Shown: positions 1-64,000 of the stretch, one piece after another
Position numbering within the stretch: position 1 is the stretch's first letter
How the letters are laid out: each line of letters opens with the position of its first letter
Source: Paramecium tetraurelia
Taxonomy: Eukaryota
Assembly: GCA_000165425.1 (NCBI GenBank)
Contig: CT868040.1
Span: 1 to 64,000, forward strand
DNA length: 64,000 nucleotides
Direction: 5' to 3'
Notes under the pieces: generated by a model
Seen by the model: only the letters and a program-made list of their open reading frames with translations
Database searches by the model: none
What the model was told of the DNA's origin: nothing
Position numbers and translations under genes: made by a program

Positions 1-14
1 GAAGCGATTATGTT

Positions 15-102
15 CCCCAACCCCAACCCCAAACCCAAACCCAAACCCAACCCCAAACCCAAACCCAAACCCAAACCCAAACCCAACCCCAAACCCAAAC
101 CC
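15..102 (+). repeat. Macronuclear telomere, mixed CCCCAA/CCCAAA (G4T2/G3T3) repeats
   Basis: About 14 tandem hexamers irregularly mixing C4A2 and C3A3 at the window start; this mixture is characteristic of Paramecium telomeres. Confidence 0.97.
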
Positions 103-992
103 TTTAGAAAAACTGATCGCTTTTTTTTAACGTAAATGATTATCAAAATCTCTTAATTTGTCTTCTTTTTTATGCATTACTGCATACTCACTTTAATTCC
201 TAATTAGAAAGAAGTGTATATTGTCTCCATTAAGACTTATCACTACGAGCAATATAAAATGAAAACTCTATCTTTCAAAACTCAATACTAGGTAGCAATA
301 AGTAGATAAAGCATTTACTGATTGCAAAAACAGTGGCATATGAATTAGAAGTAAATTTTATTCAATTCTGTGTTTCCTGTTCCTCAGAATAATCCAAATG
401 CATTTTATTCTAATCATGCATTAATTTTGTCAAATAATGCTATTAACTTTCGACAAGATGAGAGCTCTATAATAACTCTTTATATTCACCTTCTATTGAC
501 TGCTTGTGCTATCGTGACTAATTCATCTAGCTTTTAATGTTTTTTGTCTAATTCAATTCTAAATGTTCTAAAATGTGAATAATTTTAACTTACATTACAT
601 CTAGCCTTAATCTTTTTTCTCACTTGGAGGCATTATAGCCATATATGTGATATAATAATAAGTGGCATACATAAAATTTCACATTATGCATTACTGAGTT
701 AATTTTTTCAACGCACCAGCAATCATTCTATCATAAAATGCATTCGAATTTTATAGGAGAATTTCAATGTAGTATTTCAAATGAATTATCAGATTAGGAG
801 ACTATAAATGATGTCCACTACATAAAATGCAACTCTTGGTTTCCTTAAATAAGTGGTATCGAAACGTAACTATTTTTATTGATGCCAATAATTGGTGATC
901 TTTTATCTTACAACGCGATACTCGTTTGCTTATCCTTTGATTAATCAATAATAATTCAAATGTATGATAGTGCCTGATAAAGTAATTTGAGT

Positions 993-1738
993 NNNNNNNN
1001 NNNNNNNNNNNNNNNNNNNNNNNNNNNNNNNNNNNNNNNNNNNNNNNNNNNNNNNNNNNNNNNNNNNNNNNNNNNNNNNNNNNNNNNNNNNNNNNNNNNN
1101 NNNNNNNNNNNNNNNNNNNNNNNNNNNNNNNNNNNNNNNNNNNNNNNNNNNNNNNNNNNNNNNNNNNNNNNNNNNNNNNNNNNNNNNNNNNNNNNNNNNN
1201 NNNNNNNNNNNNNNNNNNNNNNNNNNNNNNNNNNNNNNNNNNNNNNNNNNNNNNNNNNNNNNNNNNNNNNNNNNNNNNNNNNNNNNNNNNNNNNNNNNNN
1301 NNNNNNNNNNNNNNNNNNNNNNNNNNNNNNNNNNNNNNNNNNNNNNNNNNNNNNNNNNNNNNNNNNNNNNNNNNNNNNNNNNNNNNNNNNNNNNNNNNNN
1401 NNNNNNNNNNNNNNNNNNNNNNNNNNNNNNNNNNNNNNNNNNNNNNNNNNNNNNNNNNNNNNNNNNNNNNNNNNNNNNNNNNNNNNNNNNNNNNNNNNNN
1501 NNNNNNNNNNNNNNNNNNNNNNNNNNNNNNNNNNNNNNNNNNNNNNNNNNNNNNNNNNNNNNNNNNNNNNNNNNNNNNNNNNNNNNNNNNNNNNNNNNNN
1601 NNNNNNNNNNNNNNNNNNNNNNNNNNNNNNNNNNNNNNNNNNNNNNNNNNNNNNNNNNNNNNNNNNNNNNNNNNNNNNNNNNNNNNNNNNNNNNNNNNNN
1701 NNNNNNNNNNNNNNNNNNNNNNNNNNNNNNNNNNNNNN
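993..1738. other. Assembly gap (746 N)
   Basis: Run of n; directly followed by TPR repeat units, so it may be a collapsed repeat array. Confidence 1.
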
Positions 1739-2035
1739 TAATTTATTGTTAAATATAAAAATTAGGTAATGTTTTATATGATTTGAACTAATGTGAAGAA
1801 GCAATTAAATGTTACAATAAAGTAATATTTATTCATCCTAAATTTGTTAATGCATGGAATAACAAGGGTAATTTATTGTTTAATATTAATATTTAGCTAT
1901 TGCATTAAACAATTTGAACTAATATGAAGAAGCAATTAAATGCTATTAGGAAGTAATTTCTTTAAATCCAAAAGTAATTATGCATTAGATAATAAAGGTA
2001 AATATATTATTTATTTAGGTTTACTTCTATTTCTT
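1739..2035 (+). pseudogene. TPR-repeat gene fragment (3' part), last unit frameshifted
   Basis: Exon 1766-1867 (102 nt, one 34-aa TPR: GNVLYDLNQCEEAIKCYNKVIFIHPKFVNAWNNK); intron 1868-1896; exon 1897-1997 (101 nt, AIALNNLNQYEEAIKCYQEVISLNPK.. with a 1-nt loss); intron 1998-2018. Confidence 0.75.
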
Positions 2036-2479
2036 AATTTTCCAAATATTTTTAATACAAAAATTATAGAAAGGCTATGGTATTGTTTTGTTATATTAAG
2101 AAGTATTTTTGCAATGGAGTGTTAAACAGTAGTTGTGTAAACTAATTAATTCCTCCTAAAGAACTACTTTTACTTGCTCTCTTAATTAAATATTATTTAA
2201 ATACTACAAATATTTTTAGTTTATATTTTTTTACGAAAAAATGATTTATCTTAATCAAAAAAAAGGAAAAAAAATCTAACAAGACATCCAAACATTCAAA
2301 TATCAATATTATTATTTATATATCGAATTATCAGAAATCACAAATTACTAATCATTTTCACAATATTTTCATTAGCATAAGTAAATCAAATTAACAGCTA
2401 ACCAAAAACAAGAATTGGAATTGCTTGTTATGTATTGAAAGTAATTTTGTGAACTTTAATTAGTAAGTAATTATTTGAA

Positions 2480-3834
2480 TAAATTCAAATTAAATACTTT
2501 ATTGCAATTATAAATTGAATCTACTTATTCCATTTAAGTTTTTTTGAAAGCGCTTATGGAATCTGATTTCATATGTCATAATATTAATTTTAATTAAGAT
2601 TACCTCAATTTTCTCCATAAAACCATTGCCTAAGTATTCCCCTAATATTCATTAATAAGAGCCAGATAGTTAATGAAAGGCTGTCCATTTAGAGTTGATA
2701 GCCTATTTAAGGTCATTTGATGGATATTTTAGCCATCCCAACAATATAAATGTCTATCCTTGAAAAATATAGATTCACTTTTCTCCAGTATTATTGATAT
2801 TTGCTTTATATAATCAGATGTACTTGCTAATTCCTTAGAAACCATGCAGTTGTTTTATACTTCTTGTAGCCTTATTTCAGATCGCTTTTTGAATTTGTTA
2901 ACCTTTTTCCTTTATGTAAAACTAGAAGCTATATTTATTTTAGTTAAATTTCTTAACCCAAACATTTATTAGCAACTAGCCAATATTTGTTTTGATATTT
3001 AAACTTCTCATTTGAACCAACTATAAAGCATAGACTTTACAATTTCTATGGGATAGTTTTACATAATTAATATTTTGATTGATTATAGCAATATCTGGTT
3101 GGTGATCAATTGGTATAAGAAGTTTGGAACTTTAGTATTAAAGTTATTGCAATTGGACTCCACAAATGGTAAGATATTTTTACAGAATCATGTCACCCTA
3201 TTCTTTACACCATAGTTGATTTTTTGATGTTAGGCTTACAGTGTGAAATTTTCAGCACATTAGTTGAGCAAATCTGCTTCCATCTGAATATTATTTATTG
3301 TTATGTTTCCATATTTAACTTACTCAAGTAATACAATAGAAATGACTCATTCTTTTACATGGAAATTAAGTCAATATGTTGGCTTCAACTATTGTGATCG
3401 TTTACTAATGCAATAAGGAAGTTAGATGCATAGAAGTAGTGCATAACAACTAAAGATCTTTCGACTCAAAGAAAAAATCATAAAAATATCTATCAATATT
3501 ACTGTTATTAAAACCAAAGATTTCCCTCAGATGATGGTACATACTCGGTATAACATACACTCTTTCACTAAAATCTCTACCTGTGATAATGGCTTAGAGT
3601 AAGTTATTGAATACAATACATACATCGTCATCCCAATTATTATATAGTGATTAAGATTCCTAATTGTGTAAGAGATCATGTATAATAGGATTACATAATA
3701 TTCTCTTTCTTAATACATTCAAATTTTAAGACCTGTGTAACTGAAATCATCTTAGTAACCCTTATCTTAGGGTTCCCAAGCGATGTTCAGTTTATTCTCC
3801 TGTTTTGGTTTAGGATTTTTTAAATTTTATTCAT
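2480..3834 (-). pseudogene. Degenerate coding-like subtelomeric sequence, product unknown
   Basis: Long code-6 open stretches (e.g. RSEIRLQEVQNNCMVSKELASTSDYIKQISIILEKSESIFFKDRHLYCWDGQ) that join only via frameshifts or TGA; boundaries approximate. Confidence 0.35.
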
Positions 3835-4642
3835 TTTGTAATTCGATATATCAAATATCAATTTTTCTATACTTTGACAAAAAATGTTGTAAAAATTCAT
3901 AACTTTAATAGCTTTTAAATATGAAAAATTTGCTAAATTAAGCTTTCCAAATGAGTTCAAGCTAAAACATTTTTACTTTTGATTTTTTATTCTCAATAGA
4001 AATTGCATAGCCTAAGAATTTCTAAACTTTCTTGCCTGCAAAAAATCCAAGTTATAAGTGCAACTGCTTTGATAAATTATTATGAACTAATTTGAGATTT
4101 CTATCTAACATCATATATAAATCTGCCATAAGAAATTTTATATCTAAGGCTATATGGCTAAAGCAGAATAGATATTACTTGATAAATTATATAATAGTTA
4201 TCTGCAAATCAAGAGATCCTTTTGATCCCATTTTAATATAATTTATTCCTAATTTCAACTTTACTAAATTCATTTTTAGATTTATTGATATTATGTACTG
4301 TTTGATTAGTGGAATGTATAATTAGAGTTAGTTGAAATGTTTATTAAAATTGAGTCGAGCTGATTGATATTTTTAATCTAGAATTCTAAATTTTGAAGAA
4401 TACTTGGAGTTTAATATCAGTTATCAAGATTTCAATTCGACCATTTTAATATATTGATTAATGTTTTTCTATTCCTATCAATCCTCTCTCTCAATCTTAA
4501 TCTTCTGTATTTTATCTAATCATTTAATTTATGGTTTCAAAGTTATAGTTGTCTTAATTTTAAATTAACCTATTTAAGACTTTATAGTAATTTAGTCACA
4601 ACCTTAAATGTATATAAAATTAGATTTAGATATATAATTTAG

Positions 4643-7449
4643 TCATTAAACCCATCTATCTGTTTTGGTTACTTCATCTATCACCATTTCATAATTGTTG
4701 TTCCATCTTTAAGAATTAAACTCTTATTCAACTTTATTCTAATAAAATAGTTATTGAATTTACTTTATTTGTATCACTTATATTATTTGTTAAAGGTTAC
4801 AGAAATTAGGCTTGTGAATAAGTCGTTTTTACTTTCGAACTATTTAATTCAACTGGTCGTGAGGAATAATTGCTATATTCTGAAGTTCTTGGTTAATTTT
4901 TGTTCATCTCATAGGCTCTCATTTATTGTTATGGATAAATAGATTATGATTCTATATTTATTTATTAAACTGATGATTATTTTATTACTTTCTAACTATT
5001 ACTTTCAGATTTGTCAATTTGATAAATATACTCCTTTTAAATTTATTGTTTTTACTCAATTTAAGATTTATAGGTTTCAATTAATAATTATTGTTCTTCA
5101 TATCTTTTTTAAAGCCATTAATTGTCTGATGCTTAGACCAATAATTTATCTATTTCACTTCTTAATTCAATGACCTATCAAGATGAAAAAATAACTTACA
5201 GTTTTTTATAATCTCTTTATCTCCATTTTATAGACTTCACTTTATTGATTCTCTTTATATTCATTTAAAGTTATTTAAATTGTCTCATAACTTTATTGCA
5301 ATGCTACATATCGTTATTCAATTTATTCGTATCTAATTTTCCATTAGTTAACTTCTTAATCGATAAGGAGTTTTTATTTTTATTCTAATTTATCATATTT
5401 TTCTTTCCAGACTTATATCTACTCTTTCAATGAGTTGGTATTTTCCATATTAATAGATACTGTGGATATTCGTTACTAATACGTTACAATGTCTGATCTA
5501 TATTAATCTGATTCCAACTATAATTATTTAATTCTATCTTCTTTTGATATTAGTAATTATTCAAGTTCTTTAATTCTATATTATAGTGTATCGTATTATT
5601 ATTGAGTGTTTTTGAATTCATCTATTTTTCTTTTTAATTATTAATTTAATGATAGTTCTTGTTCATACAAAGCCTTAACATCATTCAACTATCTTTTCAC
5701 ACTTTAATCTTATTCAGTATTCTATTCATACAAGTATATTTTCCGAGTGTATTATTCTATATCTGTATTTTGTTTTCTGAGTTAGTCTTTAAGAGATTGG
5801 ATTTATAATAGATAATTCTCACTATCTGATTTTCTGTTTTCGAATTAATAGATTTTCGTTTTATACGTTTCAATTTAAATTTATTATTTTTCTATTTATT
5901 CTTAGAACAAGGTGCATTTGGCTGTCATGGTTTCTAATTACTAAGATTTAATTTTCAAAATTCTTTCAACCTCAGGATCAACTTCTTTTTGAACAAATTT
6001 AGCCTTTTCTTCAATGATGTAGTATTGGGTTTACAATTAGTTATATCTCAGTTATAATTAATTGTATTGATCAATTTTTAATTATAATTATCTTTCAGTT
6101 TCAGGATCTGGTTGATAGATTGTGCGAGTTTCATACATACTTTATTATTTGAGTTTATCTTGGTAGACTTGCAATTAATCTTACAATAATTAGTATCTAG
6201 TGTTCAATTCATCATATTGTCTGATTTTTTTTTAAAGTAATTATTCTATTTCAGGGTCATTTTGATAGATGACTTTATTTTCATACTGCATTTCCTTTTG
6301 CATGATCCTACTAGTTTCTTAAAGTGAATAAAATTAGGATTGTAATAGTGTATATCTGGATTGCAATTCTTACAATTGCTTTTCAATATCTGGATCTGTT
6401 TGATAAATTACCTTTGTTTCATATTAGATCTCCTTTTGAACATTCTAAGTCTTTTCTTATAATGTGAAATATTAAGATTATAAAATGCTGTATTTGGACT
6501 ACAATTCTTTGAAAAGTCTTTCAGTTTCAGGATCTGGTCTATAAATGGGGGTGACTTCACTCTTTTTATTGGATAATTCATTCTGTAGTCTCTCAATTTT
6601 TGAATTGAGTCTATCATTATCTTGCTTAAGTATTTCATTATCTTGCTGAAGATCAAATAACTCCTTTTGTAATTAATCGACATCCACATCATTATTACCT
6701 CCTCTCAACTCAAAATTATCATTATTTGGTTGTTGATTATTCTACAATTACTTAATTTTTGCTTATTGCTATTAATTTTCATATTCTTTTTGATTGAGTT
6801 TTCTTTTTAGATCTTCAATTTCTTTTTTATCTTGAGTATCAGGTGTTTTTGGTTTAATTAGTTCCTAGATAGAGGATCATAAATACTTTCTGTATTGCCT
6901 AATATTATTGTTTCCACATATCAATTTCTTTGCCCTTATCGACCAAGAACTAACTCATTCTATTCATTTCCACCAATAATGATTCTATCCTATTATCTTA
7001 TTCTTTTAACTATTTTAAATTATTTAACAGTATACTTTTTTAAGATGGTTAATGCAATCTGGACATTGTTAGAGTGCATTTCTCGGTTAAGGTGATTGGG
7101 ATTGTTTGATTGATGGAAATCTTTGATTTGGTAGTTCATGATTTCTAACTTTAACAATAAATTTATGAGTCATGTTTGCTCCTTGAGGCAATTATGGTAA
7201 TCCATGCAGTTCTTCTCCATTTTCTAACCTCTATTAAATTTCCCTAATTTCTTGAGGTGTTAATTGCTCAAGATGATTATTGAAGGCTTGTCGTTAACTT
7301 GGTGGCTATTGCTGAACTAAATCATTCATAAATCTCATTTAGGAGTTTGACAACTATGCTGATGCAGCTGTCTGTCTATAGGATGACGGTTGTGATTATG
7401 GTATATATCTTGATGAGTTGGAACGAGGTATTGAGGATGAACGATCCAT
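4643..7449 (-). CDS. Large coiled-coil protein with about five internal ~47-aa 'YExKVIYQxDPExE' repeats (likely cytoskeletal)
   Basis: ATG 7449 (MDRSSSIPRSNSSRYIPQ..), Q/E/K-rich heptads, small GT-AG introns (e.g. near 5175-5199 and 4739-4763), ends ..KTDRWVQ-TGA at 4643. Confidence 0.8.
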
Positions 7450-7467
7450 TTTTTAATTAATATTAAA

Positions 7468-9061
7468 ATGTCAAGGTAAGTTTATGTAAGTCCAGAAAGA
7501 ATGACTATTCAAAAATTGGAAGAATACCCCTCTGCCTTGTAGGACTTGAATTTTAATCATTGTACGATAGTGATTTCATTTATGATTAGCGAGATTCTAG
7601 GAGATTGAGGCAGAGTTCAAAGCTTTGGATGTCGATTAAAGTGGTTGGTTATCTTTGGCAGAATTGGAATTGCATTTGAAAAGGAAAGGATGTGATTAAT
7701 AATTAGTGCAGGAGATCTTCAATGATTTGAATACTAATTAGGATCAAAAGATATCCAAAGACGAGTTCACTCACGGTTATCTGAATAAAGAGTAAAATCT
7801 TAAAGATTAAGTTAAATCATTAGAAATCAAAATCAAGCAAATTAGAACAAGCGAAGACGAGTTTAAGCAACAAATTAATGTAGCAAACCATTAATAATTA
7901 ATAATTACTCTCTAATCGGGCTGTCTAAACTAATTGTATAGATAGTAGGATGACATAATAAAAGCATCCAAATAAATTGAAGTTCTCTTTCAATGCAATG
8001 AAGCCTCTGATGGACATGACAGATTTAGCAAGCTAAGCTTGAATTGCGAATATCCAGTTTGGGGTGATAAAATTACTTATATTCTTAATGAAGTACATCA
8101 AATAGAAATTTCAGTTGAATTAATCGAAATATATTAACTTTAAAAATAGTCCCTGGGCAAAATAAGAGTCCAAAAAAACTTGCAATAAGACTTCTAAAAC
8201 CAAGAGTAGCTAATATTCGAAGGCATCGGTGAAATCCTGGTTCTTTTTGAATACATAAATAATTGGGTAAATTATCATTTTTTATATCCTTTAGAATGAA
8301 TACATTCAAGCGTAAATGCAATTTTGTGAAGAGAATGTCAACAATCTCCTTGAGTAAATCAGATAGATTAAGCGAAAATTGTACTTTATGAAACAATTAT
8401 ACAACTTTGATAATGGCAACTTAAAGCAGAAGGAAACTCTATCGCTCTCTCTATTACCAGCGTACAAGCAGGACATCTAGATAAATAAATCGTTTCAACA
8501 ATAAGAAAATAAGGCTTAATATGATACTCAGCCAATTTTCAATTAATAATAACTGCCATAACAAGAATAAATACAGATTCAATAAATTCCAGAATATCAA
8601 TAAGACTATCAATTATAAAATAATTTGCCTGATGCTTTTAACATCTTCAAGCATTCCGAAAGTGATCCCGATGCATTCATTGTTAGTCTTGAATAGATGA
8701 AGAGTCAACCAAATTTCAAATTAATGGGGATTTTAGTTCTACTCATAACTATCAACATTGCATTTTCCAGATGTGATTTTCTGGGCTTGATGCTAGTTCT
8801 GTTAAGTATCCCTTATCAAAATAGGAAATGGAATAATTAGTAACTTTAATTCTATACTTATGGAATGATCTTCTCTTTGATATTAGAGTTTTACTGGTAT
8901 TTTTATCTTATAACAAAAGGATAATAAAGTTTTCAAATTGCTTTTCTAATCTCTATTAATGCAACAATTAATATGGATTTGCATTATCAATCTACTTTTT
9001 ATGTCTACTCACGTTCCTTGGGAAAATTTATGTATTATATAAAGTCCGTGGATATCATTGA
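7468..9061 (+). CDS. EF-hand pair + coiled coil + C2-like domain + C-terminal transmembrane helices
   Basis: EF loops DVDQSGWLSLAE and NTNQDQKISKDE; C2-like ..YPVWGDKITY..LGKIRV..GEILVLFEY; hydrophobic C-terminus ending FALSIYFLCLLTFLGKIYVLYKVRGYH-TGA; several short introns. Confidence 0.8.
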
Positions 9062-9132
9062 TATATTGAGTTATAAACTTTAGATTAAGTATCATTTTAC
9101 ACAATTTAATATAATTATAAATATTAATATCA

Positions 9133-10467
9133 ATGTATAAGGAATTGAGATATACACAAAATCATCTAAATAATCCACTTCCTGAAGAGAATATGGTCGA
9201 GTCTGTTTTCGAATCACTTGTAAATGAATTAAAATACTTTCGTTAAAATGTTCCCGTTGGTTGTTTAACAGATAAATGCTCAAATAAGTAAAAGGAGAGA
9301 CAGGATTTGAGTATGTTCTCCGGAGCTGGCGGATATCTGTATTTGTATTTGAGAATGTATGAATTTGTTAAAACTCTTCCAGATGATCTCTAATCCTTTT
9401 GTACTTCTGGATTAAGTGATTAAGAATTGCCTGAATTTTATAACCCAGATACTTATTTAGATTTAGCCCAAAAATAATTTGAAGCTATGCAAGTAGCCTT
9501 AAAACCGGATAGGAATATTACATTTCTGATGAGCAACATAGCTACTTCACTATTGGGTGCAGACCTATATTTCATTAAAAAAGACTAATAGAACTTTTCG
9601 AAACATATTTCCTAGGTTTTGAGCATCTTTGCCAATATCATGGCAAGTCCAAATTAATTTTAACAAGAGTTGTTATATGGAATCCCAGGATATTTATATA
9701 TCTTCTTGTGGATAAATCAAAGATACTCCAAAGAACAAGGACCATATCAATTAGATTTAACTTCTCACATCTTTAATTTATGCAAGATGATCATTCTTAA
9801 TTGTGGCGAAGGAATTATGAAATGTAAATTTTATGATTAGACTTATTTTGGTGGTGCTCATGGAATTTTAGGAATTATTCAAGTATTATTGTTGAGTTAT
9901 GAATAAGCCAAAGAATACTTTCATTTAAAAGACGAGAAGTTTACCCTAAAAATGCTTGAATCTATTTAATTGACTCTGGATTATCTAACAAAGATCTATA
10001 ATAAATAGGGTAATATTCCACCTTCAGCTGAGGATTTATAAAGCACAGAATTGTTCCAATTTTGTCATGGAATCCCAGGCGCAATAGGTCCTTATTTGAA
10101 AGCATATCAGATATTTAATAAACAAGAATACTTGAATACTGCAATTCACATGTCAGAAACCTTGTACATATACGGTATGATAAAGAAAGGATATGGGATA
10201 TGTCATGGCATACCAGGGAATAGCTATGGATTTATGCAATTATATTAGGTAACCAAAAACGAGAAACTGAAAAAATATGCGTTCTAATTCCTATAGTACA
10301 AATAAAATCCTTTTGTTTTCAATGAGGTGAAGAACTTTAAATTCCATGATAGGTACAATGTTGGGATGTCTGATAACCCTTTCAGTTTGATGTTGGGGTC
10401 AGTTGGTGAAATGTGTGCAATGATGGATTTTATAAATTACAAAAGAATGCCAGGGTATGAGGTTTGA
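9133..10467 (+). CDS. LANCL: LanC-like protein (eukaryotic LANCL family), 444 aa, intronless
   Basis: Single code-6 ORF with LanC GxxG motifs: SMFSGAGG, ELLYGIPGY, YFGGAHGILG, FQFCHGIPG, KKGYGICHGIPGN, DNPFSLMLG, C-terminal MPGYEV; Zn ligands Cys/Cys/His retained. Confidence 0.95.
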
Positions 10468-10600
10468 TTGATATATATTTACATATTGATTGAATATTAT
10501 TATTGAGATTCTCATAGAAGTAGCAGTTTATTTTAAATCTAATCTTGTATGATTTAATTAATTATAAGTTTATGATATATTGATATTATATGAATAATCA

Positions 10601-11839
10601 TCAAATATTATCTCCTGCTGCTTGTCTAAGAGCGAGTTATTCTCTAAGAGTTCTAAGAGATTTGTTAACCAAACCAATAGTATCTGAAACAACTTATCTA
10701 TCAGCATCTCTAAATGAAAATAAGAATACAATATTTACCTAGCTGATCTTGCATCGGCATAGTCTTTAGCTGCTTCTTCGCATTGAGTCCATCTATCAGT
10801 TCTTCTTTCATTAAGTAATTCTAATCTTTAGTTAGTATTTTCTAATGAAGCTTCGACTTGTCTGATAATATCTGAAACACTAGCAAAGTCAGATTCGGCA
10901 TTAGCTAATTCGCTGCCTGCAACAGTCAAGGCAATAACCAAGAACTTTCTTGTTTTATTGTATGCTTCAACTCTTTTGTCTTCTGCAAATCTTTGTAAAC
11001 TTAAAGAATCGCTAACTTCATTGATTAATCTGTCAAATAGATCTACAACTCTAAAGGATGTAAGATAATGTGAATACTTTTAAATAGTGCTATCATCAAA
11101 TTTGGCTTTGCTTGTAATTTGACTCAAAAGTTTCAGGACGGGAACATATCTAAGCATGTGTTTAGTGTGTGCCAATTTCTTTTAGGATTCCTTAATGTGC
11201 TTTTATAATAAGGAAATATGCTCTTTTGGCATTTCTTTAGCTTATTGAGTTTGTTTCTTTTGAACTAATGAGGAAGTGGCTTCAACATTGGCCTTGATGA
11301 TGTTTCTGGCTTCAGTCAATACGGCAATGGCAGTGTTGTGATCAGCAGCAATCTCCTCAAAATCAGCGTGTTAAGCAGCTCTTTCAGCATCTAAGTCGTC
11401 AATTTCCTTTTGATATCCTAATCGATTAATATACTGATATTATACCCTTAACTTCTGCCTTTTTAGCTGTAACCAATCCAGAAATAATTGCTCTTCTTGG
11501 ATACAAATCTCCTTCCAATCTAGCTTCAAGAGAGATTCTCTCAGAATCTGTATTAGCTATATCTTTGTCATATGCAGCTATATCAACATTGCATGAGTCC
11601 TAAAATTCTCTATTTTCTGCATCATCTTCTCTTTGCTCTTGCTAATATCTGTCTTCCAAATCAGACAAAGTATTTAGTAATCTATCCAAAGGATCTCCGG
11701 TCTCCAACTATAACCAAATGGTATCAAACAATGTTCTTCCAAATGGAGTTGCATCTATTCTGTGAATCAATTAAATATATTCAGTTTCTGATGTTGCAAA
11801 TGCTGTGCATGCAAGAACTAATAAGAACACACTTTTCAT
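10601..11839 (-). CDS. T2: Trichocyst matrix protein precursor, T2 family
   Basis: Signal peptide MKSVFLLVLACTAFA; PFGRTLFDTIWLQLETG/DPLDRLL processing context; C-terminal RTLREQLALRQAAGDNI; closely resembles the T2 precursor as I recall it; 3 short introns. Confidence 0.93.
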
Positions 11840-12855
11840 TAAATTAATTATCGAGTTTTTTAAGCCAATTCACATCAAGTCTCTAGTAGCCGTTTTAATA
11901 TTATTGCAATCACTCACTTACAAACGGATTATATATAATTTAAATAATATATTCAATTATCATAACCATATTTAGGTTTATTTTCCACTTTCTCCTCAAA
12001 ACTTGGATTGAGATAAAAATCTTCTTGTTTCTTAAATAAAATTATGTATACTTATAATAACGAGATAAATTAGATAATGAATAAAAAGAGTTCTAATTTC
12101 TAGTTATAATAAATGGAGTAAATACCTTATAGACTTTTGGAATCCAATTGAAGATAATATCCTAAATCAAGGGTATCGTGTAAATCCTATTCAAAAATAT
12201 TAAAGATTTCCAACTTTTAAAGGTTCATACTAAAGGAACATTATGATTAATCTAAAAGATCAATTGCCATCAAATTTAAGTTTTTCAATTATTGATTATT
12301 ACGAATAAATCTTAACAATATCTTTGATAGTTTAATTTTAATTGATAGGATTACGAAAAGTTTATTATAAGAATATTAGTTTATTTGTTATATTAAATTG
12401 TTGTCAATTACTTCTAAGGAGTACCAAAAATAAAAAAATAATAATATTACATTCGAAATGATGAAATTTTTCTTTATGTGGTATTGCATATATATTTTCA
12501 CATGATAGGTCGCATTGAAAATAGAGTTGTTTTGTGTTAATATAGATTTAGGTTTTCAAATTGAACTTTTCAGAATTAAAATAAAGATTAGGTCATTAAT
12601 ATTTAGAATATCAAAATTTTTATTTTGAAGATATCGTTTTAAAATTAAAGTGATCCTAAAGTTGTTTTATGGATTATGAGTGATTGTTTAACATTCAAAT
12701 ACAATCAATAAAAAAGCAATCTTTAAACAAAATATAAAATATATCTTTTGATCATTAAGCAAATGAGAGCTAATAGATTATAAGAAAATGAAGTTCCTAT
12801 TATATATAGAAATATTTGATTTATGTTGTTTAATAATCTAAAATACAATTCATAC

Positions 12856-13577
12856 TCAAATATCGAAAATTAATTCTACAAAAATTAAAAAGAAAACCAT
12901 AGACATAATCATAAAGAATTTTGCTAAATATTTCCTTCCTACCAAACCAAGATTATTTTCCAAAGTTTAATTATTTATCTCAAATAGAATTCTACCTAAT
13001 ATGAATATTTCAAAAAGTTACCAGGCCCAATCAGCTTAATTTTAGTGGTGTCTTTTAAATTCACTTCATATCGAACAAAGTCCTGTATACCCAAAATTGA
13101 ATTGTTTGGCACAATAATGGATTCTCCATCTCCAAGATCTTTATCAATGACTGTGCCATTAGTTTTTATAAAGATTAATTGCTATTTCGTCAGATCTTTT
13201 GTAAAGACAATCTTTTAATAAGTGGATTAGAAATGAAAGAATTGCCCAACTTCGGTAAAGTCATTAGCTGCTATAATTGATGATTCTTTGATTAGATAAT
13301 TATTAAAGATAGCAGCATCTAAAATCATCACCTTCCCATTAGCAGCACTTATCCCCACATAAGCTATATTATCCTTGCTAGTATTTAGAACTGTCACTTG
13401 ATTTTCTGTAATGAAATATGATTTTTTAGTTTATATTGATATATTGTCTGAATAGTATTGCACGTAGCTGTTTTAAGTGTTAATCTATTCCCCAGGGAGT
13501 AGAACGACTTGCACAACATTATCTCCAATGATTGAGAATTTAATTCCTTGTGTCAATAAGTTCTATGGATATTCCAT
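12856..13577 (-). CDS. AIM24-family protein with C-terminal hydrophobic anchor
   Basis: FSIIGDNVVQVVLLPGEQI, LIFIKTNGTVIDKDLGDGESIIV and KLIGPGRILFE match AIM24/TIGR00266-type motifs; one 26-nt intron; ends FFMIMSMVFFLIFVELIFDI-TGA. Confidence 0.75.
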
Positions 13578-13744
13578 TTATATTAAAATATTATTACAAT
13601 TTAAGAAGTCGAAGAGTCAAATATTAATCATATTTTCGGTATTACGACACACGATTAATAATAATTAAAATGATTAGTATATGTCTAATGAATTGCAAAT
13701 TGTTATGTAGGAGTACAATAATTGTATACTAAAATCTTGAATAT

Positions 13745-14036
13745 TCATTCTTTAAACTATTCGATAGTATTTCTGAGAGAATTGATGGCTTTGGTGAGGA
13801 TTTCATTTTAGTTTTAGATTTCAACCAAAATGTCTGCTTGAGGTTTATTTACAGATGATGTTCTTTGACGACTGAGAGGTCTCTTTTTTTCTGAGGAACG
13901 CATTTTATGTTGTTAAACCTTATATAAATGAGATCGCAGGTGATACCATTAATTTGTAGGGTTAGGATTCATCTTCTATTAGTCGTTACTGTTTATATTT
14001 TAACATAATATTATAATTCGTTTTTGGAGTACTCAT
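13745..14036 (-). CDS. Small hypothetical basic/coiled-coil protein (~87 aa)
   Basis: ATG 14036 (alternative 14006); a 28-nt GT..AG intron restores the frame into MRSSEKKRPLSRQRTSS..LRNTIEQFKE-TGA. Confidence 0.5.
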
Positions 14037-14055
14037 AGTAATTAAATATAAAATA

Positions 14056-15257
14056 ATGAAACACTTCGTCGTGTTAGCCTTGATTGCGTGCATCTATGCA
14101 ACATCTGTAACTGAGATGACTGACAGACTTGCCCAGTATGGTGATCATCCATTTGGAAAGTCAATGGTCAATTTGGTATCTGTCAACATGAAGACCGGTG
14201 GATCACTCAATGAATTGAAACAACTCTTGTAATAGATTAAGGATGAACTCATTGCTCTCACTCAATTACAAGATTCAGAAAATGCCACTTTCACTCGTAG
14301 AAGCCAAGTTGATTTGGCTAAATTACAAGCTACTTTAGAATAAGCATAAGCTGATTTGGACAATCAAAGACAAGAACAATCAAGTCTTAGTAACGAGTTA
14401 GCTACTCTCTAGACCAGAGTCAAGGAAGGTAATCTCTTTCTTTAATCATTACTTTGCAGATCAAGCCGCTTTAGACAGAAACAGTAGAGGAAGTGGAGAT
14501 GCTCAATCTAGATTGGACGCAGAAAACACAGATTTCTCAGCTAAATATTAAGACTACAGTGATGCCATTCTCGCTTGTAAGGAAGCCTAAAGATTGCTTT
14601 TGAACTTGAGAGGAGAAGGAGCATCTTTGATTTAACTTACGTAAATTTTATTTTTAATAATCCATTATAGTTAAGACACCAAGAGCAATCTCCTCTAAAC
14701 CAAAGAGAATTTCTAGAAAATCAAGGAGATTTTGGAGGCTCATACCAAGAAGAGCTCACTTACCTTATTCCAACCAATCATTGAGGGATTAGCTGAAATG
14801 ACAACCAAGGTTAATCCAGAAACTTTGAATAATGTCTTGAGTTTAGTGGCCCGTTTGATTACTGCCTTACAAGAGGGACAAGATCAATTGGAAGCCAATC
14901 ACAAGACTTAAGTAAATAGAATTTTTCATTTGTAGGTCGAAAACTTGAGCAGATTAGGTGATGACTTGAGAAATGAAAAATAAACCTTATAAGTCTCCTT
15001 AGCCACAGCCAACAACAGACTTAAGGAAATTTAATCAAGACTCAACGAATTAGATGGTTTGATTAATATTTCAAATGCTTTGGTTGAAGTTACTCAATTG
15101 AACATTTAAGATGCCACCAAAATCAATGAATTGGAGGACTCAGAATATAGCAACCAAAAAGTTAGTAGGTATCAATATATATTAATAATTAAGATAAACT
15201 GAAATTGATATAGTTGATAGATTGATCGAATATATCAATCAAAAACTATCTGAATGA
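14056..15257 (+). CDS. Trichocyst matrix protein precursor (different TMP subfamily)
   Basis: Signal peptide MKHFVVLALIACIYA; HPFGKSMVNLVSVNMKTG/GSLNEL; ASLIQ motif; acidic coiled coils; ends IVDRLIEYINQKLSE-TGA; 4 short introns. Confidence 0.88.
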
Positions 15258-15381
15258 GTTGACACAATTATATCCACAAAATAATTTTAAACAGATTTAT
15301 AATCAATATCAGTTATTATTTTTAATTTCATAATTCTATAATCTAAAATAGATAGAATTTATTAATTATTATACTAATAAA

Positions 15382-16886
15382 ATGAGTGAAGATGATTAGG
15401 TGTTGGGGAAAATGGATTAGCAGTCGTACAAAATAGTCAAAGAGTAAAATGAACAAATTTAAGTTACAATTACAGAAAAAAATGATTAAATTGAGAAATT
15501 ATAAGCTATATAGAGAGAATTAATATCAAGAATAGAGGAAATGTCTAAGGATCTTGTAAATCAAGACGAAGTACTTCTAAATATGATAATTTAGTAAAAA
15601 ATAGTTTTGGAAAAGAGTATTGAAAAAATCAGAAGTGAAGATGAATCTAAATAGTTTAAATTGAAAGATCAATTGATTCAATTCGAACAAAGATATACCG
15701 AATAAGAAAAGCTGAATGAAATATCGTTCAATTAATAAAAATTCAGAGAACCAAATAGATATTTTTGTGATGTAGTTTATAGATATATATTAAGGTATAA
15801 AAATGCAAGGACGGAAAAAATTAATTGAAAGTCTTGTTCCACCCCGACTTTAAAATTATAAAGTTATCGACCGATATTCAATAAAAATCTATGAATTTTA
15901 TTGCTTACTTGGAAAATAATGATATTTCTCATGTGATTTAACAAAAATTTCAAACAGATTCAAAAAATAATAAAGTTATTTAAGGAAATGAAGTAACCCT
16001 TAAAATCGAATGATATTTTTGATTTAGTAATATAATAAGATAGTAGTAAAAATACATAGTATAATATTAATTTTATAATGAAAATATGTTTAATTAAACA
16101 ATGACTCAGAAAATGAATCAAGATTAAACTCAGCAATAAACCAATAAATAAAGTAGTCTAAATTCTATACTTTATTTAAATGAATAAAAACAAATGCTGC
16201 TATTGCTGAATATTGATGTAAATTGGCTTAAAATTTAAGCATTTTCTTGTAAAACAAGAGGACAATTACAGGATAGGTTATAGATCGATTTAGCAATGCG
16301 AAATCTCTCTATTAAGAATTCTATTTAAAACTGGCGCAAAAGGAAAGACTCTAATGTAGAGTTTTAAGCACCAACCACCAAATTACCATCCTAACATGCA
16401 CAAAATTAATAATTAAATTAAAGGTTCATAGAATAAAAATCAGTTGAATTACCAATGCTCAAACCTATCTCATATGCCTTTAAATAAATATAGAATAAAT
16501 ACAAGCAAATTGGCAAGTCGAGACAAAAAAAGACTCCACTTCATTTGTCTGCTATATAATGTCCAATAAATAATGTAGAATTCAAGAAGCCAGAAATCAG
16601 TAGGTCTATTAACTCTAGATTACATTCTAATAAATTTAAAACAGTCATAGAGTTTAAAGTTGTACAAGAAAATAAATTTTTTATGATCTCAGATTAAGGA
16701 AGAGAAATTAATAATATTTAACCTTAATTGAAACTTAGGGATTAAGTAGACACCTTATACTCCTAATTTTTTGGAAATATTAATAGAAAAAGGGCAGTGA
16801 CTATGTGTAATGGACAAACAAATGAAATTGACTTTGAATATAAAACAACTAACTTGGAGGATAAAATAAAAGTACACAAATTTTGA
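15382..16886 (+). CDS. Hypothetical coiled-coil protein
   Basis: ATG 15382 MSEDDQVLGKMDQQSYKIVKEQNEQ.., long code-6 frame with a short intron, ends KIKVHKF-TGA; internal structure not fully verified. Confidence 0.6.
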
Positions 16887-17557
16887 AATACCTTTCATTC
16901 TATTTATCAATAACAAAATTTTACTATAAATCGATATTATATATATTAAATAATTTGAATTCTACTAATTCAACTGTCGCTCTTCCTGAGTAAAGAGTAG
17001 CTGTTATTATAGATTCTATGAAAATGTTACCTTATTTCTATTTGATTTAATTCCAAATACACATTTACTGAAGTAAGAAAAATTAATATCTAATCTAATT
17101 TGTAACAACTTTTACATTATGATTTTATAGATAACATCAGAAATAAATTATAATCTTGCATATTTATATCATTACTATTTTCTAAATACTAACATTCTTG
17201 ATATATTTAAGGCTTGTTAGCCAATAAAATGTTATTTTCATTCATATCTTAGAAGGATAAACATGGGATCAAACATATTATTATGATTTGCATATTATTT
17301 TTTTATAAGGCTTAATCATAACTTTAAATAGAATTAATCATAATTCAATTACAAGAATACTAGTTTATAATTAAAGCTTATATATTAATAAAGCTATGAG
17401 TACTCTAACAAGGAGATAATAGTCTTTTCAGATTATATTCAAATTTATTCTTCTACCATATAGTTTCTAAATAGAAAAAAATGTTAAGCCTTTTGAAATC
17501 TAACTCATTTATTCTCTTAGGTATTCATTAAAATTAATTTTATAAATTATATTATCA

Positions 17558-18049
17558 TCAACTTTTTGAACGAATTATCGATCTACGAAATAATATTGCA
17601 TTTGCAATAGTACTGCATTCTAAGAGTAGTGGCAGTAAGCAAAATAAACTAAAAATCGCCCAAATATAATCATAATCCCAAGAATCCAATATAAACCATG
17701 CTAAAATTACAGAACCTAGAGAATGTAATAATATTTCTAGATAAAAAATTAATGTTATTCGCATACATATTAAAATTGTTTTTTCAAAATGCATAGTCCA
17801 TCCTGTGGAAAGGATTATCATTTCAACAGCTAGAAATATGACCGAGAGTGTGACACCAGCTTATAAGCTTGATTTAATAACAATGTACTTACGATGATTC
17901 AGCCAATTGATCATTTGGATAATTGAGCAAATTTTCATACTAAGATGATATATATTTGATACCTGTGATTGATAGATGACACATGTTATGATTAATTGGA
18001 CCATTTGACTTACAAATTTTGCAGGGACAAGAATTTCGGCTGCAGACAT
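17558..18049 (-). CDS. TMEM107: TMEM107, ciliary transition-zone tetraspan protein
   Basis: MSAAEILVPAKFVSQMVQLIIT.., VEMIILSTGWTMHF, LHSLGSVILAWFILDSWDYDYIWAIFSLFCLLPLLLE match the TMEM107 pattern; two short introns. Confidence 0.88.
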
Positions 18050-19281
18050 TTTAATTTTAAATTTATATATTTTTATTTAAGGGAAGGTAATATTGAAGTT
18101 GATTTCATTAATGACAATAAGAATCATTTAACTCATAGGATATATGGTAACATAATAAATCGACTTTATGATTGACTACCTAGATTGAAGAATTAATTAC
18201 CAAATAAAAAATGCTAGGTCTCATCAATAATCCTCCAAAATTTAAAAAAAAGAAATAGAGCGTTTCGATTAATTTTGTTCTAACTTTTTAGTTAAATAAA
18301 TAAAAAGAACTTATTTTGGATAATGAAACTTTAAAATTCGAAGCAACTATTGTTAATCAAAAGCATTTTAGTGTCCTTATTTTAGCATATAGAATTCTAA
18401 TGTACAAACAAATCAAGTGATGATGATGATAAATAAAATAGAGTGTAATTTAAGCAATGAGTTTTGAAACAGAATAATAATGAAGATTTGATAATTTCAA
18501 TCAATTAGGAACAATGGTGATTGTTTATAAATACATATTAGTAAAATTTAACTTTATTATTTCAATATATGTTTATTTTAACAATTAGATTGACTACTTA
18601 GACTATTAATAATAAAAGTTCTAATTATCATATTATGAAAATCTGTTGTTAAACATTAATTCAAGTATAGATCAGAATAAATCAAAAAATTTAATTAACA
18701 TAAACATTGCGTTTTATTCTTCATTCTATTTCTATATATATATTATTTCTATTAATCTAAAATTCTATTTTCGTGATTGTATTAAAAATTTCACACTCCC
18801 TAATTTGAAGATGAAAAATAAATTGAATAATAAGGTGAATAATTTAAATCAAATTTAATTAGAAAATAAGAATAAATTGAAATTCTAGAGATGAGATATG
18901 AAAATTGGCCCCCAAGAGAGTTCTATTTTATTTGTGCTTCTCTTGTTGATTAATGATAGGAATAGGGCAGCCTAAATTTAATTTTAACAGCAATTAAATC
19001 AACTAGAATATATTTTAATTAAAAACCATTGAGTTTAATTCTTATTATAAACTTCATAGTGGCATTTGAATAATTAAAATTCTAAATAATTAATTAAATT
19101 TGCGGAATATTCAAAATAATATATTATTGAGTCTGAAAATAGGCCTAGGTGATGGGGACAGCCTATTGGAAATGAAGGGGAATATAAAGAACATTCTAAT
19201 AATCGAATAATCGAGATTTATATGTTTAAATAAATTTTATGATTTAATATTTAAAAATACAAAATTTGTGATAAAAAAACA

Positions 19282-22200
19282 ATGAGTTTATAAGAATAGC
19301 TTCTTAATGTGATCCATGGTGTGTTCTCGCCAGATAATGCCACCAGATAAAAGGCAGAGGAGTTACTAGCCTAATATAGAGATTCTTAGCCAAGTGAATT
19401 TGTCACTGCAATGCTCCATCTATGCAGACATGAAGAATTAAAAATCAGATAGTTTGCTCCAGTGTACTTGAGAAACTCACTCAGTAACTATTCCCCCAAA
19501 AGTCATAAAAATGTATGGAGCCTTCTTGCTCCTGAGACCTAGGAGATAGTTAAAGTGTCATTGTTCTAATTGTTGGAACTCGAAACAAGTTCGAATGTGA
19601 GAAGCCAATTGTGTGACACAATAGGAGAACTAGGAGGATCACTCTTTGAAGATGAAACCAAAAATTCTTGGCCCAATCTCTTATAAACCTTGTGGTAATT
19701 GTTCTTGTCCCCAAAAAATGACTTGATTGAATGTGGATTCAAGATCTTAGCTAATCTTTTCACCTACGCAATTGATCTATTCAATAAGCATTAAGCAGAT
19801 CTTCACACTTTGTTCATCTAAGGTCTTGCTAGTTAAGATCAAAAGATTAAAACAGCCACAATCTAAGCAATTGGTAATTATGTAACAACATCTGAACCCA
19901 AGTAATACAGAGTATTCCAAGATCTCATCCCCAATCTAATGTAATCAGCATTGTCTGTCACAATCGCAGATCAATCTTTGGGTGAAGACATCATGGAAAC
20001 CTTCTCTGAAATCGTAGATGCCGAGCCAAAATTCTTTAGAAAGCAAATCAACGTATTTTTCAATGGAATTGCAGCCATCTTCAGAGAATCGTAAATTGAA
20101 TAAGGATTAAAGAGAATCGGAACAGAAACCTTGATAAGTTTAGCTGAGAAATTCCCAAGAGTCTTTAAACAAGACAAATAATACCTCAGTCAATTGGTAG
20201 AGATGATCTTCTTCCACATGATCCAAATAAGCTAAACAGTATCAGAAGAATGGATGAAACCAGCTGAAGGATTCAACGATGATATCCAACAAGACGAAGA
20301 TTGTGAAACCACAAGATTCGGTATGTCTTCAATTGATAGACTGATCGAATCTATTGGTGATAAGGAGATGTTACCAGTATTAAGTCCAATTGTTAATTAA
20401 TTATTACAACATTAAGATTGGAGATATAAATATGCTGCCATTTTGGCATTATCATAAGTTGGTGAATACATCGAGGAAGTGGCTGAAGTCAAACCAATCA
20501 TTGATTTAGTGTCTCCCATGTTGGGTGACTCAAATCCTATGATTAGATATGCAGTTTGTCATGCCATTGGTCAAATAGCTGATGACATGAAGCCTAAATT
20601 CTAGGAAAGCTACTTGCATCTCATAGTGCCCTAATTCTTAACCAGATTGTAAGTTGAAGATGTTCCAAGAGTCACATCCCACATTTTGGCTGCCTTAACC
20701 AATTTTGTCGAAGGAACTGAAAAGGGAATCGAATCATACTTGCAAAACCTCATCCAATTGACAATCCAATATTTGAACAATGGAATTTCAATTGTCAAGG
20801 AGAATGCCATGAGTACTTTGGCTGCTACAGCTGAATCTAGCAAATAATAATTCCTTCCTTACGTTAATGAGATCGTTCCATTGTTATTCTAGGTGTTCTT
20901 GAATCATCAAAACAAGGAATATAGATAATTGAAGGGATAGACAATAGAGACCATCACCTTGATAGCCTCAGCTGTTGGTTAAGCCTCATTTTAACCATTT
21001 TTGGCTGAAACAGTCAGAATTTTGATCCAAGTTCAAACAAGTCAATTGGAAGCCGTTGATCCTCAAAAATCATACGTTCTCTCTGGATGGTAGAGATTGG
21101 CTTTGGTTTGTCCTCAATAAATCGCAGTTTACTTGCCTGAAATCATCCCATCATTGTTCCAATTGGTTCAATAAGTATTCAAAGTACACACAGGAACTGC
21201 TGATGAAGAATTCCACACTTATGATAATGAAGAAGCTGAAGTGGCCATTCATATGTTATCTGTGTTCATTGAAGAATTGAAAGAATCATTCTTCCCTTAC
21301 TTTGATTCATGCACTCAATTGATCGTGCCTCTCTGCAATTTCAATACCGACGAAAACATTAGAAGTGCTGCCTGCAAATGTTTAGTTAGTCTCATTGAAA
21401 ATGTCAAAGCTACAAACAATGTTTAACAATTGGTCAATGGAGCTAAATACTTCTTGGGAATCATCTTGGAAGCTGCTGAAAAAGAATTCGATCCCATGGT
21501 CATCATTGAATAAGTCGATTGCATCAAAGAAATCATTGACATCGTTGGACAACCATTCATGACAACCGACGAGGTCACTTAACTTTCAGACAAAGTCTTT
21601 AAATTGTTGTTGGAATCAGACAAGAGAAAGGCTGAGAATGAGAAGATGTCTAAGGAAGAAGATGTTGACGAAGACGAAAAGACTGTCATCAAAGAGGAAA
21701 CAGAAACTGAAGAAGAACTCCATGTTAAAATTGCTGAATGCATTGGATCCATCTTCAAGACTCACAAAGATTAAGTCTAACCATTATATGAAGTCATTTG
21801 CAATCAAATCTTACCCAAAGTCTTGGACCCAACCTAATCTCCAAAAATGCACCAATTTGGTATCTTCCTCATTGATGACATGGTCGAATATTTGGGATAC
21901 CCATATGTCTAAGGCAAACTCAATGATTTCGCTCAAGCCCTGACAGTTTATGCTGTTGATAAGGTTTGCTTTGTCAGATAGGCTGCCGTCTATGGAATTG
22001 GTATCATGGCCCTCAACACACCAGAGGTATATTAAATTTAAATATCATAATAGTAATTGTACATCAATGTTGCTCCCATGTTATCCAAAGCCCTTGTCGA
22101 TTCCTTAAAGGTCGAAAAGAACCAAGACGACACAGAAAAATAACATGGACATGCCAGAGACAATTCGATCGCTGCCTTAGGAAAAATCATCAAATATCAA

Positions 22201-22570
22201 TCAAAATCCTTAGGAGGTGATCTTGCCTAAGGACTTCAAACTTGGCTACATTTATTACCTCTCAAATATGATAAACCAGAAGCTCGTCTTCAACACGAAT
22301 AATTGGCAGACTTTGTCATTGCAGATTGCAATCAATTGGTAAATGGAAAACCAGAAAATGCTTTACAAGTATTATCTTAAATTAATATCTTTTTAGATTC
22401 TCAAAGTATTTGCTAATTCCTACAAGACAAAGAGATCTAGTGAAGCTATTGATACAAAGATTTCAAGTGCCTTGAAAGTATTTGAACAAACCCAAGGACA
22501 AAATGTTTAAGCTATCTTTGGAATGTTAAGTCAAGAAGAGTAGAAGAAGCTCTTGGAAGTATCAAAATGA
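19282..22570 (+). CDS. IPO5: Importin-beta family karyopherin, importin-5/Kap121 type
   Basis: FSPDNATRQKAEE, SSIDRLIESIG, DWRYKYAAILALSQVGEY, LKGQTIETITLIASAVG, VRQAAVYGIG, ARDNSIAALGKI, WLHLLPLKYDKPEA; HEAT repeats; 2 introns near the 3' end. Confidence 0.93.
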
Positions 22571-22590
22571 TCAGTATTGTGTATTCTAAC

Positions 22591-25500
22591 TCATAAATTA
22601 AAAAATTTATCAAAAATTTCTAAATCATGGATTATCCTCTTCTCCTCATGAATCCGGATATCCTCTGCTGTTAATTACAAATCCTCCATCTGCTCCTCTA
22701 ATTTTCGATGGTTCTATATTTATATTCATATAATGTACCTTCATGATCTCATTCTCTTTTATCAAAATTTGTCTTCTTTTCATATCAACTCCATCACTTG
22801 CATTTCTATTGGCTAAAACACTCTCCAATTGCATTTTTACTTTCGGATTGCATATGTGACAGAAAGGCTACTATAAACAACTCTGGTGTGTTGAATGAGA
22901 ACACTTTCTAATTAAAATGTGTTGATGTTAGTCAATCGTAATCAATTCATCGCAATTACTACACACATTCTAAATTTCTGGACTACTAGCCTAGAAAAGT
23001 AACATATTATACATTTTGATGAAATATTTGTTACTTAAATCCAAGGTACGTTTGCAATTCAATAAAATAACTTTTATACTAGATTCTATACTTTACTCTT
23101 TCATCATAAATCAAATTCTTAAAACTCCATTTAATCCACACCAATCTGAAGATTTCTATTTGTTCTTCCATCAAATTAATCAGTTCCTCAATACTCAAAA
23201 AATTGTAAAATTCACACAGTCTTGTATTGATCACCTATAAAATTGGTATCATATTTTGATAATTTTGTTTAGTGATTTATTCCGATAAAGCCCAAATCTG
23301 AGAATGAGTCTCTTGATTGAAAAGTTGATGACCTATTTCTAAAAATGTGTTCTTATCATTATGAGATAGATTGTCTTTGCATGTCTAAAATAGCAAATCG
23401 AATTTCAAGTTCAAAATCTCCTTTGAAAAAGACTATAATGTAAAGCATTCATGTAAGTAATCAAGCAAGTTTTATATGAAAAATTTCATAGCCATATCAA
23501 ATTTACCAACTCTTGCATATATGTATCCCAACCCTTCTTTGTGTTTTGTTTCTAAAAATATAATCTCCAAATCATCCAAAGCAAAATTATGAATCTTATC
23601 TAAAACCTGATGAGGTGTGTGAATGCAACATGCTGTGATTAATAAGGTTCGTAAATCTTTATTAGATGGCCCTAATGACTGAAATAACTCCATGTATCCA
23701 TCAGTAATTTACTCTCTCTTCATCAACTTGTATTGTTCTTAGGTGGATAAGGTAGGGACTATTTATTTTAGGATCTGCAAAGTTTAACTATTTCCCAAAA
23801 GAGTATCAAAGTAAAAATCCAAGGCTTTTAAAGTTTGTTCTCTTTTTAAATTGAGTTGTCTTTCAAGCCAAAGCATAAAATACTTTTTATTTATTTTCAT
23901 CAAGCACAGATCAATCTACTTATAGATATCAGGAGCAAAGAGTGACTTAATATAGTTATCATTTGACAATTCAAACAGCTCATTTCTTAAAAGAGGTTTC
24001 AAATCAAATTATTCCAAAATGTTTATTATTAATTAGAAATTCTTACTATCAGATACAAGATGTTTTAATGATCTTACGTATATTTCTTCATAAAGCACCA
24101 TACCCTTTATTGACCCTATAAATTTACTAAATTCAATCCCCAAAGCATGATGGGTGACAATTAATTATGACAAACTCTAATAAATTTTATTTATAAAAGC
24201 CACTAGGATAGGTTTTTGGTGATTGAAATACTTTTATAATTATTGAGAATTGAAATATGAGGAATAGTTCATAGCAATTTTTAGAATTTCGAAAAGTTCT
24301 TTTGGGAAATGAATTCCGAAAATCGTTAAAATGTCTTCAATTAACAACCACATAATGACTTATTCGAAAGCATGTTAAAACCTATCTTAGGGAATCCTTT
24401 CATTTGGGAATAAAATCTATTGAAATGTCAATTGAATAAACCATAGCGATTTCAATAACATGATTTAATTCTTGGTTTTCAAAAAGTTGGAGTACATCTT
24501 TTATAATGGAGTAATATAATCATGATCAATACGAGGACAGACAACCATTAATGGTGTATATAGGTCATTTTCTTGACAAATTTAGAATATAGTAGTCATA
24601 TCAAAGCCCTTTGGATCTAATGACAATATTAATTGTTCTACAATTTCTGATTTATTTATCACTTTATAATGTGTAGATATTTGAAGTAGTAAGTCATTTG
24701 GAATTTGTTTAATTTACTTAGTTAGAATAAATTCTTCTAAGGATGCCAACAATTACGAATATCGATGAAACTTAATTAAAAGCGTCTTCATGCCAGTAAA
24801 GATATATTACTGTTAATTGCAATGAATACAATATTAAATAGCTTAACATATAGTTTAAGACCATTCTTCGTATTTAAATTATTCTGAAACCTTTTACGAC
24901 TCAATACTTTATCCAACTAGATTAATAAATGTTCTGCAGATATCTATTGAAATGTCAGAAAACACTACCCTTTAATCATAGGTAGTTTGAGGGAGTGCAA
25001 AACAATGGACTTAATTCCAATATAATGTAATTCCAAAAGATAAAATATCATACCAATTTTATTTAGTTTCTGCTTTATCTATCATCACTTTCAAATAATC
25101 CGACCACATCTGCAGTTTAATCCTTTTAACTAATGGGAGAGTCAGAATGTAAATGAATCTAGCATTAGAAGTAATGCAATTCACATAGACAGAGACCATT
25201 TATTAGCCATTATTAATTTATAATGGAAAATTCATTATATCTCCTAAAGGTGTGATTGATTAAATTGCTTTTTCTGTTTTATTGGACAAATAATTCATTT
25301 ATTTTCTTAGTGTATTTCTAGAATCTTCAGTAATGATATCTCTATTAAAAAACTAAGTATTTAAAGTAACAATTTAAAATTCTTTAGTCAGAACTACTAA
25401 CATATCCCTAGATAACCAATTACAAGAAATAATGGTATTTAAAATAAAAGAATATTTTTAAATCAATTGTTGTTTTTCAACAATGTAAATTTCAATATGC

Positions 25501-26619
25501 GTTCCCCAAGATACTGCTAATGCAATCTCAACCATTTCAGTGTATTCTTCTGTGTTGGTAAATTATCCCCAACTAGTACAAGGATATGTTTAGCCGTCTA
25601 TCTATCTTTTGATTCGTTTTATAATTTATGATTACTAATCTACTTTCATCACTATGACTTACTCTAAACATGAGAAGGCAATATACTCCTATTTCCAAAT
25701 AGAAATTTGATAAAATGGATGGATCTGTCTATATGAATGTTAATAATGGTTACCTTGGCATCAGTTTTTCTATTTCAATCTAATGTGACCAGAGCATTTT
25801 GGTGATCTTACATATAGAGGTTTAGCCCAAGTAATCAGAAATGATGAATTAATTTTCATTGAAAAACTTCAATGATAATAAAGGTTCTTAATGTTTAATT
25901 TGTTTTAATTGACTCTTAGTGTTTGGATCCCATAAGATGATTGCGCAATCTTCATAGCCAGCAACTAAAAATGATTAAGTGTTGTCAATTGCACTGACTT
26001 TAGAATTGTATTTCAAAACTGCGCTTAGTTAATATAAATACCAATGAAATCATCATTAGATGCAGAATAAACTAAAATCTCACCAATTGAAGTTCCTATT
26101 GACAAGAGATTGAATTAGAAAGCAAGGAGACAAGGCTGACCAGATAATTTCTTTAATTGATTAGAAATTAATTGTAAATCTTGGATCTCAATATTTTCAA
26201 TTTCGATATTATTGTTAATTAATTCTACATTCTCCAAGGTTGTTTCCTTGATGATTCTCTCTTATTTGTCAATTTAATCAATTAATGATTGAGGTTCTAT
26301 TTCATCTTCATTATTTGAGGATATCTCAATTTTAACTTCTTCTGTGTATTATTATTCGAACTCCTACTCAATATACTTCAATATTAATTCTTCATATTCT
26401 TTTTTTTCACCCTTTAGTGTCACTTTTAATTTTTGTTTTTTCTCGCTCAAAATTTAATTAGCCTTGGATTTTCAAACATAATCTTACTTTTTCAATGTTC
26501 AAATCTTTTATAGAATTGTCACTTTCATTTAGGATATCATCGATCTCTAGATTGGATGCATCATTCAGATCATTTTCATCTTCTGCCAATAAATCCTCCA
26601 AATTAAACATTAAATTCAT
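22591..26619 (-). CDS. VPS8: Vps8 (CORVET subunit): acidic N-terminus, WD40, alpha-solenoid, C-terminal RING-like
   Basis: LSIGTSIGEILVY, LVAGYEDCAIILWD, LAVSWG, LEEFIL, EQLILSLDPKGFDMTTIFQICQENDLYTPLM..DYITPL, C-terminal CSHSTHQSC..CHIC; start could be 26619 or 26610. Confidence 0.85.
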
Positions 26620-26632
26620 ATAAATATAAAAA

Positions 26633-27797
26633 TCAAAGTTTCTGAAATATTTATTACCAAATCACTCGAGAACCAGGTCTGCCCTTCTCCCCAAGATTGA
26701 TAGTGTTAGCACGAGAACGTACAACTTCCTCTGTCTTCAATATTTTCTCAGTGCTGTTAATGCTTTTTATGGTAGATAGCATTTTAGCTTTAGTAGGAGC
26801 GGATATAGATCGAGTTCTGTTCTCTGGCTTTTCATCAGGAGCAGCCACTCTCTTGAGTTTTTTAACAGAAAACAAAGGAGCTTCTGGCGTTAAATTAATG
26901 AATTCAAAATTTTGTTTCTTTTGTATTCTTTTGTTTTATTGCACTATGAAGTCCTCTCGACTAATCTTGGTTTAGGAAGAGGAGTCTCTCTCAGGGGAAA
27001 TCTCTTGCAATTCCAATCTTCTTCGTTTTAGCTGGATGATCTTCTTCAAGATTAATTAATCCTTTTGATGCTGTGTTTCGAGGCTCTAATGCAAGTAATC
27101 TTGTTTTTTCAAGTCTATGTAAATAGCTTCAGGGATCAAGAGCACCTTGCTATAATGAACATTGCTTTTGGCAGTGGTTTGATAAGGTTTTTCAAGCAAT
27201 GCTTCGATTTCCTAAAATTTAAATGATTTTCATACTCCAACCAAAGAGCCAGCAGACTTTATTAGCAACGTTCTATTCTTTGCCATACAGGTCGATGCCA
27301 ACATCTTATTCTTAGGCATCCTTTTTTCAATCTGTGTTTCTTCCAATCTCACTTCACCCTCTATTATGTAATATACATGAGTTGGCTTTTGATTCTAACT
27401 AAAGAGCATTTAATTCAAATGATAAGTTGTTAATATTACTTTATCCAAGTGGAGTTTTATCCATTTTCTAATAAATTAGTCAAATATTAATCACATTCGA
27501 GCATCTGGAAATAACTAACACAAGATTTGCTATTTTTGAAGGTGTTCATAAGATTCCAACTTGTTTTTTAATATTTGTATGGCTCCTTAGTGATTTCTCT
27601 GCAGTCTCATAATAAAATTAAATATTATATAACTAATATATCTTTGAATTTCTGACTTCAGATCAGAAACCTGTATTAAATATATGTTTAGTTCACTCAA
27701 GCCTCACAACATTAATCCTATCCACAAGTACTACTAACATTGAGTCGACTATTTAATCCACCATTTTTTAATTTTGTTCAAGTTTACTTAGTTTCAT
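26633..27797 (-). CDS. Cyclic-nucleotide-binding (cNMP) domain protein; 5' end uncertain or possibly decayed
   Basis: LFSQNQKPTHVYYIIEGEVRLEE..KSAGSLVG|EIEALLEKPYQTTAKS..VLLIP is a cNMP fold signature; ends GSRVIWQQIFQKL-TGA at 26633; the upstream frame cannot be cleanly joined to an ATG. Confidence 0.65.
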
Positions 27798-27799
27798 TT

Positions 27800-28690
27800 T
27801 TTATTTTATCCAAATTTCAAATTGTAGTAGATTATTAAAAGTGAATCAGATTTAATTGGCTATTTAGTAAGATTTCCCTTTCCTTTGATTTACTTTTGGC
27901 TATTCTACCATATTAGACATGATATCAGGGCAAGTAAGAATAATAATACAGTAATCATTTACTAACCAATTCTGTGTTTTTATTTTGTTACTAAGAACAT
28001 TAAAATAATTTATGGCCATGATTATCCATTGATATAAATAAGTGTAAAGTAACAAATTCAACTGTAATTAATATATTTTGATATACTTATAAAGATAAAT
28101 GCTAGTCTCTATTTATATTATGACATTCTAATAAAGTAAGGTTGATTAACAATGACCAAAATTGATTAATGAAGGTCAAGAAATGATACTGAGTAGATAT
28201 GATCAATTTTAAGTTTTCATGCGTTGATAGAAATCGAGTATTTCTAGATTTTCTATAGATTTAAACTGATTTAAAACGAATAGCGTAGCATACCTACAGT
28301 ATTTCTAAACATCTAACTTTCACTTTCCCCATATCCACACAATTGTTAAGTTAAAGATGTACTTGCATTGGTTGATTAAATTAAGTCTATCGTCATTTTC
28401 AATATGATTAATTATCTATTTCTCACATGTAGTATTTGTGTTATTTTGAATATAGTTTAGTCTCTCACTAAGTTAGTAGATGTAATATTCATATTATAAT
28501 CACCAAGGAAATTACATATTTATTAAGTATAGATTCCTCTTCATATTCTCTTAGGCTGACTCAGGATTCCTTGCTAATAGAGATATTATCTAATAATTTC
28601 CAATCTTAATGATTTCCCTCATAATAATTTGGATATTTTTTATGTGTTGTATAATTTAACGTCTGAACTGGAAAAACATAAGAATATTAA
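27800..28690 (-). pseudogene. Coding-like relic, possibly the decayed 5' part of the cNMP gene
   Basis: Protein-like stretches interrupted by TGA in all three frames. Confidence 0.25.
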
Positions 28691-28738
28691 TGAGTATGAT
28701 AAATTTTATTATTGATAATAATAATTATAATTTATATA

Positions 28739-29781
28739 ATGGGAGGTGGTTCTAGCAAGGAGGATGAAAATCAAGTGAATCTCGATAAGTATTTATAAAG
28801 TGCAGAATATAAATAAAAACTAAATGCTGTTTATTCAGGATATAATAATCAATAATAAGCTCTGCATGTTCCATAACATTAGGATGATGATGATGATTAC
28901 ATTAACGATGGTTATTAAGGGATATAAATAAAAACAAAGCCATAGATCGCCACCATTTAGTCAACGACTCTTAGTGCTCAATAGAATGATGTCTATATAA
29001 TTAAATCATCATTTAAATTTGTAATCATAATTATGAATACTAGATTTAAATAGGAGAGACAACCTATTAATTAGCATTCTTATATACTTGTCCAGAACAA
29101 ACCTAGGTCGATGTGTGGTTTTTGGGTCAAGAGAATTTGAAAACAGGGGAAATTACATCTCTTTACGGAAATACCTAATTATAAAAACAAATCTAAGGCT
29201 TCTATGTTCAAAAGGGATAAAACCAGGATTTTTCATAAAACAAAGTGATTCTTGATTTGAAATTAATAAAAATCGAATCTATGAAGTAATATCAGATGAA
29301 ATAGGATGAATTTTCATTTCCACTCATAGTCAAAATTGTAAGTAATTGACATACGATTTTAGTCAAAAGTCAATCTAGATCATTCCTTTACTTATTATTG
29401 CACCGTGGAAAGGAGTCAAAACCAATTAGTTGCATAATGTATGGGAAGCAAATTGAGAGTAATAATAAATTCTATCATGCTAGATCAATGGTAAAGAGTT
29501 CTTGACTAAGGATGTTTATGGGATGAATGATAGTGTCTTAGGGAAGAAGGATGACAAGTAGATACATTGAATTATTATCTTTAGTGAAAAGGAACCTTGC
29601 AGAATTTGCTTAACGAATATCATCGATACCATGATTTAACCATGTCAACATGTCATTTTATGTTAGGAATGCTGTTAGAATTTGAGGATGACAGGCCAGA
29701 GATGTCCGATATGCAGATCAGGTAGATATTATTTGTATTTTAGAGATTAAGGAGTTTATTATAATTGCAAAAGCAAATTGA
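28739..29781 (+). CDS. MGRN1/RNF157/LOG2-like C3HC4 RING E3 ligase with N-myristoylation motif
   Basis: MGGGSSK start; FPLIVKI, NGKEFLTKDVYGM, then CRICLTNIIDTMIQPCQHVILCQECCQNLRMTGQRCPICRS; 5 short introns. Confidence 0.88.
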
Positions 29782-29807
29782 AATATTATAAATATTTTTA
29801 TTATAAA

Positions 29808-30633
29808 ATGACTGAGTTCAAGGAAGTATACTCATTTTGTATTTAGGATAAATTCTTTAATAAATCTGGAGATTCGGAGGATTCTGCTGACAAGCTGAAA
29901 AAGAAAATACAAAAATCTAAACATTAGGGTGGAATCTCGACGTCTTCTAAGATTAGAGAAATGTTTAAAAAACAACAATTTAAGGAGATTGTAAATTGGG
30001 CTGAGAAGGATACCAGCAACACGATTATCCATGAATATGATGAGATTAAGGTGAATTCACAAACTTTGAAAGTAGGATAAAATGCATTAATTAAAAATGC
30101 GAATAATCCATCTGAAGATTATGTAGGAAAAATATAAAGAATAATTACAATTAATGAAAATAAATCATCTAAACTTATTTGTCTATGTGAAGTCAGATGG
30201 TATCCACGATAGTCAATAATAGGTTTTATCGTAAAAGTGAAGTCATTAAATTTAGACCTTAGGCTAAGAGTTGGATTTCCAACAGTGAGGTTTTTAGTAC
30301 TACTTGTACAGATTATATATTGGCATCAGCCATCTTATCTCCTTGCATCATATACTCTTTAGAAGAATATGAAAGTGCACAGACTTTGGATAAATGCACA
30401 TTCTTTACCAGATTAGGATGGATACCAAGTAAAAACAGATTTGAAGGTTACACAAAATTGTAAAATCATTGTACTTGTAAATAACCATTGAATCCTGACT
30501 TGCCATCAATCTAGGTATTCAACACCCAAATATTTAGTGTGATAAATGCCAGAAATGGTATCATATGAATTGTGTTGGAGTTACTAAAGCGGACTATGAT
30601 TAAAAAGAATACATCTGTGGATGTTGTAGATGA
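29808..30633 (+). CDS. BAH-PHD chromatin reader, EBS/SHL/EPR-1-like
   Basis: BAH: LKVGQNALIK..DYVGKI..EVRWFYRKSE..EVFST..PCIIYSLEEY..FFTRLGW; PHD: HCTCKQPLNPDLPSIQCDKCQKWYHMNCVG..YICGCC; 3 short introns. Confidence 0.92.
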
Positions 30634-31608
30634 AATATAATTAAAAAAGGCTTAAATTTTAAACATTTGATTTATTCTCTAATCTCCAATTTATAGATCA
30701 AGAATTATATTCTCTTAATTGAATATATATATTTTATGAGATAATGTTATTATTACAATAATGTTATTGAACTTGAGAAATAAAAGGTTACCAATATTTG
30801 GAATTTTAAGTAGAATTTTAATCGCAATGCAAAGCATAAATCATTCGCACTAATCAAAATTATATTAAATATATTCAGTAGGATTATTATATATGCTAAT
30901 AGAATCTTGAAGAATTATAGATACTAAAAAGATTTATTATAGATTTTATTCAAATTTAATTAAGCATTTATTATTTTGAAAATAGAGAATCAATTTTATA
31001 ACCCTACTGAAATTCTTGTTGTATGAGATGAAGAGAAAAGGGTCACTAATTAATATTTCTAAGAATCTTGCCTTTAGATATCAATTTACTGATAGATATG
31101 AAGGATATATTGGTATATCTGACCATCCTTATGTTATTTTTTCAATACTTCTTCACAATTAGTAGTTTAGTTGTGATTTCATTTAATGATATTTATATTA
31201 TAGATAGATCTATTATCCAAACTTCATAGAGTCCTTTTAATAGTAATATTATTTCTAGTTGCATAATCAATATGTACAAATTACGTGATTAGAGGTTAAA
31301 TTTATATAAACAGAATTTTCGGAAGTAAACAATTAAATCATACCTTAAATTTGTACTTAGAAGTAGCATAGAATTACATGAAATTTTAATTAAAAAAAAT
31401 CCTTTTATTAAATAATTTTGAGTAATTAGATAAATTTTAATTATTTTGTTAATGATAAATTTGATTAAGTTTTTGCATATTTGAATAGCGTTGTTTAAAT
31501 TTGGCAATTGTTAAGAATAGTTACTTCTTTTTATTTTCTTAGAATTTTTTACACTCATTTAAGGATATATTAGATAAAGTGAATATTATATATAGTAAAA
31601 AAGAATAA

Positions 31609-33381
31609 TCAGGTAGAATATTTTGAGATTTTTAGAAATGTAATTATCATTTCTTTAGTAATTGTTTCTGGTTCAATTACATCGTTTTGTTATTATTATT
31701 TCTATCCACTTTAATTCACCAAATTATTTTCTTTTGGCAATAATCTTCTTTTCGACAAATTTCTTATAGACAATTTTCTTTTTGGATATTTGAAGTTTTC
31801 AAGATCTGTGCATATTGTAGTTTTATTAAATGACAATTGTTCCAATTGGTCATACACTACAGAATGCGAGTTAAACAATAAACTAATTTATTTGCTCATA
31901 AATTTATTAGCAAATGAGGGCATTGTAGATTTCTTGTTGATTTTGGAGAGTATCCTATTAATGGTTATGGCTTAAATCTATTGAATAGGATAAAATAATG
32001 TATAAGTAAAGATGTACAGAGCCAAACAGATAATAAGAAATAATGCTAACAAGATGAAAACGTGAAGTCCCACTTAATTTAATAGTTTTTATTAAAGTTC
32101 TTCTTAGAAGCGTGAGTAAAACTATTAGTACTCCTTACTGCTCAACAACCTAGAGATAGCAAGATATGTTTTACATAATTAATTTCATTGAATATTCAGG
32201 AATTTCTTAGATTCCTATTATCATTTCTTATTCATATAGACTATTATAGAGGCAATACAAAGAAGATGAATGTTTACTCAAGAATGGACATGCGGACGTA
32301 TCGTTTTATGATTGCGTGTTCATTCTTTCCCAATCGCTCTGGTTGAATCCTGTGATGGATTAATTGTAAATGTAAAGGGGCAGTTAGTCAACACTTACAT
32401 GATACGGGTGCATAATCATGATCCCAGAGGTTGATACAAGATAAATGACTTAAAATCCAAATTCTTGGGAATTAAGAATTTAAATAATTTCTGCTCCCAA
32501 AAAATTGGTTCCCACTCCTCCAATTAACTCTAGATTTTCGTCTACAATAGGGAGCACCAAAGATAATCCTATTTTTTTGTCTGTAAACACTACAATTACA
32601 TATTATCAACATGAATTACGCAAATAAGGCTGTGTGAAAGATTTTGAATATTCGTTATATGGTTTCTTCTTATTATAGTTATTTCTGACCTCGATAAACC
32701 ATTCTCGCTTCTCCGGATCATAAGAGTAGATCCCCTGTCCTCTGTTAAGACATGGATAAACAGCATTGGTTTTTTCGCTGATTATGTATGAATACAAGAA
32801 TGACTAACTCAAGATATTCCCCTGATAGAGAATTTATGCATAGGTTTGAGTCTGCTCCTGAATCTTCATGCCTATGAGCTCATCTAAACTCAAAGGATCT
32901 TCAAAGGCTGTGATGTTGGAATAACACATAAAAGAATAGGAGATGTCAGAGCTGCCATAGCCTTTAACTATTCTTATCGGATCTGGTATTTAATTTATGC
33001 CTCCATACAGCATTTAGTAATCCGTATCAAGTTGTAAGGAGTGCAGTTTTACTTACTTTTTAGTCATATGATACAATCGATGAAAGGAAACGAGACTATT
33101 TCCATCTAGCATATGATATTGGATTTACTTAAATAAAAGACTCTGTTGAAGTACCCTTCATACAATTTAATTGTTTTCTCTTAGATTTTAACGGAGGTAT
33201 CAGCAAAAATTTTATTAGAAATCTAGGAAAAATACTGTTTCAGCAAAGAATAATGGATCAGATTTACTGAGAGAACATAAGAGACTATCACAAGGATAAT
33301 TATTGAGACCAAAATTATCAATTAGGTCCTCAATTTCAAATTATTCAAACAGGAAGTAAAAAATCCTCGTTTCTTCTCCAT
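31609..33381 (-). CDS. TM - extracellular dCache-like domain - TM - HAMP-like receptor (copy A)
   Basis: MEKKRGFFTSCLNNLKLRTQLIILVSIIILVIV (TM1); YDPEKREWF, FTQPYL, GLSLVLPIVD..IGGVGTNF, VIYLVSTSGIMIMHPY; TM2 VFILLALFLIICLALYIFTYTLFYPIQQI; intact frame with 3 introns. Confidence 0.85.
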
Positions 33382-33584
33382 TTCACCAATGAAAACAAAT
33401 TATTTAAATTTTATTAACACAAAAAATAATAATTAGAAACTACTTCTAAAACAAATGATTTAAATGATATCATTTATAATTATATATATTATAATTACTA
33501 AATTATTGTGTTTTAATTAATTGTTGTAACCACAAATTTGCTCTTTAGAAATTAGAATAAATGTGTATAAAAATACTTAAAGAT

Positions 33585-35357
33585 TCAATATAGAAGGAAC
33601 TTAGTGTTTTGTTATTTGAGAACTCTTTTAATTATAGAAATGGCTGCATTTTCAAATTCCTCACCTCCGCTGAAATCTTTTAAACATCTGAATCTTAACT
33701 CTTGATGTTGTTTGATTTAATCAATATTTCTCATAAATGCAGCCTGAGTTACAGAGTACTGTTTGGTTGGATATTGAATGTCTTCAAACTACTTGCATTC
33801 ACTTGTTTTTATTAATGATAATGATTCCAATTTATTCATCACAATCTTATAAGTTTGAACCAAAGAAACTATTTCATCACTCATCCAAACCTCTGCAAAT
33901 TCCGATATTTGCTATTAGTTTCTTCTCTGTTAAATAATTAAATTGATCGCCTATTTTTTTATGATTTCAATTGGATGAAATAATATTTATGTAACCACAA
34001 TAATCATTAAACAAAGAACCACACATGATACAAACAACCATATAATGTTATTGCTGGTTGTTTCATGTAAACTTATCTCTATTTTGGATTAGAAATCATC
34101 GTAGAATTTTAAGTACTCTGAACTACTCAGCAACCTAATGATACTTATAACTGCTTACATAATGAGTTTCATCTTGAATTCTGGAATTTCTCGAGTACCT
34201 ATAATCATCTCTTGATTATAATAGGAGTTGTATCTACATTTTAGAAGGGAGGACATTTTGGCAAATTTAGGACAAGAGGAATCTGAATTTAGATTTAAGA
34301 TATATTCCCAATCAGTCACATTGAAGCCAGTGATGCTTTCATTATAAATGAAAAGAGGCAGTTGTTCCACTGTTACTTTATAGGGATGCATTATCATAAC
34401 TCCCTTTTCGGATACAAGATAAATTATTTAGAATCCAAAAGAATTAGATTTCATCATTTCAACTATTTCTGAACCTAAGAAGTTCGAGACCACTCCTCCA
34501 ATTAAGGCTAAATTACTATCAACAATTGGAAGTGCCATGGAAAGTCCGATCTTTTTGTCCGTGTACACTATTTAATTAATTCAGATATTGATACAGAGAT
34601 ATGGTTGGGTAAATGTGTAATGATACTTATCATATGGCGATTTGCTTTCATAGTTTCTTTTCAGCTCAGTGTACCAATCTCGTTTTTCAGCCACATATTG
34701 ATAAATTGCTTTGTCTCTATTTAAACAAGGGTAAATGGAATTTAATTTCTCTTTCATAATATACGAGTATAAGAAGGATTGGTTGATTAAATTTCCCTAA
34801 TAAAATATTTGTGCAGCCGCTTGGAGCTACTCCTCTACTTTCAGGCCCACCTTTTCTTCGAATGTCAAAGGGTTATTGAATGATGAAAGGTTTGAGTAAC
34901 ACATGAAGGAATAGGAAATGTCATAATTGCCATAACCCTTGATAATTCTCAAGGGGTCTGGAATTTTTGTTGTTCCTCCATATTACATTTGAAACAATGG
35001 GTTTGTGTCGAGAGGGTGTAATAGTACTTGGTTTTTGGAAGTATGATATAATCGATGAAATGACACCAAAGCGTTGCCATCTGAAATGTAAAAAAAATAT
35101 TTACTTAAATTAAATACTTCATTAAAATGCTAGAAGTATTCTTCCATCATATTTGACAAAAGGTGATTTGAGTTATCTTGAAACATATAATCTGACAATT
35201 CTGACAAATAATTTATTAGTAGAGAATGATGAATTAAGTTGAGTGCAAGAACATAGGACACAATAATTAAGACCTGTATCGAAACTATAATAATAAATTG
35301 CGTGCTTAATTTTAATTTGCCTATACATTTTGTAGCAAAATGCCTATTTTATTTCAT
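33585..35357 (-). CDS. TM - extracellular dCache-like domain - TM - HAMP-like receptor (copy B, tandem paralog)
   Basis: KLKLSTQFIIIVSIQVLIIV (TM1); YVAEKRDWY, FTQPYL, GLSMALPIVD..IGGVVSNF, IIYLVSEKGVMIMHPY; TM2 IIWLFVSCVVLCLMIIVVTQILFHPIEII; same 3 intron positions as copy A. Confidence 0.85.
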
Positions 35358-36307
35358 TTTTTTTAAATTTCTTAATAATATATCAGATGAATTACCAAAA
35401 AAGATTAATTTAGTTAAATTATTGTTACTTTTCTTGTATTTAGATGAAGAAACAATCGTAACAAAATATGCTGTTTATTTTTAGAAAAAGATTTCTTATA
35501 ACAATTTTTTAGTACATAATGTCTTTTATTAAGAATTTTTTTAAACTTGGTTTACAATTAAGAAAGGGTTTATAAACAAAAACCTATTAAAAAACAAAAT
35601 TTATTTTTATAGATTTTTAGAAAATACAATTATGTAAATTAATATATTCTCTGGAAGATTATTTTCAATTGTTTAAATATCTAAACTAGAGAAGATAGAT
35701 ATATAACTTTGAGCAAATAACTTCCTTTGGATTAATTGGTTGTCAAAAAATATTAAAATTAGAATAGAAATAGAACAATTTTAATCTAATAATATTTTCC
35801 GACTTACTTTGGATTTTACTTGAAAATCCAGATGTTTTATATAAATCAATCTTAGAGTTTAGTTTATAGTTTGTTGATTGTATTACTGAAATTGATAATA
35901 ATTTTTTTGGTCTTTCTATTACTCCTATACATATTTGAAATTATGGTTAGAAATTATTGAATTAAAATTTATTATAAATGAAGAGATAGGAAGGCAGGAA
36001 TCTGAGAAATCTAAGTGGAAATGAAAAATGCAGCAATGTTTTTAAGGTAAATCCTCAATCATAAATGGAGTCAAAACCTATTTTATATTATATAAATCTC
36101 CGGATTGATAATTTTTTAACCAATATTGGTCCCAAATATTCTTATAAGTGTCTCTAATTTTCATAATATACCTATGGGAGGCATGCTTGGATATCAATAA
36201 TCACCACACCAAAATGGGTTCTTATGGCAATAGATTATCATTCTTACGCCTTTTAATATTAATTTATTATATAATATTTTATTTATTAATTTTTAAATCT
36301 AACAATA

Positions 36308-39300
36308 ATGTATTATAATACACCCATCACACCCACTAAACCCTCTTAATCCAAATATTAATATCAAACTCCATACAATTTGAATTAATCTCCTTATTAC
36401 TATGATCAATATGCAACATATGCATTTTGTAATACTTTTCCTTATTCCACTTAGAAACTCAAAACAATCAACCCCTAAATCATAATTCAAGAAGTAATGC
36501 AGAGGAGCAATAAGACACCCTAAATATGAAAAATGAATAGTTTAGCAGTCCTGCCACCCTCATCAAAGCAAACATCATCAACAATAGAACCATGATTTTT
36601 ACTAATTACTTATAACTTGATTATGCGATGATCTTTGAAGAACAGCTAAAAATCATTAATAATCATTAAGATTATATCAAAAAACTCTGTTCTCTTAGAT
36701 TGGAGATACCCAACATACAAGTAATACTAACTACTCTAAAATAATTGAAATAAGATGTCTTATCATCATAACATACACAGGATAAATAAATATATGAAAC
36801 AATTATAAAGCCCAAGACTTAATAAATGATCTATCACTCCATATCACTTCAAAAGAATTTAGAGGGTTTACTAAATTTGTAGGAATAACCCAAGAATCCT
36901 TGTTTTAAGAAGTAGAACAATATAGATTAAGCAATAAAAATTAGATTTGAAGATTAAATTGTCCTATTACAACAGGAGCTATCCTAATATGAGGAGTTAG
37001 CAGCCAACATGTTGACATCTATCAAACATTATTAGGCTCAATTCGATTTTTTAAAAGATGAAAAAGTAATAAAACAATAATAAGAATTATGGGATAAGGA
37101 GAAGGATACTATCTTAGAATATTTAACTAATAAATTATCACAATCCATTCTAAATTTAATTCAAACTCATCAATAGGAAATGTTTAAAATAACTTAGGAT
37201 GAAGTCAACCCTATTGTTCACTCAAAAGGAGGAGTAGTTTACTTTTACGAAACCCTTTCTATTATAGATGGCTAAATTTATTCAATCGAATAAATTAAAG
37301 TCTAAATTCTAAACTATGAATAGTAAATTGTGTAACTAAAGGTGAATTATCATGAGTTTGAGGAGTTTTATAACAAAATAAAAACTATTCATGCTGAGAT
37401 TGTTGCCTTGTCTAAAAAGGTTAAGTAAATCAATTGCACTTAAGTGTAACCATTGCTGCAATAGTATTAATTGAGTTAAAGAAAAAAGTGCTCATAAAGA
37501 ATGGAAAAATTGTAAGAAGAGATTAAACAATTATTCTTTTAAGGTTAGCTTATTGAAAAAATTAATGTAAAAGCGATTATGAAAAATTTTGAGTCTTTTC
37601 ATTTTGATGAACAAATTTAAACTATAGAACATCAAATCCAAGAATTCGAGGACACTTATACAAGATAATAATTTCAGGTCCCATTTAGTAAAATTAAATA
37701 ATTGTCACAATTGATTATTAAGTAAGTTTATTAATATATATTAAAGATTTGAAGAGGATTATTATAATGCTAATAAGATGTGTTTGGAAATTACAAGATT
37801 AATAAAGTCAATAACATTTGTAGGATATATATCATATCTAAATGAAGCAATCAATAATAAGTACATATAAGCATTGCAACGGATATCTTTAAAGAAAGGG
37901 CATTTGCTGAGTTTCAAATTTTGTAATTAAGAGATTCTAACTAAAATTAATAATTTATTAGTTTTTTAATTTCCTTATTTTGATTGGAGCGAGCAATTAG
38001 ATCTAGAAAAAGATCGGATATATCTCATCTAAGAATAGTATATATGGGCTAGGGAAACAGTGATTGAATTAAGTTAAATAAAAGAATTATCGAGTGAGAT
38101 AAAAATAATGAAATAATTGCTTACTTTAGACAATGAATTGGAAAAAAGTTTAACTGTAATTGAAAAGTATCTAGAGTTGAAGGATAAATTAGGAACTGAA
38201 AGGATTGATATAATTAGTTGGCCAAAGTTAGAATTAGAATTAGTCAATGAGTCTAGCCAGTTTTGCAACCATATAATATAATAAATAAATGATAGAGTTA
38301 AAGCCATTTAATAACTAAATGAAATCTAATTGCTTTCGAAATTGGATTAGATATTTTCTGATTTTAATTAGCAAAACTAGCAATAACTAATATAATTATC
38401 AAAAGAACTTTAAAGCAAAGAATTTTCATAAATAATCAAGCCTTAAATTTAAATAGCTCAACAATTTATCACTGTTTGTATACAACATTTTGATGATGAG
38501 ATAGACAAAAAGTTTTGTTAGACCATAACATATTAAGAATTAGAAGATGAGTTGGGAGGAATTACGAAGTTAAATTAATTAAGACACATCAATGAACAAA
38601 ATCAAAACAATTAGGAATTACGAAATTTACTTTATGATCAAGTGATGCCATTTATGAGATAAAAGCTGAAAAGTGACTTTTCAAATTTATTCTAATTGAA
38701 GGTAATATAGAGTTAAGGTGGAACCAACAATTATGACCCATACAAATTGCAATTGAGAACTGATTTGCTGTATCCCATATACAGAGTAGACATCAATTCA
38801 AATTAATATTGTATTTAGGAGAAAGTGAAGATTGAAAGCATTATAGATTAGCCAGACTTGAGACAATTATTCTAGGAGTTTCGCTCATTCTTAAATCAAT
38901 GTACAATTATTATGAGAAATAATAATAATGACATTTACAATGATTAAGAGTTTATCCTATAACTAATAGATGCTTTTGAGAAGTCATGGGTTCTTAATAT
39001 CCACCTAACAGATCTTCAGTCTATCAAATCGTTTCACTAAAATCTAAAATAGTGGCCAGAAGCCAAATAATTTGAATAGTAGCTATTACCATTGGGTATA
39101 GTGTTGAAGGAGGAATACTCTAAATATTTAGAGGCATGTCGATAAAAAGTGTTGTCATTGACATCTGGAATAAGTATCACAGTAGACCCAAATTAGGAGA
39201 ACTTAATTTAAGATATGATAAAATTCAATTTTAATGGCAAGGTGTGTTGCCTTCACGAATTATGCCAAAATTATTTTTATAGAGATTCTTTGTCATTGAT

Positions 39301-39397
39301 AGTTGAATCATTGGAAGGTAATTTGAGATTGTTAAGCAATCATATTGTATTAATTAATGGAAAATAATTGTAGTATAATGATCAAATTGTCTTGTGA
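36308..39397 (+). CDS. Large hypothetical coiled-coil protein (~1000 aa)
   Basis: ATG 36308 MYYNTPITPTKPSQSKYQYQTP.., long code-6 frame with short introns, ends YNDQIVL-TGA. Confidence 0.7.
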
Positions 39398-39786
39398 TTA
39401 TTATTATTTCAAATACGAATTATAAACATTCTTGCAAAAACTATCACGATTTATAATATTTGATCTATCCTACGATTGTATGATTTCAAAAGAGACATCG
39501 TTTAGTTGTATTTCCATTAATATCATGTTTTCGAATTTATCTTACTTAAAAATGGATTATTTGTATAGAATTTTTTATTGATTTTTATAACTCTCTTAAG
39601 GAAAGTAGAATAAGATTATTCTGAAATTGAATTCTCAGATAGATGACATATATATTAAATAATGCGTAAAAATAATGCAGTAATGTATTAATGTTAAATC
39701 AAATATGTTCAATTTCCATAATTATATTACGCACTTCTCCAAAATCAAGAAGAGTCCTATCATTGTTTTGATTATTAATTTTAATT

Positions 39787-40550
39787 ATGAATCCTCTTCA
39801 CAAAATATACTTGTAAGCCTTGATTAATCAATCGCAACAAGAATCTTCTCAACAAGTGAAGTAGGAGGAGAATAGTTAGAAATAAAATGTGCAAGTATTT
39901 GAAAATATCAATATCTGTTTAGTATTTACAAAAACAGTAACTTTTGCAGATAATTCAACAATGTTAAACCTAGTACCAACCAATTTAGCAAGTTTCGTAA
40001 GATTTTAAAATATTCAAAAAGCAAGCCTCCAACTTTAATTGAGGTTCAGAATTAGGTTACTTCTTACTTATAGAAAATCATTCTTCAGAAACAAACTATC
40101 AATTTAACAAACGTGTTAGATGTTCAATTACCGTATTTCCTGATTATTATGGGCAATCTCATAATATATGGATTGGAAAATTGCTCAGCAGACAAAGAAA
40201 TCGTAACAGATCTGTTGTCACAGTATAAAGCCAACCCATTAAAGATATCAATGAGTGGTTCTCTGTTCTAAACGATAGCTCTTCTCTTCCGTTCTGAACT
40301 CATTAATTATGATCAAAGTTCTAGATTATTATTATAAAAGGTACAAAATATCTTGCCAATTTTTTGCTTTTCAGAGATGACTTTTGTGACATCTTTTTCA
40401 ATGCCCTCTATTGCTATCAAATATCGCAGGGTCAAACAGTAAGTCAGCAGATTGGATTTACTCAAATACATTAGATCATCAAGAAATAACAAGACGATGT
40501 CTGGACCACATTCACCTTCAAATTGCTAAGTCAATAACAATAAAAGTTGA
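39787..40550 (+). CDS. Hypothetical protein
   Basis: MNPLHKIYLQALINQSQQ..; three short introns give a continuous frame to ..GPHSPSNCQVNNNKS-TGA. Confidence 0.65.
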
Positions 40551-40627
40551 CTAAGGATCAATTTTTAATGTAATTCAATAGATATACTCAATCTTTGAAT
40601 AACTTTTTCACTAAAAGCAATTTAATA

Positions 40628-41351
40628 ATGGATTTGGTTGCATAGAGTGTTAAGCAAACAGCCAAATTACATAACGATCAGATATTTTAGGAAGTACATT
40701 ATTTAATTAACCACTAGTATTTACTTATAATGGGAAGCTTTAAGGCCACGACTCAGGATTTCTTAAAAAAGGCCACCTAGGTATTCTTTGAAGAGACAGC
40801 CGATTTAGATTTGCTTAAATTTAGTTCCAACACAATTAAAATCCATAAGCAAATGAATTGCTAGATTCTATTCATTTTGCCAATGCTCCTTTAATTGGAA
40901 AGTCATTATTTAGACCATATCATATAAAATGGATTTACAGAAATGCAGGTCAAGAATAGTTCTAATTACTATTTGAAAATGATTGAAAAGCTGAAAAGCA
41001 AATGCGTTTACAATGGTGAAGAGGAATGCAATTGCAAAAAGTGTTAGTGGTATAAAATCACATTAATTTAATTAGCATAAGAAGAAATAGAAATTCAGCA
41101 AAAGAATCCCAAAAAAAGAAGAGAGAAGCTTTAGAGAAATTAGGTCCCTTATAGGATGAGTTTGATAAACTCCAAAAAAAAGTAAGAGTCAAGAATAATC
41201 TAAGGTTAAACAACTAGAAACTGAGAATCAATACATGACTTCCTTATTGTTTGATGTATTCAAACACCCTTCTGTTGAAAAAATAGCTTCTTAATTTCTC
41301 GAGCCCTTAACCAAAATAATTGCAGATTCAGACCCAATTGACGAATGTTGA
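40628..41351 (+). CDS. bZIP transcription factor with a Cys cluster before the basic region
   Basis: CVYNGEEECNCKKCQC-IRRNRNSAKESQKKKREALEKLGPLQDEFDKLQKKVKQLETENQYMTSLL; 3 short introns. Confidence 0.8.
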
Positions 41352-41440
41352 TGAATAATTAATTTCTAAATGTTTATTATGTTTGTATAAATTTCAAAAA
41401 CTAACATAGTATATTGATTTTAATAGTTATATTATTATAT

Positions 41441-42421
41441 TCACTTATTTTTGCCTTATATTTATTACTATTGCTATTGTCCCTCCTAGGCTTATTGAGC
41501 TTACAAGGCCTATTGCTCTTTTAAATAATTCATATAATTAACACTCTCCAGCAATGGCTTAGGTATTTCACCATTAGCATTGGGAGGGTAGTAATCGTAA
41601 TATGTATAAACAGATTCCGATTAAGGTTTAACCTCATCTGCTACATTTTTCTCTCCAAGTTCTTTTTTATGGTTCTATTATTTAGAGAACATGCTTACAT
41701 TATTTTTAATATAATCAGTCAAACCAAACCCGAACATTTAAGATTAGCTCTCATCCATTTAATAGCCATCTACTTCTCCTTAAACTAAGAAATTAGGATC
41801 CACAGAAACTTATTAAGATTGATATTCTTCCACCAATGAGGTTGTTGATTATTGCTGCTCTCTTGAAGTAGTTTGATTGTACAGAGATTTTGATTAATGC
41901 AGAGAGTGTTGTAAATCAGATGAAACTGATTATTTTTCTGATTTCTCAGTTCGTGACACTTACTTCGCATTTTCTATTTTAGATGTTTACTTTTTTGGTT
42001 TAGGAGGCTTGGGCATCTCTTCTGGTTTGACTGGCTTATAAAACTGTACTCCATCACAAACGTCAATTACATTTTATCGCTTTTTGGCTTCATTCTCATA
42101 ATATTGATATCTTTCATCCATATTCATAATGATTTTTTATTAAGGAGCTTCTATTGCCACAACCTGTTATTATTAGACTTCCTAGAAATCCTCTGAAACT
42201 TTTCGAGAAATTCGCTCTGTTGATGTTTTGGCTTTGGCAATAGGTTTTTGTTATGATGCTAGACTTATTTGTTTTGATAAATACAGCTTCTTTTTTATGC
42301 TGGACTTTTAGGCTTTGGTGGTACATACTAATCGATAAATTTAATTAATTACCTTAACTGGTTTCGGTTACCTAGTATTAGCTTATAATTTAACTGCTTA
42401 AATGGAAAACTCTGGTAACAT
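41441..42421 (-). CDS. Hypothetical low-complexity (P/K/Q/S-rich) protein
   Basis: MLPEFSIQAVKLQANTRQPKPVK|YVPPKPKSPA..; two introns (25 and 26 nt) give a frame to QQQQQIQGKNK-TGA. Confidence 0.7.
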
Positions 42422-43662
42422 TTATTATAAAATAATTAATTCTTAATACAAATAATATTAAAGCCTTCTGGTATTATATACTTTCTCCTCAAATTTCTAA
42501 GAGGATGCTCAGAAAATACAATTTGGAAATTCAAATGCAAAAATAGCTATTTTACTATAATTTGAAAATTAAGATTATGTATTATAATTGCTTGAAATAA
42601 TTCTATTATTATTTTTTTCATTTCATTTTTATCTTATAATAGAATATTTTTTTATGAAGAATTAAATTTTTGATTTTTGTTTATTTTCTCGCGTAAAATA
42701 AATTTTAATATTGATTTAGTTATTAGTAGGCCTTAAATAAAAAGTATTAATACTATTTTTCTTTATATTAAGTAAAATAATTTTTCTTACTCTATTTAAA
42801 ATATTTAATATAAATAGAATGTCTAAATATAAGCAAATAGTGATTAAGCTAAATTAGAAAATCTGGAAGCAATCCTGATTTTTCTCAGCCATTAATAATT
42901 ATATTTAATCAATAATATAACTTTCATGATTAGTTTATTAGTATTAAATAATTTGAGCAAGAAAGTGTACGAGATTAAGCTGAAACTATTCAAACTTTAG
43001 ATCAATTTCTTAAAGCAAATGAAAGATTAGAGATCAAAATAATTAGAGTCTAATAATCAGATGTTGAGGCATTAGTTATAAGTAGAGAAGTAATGATAAA
43101 CTTTAAGTTTAGGTTTAAAGTTTATCATGAAATTAGGTGCTCAAATAGAATTAGATGATTGGCATTATAATAAATTTCTTTAGCAAATTATATAATAAAA
43201 ATATCATACTCTTATAGAGCATATTAAATCATAGGGATAAATACAAATATCCATCATTTGATACAAGAATCATATTTTTTTTTAAATTAATGTTCAATAT
43301 TTGCTGATTTCTTCTTATTAACTTGATGAGAAAATAAAAGTTGATTGCAAAAAAGTATTAGGATGAGAGCAACTGTAAAATTTTGGTTCCTGAATTGATT
43401 ATTATAGCAAGATAAAAAGGATTAAAATATGAGTATCACTATTTTAATATTACAATTTAAATTACATTTTGAAAGCACATTAAAGAGTAATGTAAAATTT
43501 AATTTCAATTATCAATCATGTAATTAAAAAGGCCTAAAGAACTGAATTATGGACAAGATAATTTATGAGTGTGATCAGTTCAATTCTAGAAGCATTAATT
43601 TGTTTCTAGAATGAAGTATAATTGAAGTTTGAAATGATAATAATTCTAAAAATTATTAATTC

Positions 43663-44511
43663 ATGGAAGACATAAAATAGGTTCCGTCCTTTCTAATAAA
43701 ATTGTACGAAATTCTTGAAGTAATTATAACCCGCTATTCTTGAGTCTGAATAAGCGGCGATATGTTGGAACAAGGAGGGAACAACATTTCAGATCCAAGA
43801 CCCTGAGTTATTGACGGATCAAATTCTGCCACAATACTTCAAGCATCGCAATTACCAGAGTTTCTTGAGGTAGGGAATGAGTTAATCGGCTTAGGCAGCT
43901 TAATATGTATGGCTTTAAGAAATTGAAAAATAAATAAGGGAAGAATGAGTTCGTACATTAACAATTCAGAAGAGGAGTTAAGTATGAGTGACCTTATTAA
44001 TCTAAGAAATAACTTACTAAAGATTAAGCGTCGAAATCAGGAGGATATAAAGCAGAGTTTGGAAACTCTGACCAAGGAATTCTAATCGGAATCATATTTA
44101 ATTGAGCATGAGAAAATGAGAAGGCAGTTAATGCAGATGCAGTAGGAGCAACAGAGAATATTGTATGAAATCAGATTCTAAATGGATCGCAATCGTAAAT
44201 TGTAAAGAGAGACCCAGGATATCATCGATGTAAGTTACTATAAATTGATGTAGAAAATAAACCAAATGAAAAACTATTCAGTGGCAAAGCTTAATAAACT
44301 CGTGCTTATCATATAGAAGTTGCCTCAGGATGCCCAAATTAGCAAGATGGCTATGTTAAAGGATAAGATCTTACGAAAATTGGAAACGATTGAATAAGAC
44401 AATTGTCAATTAAAAGATATCTCTTTTGATAAACAAGAATCAAATAGTTATTATGAGCCAAATTTAACAGGAGTTAGAAGTCCTGCTGGATACTCACCTA
44501 AAACTAAATGA
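43663..44511 (+). CDS. HSF-type DNA-binding domain protein
   Basis: [70 protein letters not shown], then a coiled coil; 4 short introns. Confidence 0.93.
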
Positions 44512-44827
44512 AATTATATTTATTGATTCAAATACAAATAAAAATAAGAAAATAAACTAAGGAAATTCTTCGCCAATTTTTTAACTTGAACTTAAAACAA
44601 AGAGGTGTATGTCCATTGAGTAGGGAACCCACTTTGTTTTAGCGGGGAGTAGGAGGATGGTTTAGTTTAAGAAATAAAATAATTAACGATTAATGAAATG
44701 TTTGAATAATAAAATGAGAAAATAACAGAGGTTAAATTTAGATTAGGTATGATGTTGAAGAGAGGCGATTGAAAATTTAGAAAAGTAAGGATTTTTGTTG
44801 AATTATTATTATAAACAATATAATTAA

Positions 44828-47800
44828 ATGTTTTGGTCTAAGCGACCCGAAACTTTCAATGCTCCTCGTCAATTTGTAGGGAATTTTAAATGCGAAAGGA
44901 ATTTATAAGAATTAGAGGAATTTCCATCGAATTTCATCAAAACATCAAGGTAAGCAATCATGTGAAGTGTAGATATAATGTGGTAACTTTTCTACCGAAA
45001 TCGTTACTCCTTCAATTTACTCGATATGCGAACATCTACTTTTTGTGCATAGCAATTATTTAATGTATTCCAGTGCTTTCAACCCTAAACCCTTTCAGTG
45101 CAATAGCCCCTTTGGTTTTTGTGTTAGGTTTATCTATGGCTCGAGAAGGTATTAAAAATGAGATCAAATTTTAGGGTGGGAAGACTACGGACGTCACGTA
45201 TCGGACAATGAAGTAAACTCGACGGAATGTATAATCTTGAAATCGAGAGTGCCGACAAAGTAATGAAATAACACAATAGATAGTTCAACTTGGGCGGAAT
45301 TATCTGTGGGGGATTATGTGTTGGTGAAGTAGGACGAGAGTTTTCCTGCTGATCTCATAGTGCTTTCAAGTGCAATTCCAAGCGGGGCTTGTTACATCGA
45401 GACATCCTCTTTGGATGGAGAGAAAAATTTGAAACCAAAGAGTGCCATTTTGGAGAGTCAATAACTGTATCAGGAAATGGCAAATTATAATGAAGATGCT
45501 ATACGTGTGGAAGCATAGGTTCCTACTTAAAATCTTTATGAATTGGATGCTTCCTTGTTTTTGCCAATTGGTAATGGTTAGTAGAAAAAGTTTTAGTTAA
45601 CAGCTAAGTAGTTATTGTTAAGAGGTGCATTCCTCAGAAATACTGAATGGATTATAGGGTTAGTTGTTTATACAGGATAGGACACTAAGATCATGAGGAA
45701 TGCTGATGCCTCAAGAATAAAGTCAAGTGAAATAGAAAGAATTATGAACATTCTCATTTTGGGGATTCTAGTGGTGCAAATCACTTTGTCAATCATCACA
45801 GCTTCCTTTTCATCAGCTTGGCTCCATAATTATGGAAGCGACAGTTGGTATTTGGAATATACTGACTTTTAACCGAACTTGCTCAGTTTTTATGCGTTTT
45901 TCAGTTATATTTTATTATATAATACAATGATTCCTATATCATTGATAGTTAGTTTGGAATTCGTTAAAGTGTTCCAAGCTTACTTTATTGAATAAGACGA
46001 GGAGATGTATGTAGCTCAGAGGAACAAATTCGCTAAAGTGTAAACTACAACCATTAATGAAGAGTTAGGACAAGTGGAATATATCTTCTCTGACAAAACT
46101 GGAACTTTGACCTGCAATCAAATGGAATTCAAATATTGTATTATTGGCAACGTACTCTACGGCAAGGATCAATCCAACACAAACAATCCAGTATATAATG
46201 TAGATCTAAAAAGACAGCAAACCGCTAAAGTACATCCTGAAAGTGAGGTGTTCCAGCATTCAGTCTTCAATTTCCAAGATGCTGAATTGAGTGATATTCT
46301 AAAAGGCGAGGGATCCACAGGTGACATGCCAGTACATCTTAGAATTGCATCCCAAGACGGTAAATAATAGGTGACTCTTTCTAATCAGCGAGATTTAATA
46401 CAAGAATACTTGTTCTTGCTCTCCTCAGCTCATGAGTGCATTATCCAATACGACAAGAATTAAAATGCTTCCTATCAAGGACCGTCTCCAGATGAGATCA
46501 CTCTTGTAGATGCAGCAGCTAGATTAGGATTTCAATTCACTGGATCCTCAGCTAGTGAGTAATGTTTCAAGATTTTGGGCAAAGAAAAAAAAGTCAAATT
46601 GCTCAAATCCTTTGAATTTGATTCCACTCGAAAGCGAATGAGTGTTATAATCGATGACAATGGAATCATCAAATTATATATCAAAGGAGCAGACAATATC
46701 ATCAAAGATAGACTATTGCCTAATCAACCATTTCTGAATGAGATTATCAATTATTTAGATGACTTTAGTAAAATTGGGTTGAGATGTCTACTCATGGCTT
46801 CAAGAGTGCTGTCTCATTAAGAATACCAAGATTTCGATCATGCCTATAATAATTTACCAGATAATGAAACTAGAGCTAATGAATTAGGTAATTTTGCATT
46901 ACAAAATAGAAAAACTAACAAGTAACTTGGAAAAATAACTCACTTTATTGGGAGCTTCTGCAGTTGAAGATAAACTATAGCCTTTAGTCCCAGAGACGAT
47001 TGCTGACTTATTAAAAGCTAACATAAAGGTGTGGATGTTAACAGGGGATAAACTAGAGACAGCAGAGAATATTGCCAAGAGTTGCAGATTGATCTAAGGA
47101 GATTTCACAGTGATGCGATTGTCAGTGCCCACTGTGGAGGAATGTAAAAAGAAATTAGGAGATATCCAAGATACTTATGATCTATGTATAAAAGAGAATA
47201 GAAAAAAAGTATTCAAACATCTTATTGTAGTCAATAGTAGTTGAAGGAGCCTCCCTATAGTTTGTAATAGATAACGAAGATTTAGCCTAGGCCTTTGTTA
47301 GTATGGCAAAGGATTGTGAAAGTATTGTGTGTTGCAGAGTAACCCCTAAGTAGAAGGCTGATGTGGTCAGATTGATTAAAGACAGATTGAACAAGATCAC
47401 TTTGGCCATTGGAGATGGAGCCAACGATGTCAATATGATTCAGGCTGCACATATTGGAGTTGGTCTTTATGGAAATGAAGGAATGAGGGCAGTTTAAAGT
47501 AGTGATTTTGCTTTGGGAGAATTCAGATGTTTATGGAGGTTATTATTGGTGCATGGACATTGGAATTACATTAGAATTGCAGAGATGGTACTGTATTTCT
47601 TTTACAAAAACATGATATTCACCGTACCCCAATTCTTCTTTTCCTATTTCTGTGCCTTCTCAGGGTAGTCTTTCTTTGATGATTGGTACATCACTTTCTA
47701 TAATCTTATCTTTACAGCACTGCCACTGATTATGAGAGGCACATTTGATTAGGATATCAATTATAGATAATATTGCCAATATGACTCAAAGGAAGAGGTA

Positions 47801-48496
47801 GCTAATGTGCAAAAGAAACAGGAATAATACTTAAGACTCAAGTTTCCAAGTCTCTATTACGTTGGACAAAATAAAACTATTTTCACCATCCCTAATTATT
47901 TACTTTGGGCTTTCAATGGCTTGGTTCATGGAATGATCATATTTTTCTTTGTACTTTGGATCATGGACTTTGAGATCGTCTAAAATTCAGGAGAATCAAG
48001 TGGTTTGGCTCCCTTCTCATTGACTGTCTATTCCTGCATCATTTTAGTAAACTTATTTATATTATTTTAGATTGCCGATCTTAAAATAGCTATTCACACT
48101 AAATTCTGGACTTGGTTTAATTTTATTTGTATCACCTTTCTGTCTCTTCTACTTTACATCCTATACGTGATCATTTCGAATTTCTGGCCTGGAACTCTGA
48201 TGGAATATACTCCATTCACAATGGTTGGCACTCCTCACTTCTGGTTGAGTTTATTGCTAATAGGGGCTATAATAGGAGGACTGGAAGCCATATAGGCTGA
48301 ATTCATAAGGGAATTCTTTACTGATCCAGCTACAGAGATGTTAAACAAAATTAAAGTCTTTGAACATAATCTCAATAAGTGGGTAGAAAACTAGGAGAAA
48401 ATTGCAAGACAAGATTCATTTTGGGCTGGAATTTACAAATAAAAGGAGGCTGTTGAGGAGTAAGAGCTAGTGCGATTTAGTGGATCATAACAATGA
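44828..48496 (+). CDS. P4-type ATPase (phospholipid flippase)
   Basis: [109 protein letters not shown]. Confidence 0.97.
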
Positions 48497-48799
48497 ATAA
48501 TACATTCTATATATCTATAAAAACATATGTTATTAATTTGTAATTCAATTTTTTAGATTGTGTAATAGATATTAAGTATTCTGGAATTAAAATGAACTGT
48601 GGAATGGATTCAAACTATTTTATTAGTTAGTTTCATAAAATACTACTAAAAAAAATACAATAAAATACAATAACATCAAGTAATTATTAATAGTTTTCCA
48701 TTTCTTGAGATTCCCTTATTATCTAAATTATATCAAAAATCCAAAACAACAACTTTTTAGTGATTTTCAATTAGATGTTGATATTATTTTTATAAATAA

Positions 48800-51077
48800 A
48801 TGCATAAAAAAAAAATAAAAAGAACCGATCTTTAATCGGCTCCTGACATTATTAAGACTAGACACAGACCTACAAATCATCTGGAAATAGAAAATCTAGT
48901 AATGCAAGATATGCGTAAGAAAATATTGAATGATGAAATGAATACTCTACAGTTTTATGATATAGTTATACCTGATTAGGATGAGATGATTACTTCGCTT
49001 AAAGATACAACAAAGAAACCGATTAAGCTTCACTAGAAAGTTCATAGAACTGATTTAGAAAAAAAGTTGAGAGCGCGATTGTCAAATGAGGCTGGTGCCA
49101 AATTATTGTTACAAGAAATGTAAATGACTATGATATTCGAGTTATGAGAAACTTGAAGAAGACCCTGAGAATCACTCGACGACTGTCCGTAAAAAGTTGC
49201 ACCAGGAGGAGCAATTTAAAGCAAATCAATAATATAAAGCAGAAAGTGATGATTAATTGGTAGCCAATTTGGATACTTGGTATAAAGGCGTTAAAAAGAG
49301 ATAGAAAGAAGAGCAAGATAAATTGAAATAGGAATAGGAGAAAGAAAGTATCACAATGAGTTTAATTGTTAGGACTTGCTAAAATACAATTGTAGGAGAA
49401 GTCGCAATCATTGCAAGCAATGAGGAGAGGCGGCTTGAATGACAGGTCAAAAGCTATGTAAGGAATGCCAGCCTTTCCAAAATTAATTGTTGAGTCTGCC
49501 AAGTCTGAAGGAGAACCGAGTGCTTTTAGATAGAAATTGATGGGATCCTTGCAAAAGATCTCAGCCATCAAAAAAATTGAGATGCTTCATCAAGATCAGA
49601 CTCTAATCAAATAGTTGGATAAGTATATGCAGTAGGGTTCTACTTTGACACAACAGGAATTAGCATAGATTGAATTAGCAAGAGCAAAACAATAGGGAGA
49701 CGAAAAGCAAGATGGGACTCTGATATTCGATTATACTGTTGAAGGTTTGAAAAATAGTTTACATACATTAATTAAGATGCAATTGGTTCAATTTTAAAAT
49801 GCGAGTGACCGAGCATTATTTTATGAGAAATAAACAAATCAGATTTTATTATCAATCAATTCCAGACTGGAGAGACAAAAAAATACTGTAAAAAAGAATG
49901 AGAAAGACCTTGAAACCTTGAGAATGGAGAATCATGACATTCATAAAAAGTTAAGAGCCATATAAGATTTCGTAAATATGTAATTTAATTGTAGATGAAA
50001 GAAAGATAGGAGGAATTGAGAGGAATCAATAAGAAACCATAATAGGCTTCTAATTCACCCAATATTAAAAATAATGCTAGTTAGGTTGACAATTATATGG
50101 TAATTGCAGTGAAGTAGAATGAATTGGAAAGTTAGATTGATTAAATGAAAGATAATTACAGCAAGTTCTAATAATAGATGAAGTTGAATTCAATTTAGAT
50201 TGAAAAACTAGAATAGGAGAACTCAAAATTGAATAAGAACAATAAAGCATTGTTGAAATCAATTTAAGGATTCTTGTTAGAATTACTTAAAATTGGTTTG
50301 GATTGTAGATCCTAAGGACTGTCTTGGATAATTAAAGCGGTTTGGGATTCAGGAGAGAAGATTGCAGAAGCAAGTTTCCCTCCATATTTGGATAGCAAGG
50401 CTAGGGACTTCTTAATTATTAAAACCAGGAAGACAATTGAACTGAATGATTTATTTAAAAAGGCTCATTAATTGTTCAGCAATTACAGAGAAGCTTCAAT
50501 TGATACAGGAAACAATTCGATAGTGTCTCTATTATCCAAAAATCACTTTTCTTAGATTGATTCATTGGACATAAAGAAATAGCATATAGAATAGATTAAA
50601 TAGAAGTAAGAGTCTTAAGTAACCCTACTTGTACAAGGATTAAGTGAGACAGAACATAAGCTGATTCAATCCACTCTTATCCATATATTTTAGAGCAAAG
50701 AGACCTTAAATGATATTATTTACAATGAAGCTTAGAGGAGGATAGCAAAGATGTTTAAAACTGAAGCGAATTAGGAATAATCGATTGTGTTTACTGAGAT
50801 CAATAACTTTGAGAAGGACAAATTGATAAAGGAGTACCAATAGATACAAAAAGATATAGAGGTGAAGGAGGGACAGTTTAGGAAGTTTGAGGAAGCTGAG
50901 TTGCAAAGGTTAGTTAAGGAGATTGATTACAAGAACTACTTGGCGAGGTATATGAGTATGAAATATTATAGATTTAATGTTGAAGCATTGTAAGTGTTGG
51001 CTGCATTGTTCGGATACACGAGGGCTGAAAGGGAATTAATAAAATATGGTATGATGCACAAAATGTTTAATAATTGA
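48800..51077 (+). CDS. Hypothetical coiled-coil protein with a 'GLDCRSQGLSWIIKAVW..FPPYLD' block
   Basis: MHKKKIKRTDLQSAPD.., long code-6 frame with short introns, ends VLAALFGYTRAERELIKYGMMHKMFNN-TGA. Confidence 0.75.
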
Positions 51078-51094
51078 TTAATTAATTTATTGAG

Positions 51095-52487
51095 ATGATT
51101 GAGATGTAAACTTTGGGAGTGCGAACTGCACAACCAAAATTTTCTTTGCTGATTGATGATTCCCAAACTCTGAGTTATCGAGAATTGTTGAAATGCACGG
51201 CTCCCTTGGCTCTGATCGATGTCTAGACTCTAAGTGCCAGTCATTATTAATAATTCAAGAATGTCTTTGTGACTTAAACGAGGGCTGTTTCAGTAAGGAA
51301 TACTATCATTATAGGAACTATAATTCGAGGAGATAGCATCATTGGTTGATTTCATACCAGGAGCAACTACTTCATAGATGATGGTGGCTTTAGGAACAAT
51401 CTCAAAAAAAAATGCGCTGGGGGGAATCGTTGCTTTGGTGGCATATACAGTGCCTGGAGCTATGATATTAACAATTTTAGGTTACATTTACAGTAAGTAC
51501 CCTGATCCCAGAGATCTCAACATTCTTGTGTTTCTGGCTATTCAGGGCATCAAATCGAGTACTGTTGCCTTGATCCTACAATTGCTGATATCAATGGCTG
51601 CGAAATCTATTAGCAATAAGATGCACATTGCATTATCGGTGTTAAGCGCAGCATTGTTTGTAGCATATCAATAACCGTATGTGTTAATATTAACTATGAT
51701 GATGGGAGGAATAATAACAATTATGGTTGAATACGATGCAGAAAATACAATTGGAAGAAGAACCTTTGTAAAGGAGTAAACTGCTACTCCCGCAATTGTT
51801 AATGACCCAAAATTAATTAATAAAAAAAACAGTCACAAAATCAGTTAATTATTAGGAAATAAATCCTTACACTTATATTCCGTTATACTATTATTATTGT
51901 TGTATCTCAATTCTAAATATTAATCGCTTATCTTGGACATCACTCTCTCTTTTTACAACATTGGAACATTTATGATTGGAGGCACTCCTATAACTTTGCC
52001 TTTTATGTATGCTGAAACGGTTCTAAATCCTTTATATATAAATGCAGATGCATTTTGGTTAGGGTTTGGTCTTGCAGCTGCACTTCCTGGCCCTTATTTG
52101 AATTTTGCCATATTTTTGGGCACTCATAGTATGGGAATATATGGAGGCATATGTTGTTGGGTTGCAATATTTGTGCCTTCGATTTTGTAGATTTGGGGTT
52201 TGTTGCCTAATTGGAGCAATCTCAGGAAGAATGTTTATTTGTAGAAGTTCAAGGAAGGTGTGATTAGTGTGGCGATTGGATTTTTGGCAACTGCTGTATA
52301 TTATGGATGGGTAGATGCTTGTAGGTATGATTTATCAACTGCAACAGTCATTTCATTTTTGAGTCTAGTGTATGTTAGTTTGCTGAATTTCAACAGTCCT
52401 GCAGTTTTGACATTGGGTGCTGCTTTGTTTATTATTCGTTATCTTGCTTTATGGTATTATAGAGAATTGGATCCTGTGATATTTTGA
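51095..52487 (+). CDS. chrA: Chromate ion transporter (CHR/ChrA family, long two-domain type)
   Basis: Two homologous halves: FIPGATTSQMMVALG..AYTVPG and FYNIGTFMIGG..FWLGFGLAAALPGPYLNFAIFLG..AIFVPS; multiple TM helices; one intron. Confidence 0.88.
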
Positions 52488-52521
52488 TCATAAAATAATT
52501 ATTTATTAATATATGGATATA

Positions 52522-55500
52522 TCATATTGATTTCCAAGTCTTCTCGAACACATCCAATTCATCCAGCTAGATCGTATCAAACAACAACACATCCTCCTTA
52601 TAGACAACAACCTTCTTATTGTTATCCAACTAAACAACATAATATTTAAGTTAATTATTTTTATTCTTGATCTACCCGACAATAGTGCATTTCTCTAATT
52701 GTTTGGCTCCCTCTCTGCATCTGATATATACGAGATGCTAATGGAAATCCACAATAGAATTCTCGTTGATCTCGAATTTGCAATCCAAACAGAGTAATCT
52801 TTGGTTGTTTTCAAGCAATTCCTTAATAGAACTGGCTTGAGTTTGGAGTTCTCTGGCTAATTGGAATTATTTGCTCATTTAAAATTCTACTTTCCTCACA
52901 TTCCCATAAGAATTGTATTTTAATTGGAGAATCAACATTTCTAAATAAATAATAGAACATATTAAATACATGATGTAAATTAATTACTAATTTGACTGAT
53001 GTTGTCTAATAGATAGAATCGATTGTTTTCATCAATCAAAAGTAGATCATATGAATTATACTTCTGAAAATGACTCTGCAAAATTGAATTGAAATAATCA
53101 GTCAAATCTGTACTTTTTTCATAACTATCATCTGAGAGTGTGACTTTAACAAACCTTACATCTCCATATTACATCTGCTACCTCCTGTATTATTGATGAT
53201 TAATCAAATCATTTGGAATAAATAAGCTCAGAATCTCCTTTCTTTTCTATTTGCTATGAGTCAACTTGAACAAAACATCTACTAAATATATTGAGGCATT
53301 GTCTTCACGCAAGAATTAGGAATACAATTCTTGGAAATTGCATTGTGCTGGATCCAATTGGAAATATTAAGTCACTAATTATTTGAATTCCACATAATTG
53401 AGACTGTTGCCAGATTTGAAAGCATCAGGATGTGAAAATGCACTGTGTTTGACATTGAATAGGATGCATTAATCCATAAAGTATGAAATCGCTTAATCCT
53501 TTGAGATTATATTTTCAGAATTGCAACCATCCCCTTACAACAATATAGAGTACTCCATTTCAGAGATTTGATAATGTCTTTGTAGATCATAATCATCCTA
53601 AAAAATAAGAGTGTTCTTGTATATTGTGTTCACTTATAAGTATCTCAAATCGATTCTCCCTCTGAACTTTTCATTTACAGAGATATCCAAAATTTGAGAT
53701 GAATAAGGCAATTCAAAATATAATTCTTCAGATTCCCTTCTCTACTAACCCTGAATAGTAACTACATTAGTTCCATAATAATCAATTTGATGCAAGTGTA
53801 AAGAGTGAATCAAAATGTAAACTGCGTTGATTCTTTACTTAAACACAAATTTGGTACCAGCCTTGGGTAGGAATATTTGAGACTCTTAGATGTCATACAC
53901 CGATCCTTCGTGCTCTTCAGGAATATCTATAATCTAACTTTATTATTGAGTATTCAAGAGTTTAAGTTAATCGACATGGATGTTATCCAAAGGATTAACC
54001 TTTTGAATCATCTACTTAATGAGATCATCATATTTCTCAAGAGGTTCGAATTAATTTAATAAATAACAATTGTAACTTGCTATGATCAATTTCTCTGGAT
54101 TACAAAGCAGTCTCCCATAGACATTTAATCCAACGATAAATTCCTCCTGAGTTGTGAAGGTTGAGTAATTAATCTCATTTAAAATTCCTCCTACAACACT
54201 TGCGATAACTTTATCGAAACTACCCTCTATGAATCCTATTCCAATTATGTAATCGAATACTCTTAGCCAAACATCAAAATAAAAGAAACCACTGAATAGA
54301 TTACTCAGATGATCCTTAAACCAGCCCATGTTTATTTTTGGGTTATTCAATTTTGGCACTAACATTTAATATCTTAAACATCTTATGATCTTGTAAATTA
54401 ACTCATCGCAGTTTTCCTTTCCATCAAACAATTAAAACAATCTCACAATCAAAAGCAGCTTATCTTGAGTATTATCTATAACACCACATCCATTCACTAT
54501 TCTGTATATTTGATCCTTCCATTAATTCAATCGTTCCATGAAGATATTCGTCCAAACATTATTATATTTGAATTTGATACTGCTTATGTATTATTCTACT
54601 CTTTCACGATTAATCTGTTGTGTTTCCACATCCATGTATTTGTCAATTTCATTAGATACTATATCCAAAATGTTCAGATTTTCATGCCATTCCAAACCAT
54701 GATCATCTGCAAAATTCTTGATCTTCTCATTGAACTATAACAAAATCGGTATCAATTCAACTCTTGATTATTTCGTAAATCCTTTTTTACAAGCAACCAT
54801 TAATTTATCCCTTACAAAACCTTCCGAATTCTAAATTCTATTGTGATATAAATAATAATATAATTATTTGAATCTCCCATCCTTGTTGTCATATCCCTCT
54901 TCAGATAAAAACTCCTAGATTTCTATCAAATCATCTTCTGACTATTTGCTATTAGCCCAAATCTACCCTCTGGATTACAAGGCATCCTCTAAAGATTTTA
55001 CCTTGAATTCCTCCCATTGCTATTGCATACTCTTTCGAGGATCCTTCAATTACCTAATGTAATATTTTAACTCGTTGGCTGTTATTGGCAATTCGACAAT
55101 ATCTAAATAAAAAGGATTAATCGTGGAATTAGTAATTTTGAATCTAACATCCTCATGAAGATCAATTTAAATCATTGGCTAATTGAACTATTGATCCTAC
55201 TACAAATTCTATTGTAAATCAGCTGAAACATCCAATCTTGCGAAATGTCTTCTATTGCTATTCAAATTCTTCTCGAACTCCAAAATTGATATTCTCCCTT
55301 GCATAACCTTCCTTGCTGTTGCAATGAATGCCTAATCCTCAGTTGGTTCTTCCTAGGCCTTTGCCAATATTCTCTCATTGAAATCTTCGTAATCATCAAA
55401 TATTATAAACTCTAAAATGTCCTGAGTTTTAAAGTGAGACAAAGTTATCTCAACATTGGCTCTCCAACCCCTTCCATCTAATTCCATATATGACAGTTCC

Positions 55501-56587
55501 GTTCCTTTTACAAATTCTATCTTCCCTTCTTGCTCTGACTCCAAAGGCTTGAATTGAACAAACAAAATTGGATTTAATAATCTAATATGATCACCTACAA
55601 TCAGCTTAAAATTCGAAAAATGTAAGTCTTTATGCTAAAGTTTAAGTAACTCAATTAATCTCCTATTTTCCTCCTCCTTCTTTTACTATTCTAACAATTC
55701 CTACTATTGCTCCAATAATCTTAAGGCTTCTTATTCTTGTTTTTCTCTCTCCTATCTTTCTTCCATCATCTACACTGATATATTCTTCCATTGTCCCAAG
55801 ATAGATTTCAAATTTTGCTTCTCTAAATTCTGAAAGAACCTCTCATTTTATCTCAAATGACTGAGTTTACCCTATCTAATTGATTCTTATTCAAGCTATT
55901 ATTTTTATTTCGCCTACACAGTCAGAAACTTAAACAAATCCCTGTACTTTTAGGAATCATAGGTTCTTATCTCATTTGAATTGTGCAAAAATGTCGTTTG
56001 CTTCGATTTTAAATCATTTGAAATCTTAGCAGATTACAACTCCAACTTCTTGTTCTAAGCTTCCGTGTATCGCAATAGTGTCTGATATTGAAAACGCTTA
56101 AACACTTTTTCCATGCTCTTCTTGCTTTTTTCCAAAACACCAGCATTTCGAAATTTCAAAAACTCAATAAATCTAAATGCTTAATTCTGAGTATCAAAAT
56201 ATATTGCTGTTGCTTTCTAGAACTGACTCAGCTGTGTCCTTTGTTCCCCTCCTTAGTGACGATCGTAGAGAATTCGAATAGGTTTATTCAGTTACTCGAT
56301 CCAAGGAAATGCGAGTCTTTCCTCATTTGGCAGTTATTCATATTGTTCCTTTATTAGTTAAATGGAAATACTCTAGTGACAACTGTAAAACAAGTAGGAT
56401 AAGGTATAGTTTTATTATTGACTTAAGCCATCTAATTCTCTTATAAGGTGACTTATCTCAGGTACTTTTTTCCTCTTGGCTTTGCCTATTTCTCTATATC
56501 CAAATGAACCTACCCAATGTTGTACTTCCGAGTAACAGCATCGTGTGTTAGATTAAAACTCTTCATAAAATTTTCTGACCAAGACAT
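52522..56587 (-). CDS. Large multidomain protein with a divergent TBC (Rab-GAP)-like region, C2-like and EF-hand-like segments
   Basis: MSWSENFMKSFNL..; DKLMVACKKGFTKQSRVELIPILL and LSNLFSGFFYFDVWLRVFDYIIGIG resemble TBC motifs; ends LDVFEKTWKSI-TGA; 5' part not fully verified. Confidence 0.7.
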
Positions 56588-56749
56588 TGTATATATTTTA
56601 ATTAATATTTTATTTCAAAATTCCCTCACATTAGTAACAATATTATTATCAAAAATGCATTTAATTTAAAGAACATTTTCAAGTTTTTCAAGCCCTTTAT
56701 CAAATTTCTACTGAAAATCAATTGAAAAACTGGTTTCAATTAATATTAA

Positions 56750-58225
56750 ATGAAAAGATATTATGAAAATGGACTTAATGTATTTAAGATCGCTTCTTCC
56801 AGTCTCACTTTTATTATTGAAATATGATGAAGATATAAATCAAGAAAACAAGTAATAAGTTCTACGAATCACATAAAAATAAGTAAATCTAAAAACAAGT
56901 AAACTCAAATGAGAGTATTTAAAAATCTGGTATATAAATGAAGGAGGAGGGCTTGAATGTTAAATTTTGATGCCTAACCTAAATTATTATGAAACTGAAC
57001 ATTAAATTGAATAAGATAAAACCTATTTGTTTAGTTTATATCCTAAAGTACTTAGTCTTAGAATAGGAGGGTTATATCAAAGGGGAGAAAAGGTCTCATA
57101 TTATCCCTTTAAATGCAATTTTTAGAAATTCAAATTGAAGTGAATTGACCTTGGTTCGGATATGCTAGATACGGAATTTAATGTTGTTTATTATAAATTA
57201 AAATTCACTTAAATGCCAATCCATTTCTTTTCAATCAAATAATACTTTATGGGAAGAAACTAAAATCATTCTTGCTTGCTGTATTAATTACTTTAAGAAT
57301 TACTGGAATGACACTTTTATTGTAGTTCTATATAAACAATACAATTTTAAGCTTCTTGTTCTTCTTGATGTATGATTGAATACATGATACAAACAGAAAA
57401 ACTCAAGTTCGATTTCGATCAAAATTAAAATATATAATTGAAAATTTGTTGAATATAAGTTAGGTCACATTTTGAAAGATTCTAAATTTGATGAATAAAT
57501 TAGATAGCAACTGTTAAAGATCTCTTTAATTTAGATAGGAAAGTTTTTTTAGATCAAACCTTAACTTTCATAAAATGTCTTTTAAAATTGCCCCTCAATA
57601 CTAGATATCATTCTTTTAAAGAGAATGATAAAAACATTTCGACGAATATTCATATGGATATTCTAGATGAATATATTTAAAACAAATCTCTTTAAGATAA
57701 TGATATTCAGTAATTTAGTAGAGGTATTGCAATACTTGTTTCATTCCATTAGAATGCAATTATTAGTGAGAGAATTGTCATCATATCGTTTGAGAAAAAT
57801 ATTTTACAATAATTTATAATTCATAAATAGATTAAATTAATTTATCTATCACAATATTTAAGTTTTGAAATGAAAATAAAAGATTATTTCTTGACACAAA
57901 ATTAATTTAGAGAGATAATTACTTTTAAGTTAGAATAATGTTACAATCTTCATAAGCAGAAAATATCATATTAAATATTACAATTATAGGAATCAAATTT
58001 AATAATAGAAATAAAGAAATCTAATATAGTGGATACCTAATTTTATTTTTCAAACTACAAACATATCTAATATTCCAATATTACATGAAAATGAATTCTA
58101 AGGTTAATTGGATTGGCTATGTAAGAAAGCAAATGATGAAAAAAAAGGTTTATATGAATTATGGATTACAAATTTATTTGTGAGTGATGATTTCTGAGAC
58201 TGTGATGGTTGAAATCATCTGATGT
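56750..58225 (+). pseudogene. Decayed gene, weak resemblance to the Paramecium G-x-Y/K-x-G-x-W (MORN-variant) repeat family
   Basis: Protein-like frame (EYLKIWYINEGGGLEC..LRIGGLYQRGEKV) with several in-frame TGA, some at apparent Trp positions (K*IDL, DDF*DC). Confidence 0.35.
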
Positions 58226-58260
58226 TCAAAATGATAATATTATGAAATCTTAAATCATTT

Positions 58261-58280
58261 ATAATAATAATAATAATAAT
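58261..58280 (+). repeat. (AAT)n microsatellite immediately upstream of a start codon
   Basis: ataataataataataataat. Confidence 0.8.
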
Positions 58281-58295
58281 ATAGATAAAAATATA

Positions 58296-59461
58296 ATGAT
58301 GATGTCACCTTTGGGTTTTGCTAATCTATATCTATTGATGGGGCTAAGTGTATCAATAATAATAACAACGCCATGTGCATCTGTTGCTTTGGCAGATTGT
58401 AATGCATCTGGATATTGCACACTAAGTGCTGACTCCTTAAGTTGCCTTAGTTTACCTTGCTATAAAATAAATGAAGTTGGAGCTTGCCGAGATGCAACAG
58501 CCGTAGCTTACGATGCAGCATTGTGTTCTGGATTGAGTTAATTGGATTTACGATATGATAATGTTTGCGGTCCTTTGGGATAGTTGGACTATGCTTATGT
58601 AAGATTACCAATTCAGAAAACAGGATCAGCAACGTATTCAACAACTGGGATGACGGTGAGTTAAATATTGGCAGAAACAGTAGCAGCCACAAGAAATAAT
58701 TTATTAACATAGTTATTTAGTCTAAATTTGTATGCAGCAAGCAATACGGAGTTGAATTCAATTTTATCTCTTTATATTGCCTATAAAGATGACATGACAG
58801 GAGTGACTGGCTTCACAATGTCCCACCCTTACTATATGGAGAAAGCCATCTATGCTGCTCTCCAGAATTTTAGAGTATTGTTTTATGTTATATAACACAG
58901 GATGACACTGATGCAGCTAAGGTTCTAACAACTACATTAACAAATGTTTGGACTTTGAGTGATACGTTGTTGTTGAGACTGAGAACTTTTCGTAAATTTT
59001 ATTCAACTAGTTACTTTTTTGTGAACTTCGCTCACACTCAATTCAGCAGAACATACTTATCAGTAAAGGCATAGTACAGTGTATTCTCATTGAAATGGAA
59101 ACAATACAGCAGTAATGGATATGTGTAATTGATAACATTTGTTCCTAACTAATTCTCCGGGTTTAGTGCAGCACTTAGCGACGCAATAATGTTCAATATT
59201 ATCGACACAACTGGGACTGCTTACGTTCTTACATACACTTTAACTTGGTTGATCACTGACAATACGAAGATTACATGTGCAGCAGAAACTACGTCATTTT
59301 TGCACGTTATTGATAGAAATACTCTCGTTGAATCGACACCCACTGTGGATATCCACACTTATTGTAGTATTAGTGGGACAACGAGAAGATGTGACATTCC
59401 CAGCACAGTTATTGATGCATAGACTCCTGCGGGAAAGGCATTTTATATAGCCTGTTCATGA
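58296..59461 (+). CDS. Secreted/surface protein with a Cys-rich N-terminal module
   Basis: Signal-like FANLYLLMGLSVSIII; periodic Cys (PC..DC..YC..SC..PC..AC..LC..VC); Thr/Ser-rich; one 26-nt intron; ends KAFYIACS-TGA. Confidence 0.8.
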
Positions 59462-59514
59462 TTTTCAGATTTATTTAAAAAATTTAATTAAATATTTTTG
59501 TGAATCCTCTCAAA

Positions 59515-61967
59515 ATGGAAGAAGTTTAAACACGTCTTTAAAAGATTGGACTTGATGAAACAACGATCAAGAACACTCTCAAGGGTAAAAATGCACTCAA
59601 ATCAATTCTTTAGACTCTTGATTTGGTTGGGATTAATGAATGCGATAAGAAAGTATTTATAATTCTTTCACATAGATTGGAAATTTATTATATGAAATGT
59701 CCTAAAATCTAACAGAAGCCCTTGACAATAGAAGAGCTCTCTTGGCTAAGTACATTGTGGAAGGAAAGATTTCCAACAAATTGCAATTGGAAGGTGCTCT
59801 TGAATATTTAAGAACACATACTCATTTGGAATAAGTACCTGCCCAAGACTTTGAGAAGGCTGCTGGTGTAGGAATAGTCGTGACTCCAGAGTAAATTAAA
59901 AACACAGTCGCTGAATTTCTTTAGAGTAAGTAGGATTTGAAGACTATCCGATATACCTATAATTTTTCTGAGTACACAAAATAAGTAAGAACTCTCCTTC
60001 CATTTGCAGAGGGAAAGTTATTGACTTAAGAATTAAACCAATAAATTGAGGCTATACTTGGACCCAAGACTGAGGAAGATTTAAAGGCTGCAAAAACCTA
60101 AACAAAAAAACCATAATAATAATAATAACAATAATAATAATAATTAGAATAATAAGGTGAGGAAGAGGATGATTGCAAATTTGATATCTCAAAATTAGTT
60201 GCCAGAGATCTTGCTACCACTGTCAATAGTGAATAATTACTTAATTGGAGAAAATAGAATTTCCCCTATGAAGTTTTAACCAGATTCCCACCTGAACCAA
60301 ATGGTTACTTACACATTGGTCATGCCAAATCCATCAATTTCAATTTTAGATTAGCTCAACACTACAAAGGTGTCACCTATCTAAGATTCGATGATACTAA
60401 CCCAGAGAAGGAATGCTAAGAATTCATTGATAACATCAAGGAAAACTTAAGATTCCTCGGTTACACTCCATTCAAAACTACTCATGCATCAGACAACTTT
60501 GGCAAACTCTATGACTATGCTGTCTAATTGATCTAAAAAGGCAAAGCCTATTGCTGTTTCTTGAGCAAAGAGGAGGTATACTCTAAATTTTAAACTTTTA
60601 GTCCTCCAAATTAAGAACCGATCTTAAACCTTCCCCATACAGAGACACTCAACCAGCTGAAAACCTTGAAATATTCAGAAAAATGAAAATGGGTTACTAC
60701 AAGGAAAACGAGGTCTGTTTGAGAGCCAAGATTGATCCAACTCATCCTAATCCCACTCTGAGAGACCCAGCCATTTTCAGAATCAGATTCACTCCTCATC
60801 CTCATTAAGGAGACAAATGGTGCATCTATCCTCTCTATGATTTCACTCATTGCATCTGTGATTCCATCGAAGGCATCACCCATTCTTGTTGCACTCTTGA
60901 ATTCGAAGTCAGAAGAGATCTCTATTATTGGTTCTTAAAGGAATTAGATCTCTACAGACCTTTCGTCTGGGAATTCTCCAGATTGAATGTCTCTAACACT
61001 GTATTAAGCAAGAGAAAACTTCACCATTTGGTCTTCAACAACATTGTGGACGGTTGGGATGATCCTAGAATCTTGACTCTCAACGGTCTCAGAAGAAGAG
61101 GATACACTGCTGATTCCATCAACAAATTCTGCGATCTCATCAGTGTGACCAGAAAAGGTAATGAGAATTTCATAGGCATGCATGTACTTGAAAGTTGCAT
61201 CAGAAAAGACTTGGATATCAAGGCTCCCAGAACTATGGCTATCTTGGAACCAATCGTAGCCATTATTGACAATGTTGCTGAGGACTTCTCTGAAGAATTG
61301 GAAGTTGCCATCATTCCAAGAAATCCATAAAAGGGAAATAGAAAGATCCTTTTGACCAAATAAGTCTATTTGGATAGGAATGATGTCAGGTATCTAAATT
61401 TAAATATCAAAAAGAACTGAAGATCATCCTGATTTCTGGGGTGTTGCACCTGGTAAAATTATTGGACTCAAATAATGTGGACCTTTCAAAGTTCTCAGTG
61501 TCACTGCCAATGAAGTCCATCTAGAACGACTAGGAAAGGATGTTAAGCCTAAAGGATTCTTACATTGGTTATCTGTTAAAGAAGCCACTCCTTGTGTTGT
61601 CAGATTGTATGACTACTTGTTTGAAGCCTATGATCCCAATGAACTTGAAGATTACATCAAGGGAATCAATCCTAACTCCAAGATCGTTTGTGCTAATGCC
61701 TTAATGCACAAGTATTAACCCATTTTCTATTATTTTAGGGATCTCTTGAATTCAAAACCAGAAGACAAACTCCAATTCGAAAGGTTGGGCTATTTCAACT
61801 TGGACTTTGATTCCAAGGACGGAAAATTCATTTGGAATAGAACTGTCACTCTGTAAGAGAAGGATAAGATTAAGGCTATTGCATAGGTTGATGGCAAATA
61901 AGTATAAAAAAAGGATGTGCCTTAATAGAAAAAGGATAATACCAAAAAGGAAGCCAAAAAGGAATGA
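59515..61967 (+). CDS. QARS: Glutaminyl-tRNA synthetase, eukaryotic type with N-terminal appended domain
   Basis: [86 protein letters not shown]; 4 short introns. Confidence 0.98.
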
Positions 61968-63152
61968 TATATTATTATTCAAGCAAATAAAATTTGTTTA
62001 ATTAATTTAAATAAAGCTAAAAAAGGATTATTTTTTATTTTTAAATAATGATGAATGAATCCTTCTATAGAATTTGCTTTTAGACCTTAAGAACGCTATG
62101 CGAATTGAAACTAATAACAGGGCAAGAAAAGCTCTATCTCAAGAAGATAGTAGTTCATCAATAATTTTAAATACCAGAAAATTTAGATATTAACTACCTC
62201 TCTCTTTTATTTTTATTCCACATAAAAAAACAAAGGAAATAGTTAGAACTCAAAAATGGCGATCTTTTAATCATAGATGAATAGACAGATGAAGAATAGG
62301 CATGATCCTGTGCACTGCAGAAATTTAGTGAATTTTGTTTATGTATTTTTCTTACATTATAAACTATCTATTGAACTCAAATTGTTTGTTAACCAAAAAA
62401 TTCCGTTTTAATTTAAAATTTCTAAAAGAAAATCCCATATTGCGTATTTTCTATTAAATAATGCAATATTAATACGCATTTTCTTAATCGTATGTATTAA
62501 ATTATTATGTTTAAACCTATTTATAAAAATGACACTTTTGTAATAATTGATAATAAATATTATAATAAAATATAAGCATGGTTGAAAGGAATAAATAATT
62601 ATATATACGCTTTTAAATTCTTTTCACAATTCTTTTCTAATGTTTGGGATCCAAAAACAATTTTAAGTATTTTTGGGTTATTTATTATTGTCATTCAGAT
62701 GGATAAAGATTATTTGAAATTAAGTTTGCTTCTCTGTAACAATTCCATATTAATCGAATAAAAAAAATTAACAAAATTTTCTTTGAGGTATTAAGGTCAA
62801 CATCTAAGTGAAAAGGGAATGCTCTCCCTTCAAGTTAGCGATCAAACTGCATCAATAATATTAATCTGAGAAGAGGGAGATATGCAGAGGGAGTGTGAGA
62901 AAAGAATTGAAATTAATATAATATTGGCTTATATTTTATGATAATACAGTTTAACAGAGTTCTCAATCGTAGTGTTTGTGTTGTTATAAATTTTAATGAA
63001 TGAATATTGAATGTTATTTCTTGGAGAAGCTAAAGGTTTCAGGAAATTAAAACAATTAGGAATGTAAATTGTAGATATAAAATTGCTTTTGATTTGAAGG
63101 GATGAAAACCTTAGTTTTTGCTAAGTAAATTTAGCAATATTAATAATAACAT

Positions 63153-63859
63153 ATGAGCAAGGCAAACAAATTTATTACCACATTATATTAGGTTCTGGAA
63201 GTAATTAATAGCATAAATTTAGAGCAATGAGTATTTCAATTATGTTTCTTGGACCAATAACGGGTCATCTTTCACGATTCATAGGTTAGATGAATTTAAA
63301 AAAGTCGTAATGAAGGATTGCTTTAACTCTATAAGCATTGAATCATTTTATAGGCAGATGTGCTTGTACGGGTTTCGATTGAGGAAGAAGAAAGGGTTGA
63401 AGGAATACTCGCATCCCAATTTTATTTCAGGAAGATTGTACTTAAAATAGTTTAAGCAGTTAGCAAAGAGTTAGGTCTAGTTTAAAGAAAGAGGAAGACT
63501 TAGGCCATATCTGATGACTTGATTAAAGTGAGTAATAGTTTAAAGGAGTAATTTCAAAAGCTAAAAGAGCAATAATATTCTTTCTTATATTAATTGAAAG
63601 TGCAATATGAAATCCATAAAATTCTATCCAACAAAATAAAATGGCTTCTTTCTGTAAAAATGTTATAACGACATTGTAGTAATTCGAAAATCAATATCCA
63701 GAATCTTGGAAGCAATAAATGAGAATCATATTAAGGCTAATAGTTGGATGCAAACCAGTCTATGGAGCAGAAACTTCAGCACCACTTTATGAAATATTAA
63801 AGGATGATCTATTGTAACAAGAAGATTTTTATTCTCCAAAATAGTGGCCATTTTAGTGA
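63153..63859 (+). CDS. Divergent HSF-type DNA-binding domain protein
   Basis: KFITTLYQVLE, VSWTNNGSSFTIH, ESFYRQMCLYGFR, EYSHPNFISG, VQRKRK, then a coiled coil; 3 short introns; ends SPKQWPFQ-TGA. Confidence 0.8.
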
Positions 63860-64000
63860 ATTTACAACTCTTGATTTTAAAAATGTATAAATTTTGTAAT
63901 TTAAATAATAAAAAATGAATAACCCTGTAAATATGTAACTATTATGAGATACTTGTAGTGTCGAATTAATAAGTAATTTAAGACGAATCAATAATGATAA

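What the first reader, a model, noticed from the sequence alone, without database searches (positions are those of the whole stretch)
32490..32725. dCache ligand motif keeps the carboxylate-binding half but has Asn in place of the amino-binding Asp
Seen: copy A reads YDPEKREWF..QPYLLF..IGGVGTNF and copy B reads YVAEKRDWY..QPYLLY..IGGVVSNF; the Asn lies 30 residues after the PY tyrosine in both. Established: the dCache_1 amino-acid-binding motif is YxxxxRxWY..Y..D, in which Y/R/W bind the carboxylate and the distal Y/D bind the amino group. Inference: both copies may bind a carboxylate lacking an alpha-amino group. Acetate, lactate, folate and biotin are known Paramecium attractants.
Basis: partly seen in the sequence, partly recalled or inferred. 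Interest (0 to 1): 0.72.

Follow-up and report, generated by a model that had tools for sequence, protein, structure and literature searches.

The report
Paramecium dCache sensors with Asn pocket
Two neighbouring Paramecium genes encode bacterial-style surface sensor proteins whose ligand pocket keeps the residues that grip a carboxylate but has asparagine where amino-acid sensors need aspartate, so they probably sense some other organic acid, which nobody has yet tested.

Summary
Two tandem minus-strand genes (copy A 31609-33381, copy B 33585-35357; ciliate code, three short introns each) encode 564/565-aa proteins: TM1, extracellular double-Cache domain, TM2, HAMP-like segment, short tail. 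Transcript contigs lack the QPYL|L(F/Y) intron in both genes. Copy B is identical to P. tetraurelia GSPATT00035078001. [quoted passage not shown] HMM alignments put Y213/R218/W220/(F/Y)221/Y245 on the AA_motif residues and N275 on the motif Asp.

In print, PctA D173N loses function, about 6% of prokaryotic motif-bearing domains carry D173N, and Shewanella SO_1056, with this same Asn half-motif, binds L-malate and not the three amino acids tested. So the idea is plausible but not new in bacteria, and the Paramecium ligand is unknown.

The wider point is newer. These genes belong to a large family whose named members are all Paramecium. It has bacterial receptor architecture and no VWA insertion. 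The Asp position varies: D in 21 of 54 rows, N in 13, I in 5, others in 15. D looks ancestral.

The parts
31609..33381 (-). Copy A gene (CDS with stop), 564 aa: TM1, dCache_1 ectodomain, TM2, HAMP-like segment, tail
   Evidence: Spliced model guided by orthologue P0012, 462 of 565 alignment columns identical. An X3 transcript contig covers 31667-33387 with all three introns removed. 29 TAA/TAG codons are read as Gln.
33106..33128 (-). Copy A intron 1 (23 nt)
   Evidence: 'left out 23' at 33106 in the X3 contig.
32590..32619 (-). Copy A intron 2 (30 nt, holds an in-frame TGA); splits QPYL|LF
   Evidence: 'left out 30' at 32590 in the X3 contig.
32150..32174 (-). Copy A intron 3 (25 nt)
   Evidence: 'left out 25' at 32148 in the X3 contig, the same gap within alignment slack.
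32504..32722 (-). Copy A distal-pocket motif: Y213 (32720-22), R218 (32705-07), W220 (32699-701), F221 (32696-98), Y245 (32624-26), N275 (32504-06, AAT)
   Evidence: for codon coordinates; for the alignment to Mlp24 and Mlp37.
32104..33234 (-). Copy A ectodomain (about residues 50-400), double-Cache fold
   Evidence: Model of orthologue P0012: Z 18.1, rmsd 2.5 over 235 of 237 residues of Mlp24 (6ios); Z 17.9 to PctA (5ltx_A). Coordinates.
31828..31995 (-). Copy A HAMP-like juxtamembrane segment (about residues 437-492)
   Evidence: hhalign of the family profile against bacterial dCache receptors runs on through TM2 to P0012 residue 490, opposite P0077 residue 352. P0077's Pfam HAMP is 301-350. 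Pfam itself finds no HAMP here.
31783..31824 (-). Copy A conserved tail motif KTTICTDLENFKYP (family consensus K...C...E..QYP)
33585..35357 (-). Copy B gene (CDS with stop), 565 aa, identical to P. tetraurelia GSPATT00035078001 (P0101)
   Evidence: An X3 contig covers 33628-35357. 15 TAA/TAG codons are read as Gln.
35081..35104 (-). Copy B intron 1 (24 nt, multiple of three, no stop); removed in the public annotation but retained in the X3 contig
   Evidence: model; the spliced product equals P0101; contig gaps total 51 = 24+27, so this segment is not removed.
34568..34594 (-). Copy B intron 2 (27 nt, holds an in-frame TGA); splits QPYL|LY
   Evidence: 'left out 27' at 34568.
34135..34158 (-). 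Copy B intron 3 (24 nt)
   Evidence: 'left out 24' at 34133.
34482..34697 (-). Copy B distal-pocket motif: Y213 (34695-97), R218 (34680-82), W220 (34674-76), Y221 (34671-73), Y245 (34599-601), N275 (34482-84, AAC)
   Evidence: printed alignment of P0101 to Mlp24.
34083..35210 (-). Copy B ectodomain (about residues 50-400), double-Cache fold
   Evidence: Model of P0101: mean pLDDT 76.3. Z 18.0, rmsd 2.6 over 235 of 236 residues of Mlp24 (6ioq); Z 17.7 to PctA.
33813..33980 (-). Copy B HAMP-like segment (about residues 435-490)
   Evidence: Atlas lead (HAMP clusters, score 0.91) obtained on the tail of P0012, the copy A orthologue.
33768..33809 (-). Copy B tail motif KTSECKQFEDIQYP

Best explanation
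Shown: two tandem paralogues (49% identical) of a family whose named members are all Paramecium. Each encodes a two-pass membrane protein built like the input half of a bacterial chemoreceptor: a short N-terminus, TM1, an extracellular double-Cache (dCache_1) domain of about 350 residues, and TM2. A helix-loop-helix that lines up with bacterial HAMP follows, then a tail of about 70 residues with a conserved K...C...E..QYP motif and no known output domain. Both genes are transcribed and spliced. In the membrane-distal module the carboxylate-binding residues of the amino-acid motif are kept (Y213, R218, W220, Y/F221), as is the first amino-group residue (Y245). The Asp that pairs with the ligand's amino group (PctA D173) is Asn275.

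Inferred: the distal pocket still clamps a carboxylate but no longer binds standard alpha-amino acids. Its ligand is probably an organic acid with a neutral polar group next to the carboxylate, such as a hydroxy, keto or dicarboxylic acid, as with L-malate in Shewanella SO_1056. Ligand-induced movement of the stalk and TM2 helix would pass through the HAMP-like segment to an unidentified cytoplasmic or membrane partner. My rough odds: a dCache_1 with Asn at the D173 position, 0.9; not an alpha-amino-acid sensor, 0.65; the ligand is a carboxylate without an alpha-amino group, 0.4-0.45.
For: Gene structure and expression:
- Spliced transcript contigs cover both genes, and stranded oligo-dT reads lie over both genes with none in the flanks.
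- Copy B is identical to an annotated P. tetraurelia protein.

Fold:
- Two AF2 models have mean pLDDT 77.4 and 76.3, with 84-95 over residues 210-280.
- Foldseek finds 135 PDB matches at E<=1e-3, led by bacterial dCache receptor domains and full-length chemoreceptor models.
- Pfam dCache_1 matches 19 of 46 family members at E<=0.01 (best 3.6e-15); P0012 scores E 1.1e-7.

Residue equivalence:
- Printed HMMER alignments to Mlp24 and Mlp37 put N275 on the motif Asp.
- hhalign against three bacterial dCache receptors puts it on the column that is D in two of them (prob 99, E 5e-18, 237 columns).

Constraint within the family:
- R218 and W220 are each kept in 50 of 54 rows.
- N is kept in every row of the two orthologue groups.
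- All 21 D rows and all 13 N rows keep Y245, while 11 of the 20 other rows have F.

Precedent in print:
- D173A abolishes PctA ligand binding and D173N gives loss of function. About 6% of motif-bearing prokaryotic domains carry D173N (PMC8915833).
- SO_1056, with the same Asn variant, binds L-malate and not L-Met, L-Ile or L-Trp. Its N170D mutant weakens malate binding (PMC9796306, section 8).

HAMP-like segment: the hhalign alignment stays collinear through TM2 to the end of P0077's Pfam HAMP. The Atlas search is a lead only.
Against: - No ligand was or could be tested.
- No model coordinates were available, so I could not check that N275 faces the pocket next to R218 and W220. The equivalence rests on sequence and profile alignments plus collinear fold matches.
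- Pfam scores are below the curated cut-off of 45 bits: 20-22 bits for the window's own read-through pieces and 32.1 bits for P0012.
- W220/F221 to Y245 is 24 residues, against 13-17 in prokaryotes. The 9-residue insert could reshape the pocket.
- SO_1056 N170D did not restore amino-acid binding, so other residues set specificity.
- PctA D173N is said to keep reduced L-Ala binding (as cited).
- Y245, an amino-group contact, is retained.
- Pfam finds no HAMP at E<=10, and no output domain is known.
- RNA depth is low: 0.05-4.8 in the covered bins, with some bins at zero in each run.
Confidence: 0.45

Rival explanations
1. The domains bind no small molecule. The ectodomain serves as a structural or protein-binding module, for example as an auxiliary subunit of a ciliary or surface channel, as the animal dCache proteins alpha2delta and CACHD1 do. 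On this reading the Asn is just drift at a site that is no longer used.
For: There is no recognisable output domain. Alpha2delta and CACHD1 are among the structural neighbours at Z 15-17. The D position varies widely in the family, with ten residue types in 54 rows. TM2 and the cytoplasmic parts differ strongly between copies A and B (19-32% identity).
Against: The pocket residues are the most conserved part. Y213, R218 and W220 are invariant in 17 of 17 close relatives, and R and W are each kept in 50 of 54 family rows. N is fixed within both orthologue groups across five species. The pocket stretch 201-280 is 65% identical between A and B, against 49% overall. Alpha2delta itself binds amino-acid-like ligands through this motif.
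Confidence: 0.2
2. They are still amino-acid, or at least amine-bearing, sensors. Asn275 and Tyr245 hydrogen-bond the amino group without the salt bridge, giving weaker or narrower specificity, for example for amides or N-substituted amino acids.
For: Y245 is kept in all 13 N rows, as in all 21 D rows, whereas 11 of the 20 rows with other residues have F. PctA D173N is reported to keep reduced L-Ala binding (as cited). The nearest structures are all amino-acid binders.
Against: PctA D173N is described as loss of function. SO_1056, with the same Asn, shows no shift with three amino acids, and N170D did not create amino-acid binding. Paralogues with the full Y-R-W-Y-Y-D motif exist in the same genus (13 of 54 rows), so that role may already be filled.
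Confidence: 0.12
3. They are sensors, but the relevant ligand is not a simple carboxylate in the distal pocket. It may bind in the membrane-proximal module, as acetate does in PctA and the uracil receptor, or it may belong to another chemical class such as a purine, a metal ion or a cyclic nucleotide.
For: Proximal-module binding of short-chain acids is documented (10.1101/2025.02.11.637667). SO_1056 also binds nickel and chromate. dCache_1 pockets have changed ligand class repeatedly. The Paramecium proximal module carries a family-specific conserved insert (ITGFN..DW...C...CRYNS).
Against: Retention of the whole carboxylate clamp (Y, R, W) argues that a carboxylate sits in the distal pocket.
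Confidence: 0.15

Closest known systems
Shewanella oneidensis chemoreceptor SO_1056 (dCache_1 with a non-canonical AA_motif)
   Same: It has the same motif state: Y, R and W of the carboxyl half are kept and Asn sits at the PctA-D173 position. It binds L-malate (KD 3.4 uM) and shows no shift with L-Met, L-Ile or L-Trp. Its N170D mutant weakens malate binding (PMC9796306, section 8 read).
   Different: It is a bacterial methyl-accepting chemotaxis protein with a full signalling domain. I did not align its sequence to the window here because no sequence was available to me. The Paramecium proteins have about 110 extra ectodomain residues, four conserved Cys and no MCP domain.
dCache_1AA amino-acid sensors: PctA, PctB (P. 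aeruginosa), Mlp24, Mlp37 (V. cholerae), CtaA, PscC
   Same: They are the best structural matches, covering nearly the whole ligand-binding domain (Z 16-18). The Y....R.W(Y/F) and PY residues coincide, and the topology is also TM-dCache-TM.
   Different: The motif Asp is Asn. The W/F-to-Y spacing is 24 residues rather than 13-17. The host is a eukaryote with introns and the ciliate code. There is no MCP output.
Eukaryotic dCache_1 proteins: calcium-channel alpha2delta subunits and CACHD1
   Same: They carry an extracellular dCache fold in a eukaryote and are structural matches at Z 15-17.
   Different: Gumerov et al. state that all eukaryotic dCache_1 proteins they found have a VWA domain inserted. 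None of 46 family members has a Pfam VWA hit at E<=0.01, and the ectodomain aligns collinearly with plain bacterial domains. Their architecture is a nested double dCache rather than TM-dCache-TM-HAMP-like.
Paramecium paralogues with Asp at the same position (e.g. P0019, P0020 = GSPATT00018128001, P0021, P0022 = GSPATT00016750001)
   Same: Same family, length and architecture. The P0019-P0021 clade is sister to the N/I clade (SH-aLRT 99).
   Different: They carry the complete Y-R-W-Y-Y-D motif (13 of 54 rows), so they are predicted amino-acid binders. They are 34-37% identical to copies A and B.

Membership tests
dCache_1 (Pfam PF02743) | Match to the family HMM above the curated cut-off (45 bits) | tested here: inconclusive
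   The window's pieces score 19.9-22 bits (E 1e-4 to 6e-4). Orthologue P0012 scores 32.1 bits, E 1.1e-7. 19 of 46 family members match at E<=0.01, best 3.6e-15. The database's precomputed Pfam lists PF02743 for P0002 and P0012.
dCache_1 (Pfam PF02743) | Double PAS-like (Cache) fold on a long N-terminal helix, membrane-distal and membrane-proximal modules | tested here: met
   Z 18.1, rmsd 2.5, 235 of 237 residues of Mlp24; Z 17.9 to PctA. The same holds for the window's own copy B protein.
dCache_1 (Pfam PF02743) | Extracytoplasmic domain flanked by two transmembrane helices | tested here: met
   Hydrophobic segments at 14-47 and 406-440 (A) and at 15-48 and 409-441 (B). Long helices 17-105 and 387/389-452/457 in the models.
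dCache_1AA (amino-acid sensor, AA_motif of Gumerov et al. 2022) | Y121, R126, W128 (carboxyl-binding part) | tested here: met
   Y213, R218 and W220 in both copies align to Y, R and W of Mlp24.
dCache_1AA (amino-acid sensor, AA_motif of Gumerov et al. 2022) | Y129 and Y144 | tested here: met
   Y221 in copy B, F221 in copy A; Y245 in both.
dCache_1AA (amino-acid sensor, AA_motif of Gumerov et al. 2022) | D173 (amino-group contact) | tested here: not met
   N275 in both copies aligns to the Asp of Mlp24 and Mlp37. D173N in PctA is loss of function. The genes are therefore not filed as dCache_1AA.
dCache_1AA (amino-acid sensor, AA_motif of Gumerov et al. 2022) | Binds amino acids | not testable with these tools
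   Needs protein and binding assays.
D173N variant class of dCache_1 (SO_1056-like) | Carboxyl half kept, Asn at the D173 position | tested here: met
   definition.
D173N variant class of dCache_1 (SO_1056-like) | Binds a non-amino carboxylate (L-malate in SO_1056) | not testable with these tools
   No ligand assay or docking tool was available, and model coordinates cannot be reached.
Eukaryotic alpha2delta/CACHD1-type dCache proteins | VWA domain inserted in a dCache_1 domain | tested here: not met
   No VWA family among Pfam hits for 46 of 46 members at E<=0.01. The ectodomain is collinear with 235-250-residue bacterial domains.
HAMP (Pfam PF00672) | Match to the HAMP HMM directly after TM2 | tested here: inconclusive
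   No Pfam hit at E<=10 on either tail. However, hhalign aligns P0012 435-490 with P0077 301-352, which covers P0077's Pfam HAMP at 301-350. Atlas lists HAMP clusters at 0.91 with 122 shared features, a lead only.

The most novel reading that the evidence does not exclude
The Paramecium dCache family, with about 30 divergent full-length lineages among 50%-identity representatives, may be the cell's unidentified chemoreceptor repertoire for bacterial metabolites. It would have been built from a bacterial-type TM-dCache_1-TM-HAMP-like input module that has lost or replaced its output, and it lacks the VWA insertion thought to mark all eukaryotic dCache_1 proteins. Ligand class would be tuned at the D173 position. 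D-type members would sense amino acids such as glutamate. The N-type pair in this window would sense hydroxy, keto or dicarboxylic acids. The I/L/M/V types, which often also have Y245F, would sense more hydrophobic acids. Signalling would run through the conserved K...C...E..QYP tail to channels or pumps that set membrane potential.
Probability: 0.2. Interest if true: 0.85.

Novelty: new variant of a known kind. Interest (0 to 1): 0.58.

Why it matters
Paramecium is attracted to bacterial metabolites: acetate, folate, biotin, glutamate, cAMP and ammonium. [quoted passage not shown] The passages I read name receptor candidates only for folate (a GPI-anchored protein) and glutamate (an NMDA-like protein). 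They name none for acetate or biotin.

This window gives two concrete, expressed candidate receptor genes whose pocket chemistry can be read against a well-tested bacterial motif. It also points to a whole gene family whose members differ at the specificity-determining residue. That makes the question directly testable by RNAi and binding screens.

It also qualifies a published generalisation that all eukaryotic dCache_1 domains carry a VWA insert. A eukaryote here appears to keep the bacterial dCache-TM-HAMP-like input module. For the motif field, it extends the D173N variant class from prokaryotes to a ciliate.

Tried and rejected
- **Contamination or a bacterial insert.** Rejected. Both genes have three ciliate-size introns and 29 and 15 TAA/TAG Gln codons. 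They give spliced transcripts. Their neighbours are ordinary eukaryotic genes: LanC-like, importin, Vps8, RING, P4-ATPase, GlnRS.
- **More copies in the window.** tblastn with eight family proteins finds only the two loci.
- **Whole-genome paralogue count.** No genome is held for this window.
- **HAMP by Pfam.** No hit at E<=10, so it is kept only as 'HAMP-like'.
- **Residue-by-residue alignment to PctA itself.** PctA appears at E 0.07-0.4, below the five alignments printed. Only ranges were seen (query 48-124 to chain 125-201; 239-322 to 130-213). These are compatible with N275 = D173 but do not show it.
- **PDB sequence hits judged to be chance.** These were designed Kelch repeats (SAKe; each stretch i-Evalue about 700, matching only YDPEKREW), designed dTor repeats, and the calaxin EF-hand (E 0.008-0.03). 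See Noticed in passing for the last.
- **N-glycosylation of N275.** The sequence N-F-L is not an N-x-S/T sequon (read directly).
- **Dimer test of TM2 plus the HAMP-like segment.** Complex prediction had a full queue and then was declared unavailable. Nothing was folded.
- **Run index.** No RNA holder was listed. Evidence on transcription comes only from the laid reads and contigs.
- **Earlier findings of this scan.** None, by place or by words.
- **Literature searches.**
  - 'dCache' + 'Paramecium': 0 papers.
  - 'Cache domain' + 'Paramecium': 3 papers, none about this family by title and abstract.
  - Six GSPATT identifiers of family members: 0 papers.
  - 'Paramecium' + 'lactate' + 'attractant' + 'acetate': 0 papers. 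Lactate as an attractant therefore rests on my recall of older Van Houten work.
- **Profile search of the 90% cluster database.** It scored only the 8000 candidates sharing most words and returned Paramecium proteins only. It does not show absence elsewhere.
Full report
**What is at the coordinates.** The window is AT-rich (18-37% G+C) and reads as open frames only under the ciliate nuclear code. On the minus strand lie two tandem genes, 203 bases apart. Guided by orthologues, a script gave these models:

| Gene | CDS | Introns | Product |
|---|---|---|---|
| Copy A | 31609-33381 | 33106-33128, 32590-32619, 32150-32174 | 564 aa |
| Copy B | 33585-35357 | 35081-35104, 34568-34594, 34135-34158 | 565 aa |

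- The contigs of run X3 laid on the window lack exactly the three copy A introns and two of the copy B introns.
- Stranded oligo-dT RNA-seq reads from three runs lie over both genes at low depth, with the first mate on + in 66 of 70 covered bins across the three runs. None lie in the flanks at 31300-31593 or 35416-35700.
- My spliced copy B product is identical, 565 of 565 residues, to P0101. That protein is P. tetraurelia GSPATT00035078001, named 'Cache domain-containing protein' by UniRef. The window is therefore Paramecium tetraurelia macronuclear DNA or something indistinguishable from it.
- tblastn finds no third copy in the window.
- The neighbours are ordinary eukaryotic genes.

**The observation.**
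- Both copies carry Y213, R218, W220, Y245 and N275. Position 221 is F in copy A and Y in copy B.
- The Asn codon is AAT at 32504-32506 in A and AAC at 34482-34484 in B.
- Y245 to N275 is 30 residues in both.

**It is a double-Cache domain.** Sequence evidence alone is weak.
- Pfam dCache_1 scores 20-22 bits on the window's pieces and 32.1 bits (E 1.1e-7) on the copy A orthologue P0012. All are below the 45-bit cut-off.
- 19 of 46 family members match at E<=0.01, the best at 3.6e-15.

Structure evidence is strong.
- The AlphaFold2 models of P0012 (46-row alignment) and of P0101, the window's own copy B (54 rows), have mean pLDDT 77.4 and 76.3. Residues 210-280 score 84-95.
- Foldseek gives 135 PDB matches at E<=1e-3 for the P0012 model, led by bacterial dCache receptor domains and full-length chemoreceptor models.
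- VIA-align gives the following:

| Target | Z (P0012 / P0101) | rmsd and coverage |
|---|---|---|
| Mlp24 | 18.1 / 18.0 | 2.5-2.6 Å over 235 of 236-237 residues |
| Mlp37 | 18.0 / 17.7 | not noted |
| PctA | 17.9 / 17.7 | 2.8-2.9 Å over 238-239 of 243 residues |

- The matches span model residues 51-400, so the ectodomain is a whole dCache with about 110 extra residues in loops.
- Alpha2delta and CACHD1 follow at Z 15-17.
- Two hydrophobic segments flank the domain.

**Does the Asn sit at the motif Asp?** Gumerov et al. 2022 (PMC8915833; passages read) define the AA_motif. Y121, R126 and W128 contact the carboxyl group, and Y144 and D173 contact the amino group.
- HMMER alignments printed align the Paramecium Y....R.W(Y/F) exactly with 'YDPRKRPWY' of Mlp24.
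- They align PY with 'EPY', and the Asn of GG(V)xxNF with the Asp of 'GAMFYDV'.
- In Mlp24 that Asp lies 29 residues after the PY tyrosine (counted from the alignment printed), the same spacing as Y144 to D173.
- One search shows the same for Mlp37 ('GSIFYDV').
- A profile-profile comparison with three bacterial dCache receptors (prob 99, E 5e-18, 237 columns) puts the Asn in the column that is D in two of the three. The third, MCP P0077, itself has N.
- The tools return no residue-level structural superposition, so this equivalence is alignment-based. In both models N275 ends strand 268-276 of the distal module.

**What the substitution means: published tests.** From Gumerov et al.:
- D173A abolishes PctA ligand binding.
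- About 6% of motif-bearing prokaryotic sequences have D173N.
- Introducing D173N into PctA 'leads to a loss of function'.

Boyeldieu et al. 2022 studied Shewanella oneidensis SO_1056 (PMC9796306; abstract, passages and all of section 8 read):
- It is a dCache_1 with Y118, R123 and W125 kept and N170 at the D173 position.
- It shows no thermal shift with L-Met, L-Ile or L-Trp.
- It binds L-malate with KD 3.4 uM.
- N170D cuts the malate shift from 12.8 to 2.4 C at 1 mM and does not create amino-acid binding.

The same paper also warns that the Asn is not the only determinant.

Related work shows that the amino-acid sensor is the ancestral state from which amine, purine and uracil sensors arose by pocket substitutions. 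It also shows that dicarboxylates can bind a distal module and acetate a proximal one (bioRxiv 10.1101/2023.04.06.535858, passages; 10.1101/2025.02.11.637667, passages).

**The family.**
- A word-indexed search found 19 relatives, all from the Paramecium aurelia complex.
- An exhaustive profile search of 1.84 billion representatives found 65 proteins at E<=0.001, 19 of them at E<=1e-10. About 30 of the 65 are full-length proteins of 480-592 aa.
- Every one of the 18 looked-up representatives that carries a name is from Paramecium: tetraurelia, octaurelia, primaurelia, pentaurelia, sonneborni or bursaria. Three of the 21 looked up (P0074, P0080, P0058) come from unnamed sources.
- Three bacterial receptors (two MCPs and one GGDEF-EAL protein) appear at E 1e-5 to 3e-4.

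I tabulated the motif columns in a 54-row alignment. Rows left out were:
- the read-through P0001;
- P0007 and P0008, whose public gene models are mis-spliced across the pocket;
- the short models P0096-P0098 and P0100;
- all fragments under 480 aa;
- the three bacterial proteins.

| Motif position | Counts in 54 rows |
|---|---|
| First Y (213) | Y 43, F 10, W 1 |
| R218 | R 50 |
| W220 | W 50 |
| Position 245 | Y 42, F 11, H 1 |
| D position (275) | D 21, N 13, I 5, T 3, Q 3, H 2, V 2, M 2, L 2, G 1 |

- Thirteen rows have the strict Y-R-W-Y-Y-D motif.
- All D rows and all N rows keep Y245, while 11 of the 20 others have F.
- Alignment of the most distant rows is uncertain. One row changed state between alignments A4 and A6.

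A quick maximum-likelihood tree of 27 rows (25 database proteins chosen to span the groups, plus the two window products) gave the following:
- The copy A group (N), the copy B group (N) and the I group form an unresolved three-way clade with SH-aLRT 99.
- Its sister is the D group P0019-P0021 (SH-aLRT 99).
- P0022 (D) and P0023 (H) lie outside.
- The outgroup branches are long and the program flags them.

By parsimony, D is ancestral and D-to-N happened once at the base of this clade. I arose later from N. I did not run a formal test of this. Each step is possible by one base change (GAY to AAY to ATY).

Copy A and copy B orthologues share a contig in P. pentaurelia, P. sonneborni and P. octaurelia (contig lengths). 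The pair therefore probably predates those species.

**Architecture and likely mechanism.**
- None of the 46 members has a Pfam VWA hit at E<=0.01. [quoted passage not shown]
- Their eukaryote table holds no Paramecium entry, and its five Ciliophora rows are all from Litonotus pictus. Stored supplement files may be cut, so this absence is not proof.
- After TM2 the family keeps F-x-P-I and a helix-loop-helix. hhalign aligns this collinearly with the Pfam-defined HAMP of bacterial MCP P0077.
- Pfam itself finds no HAMP, and the Atlas hit to HAMP clusters is only a lead.
- The last 70 residues or so have no known family but carry a conserved K...C...E..QYP motif.
- Between copies A and B the ectodomain is 48-65% identical, while TM2, the HAMP-like part and the tail are 19-32% identical.

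I therefore read these proteins as receptor-like. Ligand binding in the distal pocket would move the stalk and TM2 helices, the HAMP-like segment would relay the change, and an unknown partner would read it. The step from fold to ligand class is inference, and the output is unknown.

**Rivals.** I consider three rival readings; their evidence is given under Rival explanations.
- The ectodomain binds no small molecule and acts as an auxiliary subunit.
- It is a weakened amino-acid sensor.
- It senses a ligand in the proximal module or a ligand of another chemical class.

**Novelty and verdict.**
- The Asp-to-Asn variant and its meaning are known for prokaryotes.
- That these Paramecium proteins contain a Cache domain is already in automatic annotation.
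- I found no paper on them: 0 papers for dCache + Paramecium, 3 irrelevant papers for 'Cache domain' + Paramecium, and 0 papers for six gene identifiers.
- What appears new is a large, VWA-less, bacterial-architecture dCache family, so far named only from Paramecium, that varies at the specificity position. The window's pair is its fixed N-type.
- Paramecium attractants with surface binding sites include acetate, biotin, folate, glutamate and cAMP (passages of PMC8208649 and PMC8964087). These genes are testable receptor candidates.
- Lactate as an attractant is my recall only.

Noticed in passing
window 35081-35104 (copy B intron 1): This 24-nt intron is a multiple of three and has no stop codon. 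It is removed in the public gene model, since my spliced product equals P0101. It is retained in the X3 transcript contig, which does lack the other two introns. It may be an inefficiently spliced or optional intron. If kept, it adds 8 residues to the stalk helix.
   Followed up: partly
window about 35020-35160 (copy B residues 67-112); same region in copy A: The invariant stretch F..VF.LNGN.L(V/I)SFHRLYH weakly matches the EF-hand of calaxin/EFCAB1 (E 0.0076 with the family profile, 0.016 with P0101). Loop position 1 is N and position 12 is R, so calcium binding looks unlikely. The models put it inside one long helix. It is chance or a dead relic, and remains unexplained.
   Followed up: partly
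family alignment A1, rows P0007 and P0008 (P. tetraurelia GSPATT00032134001 and its P. octaurelia orthologue): The public gene models of these paralogues read through or mis-splice the intron in the QPY region. They give an aberrant stretch (IQLHIHSTIFMYQFP...) in place of the conserved SPYDKYNYTFTQPYLL. This is probably an annotation error, not biology.
   Followed up: no
copy A, window 31609-33381: No P. tetraurelia protein for copy A appeared in any search, although copy B's did. The nearest are P. pentaurelia and P. primaurelia proteins (462 and 460 of 565 alignment columns identical) and a truncated 317-aa P. octaurelia model (P0097). Copy A may be missing or mis-modelled in the public P. 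tetraurelia proteome. The X3 contig supports my 564-aa model.
   Followed up: partly
family rows P0009, P0010, P0013, P0016, P0017 (I type) and other non-D/N rows: Where the D position is hydrophobic or otherwise neither D nor N, the second amino-group contact Y245 is F in 11 of 20 rows. All 34 D or N rows keep Y. This points to coupled loss of both amino-group contacts.
   Followed up: partly
window 993-1738: A run of 746 N: an assembly gap or a masked stretch.
   Followed up: no
window 51273-52484 (+): An open frame with a strong Pfam chromate-transporter match (E 1e-42), a mostly prokaryotic family. It sits next to a P4-type phospholipid flippase at 45267-48493.
   Followed up: no
bacterial MCP P0077 (unnamed source): This bacterial methyl-accepting chemotaxis protein also has Asn at the D173 column and Phe at the Y144 column. 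It is another natural example of the D173N class.
   Followed up: no
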